From a virus, in the IMG/VR virus record IMGVR_UViG_3300009503_000027, positions 1-64,000 of that record: a stretch of 64,000 nucleotides of DNA; one strand, written 5' to 3'. Shown here in pieces: positions 1 through 64,000 of this stretch. The notes under the pieces were generated by a model. That model searched no databases. It saw nothing but the letters and a program-made list of their open reading frames with translations, and was not told the DNA's origin. Position 1 is the first letter of the stretch. The number at the start of each line of letters is the position of its first letter. The position numbers and the translations under genes are program-made.

Positions 1-263
1 CGGCCGCATGGCGGCCCCATGGCGGCCCCATGGGCGGCCGCATGGCGGCCCCATGGGCGGCCGCATGGCGGCCCCATGGGCGGCCGCATGGCGGCCCCAT
101 GGGCGGCCCCATGGGCGGCCGCATGGCGGCCCCATGGCGGCCCCATGGGCGGCCGCATGGCGGCCCCATGGGCGGCCGCATGGCGGCCCCATGGGCGGCC
201 CCATGGGCGGCCGCATGGCGGCCCCATGGGCGGCCGCATGGCGGCCCCATGGGCGGCCGCCAT
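1..263. repeat. GC-rich tandem microsatellite of 11/12-bp units, truncated at window edge
   Basis: About 22 units of GGCGGCCCCAT / GGGCGGCCGCAT / GGGCGGCCCCAT read directly. Confidence 0.95.
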
Positions 264-330
264 AACAGCTGCCACAGTTGCCAATGGACGCAAAGACGAA
301 CTTCCGTTCGCACTGCAGTCGGCGGGCACG

Positions 331-362
331 AAAAAAGGGCGGCCACCCGGCCGCCCTTTTTT
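331..362. terminator. Bidirectional intrinsic terminator
   Basis: AAAAAA-GGGCGGCC-accc-GGCCGCCC-TTTTTT, just downstream of the 369..740 minus gene. Confidence 0.85.
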
Positions 363-368
363 CGGACA

Positions 369-740
369 CTACGCGGCGGAATCGGCCTCGGCGAACGGCA
401 GATCCTGGGCCGCCTCGATGACCGCGGCGGCGATTTCACGCCCCACGGCCGCCAGCTCCGCGGCGGCCGGGTCATCGCTGCCGTTGAGCGCCAACGCGAG
501 ACACAGCACGCCAACCCCGGCGGCTTGCGACATCGGGAGCGGCCTAATGCCGAGGACATTCTCCGCACCGCCTTCCACTTCCACCAGCCCGTGCTTGCGC
601 AGGACATCGACCACGACATGTTGCGCGTACTCGCCGAGCGTTCGTGGCGCTCGGCCAGGGTACAGAATGCCCATGAATACCCTGGCCGGCGCCCGGCGCG
701 CGGGAGACGAGGCGGGCCTCCGCGAGACAATCCGAATCAT
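369..740 (-). CDS. Hypothetical protein (early-type gene)
   Basis: AAGGAGGT SD upstream of the ATG, terminator immediately after the stop. Confidence 0.75.
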   Translation of the reverse strand: MIRIVSRRPASSPARRAPARVFMGILYPGRAPRTLGEYAQHVVVDVLRKHGLVEVEGGAENVLGIRPLPMSQAAGVGVLCLALALNGSDDPAAAELAAVGREIAAAVIEAAQDLPFAEADSAA

Positions 741-880
741 TTAGCATACCTCCTTTTTGAAGGTTCGCAACCGATATCGGTATACCCATCCCCGCGCGGC
801 GTTAAACCCGCGGCGGGAAAATTTTTCCTGCCGTTCCCGCCATGCCCGCCAGCACGCCGGCCATGCGTTCCGCATGCGTA

Positions 881-966
881 ATGAACGATCGTTCATGCCA
901 ATGCCCGCGAAGCCTTGCGCCACAAGGCTTCCCGCGTTCTGCGGCTCTGAATGAACGTCCGTTCAG
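881..966. promoter_or_regulatory. Two TGAACG-N2-CGTTCA palindromes flanking a 9-bp inverted repeat (putative operator region)
   Basis: ATGAACGATCGTTCAT 881-896; GAAGCCTTG-N5-CAAGGCTTC 909-931; TGAACGTCCGTTCA 952-965. Confidence 0.55.
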
Positions 967-1037
967 CGCGTTACGTTCGCGCGGGCAGGTAACACGACGC
1001 GGGCAGAAAAATTCCCAAAAAAAATTTCTGGAACCTA

Positions 1038-1066
1038 TTGACACGCGCGCGCGTCTGTGCTATTGT
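1038..1066 (+). promoter_or_regulatory. Sigma70-type promoter
   Basis: TTGACA-17bp-TATTGT with extended TG and upstream A-tracts. Confidence 0.7.
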
Positions 1067-1130
1067 GAGGATGACGCCGGCAAAGGATGACGCCGGCAAC
1101 CCCTTAGAAAGAAGGAGGAAGAAGGAGGAG

Positions 1131-1304
1131 ATGACACGACAGCGCGCGGTGCTGGCATTGCTCTGGGTCGCGCGGCGGCTCATACCGCCGCGCGCCCGCG
1201 GCGGTTGGGCGCTGATTGGCCTCCTGCTGCAGGAATGCCTTGCCGCGGTTGACAGCCTGGGCGCGGAATGTGAGCAACGGCGGCACGCCCGCAGGCAAGG
1301 GTAG
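1131..1304 (+). CDS. Small hypothetical protein
   Basis: Doubled AAGGAGG SD before ATG 1131; promoter upstream and hairpin downstream. Confidence 0.55.
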   Translation: MTRQRAVLALLWVARRLIPPRARGGWALIGLLLQECLAAVDSLGAECEQRRHARRQG

Positions 1305-1327
1305 CTCTTTCCCCAACGCAATCCCAG

Positions 1328-1362
1328 GAAGGCCGGCGTGTAGACGCCGGCCTTCGCGTTTT
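1328..1362 (+). terminator. Probable terminator hairpin
   Basis: GAAGGCCGGCGT-gtag-ACGCCGGCCTTC 12-bp stem followed by gcgTTTT. Confidence 0.5.
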
Positions 1363-1409
1363 GCGCGTCTGCATGGCGTCTACACGTGCTACGGGCGTCT
1401 ACACGCGTC

Positions 1410-2240
1410 TACCGGCGGCAATCCTATCCCCATTATGCCTGTTCGTGGGCAATCCCATCACCATATATCCCTAAACGCCGTTCCCCATGGCGCCGGCGGC
1501 ATTCCCTTCCCAATGCCATATCCCCAAACCCATACCCTAACTCATTCCCATCCCCGTTCCCAATCCCCCCCCCAATCCCCATTCCCCCCAACCCTATTCC
1601 CCCCAATCCCCATTCCCCCCAACCCTATAGACGTATCTACATCTCACGGGCGGTGTCCATGATTCTGCCTGTGTAGAGCGCGCTCGCAACACCTATTACC
1701 GGCAGGACTCGCCGCGCGCTTCCCCGCAATGGCCTGAATCCCCACGGATCCGCCTGAATCGCCACGGAAAGTTCCGATGTGCCGTGCGTACTGGTCGGCG
1801 GCCCTGCCGCGCCTTTAATAGATGGGTATGGGGGGCAACGCGCGCGCGGGTGGGAGGCTGGGGATGCGTGGGGAATAACGCGCGGGCGGGCGGGAGGAGA
1901 CAGGTGTGGGGAGCGCGGGTGTGTGGGGGACAACGCGGCGTGGGCGTGGGGAGCGGCGTGGGCGCGGGCGGGGGATGTGAGGCGCGCGGGTGTAGGAGGG
2001 GGCGTGAGGCGGGTGTGGGGGGGGGATTGGGGGTGGTAAGGAGGAGAGAGGGGAGGGGATTGCCACCGAATTTTGGGCAGTGGGGGATGGGTGAGGGGAT
2101 GGGATGGGAATGATTGGATATAGGGATTAGGTGGGTGAGGAGTACGCCGGGGAGGGGAGGTAGGGTTCTAGGGTGAAGGGGGGGATGGGGAAGGGATAGG
2201 GATGCCGCCGTGTATGTATGGGGAATGCCACCGGCCTGGG
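1410..2240. repeat. Degenerate inverted C-rich / G-rich tracts (non-coding)
   Basis: C-rich 1410-1630 mirrored by G-rich 2015-2240; shared GGGAATGCCGCC-like motif in opposite orientations. Confidence 0.6.
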
Positions 2241-2336
2241 GGAAGGAAATTTCTGCACGAGGTGTAAACGCGGGCGCCGGTGGGTATCATAGTCCCAGGA
2301 AGGGGCGATGCCCCCAAGACATAGGAGGCGGTTGGC

Positions 2337-2618
2337 ATGAAATTCTATCGGTACAGGGTCGGAGAGAGCCGCATCACGGTCTCGCTACCAATGGAGGCTG
2401 GGTTGGCCGAAGACATATCCCGGAGCCTAGTCCTGCCGGAGGATGAGAAGCTGGTTCCGGTACCGGCGTGGACCGGGCCTGGGGGGTTCTAGGTCATAGG
2501 TGATGACATGGTCACCGCCTATGACGTCGAGCAGGGGAGTATCCACATCCTCTGGCAGGAGCCGATCTGGGCGGACGCGGAGATAGTGCGTGCCGTACGG
2601 CAGGCGGCGCAGGAGTAG
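2337..2618 (+). pseudogene. 93-codon ORF interrupted by one in-frame TAG
   Basis: AGGAGG SD, ATG 2337, MKFYRYRVGES...GPGGF*VIGDDMV...QAAQE*; internal TAG at 2490-2492. Confidence 0.55.
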
Positions 2619-2930
2619 GCCTGCTCTTTTGCGGCCACTAGCTGTTCCGCTGCCGCGCGAAAGACAGGCAGCCGGTGGGCAATCCGCCGCCTGCCTGTTG
2701 TCATTACGCGTCAGCGTTCCGCGCCCTGATGAACAAGGGATTGAGACACGCCGTGAAGCGTAGGCGCGTCTATGGGGTTGGGTATGGTTAGGGAATGCCG
2801 CCAGGCGCGTGTAATAGGCGTGGGTATGCCGCCGCGGGGGTGTTTGGTAGGGGTTGGAGGGTTATGAAGGTGGTTGCGGGCTTCTTCTGGCTGGTGGGGA
2901 GGGCTGCTTCCGGTGTCGGGGTCTGCCGGT

Positions 2931-3704
2931 TTATATTCGTGTTCCTTTGGGCATGAGGGAGTGGAGGGGGTAGAGGAGTGGGAGGGGGCTTGCTTCCACG
3001 ACGGGGTGTGGGGAGCCGAGGCGGCGGAGGGCCCGTTTGAGCCAGTCGGCAGTTTTGAAGGCTAGGCCGAGGCGCCGGCGGCCGATATCGCGGAGGAGGG
3101 TAGCGAGGGCCCAGGTACCTTGCAGGAGAGAACCTTGGATATAGTTAGAGAACCATGCTTGGGCATTTTCCGGGGCGGTAGCTACGGAGATGATGGTAGA
3201 GGGTGGCAGGATTCTCCATTCAGCGGTACCGAGTTGTGGGGAGTCGTGGAGGATATGGGTAGGGGGGATACGATCGGAGAGCCAGCCGGCGGCGTGGCAG
3301 GCATCTATTATGACGAGGGTAGTATATCTATGCCCCCAGCGGGGGGCGAAGGCGTTCCAGAGGTCGTCATCGGTGAACCAGGTACTTGTGTCTTGGGTAT
3401 CCGTATCATAGGTGAGGAGGGCTTCGTCGTAGTGGTCGGGTTCATCTTGGTTGGTGTCCCAGAGTTGGAGGCCGTGGCCGAGCCAGACCCAGACGATGGG
3501 GCCGTCATAGGAGACAAGTTTAGCGAGTTTACGTTTGAGTTGGGGGGTAGTGATGTTGAGGGTAGGGGGTTGGACTTGCCACCCGATGGCCTGGAAGGCT
3601 TCATTCCAGAGGCGGGCAGAATTCTCCACGGGGACCGGGGTGAGGTGAAGGTCGCGTGGTTCGGCGGGCAGGGCGCAGCCGGTGACCAGGGTACGTACTT
3701 TCAT
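2931..3704 (-). CDS. Caspase-family (peptidase C14, metacaspase-like) protease
   Basis: WLGHG-x-Q..D...DEPDHYDEAL and IIDACH motifs; His-Cys dyad intact. Confidence 0.8.
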   Translation of the reverse strand: MKVRTLVTGCALPAEPRDLHLTPVPVENSARLWNEAFQAIGWQVQPPTLNITTPQLKRKLAKLVSYDGPIVWVWLGHGLQLWDTNQDEPDHYDEALLTYDTDTQDTSTWFTDDDLWNAFAPRWGHRYTTLVIIDACHAAGWLSDRIPPTHILHDSPQLGTAEWRILPPSTIISVATAPENAQAWFSNYIQGSLLQGTWALATLLRDIGRRRLGLAFKTADWLKRALRRLGSPHPVVEASPLPLLYPLHSLMPKGTRI

Positions 3705-3752
3705 GTAGCATCACCATGCAGGATTGTAGCATATGATATAGGGATTGCCAAC

Positions 3753-4223
3753 TTACCTGGGTATGATAGCGGCCTGTGTGAGTTTCCAGCCATCGAGGCC
3801 TTGCTGGCGGGCTTGCCTCTTCGAGGGCATCCAGATATCCACCCAAAGGGCGTTATAGCGGGCAGCCTTGCGGTCGTTAGAGGGGGCTCCGCGGTCACGG
3901 ATACGCCGGAGGCCAGTTAGGGGTGTCCAGATACACCAGCCTTGGGGGATACGGTTAGCGCTTGCCGCATCGGGGCCCAGGGGCTGCCCGTGGCAATCTA
4001 CCCGTCCGCTACGGCCCTCCGAAGGATAGTAGGTGGTGAGGACAACGCGGTGTATGGGGGCAAGGTGCATTTGTATGCCTTTCTTGTAGGCTTGTTCTTG
4101 CCACGGCTGGAGGGGGCCATAAGCCCCGGCAAGGGCCTTATTAGCAACCTGGAGGAACGTATTGTCCCCGGCGGGGCCGCCGAAAAAACAAAAGGCTACC
4201 ATCAAGCAGATAGCTTGCTGCAT
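3753..4223 (-). CDS. 3D-domain (MltA/RlpA-like) cell-wall hydrolase with signal peptide
   Basis: Hydrophobic N-terminus; LTTYY...IPQG...IRDRG...VDIWMP pattern. Confidence 0.65.
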   Translation of the reverse strand: MQQAICLMVAFCFFGGPAGDNTFLQVANKALAGAYGPLQPWQEQAYKKGIQMHLAPIHRVVLTTYYPSEGRSGRVDCHGQPLGPDAASANRIPQGWCIWTPLTGLRRIRDRGAPSNDRKAARYNALWVDIWMPSKRQARQQGLDGWKLTQAAIIPR

Positions 4224-4248
4224 AACTGGGTTCCCTCCTATCAGAGAT

Positions 4249-4297
4249 ATTATATCATGATTGCGTGCTTGTCAAACAAGGGGGCATGTGTTATATT
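4249..4297. promoter_or_regulatory. Overlapping divergent sigma70-type promoters
   Basis: Plus: TTGTCA-17-TATATT. Minus: TTGACA-15-TATAAT with extended TG. They share ttgtcaa 4269-4275. Confidence 0.6.
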
Positions 4298-4327
4298 GAG
4301 GCCACTCTGATAGGCAGGTGATGAGAG

Positions 4328-4630
4328 ATGTTAGAGGCTTCTGGGGGCATGGTTGCTGCCGTGGCGGCGGTTGTCTGGCTTCTCATGGATATACAGAAGA
4401 AGGCCGAGAAGCGTGACTGGGAAGGTTTGCTGAAGCAGGTGGAGGTAGTGGCCGTGAGTATTATTTGTTGTGTAGCTTGTTGTGTGGATGTCTTAGGTGG
4501 GGGGACGGTGGCAGGGAAAGTTTTGACAGGCTTAGTGATTGCCGCCGTGAGTACGGGGTATCATAAAGTTGCAAGCACCGCGATAGCAGTACGTGATGCC
4601 AATATGGGAGACGCGCCTAACGAGCGCTGA
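4328..4630 (+). CDS. Putative holin (small membrane protein)
   Basis: 2-3 hydrophobic segments, directly before the endolysin. Confidence 0.6.
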   Translation: MLEASGGMVAAVAAVVWLLMDIQKKAEKRDWEGLLKQVEVVAVSIICCVACCVDVLGGGTVAGKVLTGLVIAAVSTGYHKVASTAIAVRDANMGDAPNER

Positions 4631-5346
4631 TGACCATGATAGGACGTCAAGTAACTCTCGAAGGCTTAGAAGAGCATCTCCGGGGCCTCCGGGGACGGTT
4701 CCTGGAAGGTCATACCGTCACCGAGCTTATCCTGCACCATACGTGGTCGCCAACGGCGGCCCAGTACAAAGGCCTGGATACCTGGGAAGCCATCCGGGCA
4801 TATCATATGAGGGAGCGTGGCTGGCGGGACATCGGCTACCATTTAGGTATCGGGCCGAAAGAGGAGGGTGTCTGGCTCTTGCGGCCGATGACGATGATTG
4901 GGGGCCACTGCACGGGCCATAACAGCAAAAGCATCGGTATCGCCATGGTGGGCAACTTCGACAAGGAAGATCCGGAGTTATGTCTGCCCCAGGCGGTGAG
5001 GGTGCTGGCGGTTTGTTGCCGTGTCTTAGGCTTAGGGCCAGAGGATATCTACTTCCATCGGGACTTTGCCAACAAGACGTGCCCGGGGACGAAAATCAGC
5101 CGCGCGGATGTCCGGGCCTCGGTGGAGCAACTCCTAAAAACAGCGCCCAGTACGCCAAAGAAGCCCGGGAAGCTGCAAGTTGTCCGCGTGATTGATGATA
5201 ACCGTACTGAGGCGATACCATGTAACCCGAAGGTGGAAGGGGATGTTGTCCGGTGTGACCTACGGGCCTTGGCCGAGGCCCTGGGTTACGTAGTCACCGA
5301 TCATATTAAGGATCAGGGAATAGTCTATATCAGTCGGCGGGGGTGA
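4630..5346 (+). CDS. Endolysin, N-acetylmuramoyl-L-alanine amidase (Amidase_2)
   Basis: ILHHT, RGWRDIGYH, GHC.GHNSKSIGI, HRD...KTCPG; C-terminal stalk-like LRALAEALG domain. Confidence 0.93.
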   Translation: MTMIGRQVTLEGLEEHLRGLRGRFLEGHTVTELILHHTWSPTAAQYKGLDTWEAIRAYHMRERGWRDIGYHLGIGPKEEGVWLLRPMTMIGGHCTGHNSKSIGIAMVGNFDKEDPELCLPQAVRVLAVCCRVLGLGPEDIYFHRDFANKTCPGTKISRADVRASVEQLLKTAPSTPKKPGKLQVVRVIDDNRTEAIPCNPKVEGDVVRCDLRALAEALGYVVTDHIKDQGIVYISRRG

Positions 5347-5353
5347 GCATCCA

Positions 5354-5545
5354 ATGGGATTCGTGCCTAACTTCTTGGAGAATGTACTGAAGCCCGTCTT
5401 AGAGGAGATGGGCGCATACAAGATAGTGAGCCAGCACTGGAAGGCAGTGAAAGCAACGCTTGAGGAGCGTTATGGGAAGTTATCTGCCCGCGAAGAGCAG
5501 ATTGCCCGTACCGCCTGCGAACGCCTAATAGAGCATATTGTGTGA
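5354..5545 (+). CDS. Hypothetical protein
   Basis: Tightly packed operon ORF. Confidence 0.65.
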   Translation: MGFVPNFLENVLKPVLEEMGAYKIVSQHWKAVKATLEERYGKLSAREEQIARTACERLIEHIV

Positions 5546-5850
5546 TAACGATGAACCGTGCTGAGGTAATGGCCCATCTGCGGGCCAGCACGATACCACG
5601 GGAGTATCATGAGTTTATTGCCGCCCAGGTAGAAGACGGCGACTATACCCTTGAAGATCTGCTACGTATCGCCGCAAGGCGCCTAATCGCATTGTGGGCA
5701 CTCTCTGATACTGAAGATGGGGCATTAGAGCGTCTTCTACGGATTGCCTTGCAGCAGGAGATGATTTTCTGGCACTTTCTATATAAGCTAGGCAAGCGCT
5801 TGGAGGTTGCCAATGAAATGGGAAATAGTGAGCATCCGGCGCCTGGATGA
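5542..5850 (+). CDS. Hypothetical protein
   Basis: Overlapping start/stop with neighbours. Confidence 0.65.
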   Translation: MITMNRAEVMAHLRASTIPREYHEFIAAQVEDGDYTLEDLLRIAARRLIALWALSDTEDGALERLLRIALQQEMIFWHFLYKLGKRLEVANEMGNSEHPAPG

Positions 5851-6016
5851 TGGCTCCCTCGAAGTCGAGCTGGTGCAGAGGGCGGTGGTAGTCTTGCCGC
5901 CAGCGGAATGGGCCGTGCAGCGTGGCAAGAGGGTACAGCGGCGGCCGGTGGAGGAGATCATGCAGAACATCCGCCAGCGGCTAAAGGGGGCGAAGCCCAG
6001 TGGCCAACCTAAGTAA
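5807..6016 (+). CDS. Hypothetical protein
   Basis: GGAGG SD near the start, packed operon. Confidence 0.6.
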   Translation: MPMKWEIVSIRRLDDGSLEVELVQRAVVVLPPAEWAVQRGKRVQRRPVEEIMQNIRQRLKGAKPSGQPK

Positions 6017-6281
6017 TCTTAGCTCCGATCTGCGCCTTGACCTGCAGGGCCTGGAAGTACCCGACGGCCTCGGCGAAGTTGCCCGGGTACGTAAGGCTGG
6101 CTTTATCCGGCTGGATGGGATGATGGAGGTGCGCTTTGAGTGGCATGGGCTGCAGCATACCGTTGTAGTTCCCGCAGATGCCTCTGCCGCGGCCGTGGGC
6201 CAAGCCATCCGTGAGTTCATAGGGCGTGTCGCTCTTGACTTTGCCATCTCTGAGCTCGTCGGGATGGAGGTAGAAGCCTGA
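6000..6281 (+). CDS. Hypothetical protein
   Basis: Stop overlaps the next ATG (TGATG). Confidence 0.65.
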   Translation: MANLSNLSSDLRLDLQGLEVPDGLGEVARVRKAGFIRLDGMMEVRFEWHGLQHTVVVPADASAAAVGQAIREFIGRVALDFAISELVGMEVEA

Positions 6282-7858
6282 TGGCTGTCAAGTATTGGGA
6301 CTATGCCAATGGGAGCGATACAACTGGTGACGGCTCGGCTGGCAATCCCTACAAGACACTCGATAAGGCCAGCGCGGAGGCCGGTGCAGGAGGCGAAGTG
6401 CGCTGTGCGGGGCAAGCCTTAGTGGATTTAGGAACTGCCACATGGACACAGGATAGCACAACTGTTACATTCAATAGTGCTCCTTCGTTGAGTGCTGGTG
6501 ACTGGATTAGGCCCGCCGGGGTAACAGACTGCCCCGCGTACCGCGTGGCAAGTGTTGCCGGCACCACTGTTACCCTCTCCTGGGCCTACCGCGGAGCAAG
6601 TGCTACTTGTACAACCCACAAAATACCCCTCGTGACACTCACAGCAGGGCTGAATGTAGCCGCTAATGCCCAGATTTTCACTTTCGGCTGGCGACTCTCC
6701 GATGAAACTCAGCCTGACGGTTATGTATCGGCCTTCCTAGGGAACATCGGCTCTTCCACGCCTATGATTAAAATCACGTATGGCGGGACATGGTATTGCA
6801 ATGGGCGGCTTTTCTTGCTCCAGAATGCCGCATATGACTATGCGGTATATTTCGCCTCTCCGGCATATGATGCAGGTTGCGAGTTCAAGGGGGCACTAGA
6901 CGTCAGCGGTTCTACGATACCGAGTGCGTTCTATGTTACCGCGGGGAACAATGCAGCTATCTGGAAGGTGCTGGTTGAAAAGCTATTAAGTTCATATAGT
7001 TATCAGGTCATCGGGGTTGTCCGCTCGGAGGTAGTTTTCCGCCATTTGGTGGCGCATAACACTGTTGCCCCCACGGGGAGTGCGGGGGCCGTGGCCTATA
7101 TTACAGAGGGTGGGGGCCGCCTATACATAGAGAACTTGCATGCGAGCTATGCTAAATGTGTGGCCTTCGCGTGGGCAGGGACATGCTACATTGGCCACCT
7201 CTGGGCGCGTCAAGCTAGTCAAGTAGGCTACCATTTGGTGGGGAGCAATTATGCCGAAGTTATATGCGGCTACTTTGACGGTGATGATACAGCCGTTACT
7301 GTGGCACAGCGCATCCGGTGTATTGTGGGTGGCCCCGTTACGCAGTGGGTCTATAAGGATGCTCATTGTGGGACTGCCGACAAAGTAGCTGGGCGCACTG
7401 GGTATGGTTTGCGGGTTGACCCCGCCAATTCAATAGTGCCGATGAGCTTGCCTTTCAGGTTTACTGTGGCTTCGGGGCAAACCGTAACAATATCATGTTA
7501 CGCCTATTATAGTGGGACAGGTGGAGTGCCCCGCGTATGGTGGGAACTATGTGACTCCCAGGGCTGTACAGTAGACGCACAACCTATTACTTTGCCTAAC
7601 GGGACGGGCTGGAGCAACGCACAGAAACTCAGCGTGACCTTCACGGGCACCACAGCGCAAGCTGGAGTAATGATAGCCTGGCTTCATATCTGTGATAATA
7701 GCGGCGGGGATGCTGTCTGTTATTTTGATGATTTTGAGCTGTCCACCGGTGCTGGTGACCGGAACACGATGGGTCTCGAGGTGCACGGCACCGAACTCAT
7801 TCTCCAGCAGGCGCAGGCCGCCGGAGGTAGTGGCATAGCGTTTCCAATAGGGCTATGA
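6281..7858 (+). CDS. Virion fibre/spike-like protein (beta-rich, possible C-terminal carbohydrate-binding domain)
   Basis: N-terminal GSDTTGDGSAGNPYKTL motif, Gly/Thr-rich, C-terminal YFDDFEL. Confidence 0.6.
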   Translation: MAVKYWDYANGSDTTGDGSAGNPYKTLDKASAEAGAGGEVRCAGQALVDLGTATWTQDSTTVTFNSAPSLSAGDWIRPAGVTDCPAYRVASVAGTTVTLSWAYRGASATCTTHKIPLVTLTAGLNVAANAQIFTFGWRLSDETQPDGYVSAFLGNIGSSTPMIKITYGGTWYCNGRLFLLQNAAYDYAVYFASPAYDAGCEFKGALDVSGSTIPSAFYVTAGNNAAIWKVLVEKLLSSYSYQVIGVVRSEVVFRHLVAHNTVAPTGSAGAVAYITEGGGRLYIENLHASYAKCVAFAWAGTCYIGHLWARQASQVGYHLVGSNYAEVICGYFDGDDTAVTVAQRIRCIVGGPVTQWVYKDAHCGTADKVAGRTGYGLRVDPANSIVPMSLPFRFTVASGQTVTISCYAYYSGTGGVPRVWWELCDSQGCTVDAQPITLPNGTGWSNAQKLSVTFTGTTAQAGVMIAWLHICDNSGGDAVCYFDDFELSTGAGDRNTMGLEVHGTELILQQAQAAGGSGIAFPIGL

Positions 7859-7869
7859 GGTGAACCCCG

Positions 7870-9822
7870 ATGATAGGCGAAGATTACAAGGCTGGCGTGA
7901 GCTACAAGTTTCGGGTGCCGTTGCGGGATGCCTCCGGTGCTCTGCAGAGCGGCAAGAGTCCCAGTCTGGCCGTTTATCGTCCCGATGATACGCCCGACCC
8001 CAGCCCCCCAACAGTCGCCGAGATTGGCACTTCTGGCATTTACAGGTTTAGCTATACGCCCTCTGCCCAGGGCTGTTACACCTTCATAGTCACTGCAACG
8101 GGCTGCCTTCCGGTGGTGTGGAATATTCAGGTGAGAGGGCAAAGTCGTGATGACCTTGCTCCAGCTGCAACCGCCTTGAGCAATATCGTCTGGACGGACG
8201 CGCGGGCAGCCAAGATAGATAACCTGGATGCTACAATTAGTTCTCGTGCATCCGCCAGCACTGCTCTGAGCAATTCGACGTGGACAGACGAGCGGGCTGC
8301 AAAACTGGACAACCTAGACGCTGCCATTAGCTCACGGGCTGCAGCGGCGACTGCTCTCAGCAACACAACGTGGACAGATGCACGGGCGGCTAAGCTAGAT
8401 AACCTGGATGCTGCCGTCAGCTCTCGCGCTCCCGCCGACACAGCGCTGACTAAAGCAACCTGGACGGATGAGCGAGCTGCGAAGTTGGATAACTTGGATG
8501 CGGCTATTTCTTCTCGTGCCCCGGCAGAGACCGCTTTGAGCAATGCGACCTGGACTAACGAGCGGGCAGCCAAACTGGACAACTTGGATGCCACCGTCTC
8601 ATCTCGTGCTCCTGCAGGGGAGTATGACGAGGAAATGTCACGGCTGGATGTGGCGGTGAGTAGTCGCGCTCCGGCGGATACTGCTCTCAGCAACGTGACA
8701 TGGACGGATGCGCGGGCAGCAAAGCTGGACAACCTAGACGCTGCCATATCTTCGCGCGCACCGGCAGCAACCGCCCTAAGCAATGCCACCTGGACGGACA
8801 CACGCGCCGCAAAACTGGATCATCTTGATGCTAGCATTTCTTCGCGTGCCCCTGCTGGGGAATATGATACGCAGATGGCACGCCTGGACGCTCCTGTCAG
8901 TAGCAGGGCGGCTCCCGGGGACGCAATGGCGCTTACAACTGATGAGCGCACGAGCCTTGTCAGCAGTATTTGGAGCGCTGCTAATAGGACATTGACAAGT
9001 TTTGGTAGCTTGGTAGAAGATATTGCCAGCGCGGTATGGGCGGCTACTTCACGGACACTAACCAGTTTTGGCACACTAGTTACGGATACTGCGGCTGCTG
9101 TTTGGCAATACACTACTCGTGAGGTTACTGGTGGCAATATTGACTATGTGGAAGCGCTCAGCACGGCCTATGACGCAGCCAAGAGTGCTGCCAGCAGCAC
9201 GGTCTGGACCAATGAACGTGCGCAAAAGCTTGACAATCTTGATGCAACAGTCAGCAGTCGCGCACCGGCAGGTGAGTACGATGAGGAGATGTCACGGTTG
9301 GATGTGGCAGTCAGCACGCGGGCGCCAGCGGAGACGGCGCTTAGCAATGCGACATGGACGAATGCGCGGGCGGCAAAGCTGGACAATCTAGACGTTGCCA
9401 TTAGCTCACGGGCTGCAGCGGCGACTGCTCTCAGCAACGCAACATGGACAGACGCGCGGGCGGCAAAACTAGACAATCTTGACGCCACCATTTCTTCGCG
9501 TGCCCCTGCTGGAGAGTATGATACGCAGATGGCCCGGCTGGACGTCTCTGTTAGTAGCAGGGCAGCCCCTGGGGCGGCAATGACCCTTACGCCGGGTGAG
9601 CGTGCCGCAATAGCAGATGCTGTATTGGATGAAGATGTCCAGAGCGCCTCCGCGAATGGGACGACTCTCCGTGCTGCCGCGAAGGCGGCTTGGGCACAAG
9701 GCTTTGGCAAATGGGTACTAGAAAACACAACCTTGACACTTTATGGCCCCGACGGCGTTACAATCGTAAGGCAGTTTGAGATAGATGATCCTACAGCCCC
9801 ATCGTCGCGCACACCAGTATGA
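7870..9822 (+). CDS. Repeat-rich fibre-like structural protein
   Basis: About 10 30-aa repeats (TALSNxTWTDARAAKLDNLDAxISSRAPA), four 20-aa repeats and some 22-aa repeats. Confidence 0.75.
   Translation: MIGEDYKAGVSYKFRVPLRDASGALQSGKSPSLAVYRPDDTPDPSPPTVAEIGTSGIYRFSYTPSAQGCYTFIVTATGCLPVVWNIQVRGQSRDDLAPAATALSNIVWTDARAAKIDNLDATISSRASASTALSNSTWTDERAAKLDNLDAAISSRAAAATALSNTTWTDARAAKLDNLDAAVSSRAPADTALTKATWTDERAAKLDNLDAAISSRAPAETALSNATWTNERAAKLDNLDATVSSRAPAGEYDEEMSRLDVAVSSRAPADTALSNVTWTDARAAKLDNLDAAISSRAPAATALSNATWTDTRAAKLDHLDASISSRAPAGEYDTQMARLDAPVSSRAAPGDAMALTTDERTSLVSSIWSAANRTLTSFGSLVEDIASAVWAATSRTLTSFGTLVTDTAAAVWQYTTREVTGGNIDYVEALSTAYDAAKSAASSTVWTNERAQKLDNLDATVSSRAPAGEYDEEMSRLDVAVSTRAPAETALSNATWTNARAAKLDNLDVAISSRAAAATALSNATWTDARAAKLDNLDATISSRAPAGEYDTQMARLDVSVSSRAAPGAAMTLTPGERAAIADAVLDEDVQSASANGTTLRAAAKAAWAQGFGKWVLENTTLTLYGPDGVTIVRQFEIDDPTAPSSRTPV
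8167..9570 (+). repeat. Intragenic 90-bp and 60-bp degenerate tandem repeats
   Basis: Recurring TGGACGGAxGxGCGGGCxGCxAAxCTGGAxAAC segments. Confidence 0.85.
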
Positions 9823-10088
9823 TTATCATTCAGGGGCTCAAGAGCAATAAGCTGGTCCTGCAGGGCTATAGCCTACGTGTAGCCGTAGTGTGGTTGATCC
9901 TGCAGGGCAGCCTTATGGGGAGGCTGGTGATAGTGGATCCTATGCCCCCGCTCATTGTGGCGGCAGTTGAAGAGAACAAAACTATCGAAGCAGAAGCCCA
10001 GGAAACCGACATTGCGGCTTCTGTAGAAAGCAAGCTTATTGCTGCTTTTGCTGAAGACAGGCTTATCGCTGCCAAGGTCTTGCGCTAA
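9819..10088 (+). CDS. Hypothetical protein
   Basis: ATGA overlap with the previous gene. Confidence 0.6.
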   Translation: MIIIQGLKSNKLVLQGYSLRVAVVWLILQGSLMGRLVIVDPMPPLIVAAVEENKTIEAEAQETDIAASVESKLIAAFAEDRLIAAKVLR

Positions 10089-10123
10089 TGTTGTGGTTGG
10101 CATAAAATAGTTGTCAATAGAGG

Positions 10124-10462
10124 GTGATAGCGATGCCCGCTAATGAGCCACAAATGCGTTACCAAGGCGAGAATAATGCCCTGCGCCTGAAGCTCATTGA
10201 GGCGAATGGCAACCCCATTACGCTGACTGACTGTTCTATTGCCTTCTATGACCACAATGGTGCCCTAATTGAGGAGTTTACCAAAACGGAGTCGCCGTCG
10301 TTGTTTTCCTTCGAGAACAATATCTTGAGTTTCATCTGGAATGTAAACCCCGCCACCTACCCCGCAGGGCAATATTATGCAGTATGGACCTACGAGGCTT
10401 CGGGGCAGATCTACAAAACTCAGGTGGCGATTGAAGTACGCGAGGCGCCCAACCTCGCATGA
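10124..10462 (+). CDS. Hypothetical virion protein (BppU-like Ig fold possible)
   Basis: YQGE..L.L.L...G.PI.LT...PAGQYY pattern. Confidence 0.55.
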   Translation: MIAMPANEPQMRYQGENNALRLKLIEANGNPITLTDCSIAFYDHNGALIEEFTKTESPSLFSFENNILSFIWNVNPATYPAGQYYAVWTYEASGQIYKTQVAIEVREAPNLA

Positions 10463-10731
10463 TGCTTGTGGCCCAAAACAATGGCGACATCGTGATCAAT
10501 GAGCGTACCAAGGTCCCCTTACGGGTAATCTTGGCCGTAGCGGGCATATTACTAGCTGGGGCGGCAGGGTGGTTTCAACTGAAGGGCGAGGTTGGGCAAA
10601 AGCTTGATAGCGCAGTTGCCGCCCATACATATGTCACGCGCGATGAGTATCAGAAGGATTACGAGGGGCTATGCCAGCGGCTAGAACGCATAGAAGACAA
10701 GATTGATAGGCTAATGGAGCGGAATAGATGA
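10459..10731 (+). CDS. Membrane-anchored coiled-coil protein
   Basis: One TM segment then RLERIEDKIDRL. Confidence 0.65.
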   Translation: MMLVAQNNGDIVINERTKVPLRVILAVAGILLAGAAGWFQLKGEVGQKLDSAVAAHTYVTRDEYQKDYEGLCQRLERIEDKIDRLMERNR

Positions 10732-10931
10732 GCCGTGCAGACCACAACTTGATATGCTTCTTGCTCATTCTGGTTGCTATTTGCATGGTGGCCATCGCTG
10801 GCACGCCTCGGATGCCTCCCCTGACCTCAGACTGCCCCTCTGTCAGTCAGCATGCACCTAATGTGGCTATCCAAGCTGCGGATCGCATTGATGCCAAGCT
10901 GGACATGCTACTATCCCGAGGCATGCATTGA
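10728..10931 (+). CDS. Small membrane protein
   Basis: TM segment; RIDAKLDML tail resembles the previous gene. Confidence 0.55.
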   Translation: MSRADHNLICFLLILVAICMVAIAGTPRMPPLTSDCPSVSQHAPNVAIQAADRIDAKLDMLLSRGMH

Positions 10932-11632
10932 GCAGCAAGCGCTACGGTTGGCCATTCATCATTGCCCGTCATAAGAGCCTGTGGGATACCACATTCCCCT
11001 GGCCGCGCGAGATTGTGTTAGACTCCTGGGCAGAGGCGCCCAAGGCACGGAGCACTGATGTGATCCGGTGTAAAGAGCCATTGGTTTCTGCCCAACAGGT
11101 AGCGGTCTACCTTCCGATCATTGAGGCGGCCTTGTTGACTTACCGTGCGGTGGTTGCTCATTGTTTGCTTCCAGGGGTTTTGTCTTTTCTGCCACCCGCA
11201 TGTATCATACAATATAGTCCTTCTATCTGGGCGCATAATTTGCCACTGGATAGCTTGCGTGGGCGGCTGGCATGGATAATAAGTGGCCACCCACGTGACC
11301 AGTGGCGTACATTCCTAGAATTGACTACACGCGGTGTTTGGGTGGCAGGGTTGACCGTACATGCGACAAAGGTCACGTGGAGTGCCGATTTTGTACCCAC
11401 GGGTCGAGCAGCAGATGTCCACCGAGGCACGGCAAGCCTGGTGCGCGTCTGGCGCTACCGAGTGGCACAACTATGCACGCTTTCTCCTGGTGTGCCGCCA
11501 CCGGGCCCTGTGGAAGAAGCCGTTCCGTGTAAAGCAAGAGTGGCTGGCACAGATGGGGCTGCCACCAAACGTGGAAGCTGCCGCCCGACAGATCCTACTG
11601 ACCAAAGCATCTGCAACCATACGGGGGCATGA
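10928..11632 (+). CDS. Hypothetical protein
   Basis: Overlapping start/stop with both neighbours. Confidence 0.55.
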   Translation: MSSKRYGWPFIIARHKSLWDTTFPWPREIVLDSWAEAPKARSTDVIRCKEPLVSAQQVAVYLPIIEAALLTYRAVVAHCLLPGVLSFLPPACIIQYSPSIWAHNLPLDSLRGRLAWIISGHPRDQWRTFLELTTRGVWVAGLTVHATKVTWSADFVPTGRAADVHRGTASLVRVWRYRVAQLCTLSPGVPPPGPVEEAVPCKARVAGTDGAATKRGSCRPTDPTDQSICNHTGA

Positions 11633-12240
11633 GAATGGCTAAGCCGCCGAAGATAGTGATACGCGAAGACGCAACCGAGGAAGATATTGCTCCGCAACTG
11701 TCAAGGGCCTCGCTTACTGACCAGGCGGAGTATGTACAGAAGGCCTTAAGCATGATCCGTGCTGAGGTGCTTCCGGAGAACGTGAGCGGGATGGATAGCC
11801 GGAAGCTCCTGGCGGCATATCTGCTATTCCAGCACCATAGCATCCCGCAGGTAGCGCAGATGCTTAAGCTGCCTGTTCAGACAATTCATGCCTGGCTGGC
11901 CTGTGATGATGACTTCCGCATGGTGATGGATAGGTTTACTGAAGTGGCAGAGCAAGAGGCCTATGCCAAGGCACTTGAACATCTCCATCATCTGCTTGCC
12001 AGCCCTGGGCTTAGCCCACAAGAGATGATGCAGCTGATAGACTTGGCTGTCCGTGTCCGGCGGGTATCCGACCAGCGGGTGGCAACAAGGACCAATACTA
12101 CCCTGAAGGCACGCGAATTAGAGGCACGGATGGCCCAGTTGCGGCAAGGCCACGAACCGAAGTTCGCTTGGCTCGACGATGCTTTCGGGGGCAAGGACGC
12201 GGTTATAGAGGGAGAGTTTACGTCGGAGGATGCTGAGTAA
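11629..12240 (+). CDS. Terminase small subunit (putative)
   Basis: HTH-like segment IPQVAQMLKLPVQTIHAW, directly upstream of the large terminase. Confidence 0.65.
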   Translation: MRMAKPPKIVIREDATEEDIAPQLSRASLTDQAEYVQKALSMIRAEVLPENVSGMDSRKLLAAYLLFQHHSIPQVAQMLKLPVQTIHAWLACDDDFRMVMDRFTEVAEQEAYAKALEHLHHLLASPGLSPQEMMQLIDLAVRVRRVSDQRVATRTNTTLKARELEARMAQLRQGHEPKFAWLDDAFGGKDAVIEGEFTSEDAE

Positions 12241-14096
12241 TGTATCTTGCCCAGAACCAGATACAGGTGGAGGGCCCGCGTGGGCCGGTGCTTCTTGCAC
12301 CTGTCTGGACACAAGAGCAGTGGGAGAAGCTTTCTCCGGCCCAGCAGCAGTTCATATATAATGCCCATACCGACTTTGCGTTCTACTTCTATAAGTGCTT
12401 CTTGCCCTTTCATTCAGAAATGGAAGGCGAAAAGTATCCCCCGGCGCTTCCGTGGCACCTGCGGGAATTCTGTGCTGACTTGTATGCGGCTATTCCTTCG
12501 GCCTTGTTGCCGTTCAATAAGGAGGACATTCCGGAGAACATTGTTGCCCTTGTTTGGCCAATGGGCCACGGCAAGTCCATGACAACCTATGCCCTATGTA
12601 CGTGGCTCATCGGCATCAATCGTCGTATCAGTATCCTTTCTGCTTCCGCATCGGCAGAAACCGCCGAGCTGACGGTAGAGGCGGTCAAGCGCCATCTCGA
12701 AGAGAACGAGCGGCATATTGACGTATTCGGCCGCGCCCGCTTACCGGACAGCACAGGCCCTTGGCAACGACGTAAGTTCACTGTCGAGCGCCCTGTCCAA
12801 AGGCATGCCCCTACAATGTTTGCGGCGGGGGCAGAAGGCGAGATAGAGGGCCGCCGGTTTGATATTGCCATCCTGGATGACGTCACCACCGCCAAGAATT
12901 CCCAGACGGCCCATATGCGCGAGACGGTGAAGCGCTGGATTAACCAGGTTGTCTGGACACGGCTACATCCTCAGCGGCGTATCATGATTGTTGTGGGCAC
13001 AATGCATCACCCGGATGATTATCTGGCGGGTCTCAAGCGGCTGGCTGCTACCACGCCAGGCTCCGTGCGATTCAAGCAATATCCGGCAATTTTGCGGGGG
13101 CAATGGCCCCCCGCCAAGATCGACCAGTCTAAGCCCTATAGCCTGGATAATGTTGTCTTCGATCCTGAGCTGGAGGTACTTTGGCCGGAATTCTGGAGCA
13201 AGGAACGTCTGTTCGAGGACTGGCTGAATGACCCTGCTGCCTTTGCCCTCACCCGGCAGCATCAAGTTGTGACCAATGAGGGGGCACTCTTCCCGCAGGC
13301 ACTGCTCGAACTGAATTGTAGGGCGGACGGGGCCGAGAATAGCTTCGGCAACGCCAAGCCTGTCATCCGCGCATGGAAGACAGGTCTGCCGAAAGAACGC
13401 AACCTGGCTATCTATGAAGCACAAGGCGTGCGTATCACGCAGACAGTGCTAGGGATTGATCCTGCCGCCTCGGCACCGCGGCCCGGTACAGATCCGGACT
13501 ATACCGCTATGGCGCTATGGGGACAAACAGAGGATGGTATTAATATTTGCTTGTGGCTGGATCGCTTCCGGGATTCTGATCCTGCCCGTGCCCGTGCCCG
13601 TATCGCTGAGGCAATCCGTACCCTGTCTCCTGATGAAGTGATCTACGAGGCCCAGGCGATGGAGCGCTACTTCGCTATTGATCTGTCACGCGAGGTAGGC
13701 TTTCCTGTCAAGACGCGGGCGCTAAAGAGCCTTAAGCAAGAAGAAATCAATGCCCTGGCCGGCTATGCGGCAGCAGGGATGTTGATGTATGCTTGGGGAG
13801 ATAGCCAAAGTCAGGCAATGATGTCAGTATTGGAGGAAGAACTGAGCGAGTTCCCACACGGGCGGCATGACGACACTGTTATTGCCTCCCTACATGCTGT
13901 ACAGATTTTGCGTCGCCGTCGCGGCGTAGGTGTCACCGCTAGCCTGATCTCGCAGGGCAAAACAGAGACAGTTAGCAGCGAGGAAGAAGAAGATGTTGAC
14001 AGGACGAGGCGTGTAGGGCACACTTATGGCCTGGCTGATAGGCTACGCATGATGACTCGTCGGCGTCCATTGGAAGTACCGCGCCGCATGTTATGA
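12240..14096 (+). CDS. terL: Terminase large subunit
   Basis: Walker A PMGHGKS, GRRFDIAILDD Walker B, GIDPA...DYTA, FPHGRHDD nuclease motifs. Confidence 0.95.
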   Translation: MYLAQNQIQVEGPRGPVLLAPVWTQEQWEKLSPAQQQFIYNAHTDFAFYFYKCFLPFHSEMEGEKYPPALPWHLREFCADLYAAIPSALLPFNKEDIPENIVALVWPMGHGKSMTTYALCTWLIGINRRISILSASASAETAELTVEAVKRHLEENERHIDVFGRARLPDSTGPWQRRKFTVERPVQRHAPTMFAAGAEGEIEGRRFDIAILDDVTTAKNSQTAHMRETVKRWINQVVWTRLHPQRRIMIVVGTMHHPDDYLAGLKRLAATTPGSVRFKQYPAILRGQWPPAKIDQSKPYSLDNVVFDPELEVLWPEFWSKERLFEDWLNDPAAFALTRQHQVVTNEGALFPQALLELNCRADGAENSFGNAKPVIRAWKTGLPKERNLAIYEAQGVRITQTVLGIDPAASAPRPGTDPDYTAMALWGQTEDGINICLWLDRFRDSDPARARARIAEAIRTLSPDEVIYEAQAMERYFAIDLSREVGFPVKTRALKSLKQEEINALAGYAAAGMLMYAWGDSQSQAMMSVLEEELSEFPHGRHDDTVIASLHAVQILRRRRGVGVTASLISQGKTETVSSEEEEDVDRTRRVGHTYGLADRLRMMTRRRPLEVPRRML

Positions 14097-15913
14097 CATC
14101 CCAAGGATCGGGTGGATGCTCCGTGGCTAACTATGAAACGCTGAGGCTGCAAACTAAAGACGGGCAGGAAGTGGAGGCCCTGGTGGTGCCGGAGAGTATC
14201 AGTGCTCACGTAATTAGTGGCGCTATGGCAGGGCGGCAAGCATGGCTGAAGGTGCGCGGGGGTGAAACTGACGTACAAAGCCTCCGGAAGCAATTCGACT
14301 CCATCTGGCGGCTGTATAGTGTTACAAGTATTCTTCCTCCACCTATACCACCAGAATATTATACCGAGATATATCGCCGTGACCCAATGTTCCGAGCAAC
14401 CATTGATGCTTGTGTAGCAGCAGTTGTGGGGCTAGGTTATACCCTTCGGTATAAACCAGATATTGATTTTGAGATGGGAGTGCCTAATGTAAAAAAGCCG
14501 GGGTCTGCCAGCCTAGCTCGTCGTGATCGTATCTTGGCTGCATTCGAGAACTGCTGGCCCGATCTTTGCTTCCAAGATGTCCTCACCGCCGTCTGGACAG
14601 ACTATGAGGTCACGGGCAATGCCTACATCGAGCTGACACGGAACGGCAATGGCGACGTAGATGGCTTCCGGCACCTCAAGAGTACCCGCGCACGCCTTTC
14701 TACCGACTATCAGCTCGTTTACGAGGTTGACTCCGGTATGCCGGTGGCAGTCTTTGGCCTCTACGGTACCGGTATCACGGCTGTCATGCTGAAAACCGAG
14801 GCCTTGCGCACGGGGCGGCGTGCGGAAAATTGGCACCGTGTGGTAGATTGGACCTCCGTTGGGTTCACGTTTGAGCAAATCGCCAAGGCGCAAGCCGAAG
14901 GGTACACTATAAAAGAAAGCAATGAAGTAGTACACCTGCGCAATTATAGCCCGCACAGTAGCTACTATGGCGAGCCGCCAATCCTCTCGGCTATTGAGGA
15001 TTATATCGGCTCCATCAATGCGCGCCTGTTCAATATTTCGTATTTCAACAATGCCACTGTGCCCCGCATGATGATTATCCTCCGCAATGCCCAGTTGTCA
15101 CCGGATACTGAAGAGCGTATCCGCCAGTTTGTACGTGAGCAGGAAGCATTGGATGCAATGAACCAGGTACTCGTGCTGACGCTGGGAGAAGGTGTGGAGT
15201 TCCAAATAGAGCGCCTATCAAGCAACCAGCTACGGGATGCCGGCTTCTTAGAGTACCGCCAGGCATGTGACGAGGCCATCCGGCGTGCCTATCGGACACC
15301 AGCCTCCTGGGTAGGCATTACAGAGGGGGGCGGGCGGCAACAAATCGTCGAGACCAACCAGAAGTACCTGCATGGGTTCATTGCTCCCCGGCAAGTTAAG
15401 CTATGTGAGGCGTTCAACCGCGTGTTCCGTGAACGCATGAACACAGATGACTGGGTACTGCATCTCAATCAGCACCAAGTGATGGACCGGGATGGATTCG
15501 CCCGGTTTGTAGATATAATGATGCGCCACGGTGTTATGACTATTAATGAGGTGCGGCGCGAACAGGGCATGGCGCCAATTGATGGTGGCGACCTAGCATT
15601 CATTACCCCCATGGGTATGGGTGTAGTGCCGGTGAGTGTTCTGCCCACCTTGACAGAGGCCTACAAGACGGGCCAGGCGGATGTTATAGAGGCACAGAAG
15701 CCGGAGGGGCAACCGGGGGCGCGTCCTCTGGGGCTGACCGTCTTCACCGATCCCCGTGCACGACAATTGCCCCCAGGGGCACGGCGCGAACTGATTGACT
15801 TCCTAGTACAGATGGAGGCTATGGCACAGAATGGTACACTACAAAACGTCATCAAGACGCTTTCGGTGGGCCTTGATGAATGGGAAACCGATACCCCTGA
15901 AGACGGAATATAA
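14093..15913 (+). CDS. Portal protein (PBSX-like)
   Basis: TGNAYIELTRN, NEVVHLRNYSPHSSYYGEP, YFNNATVP, TINEVR...PIDGGD. Confidence 0.92.
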   Translation: MTSQGSGGCSVANYETLRLQTKDGQEVEALVVPESISAHVISGAMAGRQAWLKVRGGETDVQSLRKQFDSIWRLYSVTSILPPPIPPEYYTEIYRRDPMFRATIDACVAAVVGLGYTLRYKPDIDFEMGVPNVKKPGSASLARRDRILAAFENCWPDLCFQDVLTAVWTDYEVTGNAYIELTRNGNGDVDGFRHLKSTRARLSTDYQLVYEVDSGMPVAVFGLYGTGITAVMLKTEALRTGRRAENWHRVVDWTSVGFTFEQIAKAQAEGYTIKESNEVVHLRNYSPHSSYYGEPPILSAIEDYIGSINARLFNISYFNNATVPRMMIILRNAQLSPDTEERIRQFVREQEALDAMNQVLVLTLGEGVEFQIERLSSNQLRDAGFLEYRQACDEAIRRAYRTPASWVGITEGGGRQQIVETNQKYLHGFIAPRQVKLCEAFNRVFRERMNTDDWVLHLNQHQVMDRDGFARFVDIMMRHGVMTINEVRREQGMAPIDGGDLAFITPMGMGVVPVSVLPTLTEAYKTGQADVIEAQKPEGQPGARPLGLTVFTDPRARQLPPGARRELIDFLVQMEAMAQNGTLQNVIKTLSVGLDEWETDTPEDGI

Positions 15914-16097
15914 GTATCCAGAGTGCCCCCAATGCCACGCGCTACTATCGGCGCTTTGCGAGGAGGCGCGGGTTTTGGCAGAGGAATTGGGGGCAGTAGT
16001 CGTGGCATGTCGTGTTTGTGGCAGTCTGTATGAAGCACGTCTGCCCCGCCGTGGCAAATACTGGCTCATAGTTCCCGTCTCTGGACAGGGTACTTGA
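15876..16097 (+). CDS. Small Zn-ribbon protein
   Basis: CPQC...CRVC; start uncertain. Confidence 0.5.
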   Translation: MNGKPIPLKTEYKYPECPQCHALLSALCEEARVLAEELGAVVVACRVCGSLYEARLPRRGKYWLIVPVSGQGT

Positions 16098-16124
16098 CAA
16101 TACTGACAACATTGCTTTACCATA
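16095..16124 (+). promoter_or_regulatory. Putative promoter for head genes
   Basis: TTGACA-18-TACCAT in an AT-richer intergenic gap. Confidence 0.45.
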
Positions 16125-16133
16125 GGCACCGGT

Positions 16134-16340
16134 ATGCCCTACAACAGCGTTGATGATCTGCCACCGGCATTCAAGGGCTTCACGCCCGAACAGCGCAGGT
16201 GGGTACTGCCTGTCCTGAATGCGCTACTGCGTGTCTATGATGACGAAGGCCAGGCAATTGCTATCGCGATAGCATTGCTAAAAAAGCACTTTGGCTTGGG
16301 GAATGACAATGGCCGAGGCAGCAAGCGAACAAAGAGTTGA
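16134..16340 (+). CDS. ChaB-family protein
   Basis: MPYNSVDDLP...N...YDDEGQAIAIA, typical ChaB pattern found next to head proteases. Confidence 0.75.
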   Translation: MPYNSVDDLPPAFKGFTPEQRRWVLPVLNALLRVYDDEGQAIAIAIALLKKHFGLGNDNGRGSKRTKS

Positions 16341-17880
16341 GAAGATACAACTCTTCTGGGTGAATGTCGACAAAGTCGAAGAAGGCGACGAGTGGGCATT
16401 TCACGTTATTGCCTCCACGGATACCCTGGACAAGCATGGTGAAGTGATCGATCCGCAGGCAATCCGGAAGCTAAAGCAGGTAGAGCAGATACCATTCTGC
16501 CTGGCGGAGAGCCATGAAGCTGCCCGCGTCATGCCTACGGCACAAATCGGATGGTTCTATCCTAATAAGGATGGTCCCGACAATATTTATGACGGCCGGG
16601 TTGTCCTCTTCAAATGGCATCCTGAGGCGGCCGTCTATTGGCAAGTTGTCAACGAAAACCCCAGCGATCAGAAGTGCAGTATCGCTGGCGACTTGGTTGC
16701 GGCCACAACGCGGCGGCGGCCGACCCGTATCCTTGATATGATCCCTGACCATATCTTGGCTACACGTGCTGCCGTCGCGGCCAACCCTGATACCAAAGTA
16801 GAAGTTGATATGAGAACCGCAGTGTGGAAGTCTCTTACCGCCGCAGTAGGAGGCGAGAACATGAGCATGGATACCGAAGAGCTGTGGGACGAGAATGAAG
16901 AGGCGGATGAGCTAGTCGTTGAGGGGCTAGAGGAACTTCCGCGGGATGCAGACATCGAAAAGGCAGACATTGAGGTCTCGAATAAGCCCTGGCGCACCAT
17001 CGGGTATGCTAAGCGTCTGCCCAAGGAATGCTTCCTCTATGTTCCGGATCCGGAGAAGAAGTCTACATGGAAGTTCCCCGTGTACGAGGGGAAGAACCCC
17101 GATTCGGATGGCAACTTCCAGGATCGTGGGCCGCTCAACTGGCATGCTCTCCGCAACGCGGCAGCACGCCTCATCGCTATTAAGAACCGCCTCGCGTCCG
17201 GCCGTGGCTTCCGTGGCATGTCTGACGCGGAGGCACGCGACCTAGTATCCACGGTAGCACCCAAGATAGTAGAGCTGTATAAGAAGATCGGGAAGCCGAT
17301 ACCAGAAGCACTAGCAAGATATGATAAGACTGCTGAGGAAGGTGGCATAATGGCCAAGACTTCCACGATTATCGAGGCGGTTAAAGAAGCAATTAGTGGC
17401 GTCATGGGCGAGCTGCTAGGCGCGCGTCAGCCAGATGCTGCACCCGCCGAGCCACCGGTAGCCGAACCCCCTGGTGACGATGTTGCCAAGACCGAGGAAC
17501 CTCCGGAGGCAGCGCCTGCCGATGCTTCTGTTGCCCCGGCACCCGGACCTTCTCTGGAAGAGCGCCTGGCAACGCTCGAGGCCATGTTCGCCGAGATGAA
17601 GGGCGTGCTCGAGCAGTTTGCCGCCGCCAGTGTCGCCAAGACCGATGAACCCGAGGAAGAGCCTGCCGACATCGGCAAGGCTGTTGCCGAGGCTCTGCAG
17701 CCACTTGTGACTGAAGTGCGCACGCTTCAGGAGCAGGTGGACAAGATTGCCAAGGCCCGTGGGGTTTCGCTGCAGGTGGAGAAGGCGTCGGAGCCTGTGA
17801 GCGAGCCGATAGGGCGGCGCATGGGCACCCTGGGGCCACTTGATGACTTCGAGGGTGTCCTTCGCGCACATGCTAAATAA
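16303..17880 (+). CDS. Prohead protease / scaffold fusion
   Basis: ASTDTLDKHGEVI...SH...SIAG...AANP protease motifs; acidic Pro-rich and coiled-coil C-terminus; precedes capsid gene. Confidence 0.8.
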   Translation: MTMAEAASEQRVEKIQLFWVNVDKVEEGDEWAFHVIASTDTLDKHGEVIDPQAIRKLKQVEQIPFCLAESHEAARVMPTAQIGWFYPNKDGPDNIYDGRVVLFKWHPEAAVYWQVVNENPSDQKCSIAGDLVAATTRRRPTRILDMIPDHILATRAAVAANPDTKVEVDMRTAVWKSLTAAVGGENMSMDTEELWDENEEADELVVEGLEELPRDADIEKADIEVSNKPWRTIGYAKRLPKECFLYVPDPEKKSTWKFPVYEGKNPDSDGNFQDRGPLNWHALRNAAARLIAIKNRLASGRGFRGMSDAEARDLVSTVAPKIVELYKKIGKPIPEALARYDKTAEEGGIMAKTSTIIEAVKEAISGVMGELLGARQPDAAPAEPPVAEPPGDDVAKTEEPPEAAPADASVAPAPGPSLEERLATLEAMFAEMKGVLEQFAAASVAKTDEPEEEPADIGKAVAEALQPLVTEVRTLQEQVDKIAKARGVSLQVEKASEPVSEPIGRRMGTLGPLDDFEGVLRAHAK

Positions 17881-17926
17881 CATAGAAAACCACATGTTTG
17901 TTGGGGCAGGTGCCCCGTGATACAAA

Positions 17927-18940
17927 GTGTCGACTGAAATCGGAAAGACGGCTGTAACTATCACAGACCTGCAGACCAATGGTGTCTTGCAGGGCGAGCA
18001 GCTGGCACAGTTCATTGATCTCGTCGTTGACGAAACGGTGATGATCAAGCTTGCCCGCAAGCTCATGACGAGCGGTGGCAAGGCATCGTGGAGCACCTTG
18101 GGCATCAGCGGCCCCGTCACCATCTGGGGCGGGCATGCCTCTGACTGGCCCACCTATGGCGATACCTCGGTCACTGCTACCGACTATTCCATCCAGGCAG
18201 TGTCGGTAGAGGCCAAGGTGAAGCTTGACGATGTTGTGCTGCCAGCGTGGAATATCGAGGGTGAAGGCTTCCAGAACACGGCAACTGGCATGCTTGCCAA
18301 GGCCTTCGCCAACGACCTCGAGGATGCGGCAATCAATGCCGACAGCGATGGCTCTGACCCGTATTCAGGTCATAAGGGTGCGGGGATGCTGACGGCCTTC
18401 GATGGCTACTACGAGACCATCCGCACCTCGGGGAACGTTTACGACCACGCTGGGGCGGGCGTCAATGCGGCTCTGTTCTACGAGATGTGGGAGACCTTGC
18501 CCACCAAGTATCGTTCCAATAGGGCCGATTGGCGCCTCTTCGTGAGTCCCAACGTCTTCGATGCTTGGGCACGCCATGCTGCAAGCGTTGCCCATACGGG
18601 CACCAGCGAAGCCTGGGTGACGAACACCGAGTCGGGGCTCGTGCTCTACGCAGCCGGCATCCAGCTCGTTAGCGTCCCCAAGATCCCCGAGAACAAGCCG
18701 GGCATCCTGAGCCAGTCCGAGGTTACTGAGGGCCAGTTCTCGTTCGCTATCCTGGCCCAGCCCGATAACCTCCTTGTGGCTTTCGACCCCGAACTCGAGT
18801 GGAAGATCGGTGTCGAGTCGGATATCCGGCGCAAGGTCCTCTACCTGAAGACTGGCTTCGCGGCGGGGATTCTCAATCCCGAAGCCTGCGTCGTTGCCGT
18901 GAACGTGCTGCCTGAGCCAGCCACAACGATCACGCCGTAG
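17927..18940 (+). CDS. Major capsid protein (HK97 fold)
   Basis: GVLQGEQLAQFID, NIEGEGFQ, FANDLEDAAINAD, LPTKYR; strongly biased codon usage. Confidence 0.9.
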   Translation: MSTEIGKTAVTITDLQTNGVLQGEQLAQFIDLVVDETVMIKLARKLMTSGGKASWSTLGISGPVTIWGGHASDWPTYGDTSVTATDYSIQAVSVEAKVKLDDVVLPAWNIEGEGFQNTATGMLAKAFANDLEDAAINADSDGSDPYSGHKGAGMLTAFDGYYETIRTSGNVYDHAGAGVNAALFYEMWETLPTKYRSNRADWRLFVSPNVFDAWARHAASVAHTGTSEAWVTNTESGLVLYAAGIQLVSVPKIPENKPGILSQSEVTEGQFSFAILAQPDNLLVAFDPELEWKIGVESDIRRKVLYLKTGFAAGILNPEACVVAVNVLPEPATTITP

Positions 18941-18962
18941 GGCGGTGGATAGGCAGCCTGCT

Positions 18963-18992
18963 GGAGGGGAGGGGCTTATTCCCCTCCCCTCC
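18963..18992 (+). terminator. Stem-loop after capsid gene
   Basis: GGAGGGGAGGGG-cttatt-CCCCTCCCCTCC; no U-tract. Confidence 0.5.
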
Positions 18993-19048
18993 TAGGGCAA
19001 TTGATGGCTTTCGCCATCAAATAAACAGTGCGTAGGAGTGGTGTAGAA

Positions 19049-19471
19049 ATGTTGATCGTCGTAAACAAGCTAGCAGCTGAGCGCAAGCAGGTTCCCAGCA
19101 GGATGCGTATCACCAACACCCCATCGGGGCAAACATATGTCATCAGTAGTGACCCCATCAATGTCACCAACGAGGAAGACCTTGAGTTTCTCTTGGGGCT
19201 GAAGGTAAAAACTCCCTGGGGGCAAGAGATACCCTGTTGCATGGAATGGCAACCGGAGGGCTCTGCCCGCGAATGGTCAGAAGCCGATACGAAGGCCCTC
19301 AGCGAAGAACTGGAAGCCCTGCTCAATGCTAATAATCAGCTGCAAGAGCGTGTTGCGCAGTTGGAAGCAGAAGTGGACAACCTCAAGGCGGCGGGTGCAA
19401 AGTACCCTTCTTCAGGACGCGGACGGCGCAACGCTGGCACATCCGACACGGCGGAAGAACCTACCGAATAG
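19049..19471 (+). CDS. Hypothetical protein with coiled coil
   Basis: AGGAG SD, heptad C-terminus. Confidence 0.7.
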   Translation: MLIVVNKLAAERKQVPSRMRITNTPSGQTYVISSDPINVTNEEDLEFLLGLKVKTPWGQEIPCCMEWQPEGSAREWSEADTKALSEELEALLNANNQLQERVAQLEAEVDNLKAAGAKYPSSGRGRRNAGTSDTAEEPTE

Positions 19472-19542
19472 ACCGCACGTGGCAGCGTGTCCCCACGCCG
19501 CAGGCTACTTACCTGCTGCAGCAGATACATTGTGAGCTGGAA

Positions 19543-20457
19543 ATGGATCCGCCTGTGCGGTTCCTCAGCGCCGATGGATTATTGCTGCTACATGAGCTCC
19601 AGGGGCAACGCTTACAGCAGCGGTGGCAACCTCCACACCTTGAAGATATTCCCCCCGGTAAGATGATGATAGTCCGCCGGGGTGGCATGGGAGATATTGT
19701 TCTCTTGCGTCCCGCCATTCAGACCTTCCGGAACCGGCGCCCCGACGTTGAAACCATCCTAGTGACTGATTGGCCAACCCTGGGCAATGCACACCTTAAC
19801 ATTGATGAACTCATCCTTTGTGGGGATGAAAACATATTGCTTCTCCAGGAGTATGTTGAGTGGCATGAAGGAAGGTATAAGATACATCGGAGCGATATAT
19901 TTGCTTATGGCTTCGGCCTGGGGGGCTGCGACAGCTACGATATTACGCTGCCCTGGGATGGCCCCCGGCTGATTGAAGAAGACTACCTCGTAGTGCAGCT
20001 TTCGGGTAGTTCGAAGTACCGTTGCCCCTCGGTGGGATATATGTGGCGGCTAGCGGAGGCAGTTTCTAAGAGATATAACATTGCCATTGCCACCTTAGGC
20101 AACAGCCGGATTGACCTTGGCGACTTCAATTACACGGGCCTACTTGCGGAGGCAACTGTGCTTTCTCTGCTCCGATATGCTCGCATTGTCATAGCAGGTG
20201 ACAGCGGGCCATTCCATGTAGCAAGGGCCCTCGGCACCCCCTGCGTAGGCTTTTATGGCCCTATCCCCCCAGAGCTGCGTGTAGCGGGCTTGCCGGATTG
20301 CTATCGGATAATTCACGCTAAGTGCCTTTATGGGAGCCCTTGCCAAGAGGATGGCAATTGCAATAAAATAGACGTGGCCAAGTGCCTAGAGGGCGTTCCC
20401 TTAGAACACGCTCTGGCGGTTGTAGAGGAACTGATGGAAACATGCCCACGGCGATAA
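19543..20457 (+). CDS. Glycosyltransferase family 9 (heptosyltransferase-like)
   Basis: RRGGMGDIVL, IAGDSGPFHVARALGTPCVGFYGP, C..PC...C....C. Confidence 0.9.
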   Translation: MDPPVRFLSADGLLLLHELQGQRLQQRWQPPHLEDIPPGKMMIVRRGGMGDIVLLRPAIQTFRNRRPDVETILVTDWPTLGNAHLNIDELILCGDENILLLQEYVEWHEGRYKIHRSDIFAYGFGLGGCDSYDITLPWDGPRLIEEDYLVVQLSGSSKYRCPSVGYMWRLAEAVSKRYNIAIATLGNSRIDLGDFNYTGLLAEATVLSLLRYARIVIAGDSGPFHVARALGTPCVGFYGPIPPELRVAGLPDCYRIIHAKCLYGSPCQEDGNCNKIDVAKCLEGVPLEHALAVVEELMETCPRR

Positions 20458-21197
20458 TTACAAAGGCTTGGGATGACCTACGGACGGGCAACTATGATGA
20501 GGAAGGGGCCGTTGAAGAACTACTTACCGGGGTGCTCACAGATGCGGCGGGCACTACTCTAGCCCAAGTGCTCTCAGCCACTGAGAAGGCGACCATCGTT
20601 GAGCGCTACCGGGCGATGGCCGGTGATGAGATCCGGCGGCGGGCCGGGCGGGACTTTGCCTTCCATCAAGATGTAGAGGTATACGTCAATGGCTCGGGCA
20701 CCCCATACCTAGACCTTGCCCAATATGGTTTCTGGCCGCTATATGAAGTTAGCCAGATGCTGGTTGAGGACACGGGGCAAGCCATTGATACGCTCATTGT
20801 AGAACCTTCAGGTCTTATTCACTTTGCCAATGAGTGGCAATTCCCCAAGGGGAACCGGAACATCCGGCTCACTATCAGCTGGGGCTTCAGCGATACAGTA
20901 GCGGGTGTCCGGCCGGTGCCCCAAGATGTCAAGGATGCCCAGAGCATGTTGGCCGCCGCCAACATCCTGGAATACATACAGGCCACTAAGAATGTTGATG
21001 GCCTTGGTGGCATCAGCATCATCCAATACGGCGAGATGTCCATCCGGCAGTATCAGCGTGGCCGCTTCTCGCCTACGATTGATGCCTGGAAGGAGCGGGC
21101 TTATGCCACCTGCAACTTCTACCGGGGGGTGAACTTCCATTACCTTGTGCCCGCTAATGTGCTAGAATATGGCGAGAAGATACAGGAAGCAAGATGA
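20442..21197 (+). CDS. Head-tail connector/adaptor
   Basis: NGSG..YL, FPKGNRNIRLTISWGF, VPQDVKDA; position in operon. Confidence 0.7.
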   Translation: MPTAIITKAWDDLRTGNYDEEGAVEELLTGVLTDAAGTTLAQVLSATEKATIVERYRAMAGDEIRRRAGRDFAFHQDVEVYVNGSGTPYLDLAQYGFWPLYEVSQMLVEDTGQAIDTLIVEPSGLIHFANEWQFPKGNRNIRLTISWGFSDTVAGVRPVPQDVKDAQSMLAAANILEYIQATKNVDGLGGISIIQYGEMSIRQYQRGRFSPTIDAWKERAYATCNFYRGVNFHYLVPANVLEYGEKIQEAR

Positions 21198-21781
21198 CAA
21201 CCATCATTGCCTATACTAATCCGACACGCATCTATCGTGCTTATCGCGAGCTACAGCACGACCTGGCAACGTATTTGCAGTATGCAGACATTTATGGCAC
21301 CGATACATGGGCACGGGTAGGGGAAGTAAGCGACAGTATGCTATTCTTGCCCGCACCGGGGGAGTACGTCCAGACGGAAGCCCCTGTGACACTCTGGTAT
21401 CCACCCGATGTGGACGTAGACCTGGGCTATCTAATAGAGGTCAAGCATGCGATGTATTATGATGGCCGGCTAGTGGCAGTGGAGACAACTCTTGCTGCCG
21501 ATGCCGCCGCAGGTGACACATCCCTGCCTGTAGAGCGTGCCTACGGCTTCCATTCGGGAGATGTGGTACTCCTTTCTGCATCCAATACTATTGAACGCTG
21601 CCGTGTCCGGTTCGTTGACACCCGTAATCACGTACTCACACTATATTCAGATACGCCATTGCAGAGTGATTGGGCCACAGGGAGCAGCATACGGGCTTCC
21701 GACTTCTATGAAGTGGTGGCCCTAGAGCGGGCACAGATTATTCGGGCAACTTGTAACCGTGTGCATCCTAAGAACGAGTGA
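21194..21781 (+). CDS. Head closure-like protein
   Basis: Synteny; TTLAADAAAGDTSLPV insert. Confidence 0.5.
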   Translation: MTTIIAYTNPTRIYRAYRELQHDLATYLQYADIYGTDTWARVGEVSDSMLFLPAPGEYVQTEAPVTLWYPPDVDVDLGYLIEVKHAMYYDGRLVAVETTLAADAAAGDTSLPVERAYGFHSGDVVLLSASNTIERCRVRFVDTRNHVLTLYSDTPLQSDWATGSSIRASDFYEVVALERAQIIRATCNRVHPKNE

Positions 21782-22536
21782 TGGCAATGGCACAGAAGAT
21801 TGACCACTCGCCTGAGATTGCCGAAGGTATACGGAACTTGCTCCTGGGGCGTGTCCGGCTCAAGGCGGACTATGCCGCCGGCGACAGAGTTGTCAAAGTG
21901 GGCTACGAGAGTGGCTATTGGCCGAACTCTGAGCCTGTCCCCGGGGCGTATTTGTGGTTCAACAACACCGACGAGGCGCGCCTTGTGCAACCTACTGCTC
22001 AGCATATCGCTGGGGGCATAGAATACAGCGAAGATGTTACGATTACTGATGCTAGCGGGTGCCATGCGATTATCTACCCCCCTGCCACGCATAACTATAC
22101 CACGGCGCGGAAGGCCTACTTGTGCCTGCGCACCCCTCCTATCCCGGACTTGAAGGTTATCGCAACCGATCCGGAAAGTTTGCCACCTGATGAAATCCAA
22201 GAAAAATGGTTCCCATCAGTAACAATCATCCGGCGGCAATTTACTCCCACCTTCCGCCCATCAACCGCCGTTGAAGGCAAGTATAGATTTGTTATCCGGT
22301 ACGCATGCCTTGTGACTTCCGGAGAAAGCAGCGGTGATAAGCTCCTACAGGATACGGCCACAATCGTTAACCTATTTGCTGAAGATCCCTACATAGGGGC
22401 GACGGTAGAGAACTGCGACATCGAGGGGGTAGAGAGTTTCCGTTTCCGGCGCATCTCGGCTAACCGTACTATGCTCTTGGGCGACATCTACCTGGCGATT
22501 GAGCGGACATCTGCCTATACCAAATTGGGGACTTGA
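21778..22536 (+). CDS. Tail completion/terminator-like protein
   Basis: Synteny; FPSVTI...DPYIGATV. Confidence 0.5.
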   Translation: MMAMAQKIDHSPEIAEGIRNLLLGRVRLKADYAAGDRVVKVGYESGYWPNSEPVPGAYLWFNNTDEARLVQPTAQHIAGGIEYSEDVTITDASGCHAIIYPPATHNYTTARKAYLCLRTPPIPDLKVIATDPESLPPDEIQEKWFPSVTIIRRQFTPTFRPSTAVEGKYRFVIRYACLVTSGESSGDKLLQDTATIVNLFAEDPYIGATVENCDIEGVESFRFRRISANRTMLLGDIYLAIERTSAYTKLGT

Positions 22537-22560
22537 CACAATAAGGACTTCTTGTAGAAT
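22533..22560 (+). promoter_or_regulatory. Internal sigma70-type promoter
   Basis: TTGACA-16-TAGAAT. Confidence 0.6.
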
Positions 22561-22565
22561 ATATC

Positions 22566-22970
22566 TTGTGGCAGGTTATGCCTATGAGAACACCTATGGA
22601 TGCGCCTAAAATCGAATATTACATTACGGCCGACTTATGCGAAGCGGCCATATTGCTGATGCGGCCGCAGTGTATCCTGTGCCAATGCGAATGGGAAAGC
22701 GAAGCCGACAGGGTTGGCCGTTGGGTGATCTTGATAAGGCCTAATTCGGGGTTCTCTCTAGCCGAACTGCGGCAGATCATCGAAGACCTGAAGACCGGGG
22801 ATTACCTAGTGGAGCCTCGGGCGTTCATGAGTGCCCTCCGCAAGGCCCGCGTGGCTATGCAGGAGTTTCTACAGAGTAAAAATGTGGAGCCCCCTACTCC
22901 ACGCCAGGTAAGAAACGTAGTAAATCCCAAGAGTAGGGAGAAAAACAATGCCAGTTCCAGCACTGTCTAA
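22566..22970 (+). CDS. Hypothetical protein (DUF5659-like)
   Basis: YITADLCEAAIL...VEPRAF pattern; true start may be downstream. Confidence 0.5.
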   Translation: MWQVMPMRTPMDAPKIEYYITADLCEAAILLMRPQCILCQCEWESEADRVGRWVILIRPNSGFSLAELRQIIEDLKTGDYLVEPRAFMSALRKARVAMQEFLQSKNVEPPTPRQVRNVVNPKSREKNNASSSTV

Positions 22971-23886
22971 GCACACCGCAGTGGGGATCGCCCTACAGAC
23001 GGCTTATAACACTCCGAATGTTGCGGGGATTCAGTGGGCGGCAATAGATGCCGAAATGAACTTCCAAGAGCAGCTTAACTTTGCTGTCCTGGACCAAGGC
23101 GACATGTCCGACTGGGAATATGATGCCTGGACGCCTGGCACCCATTACCAGGGGAATATTCCCTTCTCGGCTATACCAAGCATGATGAGTACGTATGCCG
23201 CTTGGTGCCTTGAGCGCGACTCGTACAACCAGCCAACGTATGCCACCATTGCATTCTACGATGACAAGCGGGGCGGTCCTATCGCGGTCCAGGACTGCGT
23301 AGTGAGCCAGGTAACGTGGACGTTCAACAAACGGGCAGCAGTAACGCAGGCAATCACCGCATTTGGACGAAAGGAAGCATCTTCTGCTCCCAGCATACCT
23401 ACCCCCGCCGACGTTGTCCGTGGCATGCCCTACGTGTGTAAGGAAATCACCGTCCAGGTGGACTTCGGTTCGGGCTACGTAACCGTGGCAGATTTCGAGT
23501 CGCTCACCATCGTGGTAGATACCCTTGCCGAAAACCCCGATGAAGGTTTTCGCCTGGAATCCTCCGGGCATCCCCACACAATGTACACCCTCGGCGGCAT
23601 CCGCGTGTCGGGCAACATGACCCGCGACTATGTAGATGACAGCTTCCGCGAGATAATATCCGCCATGCGTGACGGGGCAGTTGGAGACTTCAGCAGCCGT
23701 ATCGCCATCAAGGTGACGGCCACACGCGGTGCTTCCTCCTGCACATGGGAGATGCCTTATGTGCAGTTCATGAACTGGGAGGCGCCGTTCCCGGGCAACT
23801 CGACCAGCCGGCGCCAGGAAGCAATCGAGTACCGCGCATTCACGGGCGCTGACGGCACGGAAGCCCCCCTGACAATCACGGCGTAG
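22948..23886 (+). CDS. Major tail tube protein
   Basis: VGIALQTAYNTP N-terminus, size, capsid-like codon bias, precedes chaperone. Confidence 0.8.
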   Translation: MPVPALSKHTAVGIALQTAYNTPNVAGIQWAAIDAEMNFQEQLNFAVLDQGDMSDWEYDAWTPGTHYQGNIPFSAIPSMMSTYAAWCLERDSYNQPTYATIAFYDDKRGGPIAVQDCVVSQVTWTFNKRAAVTQAITAFGRKEASSAPSIPTPADVVRGMPYVCKEITVQVDFGSGYVTVADFESLTIVVDTLAENPDEGFRLESSGHPHTMYTLGGIRVSGNMTRDYVDDSFREIISAMRDGAVGDFSSRIAIKVTATRGASSCTWEMPYVQFMNWEAPFPGNSTSRRQEAIEYRAFTGADGTEAPLTITA

Positions 23887-23966
23887 CAAGAGGGGCACCT
23901 GTGCCCCGTGGTATAGGGTGCCCCTGTCTGTAGCGGGCAGGGGCACTCGTTTTCAGACACCATAGG

Positions 23967-24533
23967 ATGGTGGTGATTAGAATGACCGTTGAGGAACGAC
24001 TGAAGCAGTTGGCAATGCGGCGTGGGCCGGAGATCACGCGAGTGAACCTCTACGAGCGCGACATGCTCCGGTCGGCGGAGGATGATAGCTATGCCTCCGC
24101 AAAGGTAGACATCTCCGATGGTGGCAGGTTCTATGTTTCATTCAGGACTGCCTCCGGAACGCAGATGGCGGCCCTGGAATCCGCTGCGGGCAGGGGCAAA
24201 ATAATCAACGAAATAGACAGCACTGGCCGTGCCCGCCAGATCCTGGAATTCCACGACTGGGATATTGTGGAATGTGCTATACGGTTAGGGTTGATAGTGG
24301 ATGCTTGCCTCCCCGCATTAGACGATGACGGCAGCTTGACAGAATTTGTCATTGAGAAGGGCGACGATCCGGCCAAGGTTTTGTCCAAGATCAACGAGGG
24401 CGGCGGCAAGCTCATTCCCGTCCTGGCCATGATGATACGCGATAGGTATTTCGGAGACGAAGAGGGTGATATCGCGCTGAGTACGAAGGTGGTGGAAGAG
24501 GCGGGAAACTGCTTGAACGCCTGCTCCCAGTAG
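23967..24533 (+). CDS. Tail assembly chaperone (G)
   Basis: Follows tail tube; slippery G GGA AAC at 24503-24509. Confidence 0.75.
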   Translation: MVVIRMTVEERLKQLAMRRGPEITRVNLYERDMLRSAEDDSYASAKVDISDGGRFYVSFRTASGTQMAALESAAGRGKIINEIDSTGRARQILEFHDWDIVECAIRLGLIVDACLPALDDDGSLTEFVIEKGDDPAKVLSKINEGGGKLIPVLAMMIRDRYFGDEEGDIALSTKVVEEAGNCLNACSQ

Positions 24534-24940
24534 GGCGTCTGGATGCAGTGAGTATTGCCCAGGCGCGGCGCGACATGCGTGCGGAGCAGCTTGATATGAA
24601 GTTGCCAGGTGAATCCGACCCGTGGGTGCAGGAACACTTCCGGCGCCCCGATGGTAGTTTCGACGCGTTGCGGTATCATCGGTGGTTGCAGGAAGAGACC
24701 GCCCGGCTCCTTGGGCCTGTAACTGTGACAATGTACGATTATTGGATGGAAGCATTGCTAAAACGTGTCGTAGAAGAAAGTAATATGTTCTACGGCGGCA
24801 TGGTACCACTCCTACCAACCTACTTCCGGGGTTACGACGAGGTACCGTGGGAAGAGGCCACCTTATGGGCACGTGTGGCGGCAATCAACGAACGCATCCG
24901 GGAGGAGCGAAGCCATGCCGGTCGGAGAAGTCCTCATTGA
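24503..24940 (+). CDS. Tail assembly chaperone -1 frameshift extension (GT)
   Basis: The -1 frame is open from 24503 (GKLLERLLPVGRLDAVSIAQ...) to 24940. Confidence 0.75.
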   Translation, partial: GKLLERLLPVGRLDAVSIAQARRDMRAEQLDMKLPGESDPWVQEHFRRPDGSFDALRYHRWLQEETARLLGPVTVTMYDYWMEALLKRVVEESNMFYGGMVPLLPTYFRGYDEVPWEEATLWARVAAINERIREERSHAGRRSPH

Positions 24941-25430
24941 ATGTAGGGCCCTCGGTGCGGGCGTCACCCTTGAGCGGATAGCCCGCGAAGTGTTGACCGA
25001 GGTGCTAAATGAGATTGCTAGCGCCCCTGATGTTCCCGAGTTTGAGGGTGCACTAAAGCACGGTTGGAGCATTGTTGCCAGCGGGGGCGGGGCGAACGAG
25101 GGTTGGGCAGTAGCCGAAAATCCTTCTACTGTCCTGCCACCTCGCGAGAGCCAAACCGGGCCAGCACCGTATGACTATGCCCGTGGTATAGAAGAAGGGC
25201 ACCGGGGCCACTGGGTAGATTTGCGCCCCCGGAGAGCTCGCCGCCGCCACCGGCAGAAACTGATCCGCTGGATACAGACGAAAGGGCCCGAATGGATGCG
25301 CGAGCAGTTAGCAGATCGGAAGTTCGTTTGGATACCGCGGTATCCCCCGCATCCCTTTGCGCAGCCCATCCTGGAGAGATGTGTCAACAACCCACGGCTC
25401 ATCCGAGCGGTCTTGCGGCGCCTGGGGTGA
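24915..25430 (+). CDS. HK97 gp10-like neck protein
   Basis: G.LK.GW, YARGIEEGH, PPHPFAQP motifs; GGAGG SD. Confidence 0.6.
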   Translation: MPVGEVLIECRALGAGVTLERIAREVLTEVLNEIASAPDVPEFEGALKHGWSIVASGGGANEGWAVAENPSTVLPPRESQTGPAPYDYARGIEEGHRGHWVDLRPRRARRRHRQKLIRWIQTKGPEWMREQLADRKFVWIPRYPPHPFAQPILERCVNNPRLIRAVLRRLG

Positions 25431-25435
25431 TCTAA

Positions 25436-28400
25436 ATGGCAATGAACGTCACTGTCCGTGTAATTCCCGATCGCACCACGCAGGAGCTTATGGCCATTCT
25501 GTCGGGGCGCCTCCAGCGTGCGTGGAGGATGAGCATCTTTAGTCGGGGCGACCAACGCGCTATTGAGCAGACAATAGCGCGCATGGTACAGGCCCAGACG
25601 CAGATTGCGGAGCTTCAAGAGCGACTAATAAATGCCGAGAGCGATGAACACGATAGGATACGCAGCCGAATTGCCGGGATACGTGTGCTACTAAACCTAG
25701 AACGCCAGCACCTGCGCATCCTGCAGTTACAAGCACAACAAGGAACGGTACTAGGCCGCATCTTCAGGGGCCTCAGGACAGTATGGCAGCGCACATGGGG
25801 AGTATTTTCATCCATCTACACGCCGATCATGCGTGCCTACTGGACATTGGTGTCCTTCTATTACATGGTAGGCCACCTTGTTAGGCCGATTGCCACACTT
25901 GAATATGCATTGTTAGGTCTTGCCCGCCGCGCCTTGTCTGAAGTCGTCCGTGGCATCCGGACAATGATTACCTCTGCCCAAGAGCTAGAGGGTGCTGTTG
26001 CGCGTTCCCGGGCCCTTTTTGGGCGGGGAGCAGGTACCCGGATGGTTCAATGGGCAATGGGCCTCTCCATTGGCACACCGTATCAAGCAGAACAGATCTT
26101 CGGCGCGGCCCGTATGGCCCAGGCCCTACAGCTAGGCAGGTACGCTAACATTCAGGACATCATCTTGCGTGCTGCTGGGCCATTGAGTGTTGTCTTCGCA
26201 GATCGTCTCCAACGGGGCATGGAAGATGCCATGTACGGTATTGGCCGTGCTGTGGTAGGTGGCTACTGGCGTATCCTGCGCCGCCTCGGTATCACGCCCG
26301 AAGATCTAGCAGCTAAATATGGCACTCCCATGCCAGGAACGGAGGCTTCCCGTACAGAAGCGGGCCGTGCTGCTTTGCTCCGCGCCATCATGGCAGAAGT
26401 GATGGCCCGTTACGGGGGAGCCGTGCAAGAGTTCGCGGGCACATGGCAAGTCCTGCTAGCCGACCTCAAGGATATATGGCAGTACTTCGTGCTCCGGTAT
26501 GACTGGAACGTCCAGGAGGACACGCAGAGGCAAGGGACAATTACATCTCTAATTAAGCAACTTGTGAAGGGCTTCCGCGATACATTCCTGTCCTGGATGC
26601 AAAGTGGCAAGCTCGACCGTTTCATTGAGTCATTGGTGGCACTAACAAGCTGGATGCAGCCCCTGGTCAGCTGGATAGTCCAGCATATGGAGCCATTGAT
26701 TGACTATGCCACCCAAGTGCTAGACCGGCTCTACAAATGGTTAGACGAGGCATTCCTACGGTTCTTTGGTGTAAGACTGAAGGACTTGAATACGCCTGAG
26801 GGCTTGGCCCTCTTCGGCAAGGGGCTCATGGCAAACATTACTAGCATAGGCTCCGATATAATTGGTATTCTCCAGGCGGGCTTGGTCCTCCAGAAGGAAA
26901 TGATGAATATAATGTTCTTGATAGCCGATATTCTGGCTCGCCTGACTGACTACTTCACGAAGGGCAAATACGGTGTAGCGCAGAAGGTCCAGGTGCTTTG
27001 GGGCGCCGCTACCCAGACGATGGGCAAAGTTATAGGCTGGGTAGGCGCCGCGGGCCAAAGGGTAGGGCAATGGAGTGTTTATTGGCGCCGCGAAGAGTTG
27101 CAAGAAGCATTGCGGCGCCTCGGCTATGATGAGCCGGAAATCCAGCAGATATTGGCGCGGGTAGACCAACAGGTAGCAAGTGATCGGAATATTGAGACGC
27201 CCCAGCAACAGGAGGCAGTCTACCGCCGGGCCGTTAACTGGGCGTTAGAAAGGTTGCGGGCAGGAGAGTTTCAGCCAGCGGTACCACAAAGCTTCCAGCG
27301 CGGTGGCAAGGTCGAACGTAGTGGTCTGGCATATGTACATAGAGGGGAAGTGATAGTACCTACCCGGCCGGAGTGGGAGGAACTGTCGCCACGCGAGCGC
27401 GAGAGACAAGCACGGGCCTTGGAAGAGGCCATGGGCTGGCGCCGCCCCGCAGTCTGGGAACGTGCTATCGGATGGTTGCGTGGGCACAGGGATCTTCTCA
27501 TGGGCGAAGCAAGCCTTATTCCTTGGCTCCTGCCCGCTGGAGCAGGGCAAGGGCGTATTCCAGAGGGGCTCACACGAGCCTGGAACTGGGCTAGGGGCTT
27601 GTGGGAACAGCGCAGGTTGGAAAGAGATATAGCGACCGATCCCGAAAGCGTGCAACACAGACTAGGGGAGTATGTCGCCCGTTATGGGGGACCACGTGGC
27701 CAAGGCTTAAGTTGGGCGGACTGGCAAGATGCGCTCTTTATTCTCAGCTTTCTCTTCCCCATAGAGGGGGAGGTATCCAGTGCCATTGGAGTGCTTATGC
27801 GGATGGGCCGACTTAGCAGGGCTTGGCGCTGGGTACAGCTAATTTTGGGTGGAGGTGAGGCTGGGGGAATTATGGGATTTGCAGAAGGCGCCCATAGGGA
27901 ACCATGGCTCACACGCGCCTGGACTTGGCTCCGCCGCCTTGTAGGCGGGGCGGATGAGGCACAGATTAGACAATGGAAAAGACTTGCGTCTCAATTGGCG
28001 CGTGAACGCAAGTGGAGAGAGGCGCGGTTCTTTGGTAGGCGGGCCCGCCTAGCCGAACTTCGCCTGGATCAGCGTGCAGTTGAGGTGTTGCGTACGTGGC
28101 TGCGTGATAAATGGACCTGGTGGAGAAGGCACTTCGGTGATTTGGAACGTGAAGTGTTTCATCACAAAAGAGGAGTTAAGATGTTAAGAGAGGCGCGCCT
28201 AATTGAAGATGCGGAGGCCAGGAGGGGGGCGATCCTGCGGGCACGGCGTAGTGAGCTCGCAGAGGCAGCACAGGCCCACCGAAAGGCGCGTGCTGCACGA
28301 GAACGATCGATATGGAGAGCCATCTGGACTAGATTCGCGAAGATCCGGGCTAGATTTGCAAAAGAGGCCTCCGAAGAAGCCCCACAAATCACAGACCCCG

Positions 28401-28852
28401 AGTTGCGGTGGATAGCAAATCAGCTAGAAGAATTAAAGCAGGGCCAGGTACAAGTGGGCAAGGCCATAAGACGTGGCCGCATACTGGCATGGTTAAAGTG
28501 GTTAATACCTGCCGCCGGTGTACCAATTATATGGCACTATGCGCACCGGCGGGGCGAAGAGGTAGCTAAAGGGGCGGGAGAGGCAGTCGGCGGTGGCTTC
28601 GAGGACTTACAGAGGATGCAAGAACAATACCAGCAGCAACCAGGTTGGGGCACTCCTGCCCAGCCTCCTGCTTGGGGTACTAGCCAGCCGCTGCCGCCGC
28701 CCACCGGCGGTGCCGCAGGAGGGGCGCCTAATATCTATATAGGGGGGAATGTTATTGTGAACAATCCCAACCGCCGCTTCTTAGAGGACTTCTCGGAGGC
28801 TATCGGGATTGACCCATCAGAGCTTGACCAGAAGATGGGGGCAAACTACTGA
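25436..28852 (+). CDS. Tape measure protein
   Basis: 1138 aa, helical; TPYQAEQI, LRRLGIT, FQRGGKV..SGLAYVHRGEVIVP motifs. Confidence 0.85.
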   Translation: MAMNVTVRVIPDRTTQELMAILSGRLQRAWRMSIFSRGDQRAIEQTIARMVQAQTQIAELQERLINAESDEHDRIRSRIAGIRVLLNLERQHLRILQLQAQQGTVLGRIFRGLRTVWQRTWGVFSSIYTPIMRAYWTLVSFYYMVGHLVRPIATLEYALLGLARRALSEVVRGIRTMITSAQELEGAVARSRALFGRGAGTRMVQWAMGLSIGTPYQAEQIFGAARMAQALQLGRYANIQDIILRAAGPLSVVFADRLQRGMEDAMYGIGRAVVGGYWRILRRLGITPEDLAAKYGTPMPGTEASRTEAGRAALLRAIMAEVMARYGGAVQEFAGTWQVLLADLKDIWQYFVLRYDWNVQEDTQRQGTITSLIKQLVKGFRDTFLSWMQSGKLDRFIESLVALTSWMQPLVSWIVQHMEPLIDYATQVLDRLYKWLDEAFLRFFGVRLKDLNTPEGLALFGKGLMANITSIGSDIIGILQAGLVLQKEMMNIMFLIADILARLTDYFTKGKYGVAQKVQVLWGAATQTMGKVIGWVGAAGQRVGQWSVYWRREELQEALRRLGYDEPEIQQILARVDQQVASDRNIETPQQQEAVYRRAVNWALERLRAGEFQPAVPQSFQRGGKVERSGLAYVHRGEVIVPTRPEWEELSPRERERQARALEEAMGWRRPAVWERAIGWLRGHRDLLMGEASLIPWLLPAGAGQGRIPEGLTRAWNWARGLWEQRRLERDIATDPESVQHRLGEYVARYGGPRGQGLSWADWQDALFILSFLFPIEGEVSSAIGVLMRMGRLSRAWRWVQLILGGGEAGGIMGFAEGAHREPWLTRAWTWLRRLVGGADEAQIRQWKRLASQLARERKWREARFFGRRARLAELRLDQRAVEVLRTWLRDKWTWWRRHFGDLEREVFHHKRGVKMLREARLIEDAEARRGAILRARRSELAEAAQAHRKARAARERSIWRAIWTRFAKIRARFAKEASEEAPQITDPELRWIANQLEELKQGQVQVGKAIRRGRILAWLKWLIPAAGVPIIWHYAHRRGEEVAKGAGEAVGGGFEDLQRMQEQYQQQPGWGTPAQPPAWGTSQPLPPPTGGAAGGAPNIYIGGNVIVNNPNRRFLEDFSEAIGIDPSELDQKMGANY

Positions 28853-29103
28853 TGAAGATAGTCATTCTGCAGTGGGACGATCTGGCATATGTATTTAGGT
28901 CTGCCCCCGGCAGGCTTATCTTGGTTGACCGGTCAGACACACAGCCCAGCCTGCCCGTGGCAAAGTTTGTCAAGGACATCCAGCGCTGGGCCACAAATGT
29001 GGGGGCAGAGTGTGACGTGCGTAAGCTTGCCCCCGATGCGTCAATCCACGAGACGCTGGAGAAGCTTGCCGCCGAGTATGATGCACACTTGGTAGGGATA
29101 TAA
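28852..29103 (+). CDS. Hypothetical protein
   Basis: TGATG coupling. Confidence 0.6.
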   Translation: MKIVILQWDDLAYVFRSAPGRLILVDRSDTQPSLPVAKFVKDIQRWATNVGAECDVRKLAPDASIHETLEKLAAEYDAHLVGI

Positions 29104-29107
29104 GCAT

Positions 29108-32068
29108 ATGGGCTGGGCAAAGTCACAAGTGAGAATGGACATTGCCTGGTCGGGTACGATACAGGCACTCAATCAGATCCTTATGCCGCCTAGCATAGGC
29201 CTTCTAACATTCAAGTCGGCAAGCCTTTCTGGTCCTGGTGGGAGCATATCTCTAGAGGGGCTGGGCATGAGGCTTCAGAAACGATCCGGTAATATCTATG
29301 CCGCCTACATGTACTTCAGATTAACCATACAGGCCTGGGGGAGCAGCATGCCCCCCCCGTCCTTAACCAAATACATTTGGCTCTACTTGGGCGAAATTGA
29401 GCTCCCCCCCCCTCCTGTCGAGCCTCCCCCGATACCTCCTGATGACATTGTCGTGGATGGCCCCAATCTTACATATAGCATCTCAGTCCAAGTCACAAAT
29501 GTTGACCTTTGGTTCAAAACGACCGAGGCAGCCCTAACCAAACGTGGCTTCCTTTGGTTTGGTGACCGCAATGCATCAGAGGGGTGGGGTATAGGTGAGG
29601 GGAGTACGACCACAGTGACAGCAACTGGCCCCGGCGGGCCATTCCAAGTACAGGGCAATCTCAATCCGGTAGAGCCTACAGGAGACTTAGGAATAGGGTG
29701 GGCCGTCACCGGAGGCCTCTCTTGCTACAGAGCACCCGAAGAAGTAGTCGGCTTGCCCCTGGCGCGCGTCAGCGCAGTTAACTTCAACGGGATCGCAGTT
29801 GATTTCTCGCAGTGTGAGCTATACAATCCGGGGGCCAATGCCCCCGATCCGTACAACTCTGCGTGGGGCAGAACATCTACGCAGACTAATTGTTGGTGCA
29901 TACGCCCCAGCACAGATGGTGCCGAAATGTACCGCCGGGGCAATAGCACAGGGTCTGAGGCCGTCTGGGGATTCACCATCTGGCAACCCATACATGCGAA
30001 GTTCATCAACCGGACAGGCAACTTCGGTGACGATGCCACCCGTGATGATATTGTAGTGTGGGGTAGCCCTATCGAATGGTACCAAGAAGGCGGAGTATGG
30101 AAGTCGCGCCCGAAGAAATGGGCAGGGGACCTTGAAGTTATCCAACAGTACCGCTCTTGGCTATTCCATTATGAGTGGCAGACGCTATCCTCTCAGACAG
30201 TCTTTGTCAATGTTGATACGGAGTGGCGGGAGGCTAACAATGAAGACGTTGGGGGCACTAGCAATGGTGATCCCCAGAACGATATCCCTTGCCCCCTTAT
30301 CCTACATCCCCTAAATGTAACAAACTTAGAGGGCGACCCAACGGCGGAATGGGGCAGCTGGATAACGGTTGCGCATTCAGAGCCTATTGCATTTTTCGAC
30401 AAGGATGACAGTGACAGGCCTGCCGCCTGGACCGGGAGCAATGGCCTCACACCGGGGGAGTATCCCGATGACTACATCTGGCAGGTGGCGGCAAGGTCGA
30501 ACAATCCCACCGCTACGCTCACAACCGTTTCGCGCAAGTGGCTAGAGCTTGATAGATTGCAAGAAAAACTAAATGATCCCGAGAGGCAGCACAATCACGA
30601 CTGGGTAATACAGAACTACCCTAACCTGCCAATAGCGCAGAGCCAAGACGATCCCGAATGGCACGAACAGATACCTGTTGAAAACGAATGGCATTGGCAG
30701 AATCAAACCTGGCTAGAGATTGACCTTAATGCCCCGCGTGATGCTACAATACAAGTTGTGGTGACCTATTCGGAGATATACGTATACGATCCTTGGTACA
30801 CCTGCTTCGAACACACGTTCGGCGCAGAGGGAGAGTGGGAATACAGCCGTACACAGAAGCAGGTTGTATATACTGCCACCGTCGAGAAGACACCGGCGGG
30901 GCAAGAATTCACGCCAGTCCTAATTGACCTTTGCAGCCCGGTATCGGGCGAACGGCCGCCGCGTCTCTGGCATGTTGACAAGGTAGACATTGTTATCATC
31001 GGAGAAAGCCCCGCAGAGGACGAAACATGGACGCTGCACTCCATCTGGCTTACTGGTATGTATTGGAAAGATGAGTGGGGGCCAGATCCACCCACATTCT
31101 TCAGCGTGCGGGAATATGACCCCTATGATTGGTTAAGTGACTATACTGGCTTCGCCAGTATCACGGATGGCAAGCCATGTTTCGACATAGTCTATGGGTA
31201 TGAAGAGCATGAGTCGGTAGAGCGTAGTCTGAAGCAGCGGCAGAAGTATAGGCATTGCCCCGAATCGGAGGCGGAAGGCATCCTCGATTATGCCAAGCCC
31301 CTGGCCCGGCTGCTGGATGAGATCAACTGGCAGCGCGGTTGGGAGGCAGGTTGGACTAACGGCGACCCTCACCTCGGGCCTAAGAACCGCGACGCCGAGG
31401 GCAATACATTCGTCAGTACATTCCGTTGGTGGGACTTGCTACGCTCACATGAATATAAGTTCTTGCAGTATGCCGAGCTAAAAGGAGCACCAATAGTACG
31501 TGGATGGTATCTTGCCGCCGGTATCAAGCACACAATCTATTATGAGAAGTGGCCCCAGGGCCGCATCCACGGCATGGCCTACACGGGGAATAGCCGTGCA
31601 CGGAACATGGGCACTGTTAGGCTCTACCGGCGGCCCGCCGAGGGTGGCGACTGGGCACTAATAGATACCACCACGACTGATGAGCACGGCAGGTTCAGGT
31701 TCGACCCCGTTCAGGAGAAGGGCTGGATATACCGGGTTAGTACGGGCGGCTCCATGCTCTACGCAAAGAACGCGCGCTACTCCTGGTCGTTGGGGGCGCT
31801 GGAGGCTGGGGCGGGAGTACTTGCCTGCAACATGTTCGGCAACATCTACCGATTTGAGTCGCAGGGCAATAGTGTGATATTCTATTGGGCACAGGGGTTA
31901 GGGGGCCCTTGGCATGGGCCGTATACCCTGGCGACCTTTGATCAAAGCGTGGCAAAAGTAGCTGCCACCGAACTGTCAGGGTCTATCCAGGTGGTAGTGG
32001 TGTTGTCTGATAATACTACCAAGCTGGTACGTTGTACTAAGCTGGGGGCAGGGAAGATACTTGGCTAA
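29108..32068 (+). CDS. Large minor tail protein
   Basis: 986 aa, beta-rich, after tape measure; TTTTDEHGRFRF Ig-like motif. Confidence 0.65.
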   Translation: MGWAKSQVRMDIAWSGTIQALNQILMPPSIGLLTFKSASLSGPGGSISLEGLGMRLQKRSGNIYAAYMYFRLTIQAWGSSMPPPSLTKYIWLYLGEIELPPPPVEPPPIPPDDIVVDGPNLTYSISVQVTNVDLWFKTTEAALTKRGFLWFGDRNASEGWGIGEGSTTTVTATGPGGPFQVQGNLNPVEPTGDLGIGWAVTGGLSCYRAPEEVVGLPLARVSAVNFNGIAVDFSQCELYNPGANAPDPYNSAWGRTSTQTNCWCIRPSTDGAEMYRRGNSTGSEAVWGFTIWQPIHAKFINRTGNFGDDATRDDIVVWGSPIEWYQEGGVWKSRPKKWAGDLEVIQQYRSWLFHYEWQTLSSQTVFVNVDTEWREANNEDVGGTSNGDPQNDIPCPLILHPLNVTNLEGDPTAEWGSWITVAHSEPIAFFDKDDSDRPAAWTGSNGLTPGEYPDDYIWQVAARSNNPTATLTTVSRKWLELDRLQEKLNDPERQHNHDWVIQNYPNLPIAQSQDDPEWHEQIPVENEWHWQNQTWLEIDLNAPRDATIQVVVTYSEIYVYDPWYTCFEHTFGAEGEWEYSRTQKQVVYTATVEKTPAGQEFTPVLIDLCSPVSGERPPRLWHVDKVDIVIIGESPAEDETWTLHSIWLTGMYWKDEWGPDPPTFFSVREYDPYDWLSDYTGFASITDGKPCFDIVYGYEEHESVERSLKQRQKYRHCPESEAEGILDYAKPLARLLDEINWQRGWEAGWTNGDPHLGPKNRDAEGNTFVSTFRWWDLLRSHEYKFLQYAELKGAPIVRGWYLAAGIKHTIYYEKWPQGRIHGMAYTGNSRARNMGTVRLYRRPAEGGDWALIDTTTTDEHGRFRFDPVQEKGWIYRVSTGGSMLYAKNARYSWSLGALEAGAGVLACNMFGNIYRFESQGNSVIFYWAQGLGGPWHGPYTLATFDQSVAKVAATELSGSIQVVVVLSDNTTKLVRCTKLGAGKILG

Positions 32069-32351
32069 CTTGGCCTGCGTCTGGACAATGTACTATATTG
32101 TCGTCCTCGAACAGAAGAGTGACGGTATCTATTGCCGCCGATACAATCCCGTGAATGGCCAGCAATGTAAGTTCTCTGATAACAGCTACGAGAAGCGCGT
32201 TATACCGTACAGTTCGGAATTCGATGCCGTGCAGGATGGCTTTACCATAATTGTCTACCTGGCGAGCGAGCCGGGCTACTCGGGAGAGACCGCTACTCTT
32301 TATGTGTCCTACGACATGGGTGAGACCTTCGAGCGGAGGCCAAGGGAATAA
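32061..32351 (+). CDS. Hypothetical protein with Asp-box (SYDMGETF)
   Basis: BNR-like motif, packed operon. Confidence 0.55.
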   Translation: MANLACVWTMYYIVVLEQKSDGIYCRRYNPVNGQQCKFSDNSYEKRVIPYSSEFDAVQDGFTIIVYLASEPGYSGETATLYVSYDMGETFERRPRE

Positions 32352-34996
32352 TGTCCGATACAAGGGCACGGGTTGCCGCACATTTCAGATTGTATGACCT
32401 GCCTCATCCACCATACTCGGTGAAGTATCAGTCCATTGCCTTCTATGAGCGCATCTCAGATATATGGAACCGGGGCACAAGGGATAGACGTGGCTCAGAA
32501 GCGTGTATGAGTTATGTAGATGTTACGGAGATCTTCCCTCTCCATCCTGAAGGTGTTATTGTTGACACCGCCCAAGGCAAGCGCGTGTATGTCCCCGCGG
32601 TCACCTATGTTAGCTCCATTGGTAGCGCATTCCTGACGCCAATCCCCAATGGGGCAGTAAAGATGGACCTATCTTACTTCACCCCTGGTGGTGAGCATGC
32701 TGGCGACTGGATGGATGACGTTCCGTCCTTGCCGGGCGTCAAGAACCGCTGGCTGATCATGCCCAATGGCGATGCCCTTGAGCCGGGGCAATGGAATATA
32801 CTTACTTCTAATTTTACACTGCCCCCCAACCCCACCATCATCTTCCAGTTAGCGATGGCTAACCGCGTCCCCGAAGAGACAGAAGGAGAGGGCGAAGGGG
32901 AGCCCCAGCCGGAAACCCGCGACTTCCAGGGCGTAGTGGTAGACTTTGGCCGTAATGAGCGCCGCTACATTAGGTTGTGGTTTGCCATTGAGGGCGGCAT
33001 TGCTGTGGAGTATTGTGACAATGTGCTCACGTCGGGGCAGGCGGTGTATGTGCAATTAGGTGGGGCAGGTTCGTATTATGCAGAGCTGCCGGCATTAATG
33101 AGTATCAACCGGGGCGAAGCACGCGGCGTACGGATGATGGTACAGATAATGAAAACCGTTGGTGGCATCGCCATCACCACAAACTGGTGGCGCAACTGTA
33201 TCCTCATAAACCTACCCCTGGAGAGCAATGATGACTTTGCCCCGCCACACCTGTGGGGTATACCGTGGCAGATACCGGCATCGCCTATAACATTCATGGG
33301 GAATTGCGGCATCTGGGCGCTGTCATACTTTCCTACTTGGATGCCCCGTGAGGGGGGCACTATTAACGGGCCCGTCCGCAACTGTGCCTATAACTGGGTA
33401 AACAATCCCAATCCGTGGGAGTTTCGTTCCCTCATAATGGTTCCGACAGAGGGGGGCAGTATCACAGTCAGCCCCTGTTTCGACAATTCGGGCAATCCTA
33501 TTCCGGGGCGTGCCACCATCCCATCCGTAGACGGCGGCAGTCCCGATGAGCGCTGGCGTTTCGAGTGGCAGGCGTGTCTGACACCCGCCGAGTGGACCTA
33601 TGGTGAAACCCAACAGTTCAAAACATATACTTCGCCGCATCTTCTATCTGTTACTGCATACAAGCGGGCGTATGTAGAGCAAAACACCTCTACGTATCGC
33701 GACATCACGGCGGACGTCAAGTCGATCAACATAGACGCGGCGGAGAGTGGTGCAGTGACGGGGGAGGTAGAGATAGACCGTAAGCCTTGGGAGGCAATGC
33801 TCAGCAACTGGACACGCTACCGACGCCGGACTGCCCAGCTAGCTCTTTGGTGGACCGACCCGCAGGGCAACCCCGTAGGCCTGGTGCCCGAAGGCCAGTA
33901 CGACTTCGGCGGCATGGCCTCGCGTCCTCAAGCCACCACGGGACGCGGCACTTCACCAATACTTTCCTTCCCTATCGCCGACTATTTGTCGGCATTGGGC
34001 AGCGATAACCGAGTAATAGACATCCCTCCCGGTGATGCCTGGCCCCTCAAAGACTACCTGGAATATATCCTACAGTCGGCGGGCATAGGCCCCGCATTAT
34101 ATACCAGCGAAGATGTCGACAAGGGCCTGGAGGACCTAGGGATAGTGATTCCAGCAGGTGACCTGACTGCCCCCGCCTTCAAGGGCTCAGCCGAAGCTAC
34201 GGTAGCCGGCCTAGTAGACAGCCTGCGCCTCATTGGCCTAGGGGCACGGCTTTGGGTCAACGGCGGCATCGTTACATGGTCATGTCAATATTGTGGCTAC
34301 AAGCGCAGCCCCGATCCGGAAGACCCTCACTTCTGGTACAACCACATTAGTGGAGGCTACCGTAGCCCCGGCTGCCTAGAATTCGATAAGCTACGGGGCA
34401 CACTCTATGAGCCGGGCGATGGATATACTTACGGCTACGATATCGCGGTGTTCTTAGGGATCAAGAATGCTCCCCTGAGCCGGACAACCTCAGGGCTATA
34501 TGGCGATGCCCTCGAACCCTTAGCGTTGCCCGAACTGGACACAGAAGAGAACATATATTCCACCATCAAGACCTATGGGCAGTCCTACTATCTAGGGCAG
34601 GCAGGACAACGCGAAATCAGGGAGTACACCGTCGTTGCTACCAAATGGGACGCCCTCAATAATCCATACTCCGCAGACTATACCGGCCAAGATAAGATTT
34701 TTGCAATTGGTCCTGCCGCATGGCTCAAAGATCCCCGCTGGATCCGCGCCATCACGTTGATGGAATACTACCGCCGGTGCTTTTCTTGGCAACGGCTCAA
34801 TGTGACCATTCCCTTCTGGCCGGGGGCCAAGGTAGGAAGGGTATTCTTAGTGCACGGCGGCAAGGATCTTGGGCTTGACGGTACTCTATGGCGCGTGATA
34901 CGATATAGACACACCTTGCGCGCGGGGGCCAAGGATGTGCGGAGCTATGCTGCAACACAGCTAACAGGTGTCAAAATAGGCCCCCTGACATCGTAG
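32351..34996 (+). CDS. Tail hub/baseplate-like protein
   Basis: DITADVKSINID, C-terminal IPFWPGAKVG..WRVIRYRHT pattern. Confidence 0.65.
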   Translation: MSDTRARVAAHFRLYDLPHPPYSVKYQSIAFYERISDIWNRGTRDRRGSEACMSYVDVTEIFPLHPEGVIVDTAQGKRVYVPAVTYVSSIGSAFLTPIPNGAVKMDLSYFTPGGEHAGDWMDDVPSLPGVKNRWLIMPNGDALEPGQWNILTSNFTLPPNPTIIFQLAMANRVPEETEGEGEGEPQPETRDFQGVVVDFGRNERRYIRLWFAIEGGIAVEYCDNVLTSGQAVYVQLGGAGSYYAELPALMSINRGEARGVRMMVQIMKTVGGIAITTNWWRNCILINLPLESNDDFAPPHLWGIPWQIPASPITFMGNCGIWALSYFPTWMPREGGTINGPVRNCAYNWVNNPNPWEFRSLIMVPTEGGSITVSPCFDNSGNPIPGRATIPSVDGGSPDERWRFEWQACLTPAEWTYGETQQFKTYTSPHLLSVTAYKRAYVEQNTSTYRDITADVKSINIDAAESGAVTGEVEIDRKPWEAMLSNWTRYRRRTAQLALWWTDPQGNPVGLVPEGQYDFGGMASRPQATTGRGTSPILSFPIADYLSALGSDNRVIDIPPGDAWPLKDYLEYILQSAGIGPALYTSEDVDKGLEDLGIVIPAGDLTAPAFKGSAEATVAGLVDSLRLIGLGARLWVNGGIVTWSCQYCGYKRSPDPEDPHFWYNHISGGYRSPGCLEFDKLRGTLYEPGDGYTYGYDIAVFLGIKNAPLSRTTSGLYGDALEPLALPELDTEENIYSTIKTYGQSYYLGQAGQREIREYTVVATKWDALNNPYSADYTGQDKIFAIGPAAWLKDPRWIRAITLMEYYRRCFSWQRLNVTIPFWPGAKVGRVFLVHGGKDLGLDGTLWRVIRYRHTLRAGAKDVRSYAATQLTGVKIGPLTS

Positions 34997-35194
34997 GTGA
35001 GCCATATGCGATTAGAAGACTGGCTCTTACGGGATCTCCGGCAGCGTATGTACAGGCCTCAGCAGCTAATTGACTTCGAGCGCCGCGACATCAGTCCATA
35101 CATGACACCAGATGCGATACAGCTCATAGATCCGGAAACCAACCAAATATACCCCGACTTCTATGATTTTGGTGGCTATCAGGGGGAAGAGTAG
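34997..35194 (+). CDS. Hypothetical protein
   Basis: Fills the gap in the operon. Confidence 0.55.
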   Translation: MSHMRLEDWLLRDLRQRMYRPQQLIDFERRDISPYMTPDAIQLIDPETNQIYPDFYDFGGYQGEE

Positions 35195-35196
35195 CA

Positions 35197-36162
35197 ATGT
35201 CAAGCACAACTGATGGTTTATTGGGGATACCCATCAGCCGGGAAGCGGGCGATGGGGGCATGGCGAGTGACCACAATAAGGATGCCCGATGGCTGAGCAT
35301 TCTTTGCCGGACACTTATTGATGGCCCCCTGGAGCCGGGCTTCATGACAGACTATGCCCCCGAAGTTGACCTGGAGACTGCGCGGATAACACCTGCCACC
35401 CTCAAGGGCTTCGCAGGGGGCGTCCCCATTTACATGACCACAGAGCTAGAGCATGGCGGCACGGCAAGTAGCGGCTCAACAACCTCACTAACCGATCCCA
35501 ACCTTTACGGCGAAACCAACTTCTGGCAAGGGGCCTATATCGTTTTCACTTCAGGGAGCAATGCGGGCACGGCCCGCCAGGTGGCAAGCTATACCCCCTC
35601 CACCCATACCCTCACATGGGCAAACCCTCTACCGACGGCGGTGCAAGCAGGCGATACATATGTTGTAACCTATTTCTACATCAAGGATGCACTCGTTACT
35701 GGTACGCGCTACCTATTCGCAAGCAGCATGCAGAAGTGCATCTACAATCCCAGTGGCACGACCAGTATCTTATATGCCCCCGCCAAGTTTGAAGCACGGG
35801 GCGCAGCTACACCTGCTTCTGGCGAAGTTTACATCGGCAGCATGGAAGTCGCCGAGGGGGCCATCGTAAGCGTCAGCTACGTAGATGCCCAGATGTTGCT
35901 AGCTGCCCATATGGGCCGCTGGGAAACCCTCACCGGAGAAGTAGAGATTACAGAGCTGGGCGGCGATGAGCAGATAGAAGTCGAGATTACTCACGATCCT
36001 CTGATGCTCTTCGGGGGGATTGAAGTATCTGCCCCCCAACCACACAGCGTCACCGTTACACAACACTATCGCAACGACCGGTTCACCATCCTGGTGACGA
36101 ATGGCACGAGCTATCCTGCCTCGTTCACTGTAACGTGGACTCGTTGCGGCAGAACAATATAG
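35197..36162 (+). CDS. Minor tail / fibre-associated protein
   Basis: GTASSGSTTSLTD...FTSGSNAGTARQV...AGDTY module. Confidence 0.6.
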   Translation: MSSTTDGLLGIPISREAGDGGMASDHNKDARWLSILCRTLIDGPLEPGFMTDYAPEVDLETARITPATLKGFAGGVPIYMTTELEHGGTASSGSTTSLTDPNLYGETNFWQGAYIVFTSGSNAGTARQVASYTPSTHTLTWANPLPTAVQAGDTYVVTYFYIKDALVTGTRYLFASSMQKCIYNPSGTTSILYAPAKFEARGAATPASGEVYIGSMEVAEGAIVSVSYVDAQMLLAAHMGRWETLTGEVEITELGGDEQIEVEITHDPLMLFGGIEVSAPQPHSVTVTQHYRNDRFTILVTNGTSYPASFTVTWTRCGRTI

Positions 36163-36176
36163 GAGGTTCGATATAA

Positions 36177-37988
36177 GTGAAGGCCTTGCCTGCACGGCTA
36201 CGGCGACTACCGGCAGGCCGCTCCGCTACTGTCTTCCGGCCCGCGCCGCCTCCCGACACCAGTCCTGATGCTATGGCATCAGGAGGTGCTGTTGCTGTCG
36301 GCTGCTACCCAGGCCTGGGGGATATGTTAGTGGCCTTGCCGGTAGCGTACGCTCTAACAGAAGCAGGCCGCACCGCTACTATCCACATTGTTGAGCCGCA
36401 GGCAGACCATAGGCTAACACGCCCTACTTTGGCAGATCTTCCTGCTCTCCCGCTGGTTTGCCACGATTTTGGCGCAAAGAAGGTAACAGATGTCTGCCGC
36501 GGATGGCACCTTGATGGTAGTCCTTTAGTAGATGACGCCCTGGCCAGTGTAGGTATACACCGTGGCAGCACCCCGCCATATGCTGCCCTCCTAGAACCCC
36601 CCGATGCTGCTGCACGAGTACAAGAACTCGTTGGCAACCGTCCATATGTCCTGGTGGCAATTAGTGGGCATCATCGTAGCAAAGACAAAACATTGACGCC
36701 GGAGCAGATACACCGCATCGTTACAGTTTGTGCGCGGCGGGGCTTGCAGGCAGTGCTTGTGCACTCAGAGCAAGTGGAGGCGTCCTTGGAGGGGCTGCTG
36801 AATCTCTCCGACCAGACAACGATAACTGACCTCATTGCATTGGCAGCGAAAGCCACAGCCGTTGTGGCGCCCGACTGTGGTGTCCTGCACTTAGCAGGCG
36901 CCTATGACCGGCCACTTCTGGGCATCCTAGGCACGACTGTCGCACCGCGACGCCTGCCACCATATGTCCCGCATGTATACCTACGGGGTAGGACTGCTGC
37001 TGATGTATCACCGGACAACATTGAGCGTGGCCTACGGCGGATACTAGATGCCGCCATGCTGATGCCGGTGTGGGCGGTGATACCGGCCTGGCCGTGTGGC
37101 GTCGTGGCAACGGCCCAACGGGTGGCCGAGCCAGTCGGGGGCCGCGTCTGTGACATGGATGAAGTACCGAAGGAGGCCCTTGCCATCGCAGAAGCGCACG
37201 ATGCTCACCTAGTACGTTGGCAGAAATGGCTAGCGCGGCCCGGCGCGACGCTGGTATCCGTCCACGCCGGGGGGCCAGAAATCGCCACTGGCTGGCCCGC
37301 AGCCGTGCGCGGCGTAGGCCTACAGAAGGCCTGGGCTACGATGGGTATCAGCGTAGAGATGGTGCCATTGCCTGCCTGGTGGCCCCCCATAGAGCCCCGC
37401 GCTATACCACAAGGTCAAGTTATCGGCTGGCATGGAATGATACACAAGGCCAAACGCCTAGATACGTTGGTGGCAGCTTTCCGGGAAGTGCGTGCCCACA
37501 TGCCAGGGGCACGGCTACTGCTAGTTGGTTCGCAGCCGCCCTTCGCAGCAAAGGAAGCAGATGAACTAGCAGCGTCGCTGAGCAAGGAGCCGGGCGTTGA
37601 CTTAAAATATCGCCGCGCCTGGTCGGAGAAGGACATACGGGCGGCACTGGCCGAGGCAGATGTGCTAGCCTATACAGATGGTGGTGACCGCGAACAATCT
37701 GCCGCGGCATCCGATGCAACGGGATTGTCGCGGCCTATTATTGTGGGAACAGGGCGTCGGTATGCGGATTTAGCCCCGTGGGGGTGGCAAGTACGCCCCG
37801 AGTCCAGCGAGATCGCCCGCGCTATCATACGAATACTCGCCGATCCGACGGAATATGCCCGCCTATCAGTGCGTGCCTGGCAGGCGGCTTCCTATCGGCG
37901 GCCCGACCTGATAGGTAGACGCCTAGTGGCCCTGGCACGGCAGGCCTGGCTAGACAGGAGCGGAGATTCCGTCAATGACAGCCGATGA
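36177..37988 (+). CDS. Fused GT9 + GT4(-like) glycosyltransferase
   Basis: GLGDML, NLSDQTTI.DL, PDCGVLHLAGA (GT9); GWHGMIHKAKRLD.LV.AF, ARLLLVG (GT4). Confidence 0.85.
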   Translation: MKALPARLRRLPAGRSATVFRPAPPPDTSPDAMASGGAVAVGCYPGLGDMLVALPVAYALTEAGRTATIHIVEPQADHRLTRPTLADLPALPLVCHDFGAKKVTDVCRGWHLDGSPLVDDALASVGIHRGSTPPYAALLEPPDAAARVQELVGNRPYVLVAISGHHRSKDKTLTPEQIHRIVTVCARRGLQAVLVHSEQVEASLEGLLNLSDQTTITDLIALAAKATAVVAPDCGVLHLAGAYDRPLLGILGTTVAPRRLPPYVPHVYLRGRTAADVSPDNIERGLRRILDAAMLMPVWAVIPAWPCGVVATAQRVAEPVGGRVCDMDEVPKEALAIAEAHDAHLVRWQKWLARPGATLVSVHAGGPEIATGWPAAVRGVGLQKAWATMGISVEMVPLPAWWPPIEPRAIPQGQVIGWHGMIHKAKRLDTLVAAFREVRAHMPGARLLLVGSQPPFAAKEADELAASLSKEPGVDLKYRRAWSEKDIRAALAEADVLAYTDGGDREQSAAASDATGLSRPIIVGTGRRYADLAPWGWQVRPESSEIARAIIRILADPTEYARLSVRAWQAASYRRPDLIGRRLVALARQAWLDRSGDSVNDSR

Positions 37989-38634
37989 ACTACTAAAGCA
38001 GCTCTGGCGAGATTGGACACAGGGCATGCCACTGGTGGCAGCATGGCGATTACCCATTGCCACGGCTCCGGAGGATATGTTGCTGTTGTATGAAGCAGCG
38101 GCATCTGCCACCCTCCCAGAGGGGCATATCCTCGAAGTCGGCACCGGCTTGGCCGTCAGTACACTTGCCCTTGCGCGAGGCAATGCCGCACGCAGGCGCG
38201 GGGAGATGGTACTGACGTTGGACACCCTTGTTGAGGCCCGCAAAACTGCCCTAGCCGGAGCAGCCTGCGCACTTTTAGCTATTCACGCGACTGGACGATA
38301 CGGCATTGTATACATGCAAGGTGATACGGCGCATCTGCGCTGGTTAATTGGAGAGCGTAACCGGCGCTTCCGGATAGCATTCATAGATGGCGACCATACA
38401 TACGATGGCCTGGCTAATGACCTGGCTATTGTTGCCCCATTGATGACCAGTGGCGGCGTGATATTCGTGCATGACACTGGTGAGTGGGAAAGGTGGGCAG
38501 ATAAGGAACCAGGATGCTGCCGCTTGTGGAGATCCCTGAGGGAGGCAGGAATGTATGCTGCCCCCGATGGTCGCATTTGGAAGCCCATTGACGTTTCAGC
38601 AGCAATGGGCCGGATGGACCTGATGTCGGAATAG
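37975..38634 (+). CDS. Class I SAM methyltransferase (Methyltransf_24-like)
   Basis: ILEVGTGLAVST, FIDGDHTYDG..ND, GGVIFVHD. Confidence 0.88.
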   Translation: MTADELLKQLWRDWTQGMPLVAAWRLPIATAPEDMLLLYEAAASATLPEGHILEVGTGLAVSTLALARGNAARRRGEMVLTLDTLVEARKTALAGAACALLAIHATGRYGIVYMQGDTAHLRWLIGERNRRFRIAFIDGDHTYDGLANDLAIVAPLMTSGGVIFVHDTGEWERWADKEPGCCRLWRSLREAGMYAAPDGRIWKPIDVSAAMGRMDLMSE

Positions 38635-38705
38635 AGGATTATCTGCCCCCCGCAATGGGTGTAATATCAACAGAGCATCATACCACTCCTTGGGAGGAAT
38701 AGAAG

Positions 38706-39755
38706 ATGCTTCACTTAATAATTGACGCCAACAACTGCCTCGGGCGCCACCTGATACCCAACTTATTGGGCTATGGCGAGCACATCATTATCTGGGACAG
38801 CCGCATAACACAGCAAGCACAGGAAAGCCTGCGCATTCTCCCTGGTATCAGGGGCATATATACTGCCCCCATAATTCCCTGCGCTGCAACTGGAGCTACA
38901 TGGCGAGAGCATGGGGAGGATCTGCCACCATTCGCAGGGGTAGATGTGCTATGGTATCTTGCCGCCAGCACTAGCTCCATACCACAGCCAGAAGGCCCGT
39001 CTGAAGCCGCGGATCCCGCCATGCAGGGGACATCCCAGTTCGCCCTCACAGCATTGCAAACTGTGTGGCAGATTGTAGAAATCGCCCTCAACAACAATAT
39101 CCCTAGGATAATCTTCTTCTCGTCAGATGCCGTCTATGGTTCTGCCACCTGCGCAACAGAAGAAGATCGGTTGCGGCCTATGTCGGTATATGGCGCAGTT
39201 GCAGCAGGCAGCGAAATGATACTCCACGCGGCAGCTAGCTACGGCCTCGATGTCACCATATTGCGGCTTGGCAATGTTATAGGCCTGCCACTGCGATACA
39301 AAGGAGAAACGGAACTCCTTGCCCCCGGCATCCTTGGGAGCATCATAGAACAGATACGCCAACATCCTGACCATATTACAATCCGCAACGATGGTACTCC
39401 TCTGAAAAACTACATACATGTGACTGAGGTAGTGGAGGCAGTAATGTATGCCCGCCACGGAGCAAGGTTCAACAATCCTGAGATCTACAACGTTGGCCGG
39501 CCCGATACTGTCAACATCCGGGAAGTGGTGGGGCTTTTCCAGGACATAACAGGCTTGACACCATACGTGCAGTACGGTAGCCAGCCGTACGATTGGCCGG
39601 GCGAACCTTACGAGATAGGATTGGATAACGCTAAGCTGCTCAGTCTTGGCTGGAAGCCACGCTTCAAGAGCAGTACCGGGGCAGTACGCTATGCGATCCA
39701 GGAGTGGTGGCGCATTGAAGGCCGTGATCTTATGCAGCGCGCAAGCAACACATAG
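38706..39755 (+). CDS. NAD-dependent epimerase/dehydratase-like protein (degenerate motifs)
   Basis: FFSSDAVYG, PMSVYG, LRLGNVIG, YIHV, IYNVG, LGWKP; GxxGxxG and YxxxK are altered. Confidence 0.85.
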   Translation: MLHLIIDANNCLGRHLIPNLLGYGEHIIIWDSRITQQAQESLRILPGIRGIYTAPIIPCAATGATWREHGEDLPPFAGVDVLWYLAASTSSIPQPEGPSEAADPAMQGTSQFALTALQTVWQIVEIALNNNIPRIIFFSSDAVYGSATCATEEDRLRPMSVYGAVAAGSEMILHAAASYGLDVTILRLGNVIGLPLRYKGETELLAPGILGSIIEQIRQHPDHITIRNDGTPLKNYIHVTEVVEAVMYARHGARFNNPEIYNVGRPDTVNIREVVGLFQDITGLTPYVQYGSQPYDWPGEPYEIGLDNAKLLSLGWKPRFKSSTGAVRYAIQEWWRIEGRDLMQRASNT

Positions 39756-40338
39756 GCTGCTAGCAGAGGTAGCAGGAGTGCCCCTCATAGATTGGCTGTT
39801 GGCCTCCTTGCCGCTGGATAGGAGCAAGCCATGGGGTTGCGAGGCTATTGTGCTTATAGCTGGAAGTGAGTGCACAGAGGTACAGAAATATATTGCCGCC
39901 CACCACGATAGAACGCCCTTTAAGGAAGTGCCCATCAAGGTGCAATACTCAGCAGGCACGAAAGCGGAACAGCTATTGTCGGTACGTGAGGAAGTACTGG
40001 GCACAACGGCACTAATCAATAGCGACGTACTGGCCGAGTTTTCGTGGCATGATTTGTGGCAATTCCATACCAGGAACAAGAATATAATTACCAGTGTCAC
40101 TTGCCGCCACACAGACACAGGCATATACCTGCTAGAGCCGCACTTCCTGGAATATCTTGCCAGGGGCAACAACGATTTCGACCTCGCGGCTTCGCGACTT
40201 TGCATTGCATTCCACAAGTGTGACCAATACATTGACCTGAGTGACCCCGATGGACTTTCTATGCTTGGGCAATATATCGCAGAAGCTATCCATATAGGAG
40301 GTCAACAGGGCAGCGAGGAGCCATGTATACCAAGGTGA
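39715..40338 (+). CDS. Sugar-phosphate nucleotidyltransferase-like protein (degenerate)
   Basis: TTG start MKAVIL, VAGVPLIDW, LINSDV, TGIYLLEP; GxGxR loop missing. Confidence 0.7.
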   Translation: MKAVILCSAQATHRLLAEVAGVPLIDWLLASLPLDRSKPWGCEAIVLIAGSECTEVQKYIAAHHDRTPFKEVPIKVQYSAGTKAEQLLSVREEVLGTTALINSDVLAEFSWHDLWQFHTRNKNIITSVTCRHTDTGIYLLEPHFLEYLARGNNDFDLAASRLCIAFHKCDQYIDLSDPDGLSMLGQYIAEAIHIGGQQGSEEPCIPR

Positions 40339-41276
40339 AGCTACGCTACAAGGGGCAGGTTAAAGAAGTCTTCTGCGAAGTACAGAAGACGTGGCGGGAT
40401 ACTGTTTTGGCCTTACCATCGGATTATGTTGCCGCCCGCACGGTAGCTATCAAGCGCGACGGCGGCCTAGGCGATATTGTTATGCTAACGGCGGCAATCC
40501 ATCGCCTAGTGGAACTATATCCCCACTTGGCCGTGGATGTCTACACGAGCGAAGCGTTTATACCGCTCTTGAAGACAGACCCATACATCATGGACGTCCG
40601 GCCCATGAACGAACTGAACAAGTGGGCCTACGATATAGTCCTGAATTGCGTCGGCTTAGTAGAGCGTTCGCGGCACGATACTACTATAGACAGGGTCACG
40701 CTTTTCTCGATGAAGATCTGTGGAGAACCGCCTTCAGAGGGCCCGCTTGTGTTCTTGCCGCCGTACGAAACCGTTGCGGAGGCAGTTCAGCCATTGTTAG
40801 AGATGCAAGAATATCGCGTAGGGATTGCCCCCTGGGCGGCACGCGTGCACAATGACTGGCCCCATACACAGGCACTAGTAGATACTCTGCGCGCCAATGG
40901 GATAACTCCATACCTGATACACAACAATGCACAAAGGATGGCCACAATCGAAGGCGCCATACCGGTGACGCTAGATCTCATCTCTCTTGCCCATTTTCTT
41001 GGGCATCTTAACGTATTGGTGGCAGTAGACTCCGGCGTCCTGCATCTCGCAGCGGCCAATGGCTACAAGCAGCCCTACATCATAGGCCTCTTCGGCATGG
41101 TACACCCACGTCTCCGTATCCGCTGGTACCACAACATAGTAGGCTTGGCAGATGAAAGTCTACAATGCTTCCCATGTAACATGGCACCACAATGTAGTCT
41201 GCCGTCGCCATGTATGGTGAATTTGCGGCCCCAGCAGATCGCTCCAATGATCCTACAAAGGCGTGCAAGATATTAA
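40323..41276 (+). CDS. Glycosyltransferase family 9
   Basis: RDGGLGDIVML, AVDSGVLHLAAA, GLFG, CFPC...C...C. Confidence 0.9.
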   Translation: MYTKVKLRYKGQVKEVFCEVQKTWRDTVLALPSDYVAARTVAIKRDGGLGDIVMLTAAIHRLVELYPHLAVDVYTSEAFIPLLKTDPYIMDVRPMNELNKWAYDIVLNCVGLVERSRHDTTIDRVTLFSMKICGEPPSEGPLVFLPPYETVAEAVQPLLEMQEYRVGIAPWAARVHNDWPHTQALVDTLRANGITPYLIHNNAQRMATIEGAIPVTLDLISLAHFLGHLNVLVAVDSGVLHLAAANGYKQPYIIGLFGMVHPRLRIRWYHNIVGLADESLQCFPCNMAPQCSLPSPCMVNLRPQQIAPMILQRRARY

Positions 41277-41289
41277 GGGGAGCTTCTAT

Positions 41290-41370
41290 GGCCGGCTGAC
41301 CACGACCGAGCTGTACCTGAACCTGTCGCCCGAAGACGCCATCCGCGAGTTCATGGAGATTGGCCTTTGA
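41290..41370 (+). pseudogene. Probable 3' remnant of a tyrosine recombinase gene
   Basis: Translates RLTTTELYLNLSPEDAIREF with high GC3; no in-frame start nearby. Confidence 0.45.
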
Positions 41371-41566
41371 TAAGGCGTTCATATTCTGGATATTTTTCGG
41401 GCCAGGCAGGCAAAACTGCCTCCTCAAAGTAGGAGCACCGCTTTCCGGTAAAAATGTAGCAAGGATGCCCCCAAACGCAGCTCCTGCCAACCCAATTGGC
41501 ACACTCCTCGCGCACTAGCTGCCCTATTTTCATAGTTCTTGGGAAGGATTTCCTTATTTTAGCCAT
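41351..41566 (-). CDS. Cysteine-rich VLP-domain protein
   Basis: LVREECANW...C...C...RCSYFEEAVLP. Confidence 0.7.
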   Translation of the reverse strand: MAKIRKSFPRTMKIGQLVREECANWVGRSCVWGHPCYIFTGKRCSYFEEAVLPAWPEKYPEYERLIKGQSP

Positions 41567-42225
41567 TCTTGCCACCCTCCCCAGGGGCGTCCTATTACCT
41601 TGCGGCCAGCCGCATGGGCAATCAATGCCCATAGCGTTGGCCCCCAAGTACTTTGTAGCTCAATGTACATCTTCCCGCTACAGATATGGCTGATGATATC
41701 TTCGAAAGCCACAGGCCGGACTATACTCGCTTGGGGGCAAATCCGTACCATCTTGATATGGGGCGTTTCTCCAAGCTGGTCAGTAAGTTCAACTAGGAGG
41801 ACATTATTGCCCCCATAAGTGGAAGGTTGCCTACAGATTTCCTGTTCAAGCCGGAAGTCAACAGGGCGATTGGGTTCCACTACCATGACAAGGTCGTATT
41901 CCGGTGTCGGGGCCGATATGTTGTCCAGTTTAGGGAAGCCCACGCGCACACTTTCCCAAAGGGAGCCTAGGCCGCCTCCCGTCTTGCCTAGCAGCCAGCC
42001 CATCTCGGAATATGTACAAAAGCGTAGGATAGCACCGCTCTCCACAGCCCGTAAGAGACTCTCCCAGTCGGGGACAAGGTCCTGATGAGGCCGCCCAATG
42101 AAGGGCACCTCCCAGGCATAGATAGCGGGCCATATGATATCGTATTCCTCTGGGCATTCAGGAGGTTGCCAAGCACCTTCTATGCCTAGATATGTTGCAA
42201 CCAACATCCCGAATGGTGTGCTCAC
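41554..42225 (-). CDS. Hypothetical protein (possibly GT-B related)
   Basis: C-terminal WALIAHAAGRKVIG weakly GT9-like. Confidence 0.6.
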   Translation of the reverse strand: MSTPFGMLVATYLGIEGAWQPPECPEEYDIIWPAIYAWEVPFIGRPHQDLVPDWESLLRAVESGAILRFCTYSEMGWLLGKTGGGLGSLWESVRVGFPKLDNISAPTPEYDLVMVVEPNRPVDFRLEQEICRQPSTYGGNNVLLVELTDQLGETPHIKMVRICPQASIVRPVAFEDIISHICSGKMYIELQSTWGPTLWALIAHAAGRKVIGRPWGGWQEWLK

Positions 42226-42234
42226 AGTCCGCTC

Positions 42235-42624
42235 CTATAGGTGACGGCTCATGAGTGCCACCAAGCCCCAGCCAGTACAGAAGGCCGTCAGCAACTCAAC
42301 TATCTCAAATGAGGCCTTCCAGTATGCGGCGCGCCAAGCATCAGCGGCCATTGTCTTGTCTTTTGCCACATCAGGCCGGTAACTGACTAGCGTAGCCCAG
42401 AATACTCCTTCCACCCAGAGGGCAGCTCCCGCCATCAGCACAATGTCAGGCCAATATAGACCTAGATGCCACACGCCAATGACAAGCCCGTATAATGCCA
42501 ATACCATGACAGCACCGGGCGTGCACAGCCAGACTATCCCTACCACCAACAGCATGACGCGCGCCAGCACCGTAGCAAGCAGGGTGAAAACAAGGGTTAT
42601 GGCTTGCCCACAGCAGCGTATCAT
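42235..42624 (-). CDS. Membrane protein
   Basis: Several hydrophobic segments. Confidence 0.65.
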   Translation of the reverse strand: MIRCCGQAITLVFTLLATVLARVMLLVVGIVWLCTPGAVMVLALYGLVIGVWHLGLYWPDIVLMAGAALWVEGVFWATLVSYRPDVAKDKTMAADAWRAAYWKASFEIVELLTAFCTGWGLVALMSRHL

Positions 42625-42857
42625 TTGCTATCACTCTCCGTTGGTTCTTGTTGCCAGTCAACGGTGGCCAATGACTTTTGCCACCGCCGGGCCGCGTCTA
42701 CATAACCCGCCAGGAGACCTACTGCTATCAGGACCCTCGGATCTTCAAGGCCCTTCAACGCCCGTGCAAGCAGGTAGCTCTGTTCCTGGAAGTACCTTGT
42801 GGCGGCAGGATCTTCCAGCAACAAGATCATCTGGGCTATGAGTTCTTGTGTATCCAT
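42621..42857 (-). CDS. Hypothetical protein
   Basis: GAGG SD, ATGA coupling. Confidence 0.6.
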   Translation of the reverse strand: MDTQELIAQMILLLEDPAATRYFQEQSYLLARALKGLEDPRVLIAVGLLAGYVDAARRWQKSLATVDWQQEPTESDSK

Positions 42858-43579
42858 GAGGTCCTCTGTGGTCGGCGGGGCCGCTCGAATTCCACTTCGG
42901 GGAGGCCTAAGGCGCGGCGGCGCCGGTTAACCGTATGTTCATATTTTTTGTCTAGGGATGCCCACCAAAGATCAAAGCCCAGCTCGTATCCCTCAGGCCA
43001 TGAAAGATAAAGCTGGTTGGCCGCATTAGCCCAGGCCCTGACCATCTGGGCAGCAGCAAAGGCCATAACAATAGCATATGCCCGTCCAGCTTTCTGGAAC
43101 AGATCATCTGCCTCAGCGGGCCATAGACAGCGCACAACATCTTCCACCCGTGCTTGGGTGCGGTCCCGATACAGGGCATAGTAGTCACCGGCCGTTTCGG
43201 CAGGTGGTGATACTTGCCACAACCAGCTCCGCAGACGCTCCCGTATAATATGCACGTAAGGTATCGCCAGGGTGTCATATGCTACTGCGATCTGCCCGAC
43301 GACCGCATTACGGACAAAGTACCAGCGGTCACATCCTGGTAATAAGGTGACAATTGCCCCCAGCCCGGTTTGGTATTTGTCTATAATGGACGTAAAGAAT
43401 TCCAAGAGGGCAGTAACTACCTTATCTGCCCGGCGATACTCTATCTGCACGTTACATACCTCCACGCCACCAGGCGTCAGGGCTACTGCCACCGCATAGT
43501 CATGGGCTGGCCAGCAGCCCAAGAAGCTCTGGGGCACTTCCTTAGGCAACTGAATTGTCACGAAATTAGGTGCATTCAT
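42836..43579 (-). CDS. Hypothetical protein
   Basis: Packed operon ORF. Confidence 0.65.
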   Translation of the reverse strand: MNAPNFVTIQLPKEVPQSFLGCWPAHDYAVAVALTPGGVEVCNVQIEYRRADKVVTALLEFFTSIIDKYQTGLGAIVTLLPGCDRWYFVRNAVVGQIAVAYDTLAIPYVHIIRERLRSWLWQVSPPAETAGDYYALYRDRTQARVEDVVRCLWPAEADDLFQKAGRAYAIVMAFAAAQMVRAWANAANQLYLSWPEGYELGFDLWWASLDKKYEHTVNRRRRALGLPEVEFERPRRPQRTSWIHKNS

Positions 43580-44141
43580 TGATAATTCTCTCCGTGATTG
43601 CTTCCCAGTTGCCGTAAGGCCAGCCCACATAGAGAGATGCCCGCACACCTGCCTGCAACCCCGCCAGTATATCAGAAGGAGTATCGCCTAGCATATAGGA
43701 ATGGCGGATGTCGACTTCATTTGCCTGGGAGAGGATAAGCCCTGGGGCGGGCTTCCTACATGGGCAGCCTGCTGCCGCCCCGTGGGGGCAGACTAAGAAC
43801 TTCATGCGCACCTGGCCACGCTGAGTGATGAGCTGCTGGATATAGCTAAAATCTGCCCCCATGGGCAAGTAGGCGAACTCCATATCGCAATTCCCTAGGA
43901 TGGATTCTGCCACCGCCAGATTGACATCCAAAACACCTGCAAGCGCAGAAGCATCCCGCGCTACTATTGGCTGGTTGGTGACGCAGATGAGCCGCAAGCC
44001 AGCCTGGTCAAGCTGCCGGAGAGCATTGACAGCATTGAGCCAGATACGTATCTGGGAAGGGTCAAGGTAGTACTGCCCCCGCGGTAGCGGCTCCAGCACT
44101 GGCCCATCTCGGTCGAAAAATACTGCCCTACTCAAGAGCAT
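43566..44141 (-). CDS. gmhB: D,D-heptose-1,7-bisphosphate phosphatase-like HAD IIIA
   Basis: AVFFDRDG, VTNQ, CPH....CPCRKPAPG, SYMLGD..SD..AG. Confidence 0.85.
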   Translation of the reverse strand: MLLSRAVFFDRDGPVLEPLPRGQYYLDPSQIRIWLNAVNALRQLDQAGLRLICVTNQPIVARDASALAGVLDVNLAVAESILGNCDMEFAYLPMGADFSYIQQLITQRGQVRMKFLVCPHGAAAGCPCRKPAPGLILSQANEVDIRHSYMLGDTPSDILAGLQAGVRASLYVGWPYGNWEAITERIINECT

Positions 44142-44538
44142 GGACAGACACCTCTACACCTGCCGGTGCCTCGTAGACCTTTGATACATGTAGCACCGCT
44201 ATCTGAGAATCATCACGATAGGCGATACCCGTCAGGGCATCTTCAACGGGCTTGGCAAGGTTACCTGCATCCGGGCGCCGGATATGCCACTTGCCGGGGC
44301 GCATCTTCTTAGGCCGGGGCATATGGAACCGGAGTTCGAGATGTACTGCCCCCGTCGGGAAGGCAGGGTGCGGCTTAGGTACCATTGCCTCGGCCACCAT
44401 CCGTATGACTGTCTGCCAAGCACAAACATCCTCCGCACGCACGTGGAACACCCTACCATGCGCGATGACGCGCTTCCGGCGCTCAGGCTTCGGCTGGCCC
44501 GGCACAAAAAAACTCATCTGCGCAGTCCGGACACACAT
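44128..44538 (-). CDS. rusA: RusA-family Holliday junction resolvase
   Basis: VPGQPKP, F.MPRPK, RPDAGNLAKPVEDAL, YRDDSQI. Confidence 0.9.
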   Translation of the reverse strand: MCVRTAQMSFFVPGQPKPERRKRVIAHGRVFHVRAEDVCAWQTVIRMVAEAMVPKPHPAFPTGAVHLELRFHMPRPKKMRPGKWHIRRPDAGNLAKPVEDALTGIAYRDDSQIAVLHVSKVYEAPAGVEVSVHALE

Positions 44539-44698
44539 CCTTGACTATATCCCCATCACGCTCATATGTCCAGCCCATCGCCTCCATTTGCCACTCCGCA
44601 TCATTGAACGAGTGGCAATCCTCTATATACTCCTCGCGTCCACAATAGTCGCACTTGGCAAGGTACAATCCATGCTCAAGTTGCTCAATCACGGCCAT
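44483..44698 (-). CDS. Small Zn-finger protein (paralog 2)
   Basis: CDYCG...MGWTYE...CPDC. Confidence 0.7.
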   Translation of the reverse strand: MAVIEQLEHGLYLAKCDYCGREEYIEDCHSFNDAEWQMEAMGWTYERDGDIVKDVCPDCADEFFCAGPAEA

Positions 44699-44902
44699 CT
44701 ACTCTCCTCTCAAAACATAGTGCCTAATCTCACATTCCGGGCATACAAGAATGCTCAAATCGTCGTCCTGTTCGTAGGTCCAGCCCATCTTGCTGGCCTC
44801 CCAGAAGGCATCATACCAGGAACCACAGCCGTCTATGTACCTGCGCCGGCCGCAGATGTCACAAGTGACGCAATATACTCCCCGGTCAATCTCCTCCAGC
44901 AC
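44699..44902 (-). CDS. Small Zn-finger protein (paralog 1)
   Basis: GAGGAGG SD, GTG start; CDICG...MGWTYE...CPEC. Confidence 0.7.
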   Translation of the reverse strand: MLEEIDRGVYCVTCDICGRRRYIDGCGSWYDAFWEASKMGWTYEQDDDLSILVCPECEIRHYVLRGE

Positions 44903-45731
44903 CGGACTGTTCCTCCTCGCTGGGCTTGGCACCCTTTTTGTGTTGCCACTTAGTCCATGCCTCAGCGATCTTGGCAAGCAGGTCATCTTCGCTAAGCTTA
45001 GACCATTCCTCAAAGTGGCGCGGATTCTGCAAGTACTTGGTCGTAGCAGCAGCGAACTCGGCATTCCCTACAGTCATTGCGATTTGGTTGACACGGGCAA
45101 TGAACTCATTAGCAACGAGAGTTTTCTCTGCTTTTGCCGCCCCTGGGGTCTTGCCGGGGCTGGTTTCCGCTTGCGCTTCGCGCCGCCGCGCCTCCATTAT
45201 CTCTTCATATGTGGTTCCCGCCAGGACCTCTACGCCCAAGGCACGCAGGGCACGCCCTAATGCTGACGTGGCGGCATTCTCGATACAATGATGTACATCG
45301 GCGCCATATTCGCGCCGGAGCTGCCCAGGGTGCTCAGCTTCTGCGATGTCGCGCGGAGTGAGCACCACGCCGGTGGCAATACCCTCTGCCTCACCTACAA
45401 GGTCACTGCTAACGGTGACCTTGACGGTGATAAAGCGCTTGTCAAGGATTTCATTGCCCGTGGGTATGATCTCCGTCCGGACGGAATAGCGGACCGGGCG
45501 CTTGAGGGCTTCGGCGGCACGGCCGTGGGCATCAGCAAACATCCGCAGAAGGCCGCTGACCTTCATATACGGGACAGACGCTCCCCGGTCACTAATTGAG
45601 ACGGCGAACTCACTGTAGTCCTTGACACGGACGCGCACGGGGCCAATGTAGATTTCCCGGTCTGCCCCCGCCTGGGGGGTAAAATCGTCAATATTTTCCG
45701 TCCACAGCTTATTCTGCTCCAAAGAAGTCAT
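44886..45731 (-). CDS. ssDNA-annealing recombinase (Rad52/Sak-like)
   Basis: YMKV..L..F, ATG, ENAATSALGRAL..LG; next to SSB. Confidence 0.65.
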   Translation of the reverse strand: MTSLEQNKLWTENIDDFTPQAGADREIYIGPVRVRVKDYSEFAVSISDRGASVPYMKVSGLLRMFADAHGRAAEALKRPVRYSVRTEIIPTGNEILDKRFITVKVTVSSDLVGEAEGIATGVVLTPRDIAEAEHPGQLRREYGADVHHCIENAATSALGRALRALGVEVLAGTTYEEIMEARRREAQAETSPGKTPGAAKAEKTLVANEFIARVNQIAMTVGNAEFAAATTKYLQNPRHFEEWSKLSEDDLLAKIAEAWTKWQHKKGAKPSEEEQSGAGGD

Positions 45732-46065
45732 CTATATCACTCTCCTCTTCATGCGCCATACTGAATGGCCGTGCCGTCGTCACGGAAATGATCGTCCTCC
45801 ACTGGTCGTTCACCTTCTCGGTATCGAGACGCCCCTCAATATACATAAGGGTGCCTTCTTTGACCTTGGCAATTGCCTCTGCAGCATTGCCCCAAGCCCG
45901 CGCCCAATGGAAGGACCTTTGTGGCTGTCCTTGGCGCGACCGATCTTCCTCGATGACGAGGACGCACCTCACTACGGGCCTACCGGAGGTAGTATACTCC
46001 AGCCGTATACCGCCCTCCTTCGCTCTACTTTTTACCCTTGCCACTGCCATGACCTTGTTTATCAT
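45709..46065 (-). CDS. ssb: Single-stranded DNA-binding protein
   Basis: MINKV, YTTSG.PV, WG..AE, G.L.YIEGRL, acidic tail. Confidence 0.88.
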   Translation of the reverse strand: MINKVMAVARVKSRAKEGGIRLEYTTSGRPVVRCVLVIEEDRSRQGQPQRSFHWARAWGNAAEAIAKVKEGTLMYIEGRLDTEKVNDQWRTIISVTTARPFSMAHEEESDIDDFFGAE

Positions 46066-46816
46066 GCTGCTTCCCCCTGCTAAGTTCCTGGCGGACAATC
46101 CGCCGTATCCAGGCCTCCAGGAGGCCCTGAGCCGCCCAGACATACGGCGGCACATACACATCTGCAAGGTTCACTGCTTGCGCTATTGCCCTTTCGCGTT
46201 CTACTGCTTCTTCGGGTGCATCTGCGCTAACATAATAATACCCATCTGGGTCGCGCCATAAACCATAACCCTCCTTGCGCAAAACCCGTGCAGCATTGAT
46301 CAGCCACTCCGCATCATATACCTGCCCGCTACGCACAGACGTGCGCTGCATATAGCTAAGCAGGTCGCGTTCCGATATACGCCCCGTGGCCCTGACGATC
46401 ATCATCAAGGCGGCATAATCCTCGCGGGGGCCATGATACTCAGTGAGGAACGGCCCAACCACAAGATTGGTCCCTACGGTATCAAGGACTTTCAGGGCTT
46501 CGGGCAGCTTGTAGAAGGTATACTCTTCGGTCACACGGGCAGTAATGGGCACCTGGAGGAGGACATCTTCGAGGGGCACAAATGTACTGGGGACATCATA
46601 CCGGATGCCCCGCCATCCTTTGGGCACCCGCAACTTGGGCACAAACAGGAAGACATCCGTGACGGTTGCCCCGTTCTCGGCCTGCTCTTCAAGGATAACC
46701 GTGTAGAGTTGCCCCGCCTGGGGCTCAGTCTCGGCTTCTACAAAACCCCAAGTGCGCACAACTCCTACTCTGCTATCCTGGTATGATGAGTCTGCCGCGC
46801 CCGTCGTGGCCGGCAT
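46025..46816 (-). CDS. Hypothetical protein
   Basis: GGAGG SD, packed operon. Confidence 0.65.
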   Translation of the reverse strand: MPATTGAADSSYQDSRVGVVRTWGFVEAETEPQAGQLYTVILEEQAENGATVTDVFLFVPKLRVPKGWRGIRYDVPSTFVPLEDVLLQVPITARVTEEYTFYKLPEALKVLDTVGTNLVVGPFLTEYHGPREDYAALMMIVRATGRISERDLLSYMQRTSVRSGQVYDAEWLINAARVLRKEGYGLWRDPDGYYYVSADAPEEAVERERAIAQAVNLADVYVPPYVWAAQGLLEAWIRRIVRQELSRGKQHDKQGHGSGKGKK

Positions 46817-46997
46817 GGATCTTATCCTCCCAAAATTCTAGGATGTCAACGAGCTTCCCGCACTCGTCACCTGTTAGGTCACGCACCCGCGGCTTACCGA
46901 AGTGATAGTAGATTAGGTCGTGCAGATACTGGTCGACAACCTTGCCGGCAATCTCACGCCCTAATCCGTATATGAGCCGATGCTGCTCATCCGTCAT
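46773..46997 (-). CDS. Hypothetical protein
   Basis: MTDEQHRLIY...DLT..E...L motif. Confidence 0.55.
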   Translation of the reverse strand: MTDEQHRLIYGLGREIAGKVVDQYLHDLIYYHFGKPRVRDLTGDECGKLVDILEFWEDKIHAGHDGRGRLIIPG

Positions 46998-47727
46998 TGT
47001 CTTCCACCACCCTGGGTTCTGTCCAGTCCCCACAGATTGTATCATACTCGCAGACAATTTTGGCCTCTGGCCCACAGGGGCATTCCATGACAGCAGGCAG
47101 AAGATGCTGCTGAGCGAGTTCCACTACCAAAGAGATCCGTCCGCGGACTGCCTCCCATACCGTATCATTCCAGTAGACTACGTACTCGCCCACAAACTCT
47201 TCTTCTCCACGCCGTACCACATGAATATAGCCCTCGTTCACGGGATAACCCGCAGAACGCGCCAGGTGGATATAACAATGTACCTGCTCGCTCCATTTGG
47301 TCTCATAGTATCCCAGGTCTTTCACCCACGGGCTGATGGACTTGCACTCGCAAAGGTACCATGTATTCTCTATGCGCACGAGTGCATCCGCAGTACCCTG
47401 CAGGTGCAGCTCTTCGTCTACCATCGGCACCTCAGTATGCAGTTCGTCTATCCGGCCTTGCTCTAACGCATTGGCTAAGAGAATATGGTAGCGGCTATGC
47501 ATTTCAGTACCTGCCTCGGCGAAGCGAACCTCCGTAAAGTTCATGGGCCGCGCAGGGATACCTAGGAAGGCCATCACCTGCCGCCGGAGGCAAGACGTCA
47601 CCATCGAGGGTGAAATGTACCCCGGCTTCCTGCGGGGCAGATATTGCGTTGCCAGGAGCTTATTCAGCACGAGGGCCCTTTCGGGTTCGGCGAAGGGTGT
47701 ACCGTCACTCACTTGTATTTTGCGCAT
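46987..47727 (-). CDS. Cas4-like / PD-(D/E)XK exonuclease
   Basis: SPS...C.R, GT.MH, GTAD, ECKS, QVHCY, C-terminal cysteines. Confidence 0.85.
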   Translation of the reverse strand: MRKIQVSDGTPFAEPERALVLNKLLATQYLPRRKPGYISPSMVTSCLRRQVMAFLGIPARPMNFTEVRFAEAGTEMHSRYHILLANALEQGRIDELHTEVPMVDEELHLQGTADALVRIENTWYLCECKSISPWVKDLGYYETKWSEQVHCYIHLARSAGYPVNEGYIHVVRRGEEEFVGEYVVYWNDTVWEAVRGRISLVVELAQQHLLPAVMECPCGPEAKIVCEYDTICGDWTEPRVVEDNDG

Positions 47728-48016
47728 TTTGTGCCTCCAGTTTATGCATCCTATGCAAGATACCTGCATACTGCCGGATGTTGGCTATCAGGGCCGCATC
47801 CCTTAGCGCTGGATCAATAGCCACAAGGTACCGTGGATACGCCTCAAGGGCCTCTTCGTACGAGCAGCCATGCTCTTGGGCAATTATACGGGCGGCCTTC
47901 TTGACATGCCAGATGTACTTCTTGGGGGCAATGAAGCCCGACTCTGAGGCCAGCAGCATCTCCTTAAACTCATCTAGCAGCTCCTTCTTCTCGTCACTGA
48001 TCGGCACTGCCACCAA
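47705..48016 (-). CDS. Hypothetical protein
   Basis: GGAGG SD, packed operon. Confidence 0.6.
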   Translation of the reverse strand: MVAVPISDEKKELLDEFKEMLLASESGFIAPKKYIWHVKKAARIIAQEHGCSYEEALEAYPRYLVAIDPALRDAALIANIRQYAGILHRMHKLEAQNAQNTSE

Positions 48017-48293
48017 CCTCCCGTGCCCAGTCTTCGGGACTCATACAGACAAGTTCGAGAGTGCCCCCGGGGCCTAGAAAACGCAGAAGCAATAAGGGAC
48101 GCTTGCCCTCTTGTAGCGCCTCGGCGGCAATCTTCTCCCACCAAGCACGCTTCACGGCGATCTGCTTGCCCCCCGTTGCCTTTTCTTCAATGAGCCAGTG
48201 CTTATCGTAATGGTCTCCCTTCCAGAAACCAGCACCGCTGGCATATTGTTCATACACCTTCAGGGGCCCGATTATGCGTGTTCTTCTGCCCAC
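47994..48293 (-). CDS. Small PD-(D/E)XK nuclease (resolvase-like)
   Basis: SGAG..KGD.....LIEEK.T...W.KI..EA. Confidence 0.7.
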   Translation of the reverse strand: MGRRTRIIGPLKVYEQYASGAGFWKGDHYDKHWLIEEKATGGKQIAVKRAWWEKIAAEALQEGKRPLLLLRFLGPGGTLELVCMSPEDWAREVGGSADQ

Positions 48294-49309
48294 GGTGGCA
48301 ACTCCCCCGTCTCCAGAAGCCGCCGGATGTCCTGGTAGTACTTATGTATGAGCACCAGTACACTGGACTCCCCTTGGCATTTCTTGCCCAACAGGTTGTA
48401 CCAACTGCCCGACTTGGTCAGCAAGCGCCTCTTCTCAAACAGCCGCATGAGCATAACCGCATCCGTGATGAACGGGGCGCGCATCACGCTCTCCTTATCT
48501 TCCGGGTCAGGCACATCGGCGAAGTATATGGCATACATGCCCTTTCGCCCCATGGCGGGCATGTACTTGCACCTATCACACCGCCACTCCACGACAACCC
48601 CCCTAACTACCTCTGCGTCATCCTCTTTCGCCTTGATAGCGTATCCGCCTTGGGCGAGGCGTACCTGCAGTATGAGGGATGAATTGAACCTTTGCGCGTG
48701 CCCCCCAGGGAGTACATATGCTCCCGTCTGCGGGTCGCGGTAGGTCTGTTGGATAATCACCAGGGCTATCTTGGCCTTGGCGATGATATGTGTGACACGC
48801 CGGATCAAGGCATTGAGCGCTTTCGGGACATGGGCATAGCTTGTAGATTCCAGCATGGATCTGCCCGCGTCGTGGTGGCTAACGAGCGCCGTCGGGCCAT
48901 CAATAACTATAAGGCTGACGGGTGGATTAACGGTAGCCGCCTCATAGACCACGTCCGCCGCAGCCTCGATCGTCTCCACGCTCTCCACGATACCAATCCT
49001 GTCAGGATTGACGCCCCAGGCCTGCACCCAAGGAGCCTGAAGACGCTTCTCGCAATCTATCCAGATGGCCTCTGCCTCTGGATTGGCCGCAAGAGCGTTA
49101 AGGACGAGGCTTGTCTTCCCGGTATCGGGGGGCCCGTAGATGACGGTTATACGCCCGCGGGGAATGCCCCCGAAGCTCTCGTCAAGGGTAACCAGTCCCC
49201 AGGAGAGGAACTCCAGCGGGGGCAGATCCGCCATCCGCTTGACAACTCCACGCTTTATCAGATCATCCAGCGGCAGTGTTGTCACCTTCTCTGACTGAGG
49301 ACTGCCCAA
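48272..49309 (-). CDS. recA: RecA/UvsX-like recombinase
   Basis: GGIPRGRITVIYGPPDTGKT, IDCE, PGG.A..F, KSGSWY...CQG. Confidence 0.92.
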   Translation of the reverse strand: MGSPQSEKVTTLPLDDLIKRGVVKRMADLPPLEFLSWGLVTLDESFGGIPRGRITVIYGPPDTGKTSLVLNALAANPEAEAIWIDCEKRLQAPWVQAWGVNPDRIGIVESVETIEAAADVVYEAATVNPPVSLIVIDGPTALVSHHDAGRSMLESTSYAHVPKALNALIRRVTHIIAKAKIALVIIQQTYRDPQTGAYVLPGGHAQRFNSSLILQVRLAQGGYAIKAKEDDAEVVRGVVVEWRCDRCKYMPAMGRKGMYAIYFADVPDPEDKESVMRAPFITDAVMLMRLFEKRRLLTKSGSWYNLLGKKCQGESSVLVLIHKYYQDIRRLLETGELPPWAEEHA

Positions 49310-49547
49310 TCTGCCACCGTTCCCCGGTCTTCGGATCCTCCACGCTGAACGTCACCGTAAATCCCAAGGCCCCGGCGATAACGCACAGTTCTTGCAGCCG
49401 GATGAGGGTAGGCTTGCGTACCAGCTTGCTTAGGCGCGACCGGGTGAGCCCGGTCCGGCGGCAAAGTTCGTCGTGGCCCATCTGCTGCACGCGCTCATGG
49501 CGTAGCAGGCCCTCGGCTAGCTGAGCCGTCTTTGTTCGATACTGCAT
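49263..49547 (-). CDS. XRE-family HTH protein
   Basis: ELCRRTGLTRSRLSKL...L..IAGALG. Confidence 0.75.
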   Translation of the reverse strand: MQYRTKTAQLAEGLLRHERVQQMGHDELCRRTGLTRSRLSKLVRKPTLIRLQELCVIAGALGFTVTFSVEDPKTGERWQIGQSSVREGDNTAAG

Positions 49548-51648
49548 AATCGTTCCTCCGGCCTTCTGCCAGGCCCCGCGCCTGACGCTCGAGGCGCTGG
49601 TCCTCAATGATGTACTGCGCTTCCAGTTCTACGCCAACGGGCAACGGCCCGGGTTCCACCCAATAGACAGCAGGCGTATAGAGCATAGACTGGGCGGGGG
49701 CGAGGGGCCACTCTTCCCCGTAGCGGTTCTTGGTGATCTTTGCTACGATCTCCAGTGGCTGCCCGGGCTTAGGATACCGCCTCCGGAGGGTGACCTCGTA
49801 ATCCGTTTGCGCCTCGCCCCCGAACATCGCCCCTGCCTCGCCGATATCGGCTATGCGGCTAGAAGCGCGATGGCGGGCCACCTGGCGCAGGACTACCACA
49901 AAGGTGTTGAGGACGCCCGCCATCGTCTGGGCATCCTTAATGACCTCCATCATATGCATGAAGCTTTCCTTCTGCTGAGACCTTGCCAGTTCGAGGTAGT
50001 CCACGAAGACGAAGTCTACTTTCCGGCCGATATGATCAACCTCTATTTGCCGGACTGCCGCCTCAACCTCCTGAACCGTTGTTGGGCCGTGCAGGAAATA
50101 GACATTCGTGCGCATCATATCGGCCACCAAGTCATGCGTTACCGTCCAGGCTTCCTCATTCTCTCTCAGTTTAGATAGTACCCGCGCCGGCGTCGTACAA
50201 ACATCTTTTTCTACGTACCCTGCACGGGCGGCAATATTGATTGCAGCCCGCAGGATGATATCGGCCGGCGAAGGCTCGAAGCCGACGACGACTATGCCCG
50301 GCGGAGATGCAGTCCCCAGTAGGTTGAGCACCAACTGCACCATGAGCGCCGTTTTGCCGATGCCTGCCCGGCCGACAATATGCATGATCTTCCCAGGGAT
50401 CAAGTCGATATGTTCATCAAGTACAGGGAAGCCGAGGGAGTAAGGGGCGCGGGTGGCAAAGCTATCAACAATTGCTTCCAGGCTCTGCCAAGCGTCATCA
50501 ACGCTATATACCGGGAGGCTGCTTCTGCCACGGGCAGTGAGAAATTGCCGGGCTACAACTGGCTCGATCTTCCACGCCTCGGCTACGATTTGTTCTATCT
50601 GGCCCCGTAGCGCGGGACTCGCAGAGGCATAGACATGCCGAAGGGAGCGTTCGGCTTCCTCTCTAGGGCGCTCTAGTAAGGACCTGGTCTGCCACAGTTC
50701 GAGTGGCATGACGGAGGATATTTGCTCTTTAAGCGTCCCTGCCACCAACGACTCGTTCGCGTCCTTCTCCCGCAAGACGAGCACAGACACCGGCCCGGAG
50801 TACTCCTTGCGGAGCACAGCTGCATTACGATGGGCCTTTTCAATGCCTTCACCGGTTGTATCGGGGCAGAGGATGATATGCGGGTCTTTGAAGATGTGAA
50901 GGATTGCCGCAACCTGGGAGACACCCAGGAAGCCCATGTGGGCAACCGCCGCTACCCCGCACTGCCAGAGTGAGATCGCATCATAGGGCCCCTCGACCAG
51001 GTACAGCTTGCCATCATAACGAAGCCGGGCTTGCGCCAGGCCCCAGACGGCTTCGCTACGCTTGAAATACTCCGTTGCTTTAGTTTCATACTTAGGACCG
51101 TCTTCGGGCGACTTGCCACGGGACAGGCGGTAAGCCGCAGCCCGACGAAGGTCATCATTCCAGTTGTGGAACTGCCACCCAATGTGGTGACCGTACCTGT
51201 CCGTCACGGGCAGGACAATCTGCCCGGTGCGGAAGACACCTACATGATAGGCCTTCAGCGCATCGTCAGAAATCCCACGCGAACGCAGGTACTCGAGAAC
51301 CGCGTTGTTCTCCCAAAGGGCGGCATGCCATTGGTGTGCCGCCGCCTCCAGCTGCTGGTACCGATTGAACCGCCGCTGGGCCTCTTCTGCATTCAGCTCA
51401 ACTCCCACGGTGGGGGCAAGCTGGACCAAGGCCTCATAAGGCGAGATGCCCCGGACATGGGCTACCCAGTCGAAGACGTCACCTGACTTGCCGCAGCCGA
51501 AACAATAGAAATGGTCCTGATAGATATGGCAGGATGGTGTCTTTTCCGTATGGAATGGGCAGAGGACCTTATCACGCTTTAGCTCATGAGACTGGGCAAC
51601 AACCTGCCGCAAGTCGAGACGTAAACGTACCTCATCCCAAGGAAGCAT
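49495..51648 (-). CDS. Primase-helicase (CHC2 Zn finger, Toprim, DnaB-like helicase)
   Basis: CPFH.EKTPS...CFGC, LVEGPYD, KDANE, GRAGIGKT, VDYL, KNRYG. Confidence 0.93.
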   Translation of the reverse strand: MLPWDEVRLRLDLRQVVAQSHELKRDKVLCPFHTEKTPSCHIYQDHFYCFGCGKSGDVFDWVAHVRGISPYEALVQLAPTVGVELNAEEAQRRFNRYQQLEAAAHQWHAALWENNAVLEYLRSRGISDDALKAYHVGVFRTGQIVLPVTDRYGHHIGWQFHNWNDDLRRAAAYRLSRGKSPEDGPKYETKATEYFKRSEAVWGLAQARLRYDGKLYLVEGPYDAISLWQCGVAAVAHMGFLGVSQVAAILHIFKDPHIILCPDTTGEGIEKAHRNAAVLRKEYSGPVSVLVLREKDANESLVAGTLKEQISSVMPLELWQTRSLLERPREEAERSLRHVYASASPALRGQIEQIVAEAWKIEPVVARQFLTARGRSSLPVYSVDDAWQSLEAIVDSFATRAPYSLGFPVLDEHIDLIPGKIMHIVGRAGIGKTALMVQLVLNLLGTASPPGIVVVGFEPSPADIILRAAINIAARAGYVEKDVCTTPARVLSKLRENEEAWTVTHDLVADMMRTNVYFLHGPTTVQEVEAAVRQIEVDHIGRKVDFVFVDYLELARSQQKESFMHMMEVIKDAQTMAGVLNTFVVVLRQVARHRASSRIADIGEAGAMFGGEAQTDYEVTLRRRYPKPGQPLEIVAKITKNRYGEEWPLAPAQSMLYTPAVYWVEPGPLPVGVELEAQYIIEDQRLERQARGLAEGRRNDYAVSNKDGSASRGPATP

Positions 51649-51712
51649 GTAGTGCCTCCTGCTTCAATTCACTAGATACGGAGGCCGGGGGCCTCCAGGT
51701 GAGCGAGCAGCC

Positions 51713-52033
51713 TCAGCCGATAAGCCCGTCGGCCTTCAGGCGGGCAAGGATAGCCTCTACTTGTGCTTCATCTACTGTGCAACCCAGGAGCTCTTCTGCT
51801 TTGGCGACTGCCAGCCGCAGCTTCTGCTTCCCCTGCACTTCCGCCTGGGCTTCGGCCCAAAAGATAGCCGCCTCAATCGCCTGCCGCACCGCGTCATTCT
51901 GGACGTTCGCTGCAGCAGCCTTGGCCTTAGCGAACACCCACTGGACAGCGGCAACGATCAGCACGAGCACCCCTAGCAGGGCCCCTGCCTCAAGCAAGTG
52001 TAATGCCTCCTGCAACGCGGCTTGCATCATCAA
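51713..52033 (-). CDS. LL-H-family holin-like protein
   Basis: One TM, then A..WAE....G.QK...A...IE/VEA; upstream TATAAT and GAGG. Confidence 0.6.
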   Translation of the reverse strand: MMMQAALQEALHLLEAGALLGVLVLIVAAVQWVFAKAKAAAANVQNDAVRQAIEAAIFWAEAQAEVQGKQKLRLAVAKAEELLGCTVDEAQVEAILARLKADGLIG

Positions 52034-52083
52034 TCACCTCGATGATCTATTATACCCCGGAGCGCGGGGAACACAACACGTAT

Positions 52084-52590
52084 TTACAGCCGCTCCTCCG
52101 GATCTAGGGCGCCCTGGCCACAGAGGGCGGCCCGTTCGCCTTCGGCACGCCCCAGTAGGTACATCATGGCGGCATAATACTGGGATATACAGACTGCTAC
52201 CTCGGCCATCTCTAGCTCTTCCTCTGTCACCTCGGTGTCATTCCGGTGCGAGGCCCACAAGAGGAAGGGCCACATGATTACATTCAGTTCGGGGCAATTC
52301 TCCAGGACAGGATTAATGGCCTTTTGCAGCTTCTCCAGGGGCAGTCCACCCCATGAGTCACGGATAGCTTCCATGACAGCTTCGGGGCTATAGCCCTCCA
52401 GCGCCAGGCGTGCATCGAACTCCTCTATGCTGCGGCGGGTTGCTTTCGCCCAACGCTCAGCGTAGGCCAGCGCACGCCGTGGCGGGCAAAACTGTACCCT
52501 CCTGAGCCACCGCTCCTCAACCCAAGTAGCCAAGGAAGCCCCTACCACAACTATACCCATGCCTATCAACATACCCCAAAGAAGCATCAT
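52084..52590 (-). CDS. Hypothetical membrane-anchored protein
   Basis: N-terminal TM, ATGA coupling. Confidence 0.6.
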   Translation of the reverse strand: MMLLWGMLIGMGIVVVGASLATWVEERWLRRVQFCPPRRALAYAERWAKATRRSIEEFDARLALEGYSPEAVMEAIRDSWGGLPLEKLQKAINPVLENCPELNVIMWPFLLWASHRNDTEVTEEELEMAEVAVCISQYYAAMMYLLGRAEGERAALCGQGALDPEERL

Positions 52591-52994
52591 TGCCCAGTCT
52601 CCTCGTCGTGGAAGTCCACGCCATCTACACTCGGGCGCAATAGCTCCCCTGCAAAGAACGCAGAGGTACGCAGCCCATCCCTACATACAGGCGCGACTGG
52701 CGTGTAATAAAGCCTAGGATGGGTTCGCATGGCATACCGGCAATGGCAAAGCTTTACTAGCACGACACCGGTCTTGCCGGTCAGGTAGACGTCTGAGTGC
52801 ACCGGGTCCCAGCCATCGGACAGCCGGCCAGAGACAACCAGTACGGGATGCGACTCGCCACCTGCCTCCACATACCGAAGCATTATTATATCAGGCCGAG
52901 CATACTTATCAACCGCACCATAGACGAGGACAAATAAGAGCCAAGGTGCTGCCAGGAGCGCAACTATGCCTACTCTACGTGCCCGCTCACTCAT
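52587..52994 (-). CDS. Hypothetical membrane-anchored protein
   Basis: N-terminal TM. Confidence 0.6.
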   Translation of the reverse strand: MSERARRVGIVALLAAPWLLFVLVYGAVDKYARPDIIMLRYVEAGGESHPVLVVSGRLSDGWDPVHSDVYLTGKTGVVLVKLCHCRYAMRTHPRLYYTPVAPVCRDGLRTSAFFAGELLRPSVDGVDFHDEETGQ

Positions 52995-53006
52995 CTGCCC
53001 TCGCCC

Positions 53007-53252
53007 CTACACGGACGTATTAGAGCGCTCACGCGCGCGCTCTTCTGCTTGGAGGCTATTCCAGAGTGCTATGCGCAAGTCAGCTACCTGACGCTTCCGT
53101 TCTACATTCTCGCGCTCTAGCTCCCCGACACGCGCCGCTAGACGTGAGACCTGGGCAATATATTGTGCCTCCTGGGAGCGCCAGGCGAACACTAAAAGCA
53201 GCATCCCCCAGATAATGCCACCGATGAACGCAAGAACGTATCCATAGATCAC
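53007..53252 (-). CDS. TM + coiled-coil protein
   Basis: GAGG SD, TM segment. Confidence 0.6.
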   Translation of the reverse strand: MIYGYVLAFIGGIIWGMLLLVFAWRSQEAQYIAQVSRLAARVGELERENVERKRQVADLRIALWNSLQAEERARERSNTSV

Positions 53253-53265
53253 TTGCCAATCACCT

Positions 53266-53463
53266 CTACTTGGCAGGGCTCCACCAATGAAAGACGTCCA
53301 CTACTAGGCAGTATAGCAGCAGGAACCAAATGGCTAACACCACCGTGGAGATAATGCCCACAGTGAGCACCCACAAAACTGCGCCAACGATAGCAGCCAG
53401 GGCCCCGAGGACTGTCTCGAGGAAGATGACGATCTTGCCCAACCAGGGCCATATACCTTTCAT
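53266..53463 (-). CDS. Small membrane protein
   Basis: Two TM segments, ATGA coupling. Confidence 0.55.
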   Translation of the reverse strand: MKGIWPWLGKIVIFLETVLGALAAIVGAVLWVLTVGIISTVVLAIWFLLLYCLVVDVFHWWSPAK

Positions 53464-54395
53464 TGTAGGTCCCAGAGATCCGAGGTGCTCTCTCTAGTCC
53501 ATTGTACCCACTGGTCTTCGTCTTTACACAGGTCGCGGCAAAAATATTTCGTCAACTGGCAGCCGAAGAGAGGCCCGTAATCTGCTACACGGACGCAGTT
53601 TTCGGGCCGTATATGTTGCTTCCAGAGAAGGTAGCGGGGAGCAAGAGTGCCCCGACGCGCATGACAGACAGCTATCAGGTCGGGCATCCCTAGGCCACTA
53701 TAAGTGCCCGCCTGGACAACCTGTACAGGAATGATAGCCCCACAAGCCTGGGGGGCAGTCGTTATCCATGCCCAGGGGTCATCGCGACTACTAATGTAAT
53801 CAACTGCCCGCCGGGCAATTTCATCCAGGGGGGCATTGCGCCAGTCGGTGACACGTAGACGCAGAAAGAAGCCCGCTATCCACTCGTCGGGTACGTCTCC
53901 CCACCAGGGACCTTCTAGGAGACGTACAGCAGCAAACATCCGCCGCATCATCTCCGGCCATAAGGCATGCCTATGCGATAGGCAGTCGAGACCATACCGG
54001 CGCTGCATCTCCTTGACAACATCCTGCCACGTCCGGGGGGCAGTAATCGTATCCCCTGCATCCTGCCCCGCCTCCGCCACCACCTCAAAGGCATCTGCAT
54101 ATCCAAGAAATGCAGAACCTTCCCCCCGCCGGTACTCGGTATAACGCTCATCTACATCTACTATACACAATGCCCGCTGGATGACATTACGCACCTCGTC
54201 GGGGCCGAGCCCTAGCTTGTTGTGCCAGAACACTAGGCGAACGTCCCGCTCGGTAGGCGGAACGAAGGTGTTATAGTACCTGCCCACCGTCTCCTGCCAA
54301 GCCGCAAGAAGCGGGTTAATCCTCAGCTTGACGGCGGCACTACGCTTCTTCTTCGGCGCTTCCTCTACTTCGTGCCACCCGGGGATGTCTTCCAT
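53460..54395 (-). CDS. Hypothetical protein
   Basis: 311-aa ORF in operon. Confidence 0.65.
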   Translation of the reverse strand: MEDIPGWHEVEEAPKKKRSAAVKLRINPLLAAWQETVGRYYNTFVPPTERDVRLVFWHNKLGLGPDEVRNVIQRALCIVDVDERYTEYRRGEGSAFLGYADAFEVVAEAGQDAGDTITAPRTWQDVVKEMQRRYGLDCLSHRHALWPEMMRRMFAAVRLLEGPWWGDVPDEWIAGFFLRLRVTDWRNAPLDEIARRAVDYISSRDDPWAWITTAPQACGAIIPVQVVQAGTYSGLGMPDLIAVCHARRGTLAPRYLLWKQHIRPENCVRVADYGPLFGCQLTKYFCRDLCKDEDQWVQWTRESTSDLWDLQ

Positions 54396-56221
54396 AAGTA
54401 TCCCTCGCTGAAAATCGCCGCGTCACCTACAGAGTCTACCCATTCGCGGAGCTCCCAAAACGTGTCATCGTAATCATCACAATCCGCCAGTTCGCACAAA
54501 TGTTCGACCGCGGCGGATATCGTCCACGGGCCGAGATCCTTCGTCGCGGCCTTCTCGGCCCAATAGTGTATCAGCGTGCGGACCGAAGCACTATGACCTG
54601 CATAATACGGTACCCGGTCTTGCCAATCCTCTTCGGGGGCCCACTTCGCGCTGCGTCGAACTAATGTTCGACGCGCGGCGAGTATATACTTGACCATGCG
54701 ATATACGTGCCGGCACTTCCCACCGAAGGCGCGGCAATGACACGCACCGGCGGCACCAAGACGTAGGTAGCAATGACGAGGTAGGTAGCGTACCCTCTGG
54801 TACATCAGTAGGTCCGCAAAGGGGCAGCCCCAATCCGGTAAGCTGCCATCATCATCCAGTACCCACTTAGCCATGAACCGGGCCTCTGCCAACGGTAGGG
54901 GTTGACGCCCAACGGAACGGTGAGGCCCGGCCGTTGCGCCCCCCGGTGCCCCTCCCAACCCCCGGCGGCATGTACTTACCAACCCCTCTAAACATACGGG
55001 GACGTCAGTCCCCGATAGTGCACGATCACTTGTGTGCTCTAGGACTGTTTTTTCTGTTCTATTATTACCCACGTCCCGGTGGGCTCCCACGCGACTATAA
55101 TTAACCCCTAAACTACTCTTTAAATACGTATTGGTCAATACAGTATAGTAGGTCTTTTTTGGTTGCTGTCGTGATTGGGAGACCAAAGAAAAGAGCGGGT
55201 TCCATTGCCACCGGGCGTATTCCTCCTCACGTTCTGCCAGGGCCAGCCGCAAGGGCATGTCCGTTGCGATATGGAAGAGCATGTTCTGTACGCGGCACAT
55301 GTAGGGGGAGGAGATGTCGACTGCCGCCCGTGGCAAGCCTATCCCGTAGGCGGTCCGTTCCTTCGGGAGGGGTATCGGCTGGTATTGCCTCTTAGGCCTG
55401 TGCGGGAAGGCATCGTAGCGGAGTTTGCGGCAGCGGGCGGCAAGAACCTGAGCAGGCCGGTGGCCGCTCAGCGCGGGGCACTCGCCGGAAGATGGGGCGG
55501 GGGAGGTTCCCGCCACGGAGGACCCACGGGAGGGGGATGGGTCCTGAACGACGCGTTGCCGGCGCCGCCGCCGCAACTCCAAAGATTCCTTCTTCATCTT
55601 ACGAGCCTGCTCTTTGACCTCCTGGGGGAGGTTCTCTAGCCGGCTCCTGCGCCTTTCATACCAACCCCGGTCGTAAAGGGGCTTTGGGCCCTTGTTGATC
55701 CAGTAGGCGTACCGCTTGCGCCCCGTGATGGGGTTGGTGACGCGTTCCCTATGCAGATAGCCCCGGTTGGTGAGCTTGAGCAGTATAAGCCGGGCCGCCT
55801 TGACTGGTATGTTAAGGTAGTCTGCCACCCGGGCGGCAGTACAGTAATTCTTCTTGCTAAGGAAGCGAACCGATATGTAGACTGCCGCCGTGCAGCCGCG
55901 TAGCCCCGGTGGCCGGGTGGGCTTCTTCCGGCGCCTGTAGAAACGTGCACGCCAGTTGAGACACACAGGCTCTTGTAAAGGAGCGTCGCATTCTACCTGT
56001 TCCGGCGGCAAGACCTCATACTGTGTCTTCTGGGCATGTATGCGCTTAGTGCCGCTGATGACACCTTGCTTCTTTAGACGCTTGAAGGCGTATTCTGCCT
56101 CCGACTTCGAGACACCTAGGTACCGCGCACAGTCCCGTATGGAGGGCTGGTCGTGCAGCAACGTGAATAGAAGCTGATAAACTTGCGCATCAATACCCTG
56201 TAGGTAGATTTTATCGCTCAC
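54365..56221 (-). CDS. Putative replication initiator-like protein (tandem HTH, SWIM-like Zn finger)
   Basis: PSIRDCARYLGVSKS and TAARVADYLNIP HTHs; CHC...CRH; AT-rich linker. Confidence 0.55.
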   Translation of the reverse strand: MSDKIYLQGIDAQVYQLLFTLLHDQPSIRDCARYLGVSKSEAEYAFKRLKKQGVISGTKRIHAQKTQYEVLPPEQVECDAPLQEPVCLNWRARFYRRRKKPTRPPGLRGCTAAVYISVRFLSKKNYCTAARVADYLNIPVKAARLILLKLTNRGYLHRERVTNPITGRKRYAYWINKGPKPLYDRGWYERRRSRLENLPQEVKEQARKMKKESLELRRRRRQRVVQDPSPSRGSSVAGTSPAPSSGECPALSGHRPAQVLAARCRKLRYDAFPHRPKRQYQPIPLPKERTAYGIGLPRAAVDISSPYMCRVQNMLFHIATDMPLRLALAEREEEYARWQWNPLFSLVSQSRQQPKKTYYTVLTNTYLKSSLGVNYSRVGAHRDVGNNRTEKTVLEHTSDRALSGTDVPVCLEGLVSTCRRGLGGAPGGATAGPHRSVGRQPLPLAEARFMAKWVLDDDGSLPDWGCPFADLLMYQRVRYLPRHCYLRLGAAGACHCRAFGGKCRHVYRMVKYILAARRTLVRRSAKWAPEEDWQDRVPYYAGHSASVRTLIHYWAEKAATKDLGPWTISAAVEHLCELADCDDYDDTFWELREWVDSVGDAAIFSEGYLWKTSPGGTK

Positions 56222-56224
56222 ATC

Positions 56225-56689
56225 CTACCGCCCCTCAAGGAAGGCTTGTTGTTCCTCCGGCGGCAATGCCAAGAACCGCCGGATTATCTCGCGTAGCAAG
56301 TCCGTTGTATGGACTGGCCCCGCGTCTATGAATTCTATCATAGTGCCGAGTTCTATGCAAGTACTTTTTTCTGGAATATTTTTGCCCTTCCAGTCGGCGC
56401 CCTTGACGAACACATCCGGCCGGAGGCGTCGTATAAGCTCAGTGGGCGTAGGCTCTTCGAAGATGATTACATCTGCCACGGCACGGTGGGCACTGAGGGC
56501 TGCTGCCCGCGCCTCTGCAGGGAGGCAAGCATACCACTTCAACCGGCGGGTGACTTCATCGCCATTGATGCCTACCAGGAGGTCATGCTCGGGATAAAGG
56601 GCACTAATCGTGCTTAGTAGCGCAAAGTGATGTGCGGTGGGCAATGCGAACACCCCGGTTGTAAGAACCCTTTTACGGCCTGTCATCAT
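56225..56689 (-). CDS. HldE/RfaE domain II-like (heptose-1-P adenylyltransferase) cytidylyltransferase family
   Basis: VLTTGVF, LLVGINGD...RLK, R...L, V.IFEEPTPTELIRRLRPDVFVKGADW, HTT. Confidence 0.85.
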   Translation of the reverse strand: MMTGRKRVLTTGVFALPTAHHFALLSTISALYPEHDLLVGINGDEVTRRLKWYACLPAEARAAALSAHRAVADVIIFEEPTPTELIRRLRPDVFVKGADWKGKNIPEKSTCIELGTMIEFIDAGPVHTTDLLREIIRRFLALPPEEQQAFLEGR

Positions 56690-56861
56690 AGATGCTCCAT
56701 GAGTGCAGTTGGGGAGAGCCCCCGGCTGCTGGGCAGTAGATGGGGCGCGCATTATGTTGTCTGCGGGGGACTCTCCCCGTGTCATTCCAGGTGTCCGCGT
56801 TGACTAAAAGCGTTTGGACGCGAAATGCGCCCGAAGAACGGCGTTACCACGCCGGTTCTTC

Positions 56862-57212
56862 CTAGTCCCAACCCCTGCAGCCACAATAGAAGCCATCGTA
56901 TTCGGCGGGGCCGCGGGGCACAAAATGGTCGCAGTACTTGTTGGGATGGGCCTCGATGTACATGCCACATTTGCACTTCTTTGTTGCGTATGGGCTGCCC
57001 GGCCCGCGCCACTCGAAGAATGGCAGGTCGAAGCTACTTGGGCGCAGCTTGCCGCAGTACTTGCATTGGGCCTGCCGGCCACTAAGATCCGGAAGCTCTG
57101 CTACCTCCATTGCGCCCGAGTCAAGCCCTAGGCAGATTGGGCATGCCGGCCGGCCTGTCTTCGTGTCGGTGGCTATCCCAAGGTGGCCACATTTCATCAT
57201 CGGTGCTATCAT
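56862..57212 (-). CDS. Cys-rich Zn-binding protein
   Basis: Multiple CxxC motifs, YCGCRGWD end, GAGGAG SD. Confidence 0.7.
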   Translation of the reverse strand: MIAPMMKCGHLGIATDTKTGRPACPICLGLDSGAMEVAELPDLSGRQAQCKYCGKLRPSSFDLPFFEWRGPGSPYATKKCKCGMYIEAHPNKYCDHFVPRGPAEYDGFYCGCRGWD

Positions 57213-57307
57213 TGTACCGTCTCCTCTGCCCTAGGGGGAGAGGGGAATGGGCCACTCTCCTCTCCCCCATTAGGCTTCCTATCACTTCTAGGGTTATTAT
57301 ACCCAAC

Positions 57308-58384
57308 TTAGCGCCGAACATGCACACTATGTTTGTCTACGCCTAGCCAAATGCTGATAGCCCCCAGGTCTGCAGGGGGCAAGCCCATCTCCGCTGGATA
57401 GCCCCTGTGCTTGAGAAAGGATGGTAACAATACCCTGTGTTGGCCATAGGCTACTACGAGGCCCTGTTCGTTGGGGCCGAAGCGGATGTCGCGCCAAGCC
57501 ATCTCTTGATGCAAGTGCCCCACCGTCACGATATCTGCGTTTGTGGTTGCAGCTATCCGGTCGGCACGGGAGACTTTTGCGCCCCGCGTCTGGGAAGCTC
57601 CCGCCCCATGATGGTGGTAATGGGTGTACATCTGCTTGACCTTGCCATTGATGATTAGCTTATATGTGAGATGGCCCTCGTAGCCCCAGAAAGGCAGGCC
57701 GAGCCGGTTGGCAAGCTCCTCCGAAGGATCCAGGTTTGCTTGTAAGAGGCGTGTGATGCGGCGGTCGTGGTTTCCTGTGAAGATGGCGATACCCTGGCTG
57801 GTGATAGGCCGTAGCCGCATGGTTAGTAGGTCTAGGGCTTCATTGAGTTCGCAGAACTGTTCGCGTAGGAGGCCTGGGCTTCCTGTTGTGGCCAGGTCGA
57901 AGTTGTCCCCGCCCAGGAACCATCGTGCTGTTGGGGTAGCGGCTATCCATTCCACCAGTTCGACGAACCGCTTGTAGTCGCAGTGCTTGCTGCCCAGATG
58001 TAGGTCTGAGATGGGAACGAGGCAGACTTCCTTTGTCCCACGGGGCACTTTCCATTCATATTCCAGGACTCTTTCTTGGGCTTCTGATTGTTCGAGGTAC
58101 TCCGCATCGAGGTCTTCCACCGTGCGTGCATCCGAGAAACGCTCGTTGCGCTGGAACATTATGGACTTCCGCCCTGTATGCTTCCCATGGCAGCCTAGCC
58201 CCAGCTTCCGGAAACAGTGCTGCATTGTGGAGGGCGAGAGGCCCACCCATTCGGCGGCAAGTTTAGCATTCCCATGGAAGCGCTGATGGAGAAGCAAGCC
58301 GCCTATCTCGTAGCCTCCTAGCATCTGCCATACTTGCCCCCCAACCCCGCGTAGTGCATCCCAATCTATCTTGTCGGCTTTCAT
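57308..58384 (-). CDS. Metallophosphoesterase with N-terminal HTH
   Basis: SDLHLG, GGD, GNHD, HHG, GHLH. Confidence 0.9.
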   Translation of the reverse strand: MKADKIDWDALRGVGGQVWQMLGGYEIGGLLLHQRFHGNAKLAAEWVGLSPSTMQHCFRKLGLGCHGKHTGRKSIMFQRNERFSDARTVEDLDAEYLEQSEAQERVLEYEWKVPRGTKEVCLVPISDLHLGSKHCDYKRFVELVEWIAATPTARWFLGGDNFDLATTGSPGLLREQFCELNEALDLLTMRLRPITSQGIAIFTGNHDRRITRLLQANLDPSEELANRLGLPFWGYEGHLTYKLIINGKVKQMYTHYHHHGAGASQTRGAKVSRADRIAATTNADIVTVGHLHQEMAWRDIRFGPNEQGLVVAYGQHRVLLPSFLKHRGYPAEMGLPPADLGAISIWLGVDKHSVHVRR

Positions 58385-59331
58385 GGCTCTACCTCGGCGG
58401 CAAGATCTTCCTTATTATACCCCGCTTCGCTATCGGATACACTATCCCATAGGCTGAGCTGGCCAACTTTCTCCTGTGCTGTTTGTGGGTCAATCCATAG
58501 GGATTCTATTCGGGGCTGCATGGTTGATCTTGCCCCGTTGCCCCGGATACCGGTGGCCCTTGTACAAGCTGCTGCTAAGCACGTCCTATTGAAGTCAAGG
58601 CGTACCCACCCGGCCTCTTCCAGGGGAGCATAGACCTCGTGCTTGTATCCCGACAAGGCAAACTTCCCCGGTAACCCTAGGATAGTGCGAACAAGCTCTG
58701 CATGGTCCTCCACCGTCATTTCGTGCATATATACATCGGGCGACCGTCGGACATCGGGGACGTATGGTGGGTCAAGATAACAGAACGAGTGCGGAGAACA
58801 GTATTGTTGCAAGACTTCAATGGCGGGACGCGACTCTATGTGCGCTCCATGGAGGCGGGAGGCACATGCGGGCAATACCCTAATCGTGCTCAACAGACGT
58901 GCACAGGTGCCAGCCATGTGGCGGGAGGTAGTCTCAACTGCAAGCGACCAGCTGGCCCCCCAGTAGCCCGAAAAGGACTGCTTGGCAACTACCCACCAAC
59001 GCCACGCCCTACGCACTGGGTCAGTTTCGTTGTTCCATTCGCGGCGGCACTCCTCATACAGTTCCCGGCTGTGTAAGGTGAAGTATGCTAGATGCATAAA
59101 CTCATCCGGGTGATCGCGTAGGACACGAAAGAATTCCACCAAGGGCTGGTGGATATCATTGATGACCTCGAAGCGGGCTGGTGCTTTAGCAAAAAACAGG
59201 GCGGCAGAACCACAGAATGGCTCAATGTATACATCATGGGCTGGCATCAATGAAAGCAGTTGTCGCAGGAAGGGCGTTTTGCCGCCATACCAGAAGAATG
59301 GCGCTGGTATCCTTGGTCCATTACTGGTCAT
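58381..59331 (-). CDS. Dam-like (D12) DNA adenine methyltransferase, copy 3
   Basis: YGGK, EPFCGS, IND, DPPY. Confidence 0.93.
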   Translation of the reverse strand: MTSNGPRIPAPFFWYGGKTPFLRQLLSLMPAHDVYIEPFCGSAALFFAKAPARFEVINDIHQPLVEFFRVLRDHPDEFMHLAYFTLHSRELYEECRREWNNETDPVRRAWRWWVVAKQSFSGYWGASWSLAVETTSRHMAGTCARLLSTIRVLPACASRLHGAHIESRPAIEVLQQYCSPHSFCYLDPPYVPDVRRSPDVYMHEMTVEDHAELVRTILGLPGKFALSGYKHEVYAPLEEAGWVRLDFNRTCLAAACTRATGIRGNGARSTMQPRIESLWIDPQTAQEKVGQLSLWDSVSDSEAGYNKEDLAAEVEP

Positions 59332-60212
59332 GCCTCTTCTCCTATTAATTGCGTCTGTGCCCGGACCAGCTTGGCAGTTTCGGGGTCAAGCCAGACGGAC
59401 TCAACCCGCGCTTGTTTTTCCAAGACAGTGCCGTCGCCCAGGAGCCCCGTTCGGCGCGACCGTGCGGCGGCATAGCATCCCGTGGGGAAGTCTATCCGTA
59501 CCCATCCTGCCTCTTCCAATGGTTTGTATACTTCGTGGTTATATCCTGATAGCATGAAGCGCCCAGGCAAGGATAAGAGGACCTCAACTAATTCTTTATG
59601 CTCTTCTACAGACATTTCGTGGTCATATACGGTACTACTGCGGCGTGTGTCAGGAATATATGGCGGGTCGCAGTAGCAGAACGAGTTTGGTGTGCAGTAT
59701 TGCTGCATGACTTTGATAGCGGGGCCGCACTCTATCTGGGTACGTTTGAGACGCTCTACACAATCGGGCAGGTGTTCAACTGCTGAAAGCAGAGCACTAC
59801 AGGACATCGCCATGCCACGGCGTGATAATGTGATGTTAGATCTCCATCCTGCTCCCCAGTTGCCGGAGAAGGACTGGCGCGCCACTACCCACCAGCGCCA
59901 TGCTTTGCGGACCGGGTCTGTTTCTTCGCGCCATTTGGCCCTGCATTCTTCGAATAACTCGCGGCTATGGATTGTCAGCCTGGCGAGTTCTATGAACTCT
60001 TGGGGATAATCGCGGAGAACCCGGAAGAACTCCATCACGGCATGGTCAATGTCGTTAATGGTTTCAACCAGGGCCGGCTCCTTGGCAAAGAAGAGTGCTC
60101 CACTGCCAAAGTACGGTTCAACATACTCCCTGTGTGGGGGCACTAGGCGTAGTAGCCTTCCTATCATGTTGCCTTTACCTCCGTAGCGGCAAATGGGCGA
60201 GTGCAAGTGCAT
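59328..60212 (-). CDS. Dam-like (D12) DNA adenine methyltransferase, copy 2
   Basis: YGGK, EPYFGSG, INDID, DPPY. Confidence 0.93.
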   Translation of the reverse strand: MHLHSPICRYGGKGNMIGRLLRLVPPHREYVEPYFGSGALFFAKEPALVETINDIDHAVMEFFRVLRDYPQEFIELARLTIHSRELFEECRAKWREETDPVRKAWRWWVVARQSFSGNWGAGWRSNITLSRRGMAMSCSALLSAVEHLPDCVERLKRTQIECGPAIKVMQQYCTPNSFCYCDPPYIPDTRRSSTVYDHEMSVEEHKELVEVLLSLPGRFMLSGYNHEVYKPLEEAGWVRIDFPTGCYAAARSRRTGLLGDGTVLEKQARVESVWLDPETAKLVRAQTQLIGEEA

Positions 60213-60222
60213 GTTCGGTTGC

Positions 60223-60513
60223 TCACCTTAGGGACTCTAGCGTAATGCGTGGCCTAAGATGCAATGCGGCGGCTATCTTGGCGATGGTCATTATGCTACA
60301 TCGCCTGCCGCGCAGTATTCCACGGATTCCCCTAGGATTTTCGCCTATCCGGGTGGCAAGATCCTCAATACTCATCTGCCTATCTTGGAGGTGCTTCAGT
60401 ATTTCTTCTGCCAATGACAGGACTAGGCATTCAGCTATGTATTCCGGATCGTGCTGTAATTCCCGGATATGCTCTTCTACTGTCCGCACAGTACGCCCCC
60501 CTAGAAGCGGCAT
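60223..60513 (-). CDS. XRE-family HTH protein
   Basis: MSIEDLATRIG...I..ILRG...TIAKIAAAL. Confidence 0.75.
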   Translation of the reverse strand: MPLLGGRTVRTVEEHIRELQHDPEYIAECLVLSLAEEILKHLQDRQMSIEDLATRIGENPRGIRGILRGRRCSIMTIAKIAAALHLRPRITLESLR

Positions 60514-60515
60514 TC

Positions 60516-61091
60516 TTACTTGAGCCGGATTGTGCCCTGCCGGCTTCTGTCTGTTATCCAGACATGGATGCTAAAGCCCCGGATACCTAGGTCAGACAGG
60601 AGTGCCTGTACATGCATTGCCTCATCGCCACGGTAAAGATCGAATAGGATATATCCTTCGTGCCCGCAAGAGCCAGTAGTATTTATACCCTCATTGCGGA
60701 GAGCGTAAACCACCGGCCGGATGCATTCGTCTATTGCCTGGTAGAAGGACGTTTCGGGCGGCGTGGGCAATGGTCTACTTCCCGCAACTACCTCAATCCC
60801 ACATGCACGGAGCTTTTGTACCATCTGTTGTTGGCGCACGGCTTCTCTTACATCCTGCAGGTATGCTTTGGTCGCCGGGGCAGAGTCCAGCCAGTCTGCC
60901 CCTTCCCAGGTTACCCAACTTGCAAAGTGGCATAGGAAATGTTCAGCCGGCCAAGCCTCCTCGAGGGTGCGCGCCTGGCGAAGAGCAAAGTCGGCAAAAC
61001 TTTGTGCTATCTGGTGGCAAGCTCCTTGCCTCACGGCGAAGCTGTAAAGCTCGCTTCTCAATACGTCCCATGTTGTTGATGGGCCAACCAT
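60516..61091 (-). CDS. Hypothetical protein
   Basis: IDECI..V.AL...GI.T..SCGH motif common in phage proteins. Confidence 0.65.
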   Translation of the reverse strand: MVGPSTTWDVLRSELYSFAVRQGACHQIAQSFADFALRQARTLEEAWPAEHFLCHFASWVTWEGADWLDSAPATKAYLQDVREAVRQQQMVQKLRACGIEVVAGSRPLPTPPETSFYQAIDECIRPVVYALRNEGINTTGSCGHEGYILFDLYRGDEAMHVQALLSDLGIRGFSIHVWITDRSRQGTIRLK

Positions 61092-61148
61092 TACTGTTGT
61101 GCTTTTCCCCTGTGCCTCTTGGTCATTAGGGCGCCCCTCATGCTGTTA

Positions 61149-61225
61149 GGTGGAGGCGGCGGGAGTTGAACCCGCGTCCGGTGGCAAGCTCAATCCGCTT
61201 GCACATCGTCGAGCCCATCGCCCCC
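61149..61225 (-). ncRNA. Mini-tmRNA: tRNA-like domain only (no tag ORF or pseudoknots)
   Basis: GGGGGCG-AUGGGCUCGA-CGAUGUGCAAGC-GGAUUGA-GCUUGCCACCG-GAC-GCGGG-UUCAACU-CCCGC-CGCCUCC-ACC; G3.U70 pair, stemless D loop, T arm. Confidence 0.8.
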
Positions 61226-61618
61226 AACGAATGGTACATCTTCTATCTGCCTGTAGATGATTTTACCATGTTGCTGGGCATGTGCCAACTCCATGTCTGC
61301 TCCCTTTGAGGGAGCAAGATACAAAAGTGCATCCACCATCTCAACTATCCGGAGGTCCATCCGCATGAAGTCTTCCCACTTAAGTTTATACCCAGAGAGA
61401 AGTGGCATCCAGCAAGTCATGCTATGAGGGACTATGACTGCCCAGCCTTTCTGCATCAGCTGTACACCCGCGCGGACTGCCCTATATATGTTCCAGACCT
61501 GTTTGATGAAAGACAGGGGCCAGGGCCACCCGCGGCCCATGTATGGCCCTGCAATGTAAATGATTGGCAGTTTTCCCTGTTCTTGAGCGCACCCTAGCGG
61601 GGGGCGGCAGAATCTCAT
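61190..61618 (-). CDS. DUF4406 / nucleoside deoxyribosyltransferase-like protein
   Basis: IYIAGPY, G.....PH, M..DL, DAL...SKGA.ME; AGGAGG SD. Confidence 0.8.
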   Translation of the reverse strand: MRFCRPPLGCAQEQGKLPIIYIAGPYMGRGWPWPLSFIKQVWNIYRAVRAGVQLMQKGWAVIVPHSMTCWMPLLSGYKLKWEDFMRMDLRIVEMVDALLYLAPSKGADMELAHAQQHGKIIYRQIEDVPFVGGDGLDDVQAD

Positions 61619-61632
61619 TCGTACTTTACCTC

Positions 61633-62550
61633 CTACAGTTCTGAGTGGCCGAACAACTTGCCACTTTGTATTCCTAGCTCTTTGGCTGTTCTGGGGTCGA
61701 GCCACACCGACTCGATGCGTGGCTGCATAGCCGTAGCGGCGCCCTTGCCTAGTATGCCGGTGCCGACTGTCCGGCCAGCCGCATGGCAGGCTGTCCGGAA
61801 GTCCACGCGTGCCCAGCCCGCCTCTTCTAGGCGGGCATACAGCGGATTGGCATACCCGGATAGTAAGACCTTCCCCTTGACCTCCCCTGACAGGAGGAAG
61901 TCAATAAGACGTACGTGGTCCTCCTCCGACATCTCATATGTGTACACTTTGGGTTGAATTCGCGTACTCGGCAGATATGGCGGGTCTAGATAGTGCAAGC
62001 AATCTGGCGTATCTGTCCGCATAACAGCCCTCTGCCAATCCGTGCAAGAAATCTGAACACCTTGTAAGCGCGCAACTACTTGCGGAAGGCTCTCTACGCA
62101 AGACAAGAGGCTGGCCACTCCTTTGGGCATTGCGCCAGCAGTTTGTGTGCGCGTATGTCCCCACGCTGCTCCCCAATTGGCCGCGAAGCTCATCCTTGCG
62201 ACTACCCACCAGCGCCACGCCTTGCGGACAGGGTCTGTTTCTTCGCGCCATCTGGCCCGGCACTCGCGCCAGAGTGCTTCACTATACTCTGTGAGGGCGG
62301 CAAGTTGAATGAATTCCTCTCCGTGGTCGCGAAGCACGCGGAAAAACGTGGTCACGGCCTCATCTATGTCATTGATGGTTTCGTGGGGCGCCGGGGCCTT
62401 GGCGAAGAACAAGGAGCCGCCGCCAAAGAACGGTTCGCAGTATTGCTGATGAGAAGGCACCAGCCGTAGAAGTCTTCCCACCATGTTGCCCTTACCTCCA
62501 CGGCGCTGGATGGGCGAGCGGAGCCGACGTTTCCTTTTGTCGGGTGCCAT
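61633..62550 (-). CDS. Dam-like (D12) DNA adenine methyltransferase, copy 1
   Basis: GGKG, EPFFGGGS, INDID, DPPY. Confidence 0.93.
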   Translation of the reverse strand: MAPDKRKRRLRSPIQRRGGKGNMVGRLLRLVPSHQQYCEPFFGGGSLFFAKAPAPHETINDIDEAVTTFFRVLRDHGEEFIQLAALTEYSEALWRECRARWREETDPVRKAWRWWVVARMSFAANWGAAWGHTRTQTAGAMPKGVASLLSCVESLPQVVARLQGVQISCTDWQRAVMRTDTPDCLHYLDPPYLPSTRIQPKVYTYEMSEEDHVRLIDFLLSGEVKGKVLLSGYANPLYARLEEAGWARVDFRTACHAAGRTVGTGILGKGAATAMQPRIESVWLDPRTAKELGIQSGKLFGHSEL

Positions 62551-62573
62551 GCTTGCCCTCCTGTTATAGCGGC

Positions 62574-63707
62574 TTACTGCTGCTGGCCTGTCACCCTCAT
62601 AGGCATCACAATGTATATGTAACCACCTAGGTCACTAGGCCGGAGCATGGCCGCCTTGTCGTAGCCATTGAGATGGAACTGCCACGTCTGTGATGGCCCC
62701 AGGGCCTCCAACGGCTCCAAGAGGTATTGCCCATTGAACGCGAAGGTTCCCGGCCGGCCGTCCAAGGTGGCAGGAACTTCCTCGCGGAACTCACCTATCT
62801 CTGTTTCTGCGGTTTGCACACAAATAGCGTTGTCTGTGACCTCTAAAACGACGCGGTTGACGCTATGCTGAGCGATGGGCAGGGCGCGCCGTAGGGCATT
62901 GGCAAAATGATCGCCCTGGAAGGTGACAACATGCTCAAAGCTTTCTGGTATCACCCGGCTATAATCGGGAAACCGTGCATCGATTAGCAAACTGGTGAGC
63001 ACACTATTGCCTGTGCTGAACTCCACGGTGGCATCACTTACACATACATGGAAACGCGCCTCTTCGTCTTGGTATTCTGTGCACTTCAGTAGCTCGCGGA
63101 TGCACTTTGTTGGTATTAGCGCGGCGGCATCGCCTGGGCCCTGTTCATATGTTATGCCCTGTAGTTTCACTTGCGCCAGGCGGTAGGAGTCACTTGCGGT
63201 CAATAGTATGCCATCGTCAGCGGCCTGTAGAAACACGCCTCCGAGGGCAGGGCGTGTTGCGTCGCGGCTAACGGCGAATGCCACCGCTTGCAAGCCTTGG
63301 CGCAGGGCATCCATAGGAACGGTGAACGTCAAGCCCTCTGGTGTCTGCAGGCGCTCAAGGGCTTGGGGGTCAATGCCACGAAGTTGGTAGCGTGTCGCTC
63401 CGGCGGCAATGGTCAGTCCAGCATCGCTGCCTTCCAAGACCACTTGGCCAGTCAGCTTCTTGGTGGCCTGGTCTAGCAGTTGTGCCCACACGGCGACGGC
63501 CCCCTCTTGCTCTACGGTTGCGGGCACTACCTGCTGCATCTGTACTTCCCCGTCGAATGCAGATACACGTAGACTGTCTGTCTCGGCTTCAAGTAGTATG
63601 CAGTTGCGGGTTGTCATGCCTACACTTAGTATGTTGGCGCGTGCTGCCGTCCGTGCGCAGCTCGTGACTGCCCTCGATAGTAGCTTGGCGTCTATCGTCA
63701 GTCGCAT
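62574..63707 (-). CDS. dnaN: DNA polymerase III beta sliding clamp
   Basis: FAVS.D.TRP.L.G, ASDSYRLA, LID..FPDY.RVIP, FN..YL, YIVMPMR. Confidence 0.93.
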   Translation of the reverse strand: MRLTIDAKLLSRAVTSCARTAARANILSVGMTTRNCILLEAETDSLRVSAFDGEVQMQQVVPATVEQEGAVAVWAQLLDQATKKLTGQVVLEGSDAGLTIAAGATRYQLRGIDPQALERLQTPEGLTFTVPMDALRQGLQAVAFAVSRDATRPALGGVFLQAADDGILLTASDSYRLAQVKLQGITYEQGPGDAAALIPTKCIRELLKCTEYQDEEARFHVCVSDATVEFSTGNSVLTSLLIDARFPDYSRVIPESFEHVVTFQGDHFANALRRALPIAQHSVNRVVLEVTDNAICVQTAETEIGEFREEVPATLDGRPGTFAFNGQYLLEPLEALGPSQTWQFHLNGYDKAAMLRPSDLGGYIYIVMPMRVTGQQQ

Positions 63708-63730
63708 TTTATATGCTCCCTCCTAGGGAC

Positions 63731-63898
63731 TTATGGCTGGGTTGCGTTTTCTATTGCCGCCGTTGCATTCTGGACTACATTGCGAACGGTCTGTCCCAGC
63801 TGTGACCAGACTGCTAGCCCCGCAACTACTACTATGGCCAGCAGCAATGCATACTCAACGCTTGTTACTGCTGTTTCGTCCTTCCACAGGGTCCTCAT
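63731..63898 (-). CDS. flp: Flp/Fap type IVb (Tad) pilin
   Basis: 55 aa, below the ORF-track cut-off: MRTLWKDETA|VTSVEYALLLAIVVVAGLAVWSQLGQTV...; E+5/Y+6 motif; GGAGG SD. Confidence 0.8.
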   Translation of the reverse strand: MRTLWKDETAVTSVEYALLLAIVVVAGLAVWSQLGQTVRNVVQNATAAIENATQP

Positions 63899-64000
63899 CG
63901 TTCATCATCTCCTCCGGGATAATCTCCCACCAGAGGGCTTGTATGGCCTGCCGCAAGGCAGACCAATGAAGCTTCCCGTCCTCGCCGCGCGCCCTTGCGA

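Follow-up and report, generated by a model that had tools for sequence, protein, structure and literature searches.

Trans-translation is nearly universal in bacteria and serves as a drug target; a phage RNA that blocked or diverted it would amount to a naturally occurring inhibitor and could be used as a simple tool. The locus described here raises the question of whether a phage gene can encode a tmRNA of which only the tRNA-like domain (TLD) is left and, if so, what such an RNA might do. The DNA analysed, hereafter the window, comprises the initial 64 kb of an IMG/VR virus record of 80,834 nt (CheckV 86%). A preliminary description of the window had pointed to a phage-encoded mini-tmRNA with a complete TLD and no mRNA-like domain, and its transcription of the minus strand from 61149 to 61225 proved to be exact.

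Identity and fold of the element

The candidate gene for this TLD-only (tag-less) tmRNA, here called mini-tmRNA, spans 77 nt at 61149-61225 on the minus strand, with RNA position p corresponding to window coordinate 61226-p. Using Rfam we obtained a match of the tmRNA model RF00023 to 61148-61225 on the minus strand at 59.0 bits (gathering score 47, E 1.6e-20), and tmRNA is the best-scoring family of its Rfam clan at this locus. The match covers model positions 1-374, thus running from end to end of the model, and 20 nt stand in place of the 314 model positions that hold the pseudoknots and the tag frame.

Read on the minus strand from the 5' end, the RNA begins with the 5' acceptor strand G1-G7 (61219-61225), which contains G3 of the G3.U pair. 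In the minimum free energy fold this strand forms a 7-bp acceptor stem, G3.U included, with the 3' strand CGCCUCC, which is followed by the discriminator A and CC (61149-61158 for the whole 3' segment). Next to the 5' strand lies a stemless D-loop analogue (AUGGGCUC) and then the G-A of the conserved UCGAC (61209-61218). In the Rfam alignment this unpaired loop, ending in UCGAC, is 2 nt shorter than the consensus. Helix 2 (61179-61208) replaces the pseudoknots and the tag frame; it folds with 10 standard pairs (C18-G47, G19-C46, U21-A44, G22-C43, then six more), one A.C mismatch, one bulged U and a 7-nt apical loop at 61190-61196. A GAC linker leads into the T arm, which has a 5-bp stem and the 7-nt loop UUCAACU (61159-61178 for linker and arm). 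The acceptor is of the alanine type, with its 7-bp stem, G3.U and discriminator A. At the 3' end the DNA encodes A-C-C and then U (61148), the final A of CCA being absent. The folding energy of the element is unremarkable (z = -1.64, with 11 of 200 shuffles folding equally well), so its significance derives from the covariance-model score.

No mRNA-like domain, that is no resume codon, tag reading frame or stop codon of one, was found in the 77 nt, and the RF00023 alignment and the fold contain none of the pseudoknots PK1-PK4, which are not possible in an RNA of only 77 nt. The element is not a tRNA either: it has no anticodon arm and D stem, and ARAGORN finds zero tRNAs in the whole virus record, which leaves mini-tmRNA as the one tRNA-like gene that the phage has. 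Its complete tRNA-like domain, short closing hairpin and lack of a tag frame fit the TLD-only type of tmRNA represented by phage DS6A. We conclude with high confidence that mini-tmRNA is the phage gene of a tmRNA that has kept only its tRNA-like domain, although its shortened D-loop and unencoded terminal A count against this. On this point the preliminary description is borne out by the RF00023 match, the fold and the virus record.

The sole tmRNA gene that ARAGORN calls in the virus record is a 'permuted' one at 60852-61242 with the tag AHPRGGLAG*. We rejected this call, as RF04321, the model for permuted two-piece tmRNA, scores 25.5 bits, below its cut-off of 47, and covers only 61122-61179. 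The proposed tag was rejected as well; it falls within the downstream gene ORF191, in a different frame. The gene order of mini-tmRNA is 5' then 3', which is the standard order, unlike the permuted one. It had been expected that tRNA and tmRNA finders would miss the element. This was half wrong: Rfam scores mini-tmRNA above the cut-off, and ARAGORN makes a call over it, but a mistaken one. At 67 of the 70 viral loci of the family described below ARAGORN calls nothing that overlaps the element.

Genomic setting in the phage

The element lies in a virus record, with dnaN, a D12 methylase gene, an integrase gene and a helicase gene as neighbours, and is phage-encoded. It belongs to a minus-strand run of genes consisting of dnaN, the D12 methylase, a DUF4406 gene, mini-tmRNA, a 191-aa ORF and an HTH gene. 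Within 17.8 kb around mini-tmRNA no other tRNA-like sequence was found, and the phage's own genome yielded neither a SmpB gene nor an RF-1/ArfB gene. The downstream gene ORF191 (60516-61091, minus strand, 191 aa) belongs to no Pfam family. Contigs of minor strains deviate from it mostly at positions a multiple of three bases apart, the pattern that a genuine coding gene should give. Low-depth contigs of run X1, covering 60531-60672 and 60886-61015 of the window, show 21-23 differences to ORF191 over about 130-140 bases; from their sequence they look like a second, diverged phage strain in the same spring. Three similar-looking methylase genes lie in one operon on the minus strand (58381-59331, 59328-60212 and 61633-62550). 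The last of these is a D12 class N6-adenine methyltransferase according to the Pfam scan, and the likeness of the other two was judged by eye.

A single tyrosine integrase gene is found at 66212-67285 of the record (minus strand), preceded by a ComM/Mg-chelatase-like ATPase gene, and the phage is probably a temperate one. A 23-nt tandem repeat (unit CGGCCCCATGGGCGGCCCCATGG) is shared by the two ends of the record, where it occupies positions 1-263 of the window and the last 178 nt of the record (80657-80834). Probably the genome is circular or terminally redundant and the assembly broke inside this repeat.

The phage is present in two public runs that bear the label hot springs metagenome, and no RNA run was listed as containing it. 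In both of these DNA runs the mini-tmRNA gene is without differences, so there is no micro-variation to use. A sigma-70-like promoter match (TTGGCA, 17 nt, TG-TAAAAT; 10/12) is present on the minus strand at 61260-61288, inside the DUF4406 gene and about 35 nt upstream of the mini-tmRNA 5' end. This is a consensus match only, and promoter-like sites are not enriched, with 2 in 4 kb against 2.5 expected from shuffles. No terminator was found 3' of mini-tmRNA.

The DUF4406 gene runs into the element

The gene upstream of mini-tmRNA (61190-61618, minus strand) is a member of the DUF4406 family, with a PF14359 score of 23.2 bits against a cut-off of 22. We chose its start, ATG at 61618, from the homologue P0001; the longest frame starts with GTG at 61705. 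The PF14359 domain ends near residue 150 of 171. The last 11 codons of the gene and its TGA (61190-61192) are at the same time the first 36 nt of mini-tmRNA: the reading frame enters the element in frame from G1, and the stop codon sits in the apical loop.

P0001, obtained by protein search, is a DUF4406 homologue with 82% identity that is encoded on a 703-nt ENA contig. The window protein ends in ...EDVPF-VGGDGLDDVQAD and P0001 in ...EDVPF-TREF-IGGDRFDDVQAN, with a 4-residue insertion just upstream of the C-terminal tail. In-frame read-through and the stop in the apical loop recur in P0001 despite this insertion. The tails themselves read GGDRFDDVQAN in P0001 and GGDGLDDVQAD in the window protein. 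The three substitutions fall at RNA positions 10 and 13 in the D-loop and 31 in the apical loop, all of them unpaired, and the residues encoded by the acceptor strand and helix 2 are unchanged. Since the protein tail is shared in the same frame, the 5' half of mini-tmRNA appears to be kept in this relative. The preliminary description had named conservation of only the 3' ~30 nt as the pattern that would speak against an RNA gene; judged from its protein tail, the close relative P0001 does not follow that pattern.

As the overlap is in frame, excising mini-tmRNA would strip the DUF4406 gene of its stop codon. This could work as a non-stop switch, in which release of the RNA by RNase P would remove the stop, and the protein would be tagged and degraded for as long as host trans-translation is active, building up only when mini-tmRNA has put tagging out of action. 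Such a switch would be a phage counterpart of arfA-type regulation, but we consider it rather doubtful. Counting stop-to-stop frames, a same-strand frame of at least 60 codons has its stop inside the element at 9 of the 70 viral loci of the family, and at 16 of 70 such a frame ends within 30 nt upstream of the element; these frames need not be genes, and we attach no significance to the counts. Tight packing is common in the family and stops naturally fall in A/U-rich loops, so the overlap may be mere compaction.

A family of TLD-only elements in viral and other contigs

Covarying short-loop homologues, which the preliminary description had said would support the element, were found in a search with a TLD pattern. 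In this pattern only the universal TLD bases are fixed, and 12-42 nt are allowed between UCGAC and GGAC. It matched 70 loci in viral contigs and 22 loci in one-genome-per-species bacterial and archaeal contigs, and a narrower pattern carrying the acceptor of the window element matched 63 loci in metagenome contigs. In total the search gave 157 matches representing 121 distinct sequences, mostly 79-82 nt long.

Among the window element and 58 viral sequences, the two free acceptor pairs are paired in 59 of 59 with 4-5 pair types, and the two free T-stem pairs in 58-59 of 59 with four types. The first five pairs of helix 2 are formed in 49-58 of 58-59 sequences, and the third acceptor pair, a position left free in the pattern, is G.U in all 59. 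Pairing also lies far above that of shuffled partners: acceptor pairs 5 and 6 are paired in 71 and 70 of 76 sequences (shuffled means 30.4 and 45.0), T-stem pairs 1 and 2 in 120 and 122 of 122 (49.4 and 48.3, with a shuffled maximum of 62 for pair 2 in 1000 partner shuffles of 122 distinct sequences) and helix-2 pairs 1-5 in 97-114 of 122 (49.0-69.3), figures that overstate independence because the sequences were picked by pattern and the shuffles ignore relatedness. The structure is kept by compensatory change at the level of the family; for the window copy the protein tail of P0001 suggests the same indirectly.

Four other family members that were scanned with RF00023 gave 63.8-81.2 bits over matches of 73-83 nt. 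Same-strand tRNA genes occur within 1 kb of 16 of the 70 viral copies, some of which lie inside arrays of 20-28 tRNAs, a context expected of an RNA that is made and processed like a tRNA. ACCA is encoded in 102 of the 121 distinct copies, and the window copy is among the 19 without it. The closest members of the family reach 79% identity with the window element, confined to the conserved cores. No nucleotide-level relative of mini-tmRNA was found among the family matches, so selection on the window copy has to be read from one protein tail.

Protein queries with DUF4406, DnaN and ORF191 found no related viral contig. A tblastn search of five window proteins against all loci retrieved returned only two distant matches, DUF4406 at L023 (28%) and DnaN at L113 (25%). 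We clustered 2884 ORFs located up to 2.5 kb from 155 family loci and scanned ten cluster representatives against Pfam, which gave GP88/DUF7227 and one weak match; in this way the family members showed no conserved neighbour protein with a functional annotation. Overall, the mini-tmRNA family is much larger than the single case in print, and it is missed by routine phage annotation.

Individual loci differ in their surroundings. At L054 the mini-tmRNA (5280-5361) lies wholly within a same-strand open frame of 340 aa (4477-5499, minus strand) that has no Pfam family, and this type of frame recurs in 6 loci. At L024 a Pistol self-cleaving ribozyme (RF02679, 51.9 bits vs 34.5; 6093-6154, minus strand) is found about 100 nt upstream of the mini-tmRNA (5905-5987) on the same strand, and may process its transcript. 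The metagenome contig L104 contains a 73-nt mini-tmRNA (2413-2485, minus strand, 81.2 bits) together with the 5' start of a second tmRNA (1-83, minus strand, 50.7 bits), which is cut by the contig end. Four contigs from Candidatus Saccharibacteria MAGs (L080, L082, L085 and L088) carry TLD-only elements of 64-72 nt with a plain hairpin, which may be prophage genes or else a reduced tmRNA of the cells themselves. The elements of four contigs from Nocardioides and other actinobacteria (L083, L086, L087 and L098, among L078-L099) are 90 nt long, with one mismatch in the acceptor and a D-loop that lacks GG, and from these sequence features they may be a separate, possibly decayed subgroup.

Possible functions of mini-tmRNA

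We hold with moderate confidence, by analogy with a similar molecule, that mini-tmRNA most likely titrates SmpB and would thereby inhibit tagging. The RNA would be transcribed on the minus strand, either from the replication-module operon (dnaN, methylase, DUF4406, RNA, ORF191) or from the promoter-like site at 61288-61260. RNase P would then cut at G1, the 3' end would be trimmed, and the CCA-adding enzyme, which is needed because only ACC is encoded, would complete the CCA. AlaRS would charge the RNA by way of G3.U and the discriminator A (A73), and its elbow and helix 2a would bind host SmpB. The RNase P, CCA-adding enzyme, AlaRS and SmpB steps are taken from established tmRNA biology. Finally, mini-tmRNA would compete with host tmRNA for SmpB and also for EF-Tu and stalled ribosomes. 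Having no resume codon, tag frame or stop codon, it could only compete with host tmRNA, and ssrA tagging and degradation would be lowered during infection.

A molecule similar to the DS6A type is reported to inhibit tmRNA in E. coli (PMC4131195, PMC11915505). According to the first of these sources the inhibition occurs whether or not the molecule is chargeable, which fits titration better than rescue without a tag. Sequestration of SmpB is also what both papers give as the literature proposal for the DS6A-type molecule (PMC4131195, PMC11915505), and a crystal structure of a TLD-SmpB complex is cited in PMC11090510. Counting against titration is the fact that other phages carry complete tmRNAs, which suggests that phages may want more rescue, not less. 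For SmpB binding and structural work the thermophilic, compact and well-scoring window copy is a convenient candidate.

The same components could instead be put to use in rescue. Here the charged mini-tmRNA and SmpB would enter stalled ribosomes and accept the nascent chain on alanine, and the ribosome would be freed by drop-off, by Pth or an ArfB/ArfA-type factor, or in repeated rounds; ribosomes would thus be recycled without marking proteins for degradation. The mini-tmRNA sequence has every element required to be charged and to enter the ribosome as a mimic of tRNA. CDS-less tmRNAs persist together with SmpB in jakobid mitochondria and some plastids (PMC11915505), and other phages invest in rescue, as evidenced by three isolates with complete permuted tmRNAs, one of them behind an RF-1-domain gene. 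However, without a stop codon the RNA has no built-in termination, the phage has no RF-1/ArfB gene of its own, and the similar molecule mentioned above reportedly inhibited tmRNA irrespective of charging (PMC4131195). We regard tag-less rescue as unlikely.

Less likely still is a role of the sequence in phage integration, in which the 3' ~33 nt of mini-tmRNA would be the attP core of a tyrosine integrase that targets the 3' end of host ssrA, with the RNA shape being secondary or the sequence doing both jobs. tmRNA genes are common integration targets (PMC4383910, PMC10865867), the tyrosine integrase gene is about 5 kb away from mini-tmRNA, and no other tRNA-like sequence was found in the surrounding 17.8 kb or in the whole record. 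Moreover, very deep contigs of other organisms in both hot-spring runs match only 61139-61181 and then diverge, which shows in the bin 61093-61253 as a summed depth of about 2800-3400 vs 6-16 elsewhere in both runs. These community contigs are presumably bacterial tmRNA 3' ends; among the matches listed they have 2-5 differences to 61139-61181 and are not identical to the phage over the 33 nt. An attP also needs only the 3' part, yet the complementary 5' acceptor strand, the D-loop and a closed helix 2 are all present, and P0001 seems, from its protein tail, to keep the 5' half. The integrase gene is not adjacent either, with five ORFs in between (helicase, a small ORF at 63731-63898, dnaN, methylase and DUF4406), and family members sit inside tRNA arrays. 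An attachment role, which would be compatible with a role as RNA and does not exclude it, is in our view improbable.

It is highly improbable that mini-tmRNA is an inactive relic of a complete phage tmRNA after internal deletion, or an RNase P processing signal punctuating the operon transcript. In favour of this reading are its position within an operon, with no terminator behind it, and the lack of a close nucleotide relative that would reveal purifying selection on the window copy. A relic, however, would not be expected to retain an acceptor stem that is perfect, a T arm that is intact and a helix 2 that closes well, and in the covarying set of 121 distinct sequences it is the compact form that is under selection.

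Comparison with known systems

With canonical tmRNA, as modelled in RF00023, mini-tmRNA shares the G3.U acceptor, the discriminator A, the UCGAC D-loop analogue, the GGAC linker, the T arm and the start of helix 2. Where canonical tmRNA has a resume codon, a tag frame, a stop codon and pseudoknots, the middle of the window element is a 7-nt loop on a 10-pair helix.

Permuted phage tmRNAs, described for Melnitz-type phages (PMC9004378), are likewise phage-encoded and tmRNA-derived, and the 3' half of their TLD is 84-94% identical to that of the window element over 32-43 nt. They differ in having a permuted order and a tag frame and score 79-111 bits with RF04321, whereas the window element has the standard order, no tag and a score of 25.5 bits with this model. 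Three phage isolates contain such genes. Tunturiibacter phage Tunturi_4 (L002, PP885687.1) has an unannotated permuted tmRNA at 2974-3383 with 79.2 bits and, by ARAGORN, a 33-residue tag. It lies directly 3' of gp53, annotated as an RF-1 domain peptide chain release factor and of ArfB-like size, so two ribosome-rescue functions stand side by side in this acidobacterial phage. Alcaligenes phage vB_Af_QDWS595 (L003; 2972-3225, 111 bits, tag ANDNVYAAAA) and Bordetella phage vB_BbrM_PHB04 (L004; 2980-3221, 104.5 bits, tag ANDDYIRAAA) carry complete permuted tmRNAs that adjoin tRNA arrays and are unannotated in both records.

Reduction to the tRNA-like part is also known from organelles, in the CDS-less tmRNAs of jakobid mitochondria and the plastid tmRNAs of ~65 bp (PMC11915505). 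In a comparison by description only, these replace the resident tmRNA and are not a second, viral copy. For the gene overlap the counterpart is Carsonella, in which a protein gene likewise runs into the tmRNA gene and maturation of the tmRNA would leave the overlapping smpB mRNA non-stop (PMC4131195). In Carsonella it is smpB itself that overlaps the cellular tmRNA gene, whereas in the window a DUF4406 gene overlaps a tag-less phage RNA.

The closest counterpart is found in phage DS6A. The novelty implied in the preliminary description was overstated, as Hudson, Lau & Williams listed 'Mycobacterium phage DS6A (TLD only)' already in 2014 (PMC4131195), an entry repeated in a 2025 database paper (PMC11915505) and numbered tmID 11587 / Phage__Mycobacterium.9 on the tmRNA Website. 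Beyond these DS6A mentions we found no printed survey of phage TLD-only tmRNAs; supplementary tables (PMC9004378 Table S1, tmRNA database) may list more. We located the DS6A element at 28478-28560 on the plus strand of JN698994 (83 nt). Like the window element it is phage-borne with a complete tRNA-like domain that covers RF00023 positions 1-374, it has 20 nt in place of 312 model positions (314 in the window), and its phage encodes a tyrosine integrase. On the other hand, its RF00023 score of 43.2 bits is below the cut-off of 47, unlike the 59.0 bits of the window copy, and it has GGCAC and a different T stem where the window has GGAC, differences owing to which the TLD pattern would not match it. 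The DS6A copy lies in the intergenic gap between gp33 and gp34 and the window copy overlaps the end of a protein gene, and their hosts, Mycobacterium and a hot-spring bacterium, are unrelated. Overall, RNAs of the mini-tmRNA kind are already known from DS6A, and the window copy is a thermophilic, high-scoring and gene-overlapping further member, which by itself adds a member and an unusual gene overlap to the known system, not a new principle.
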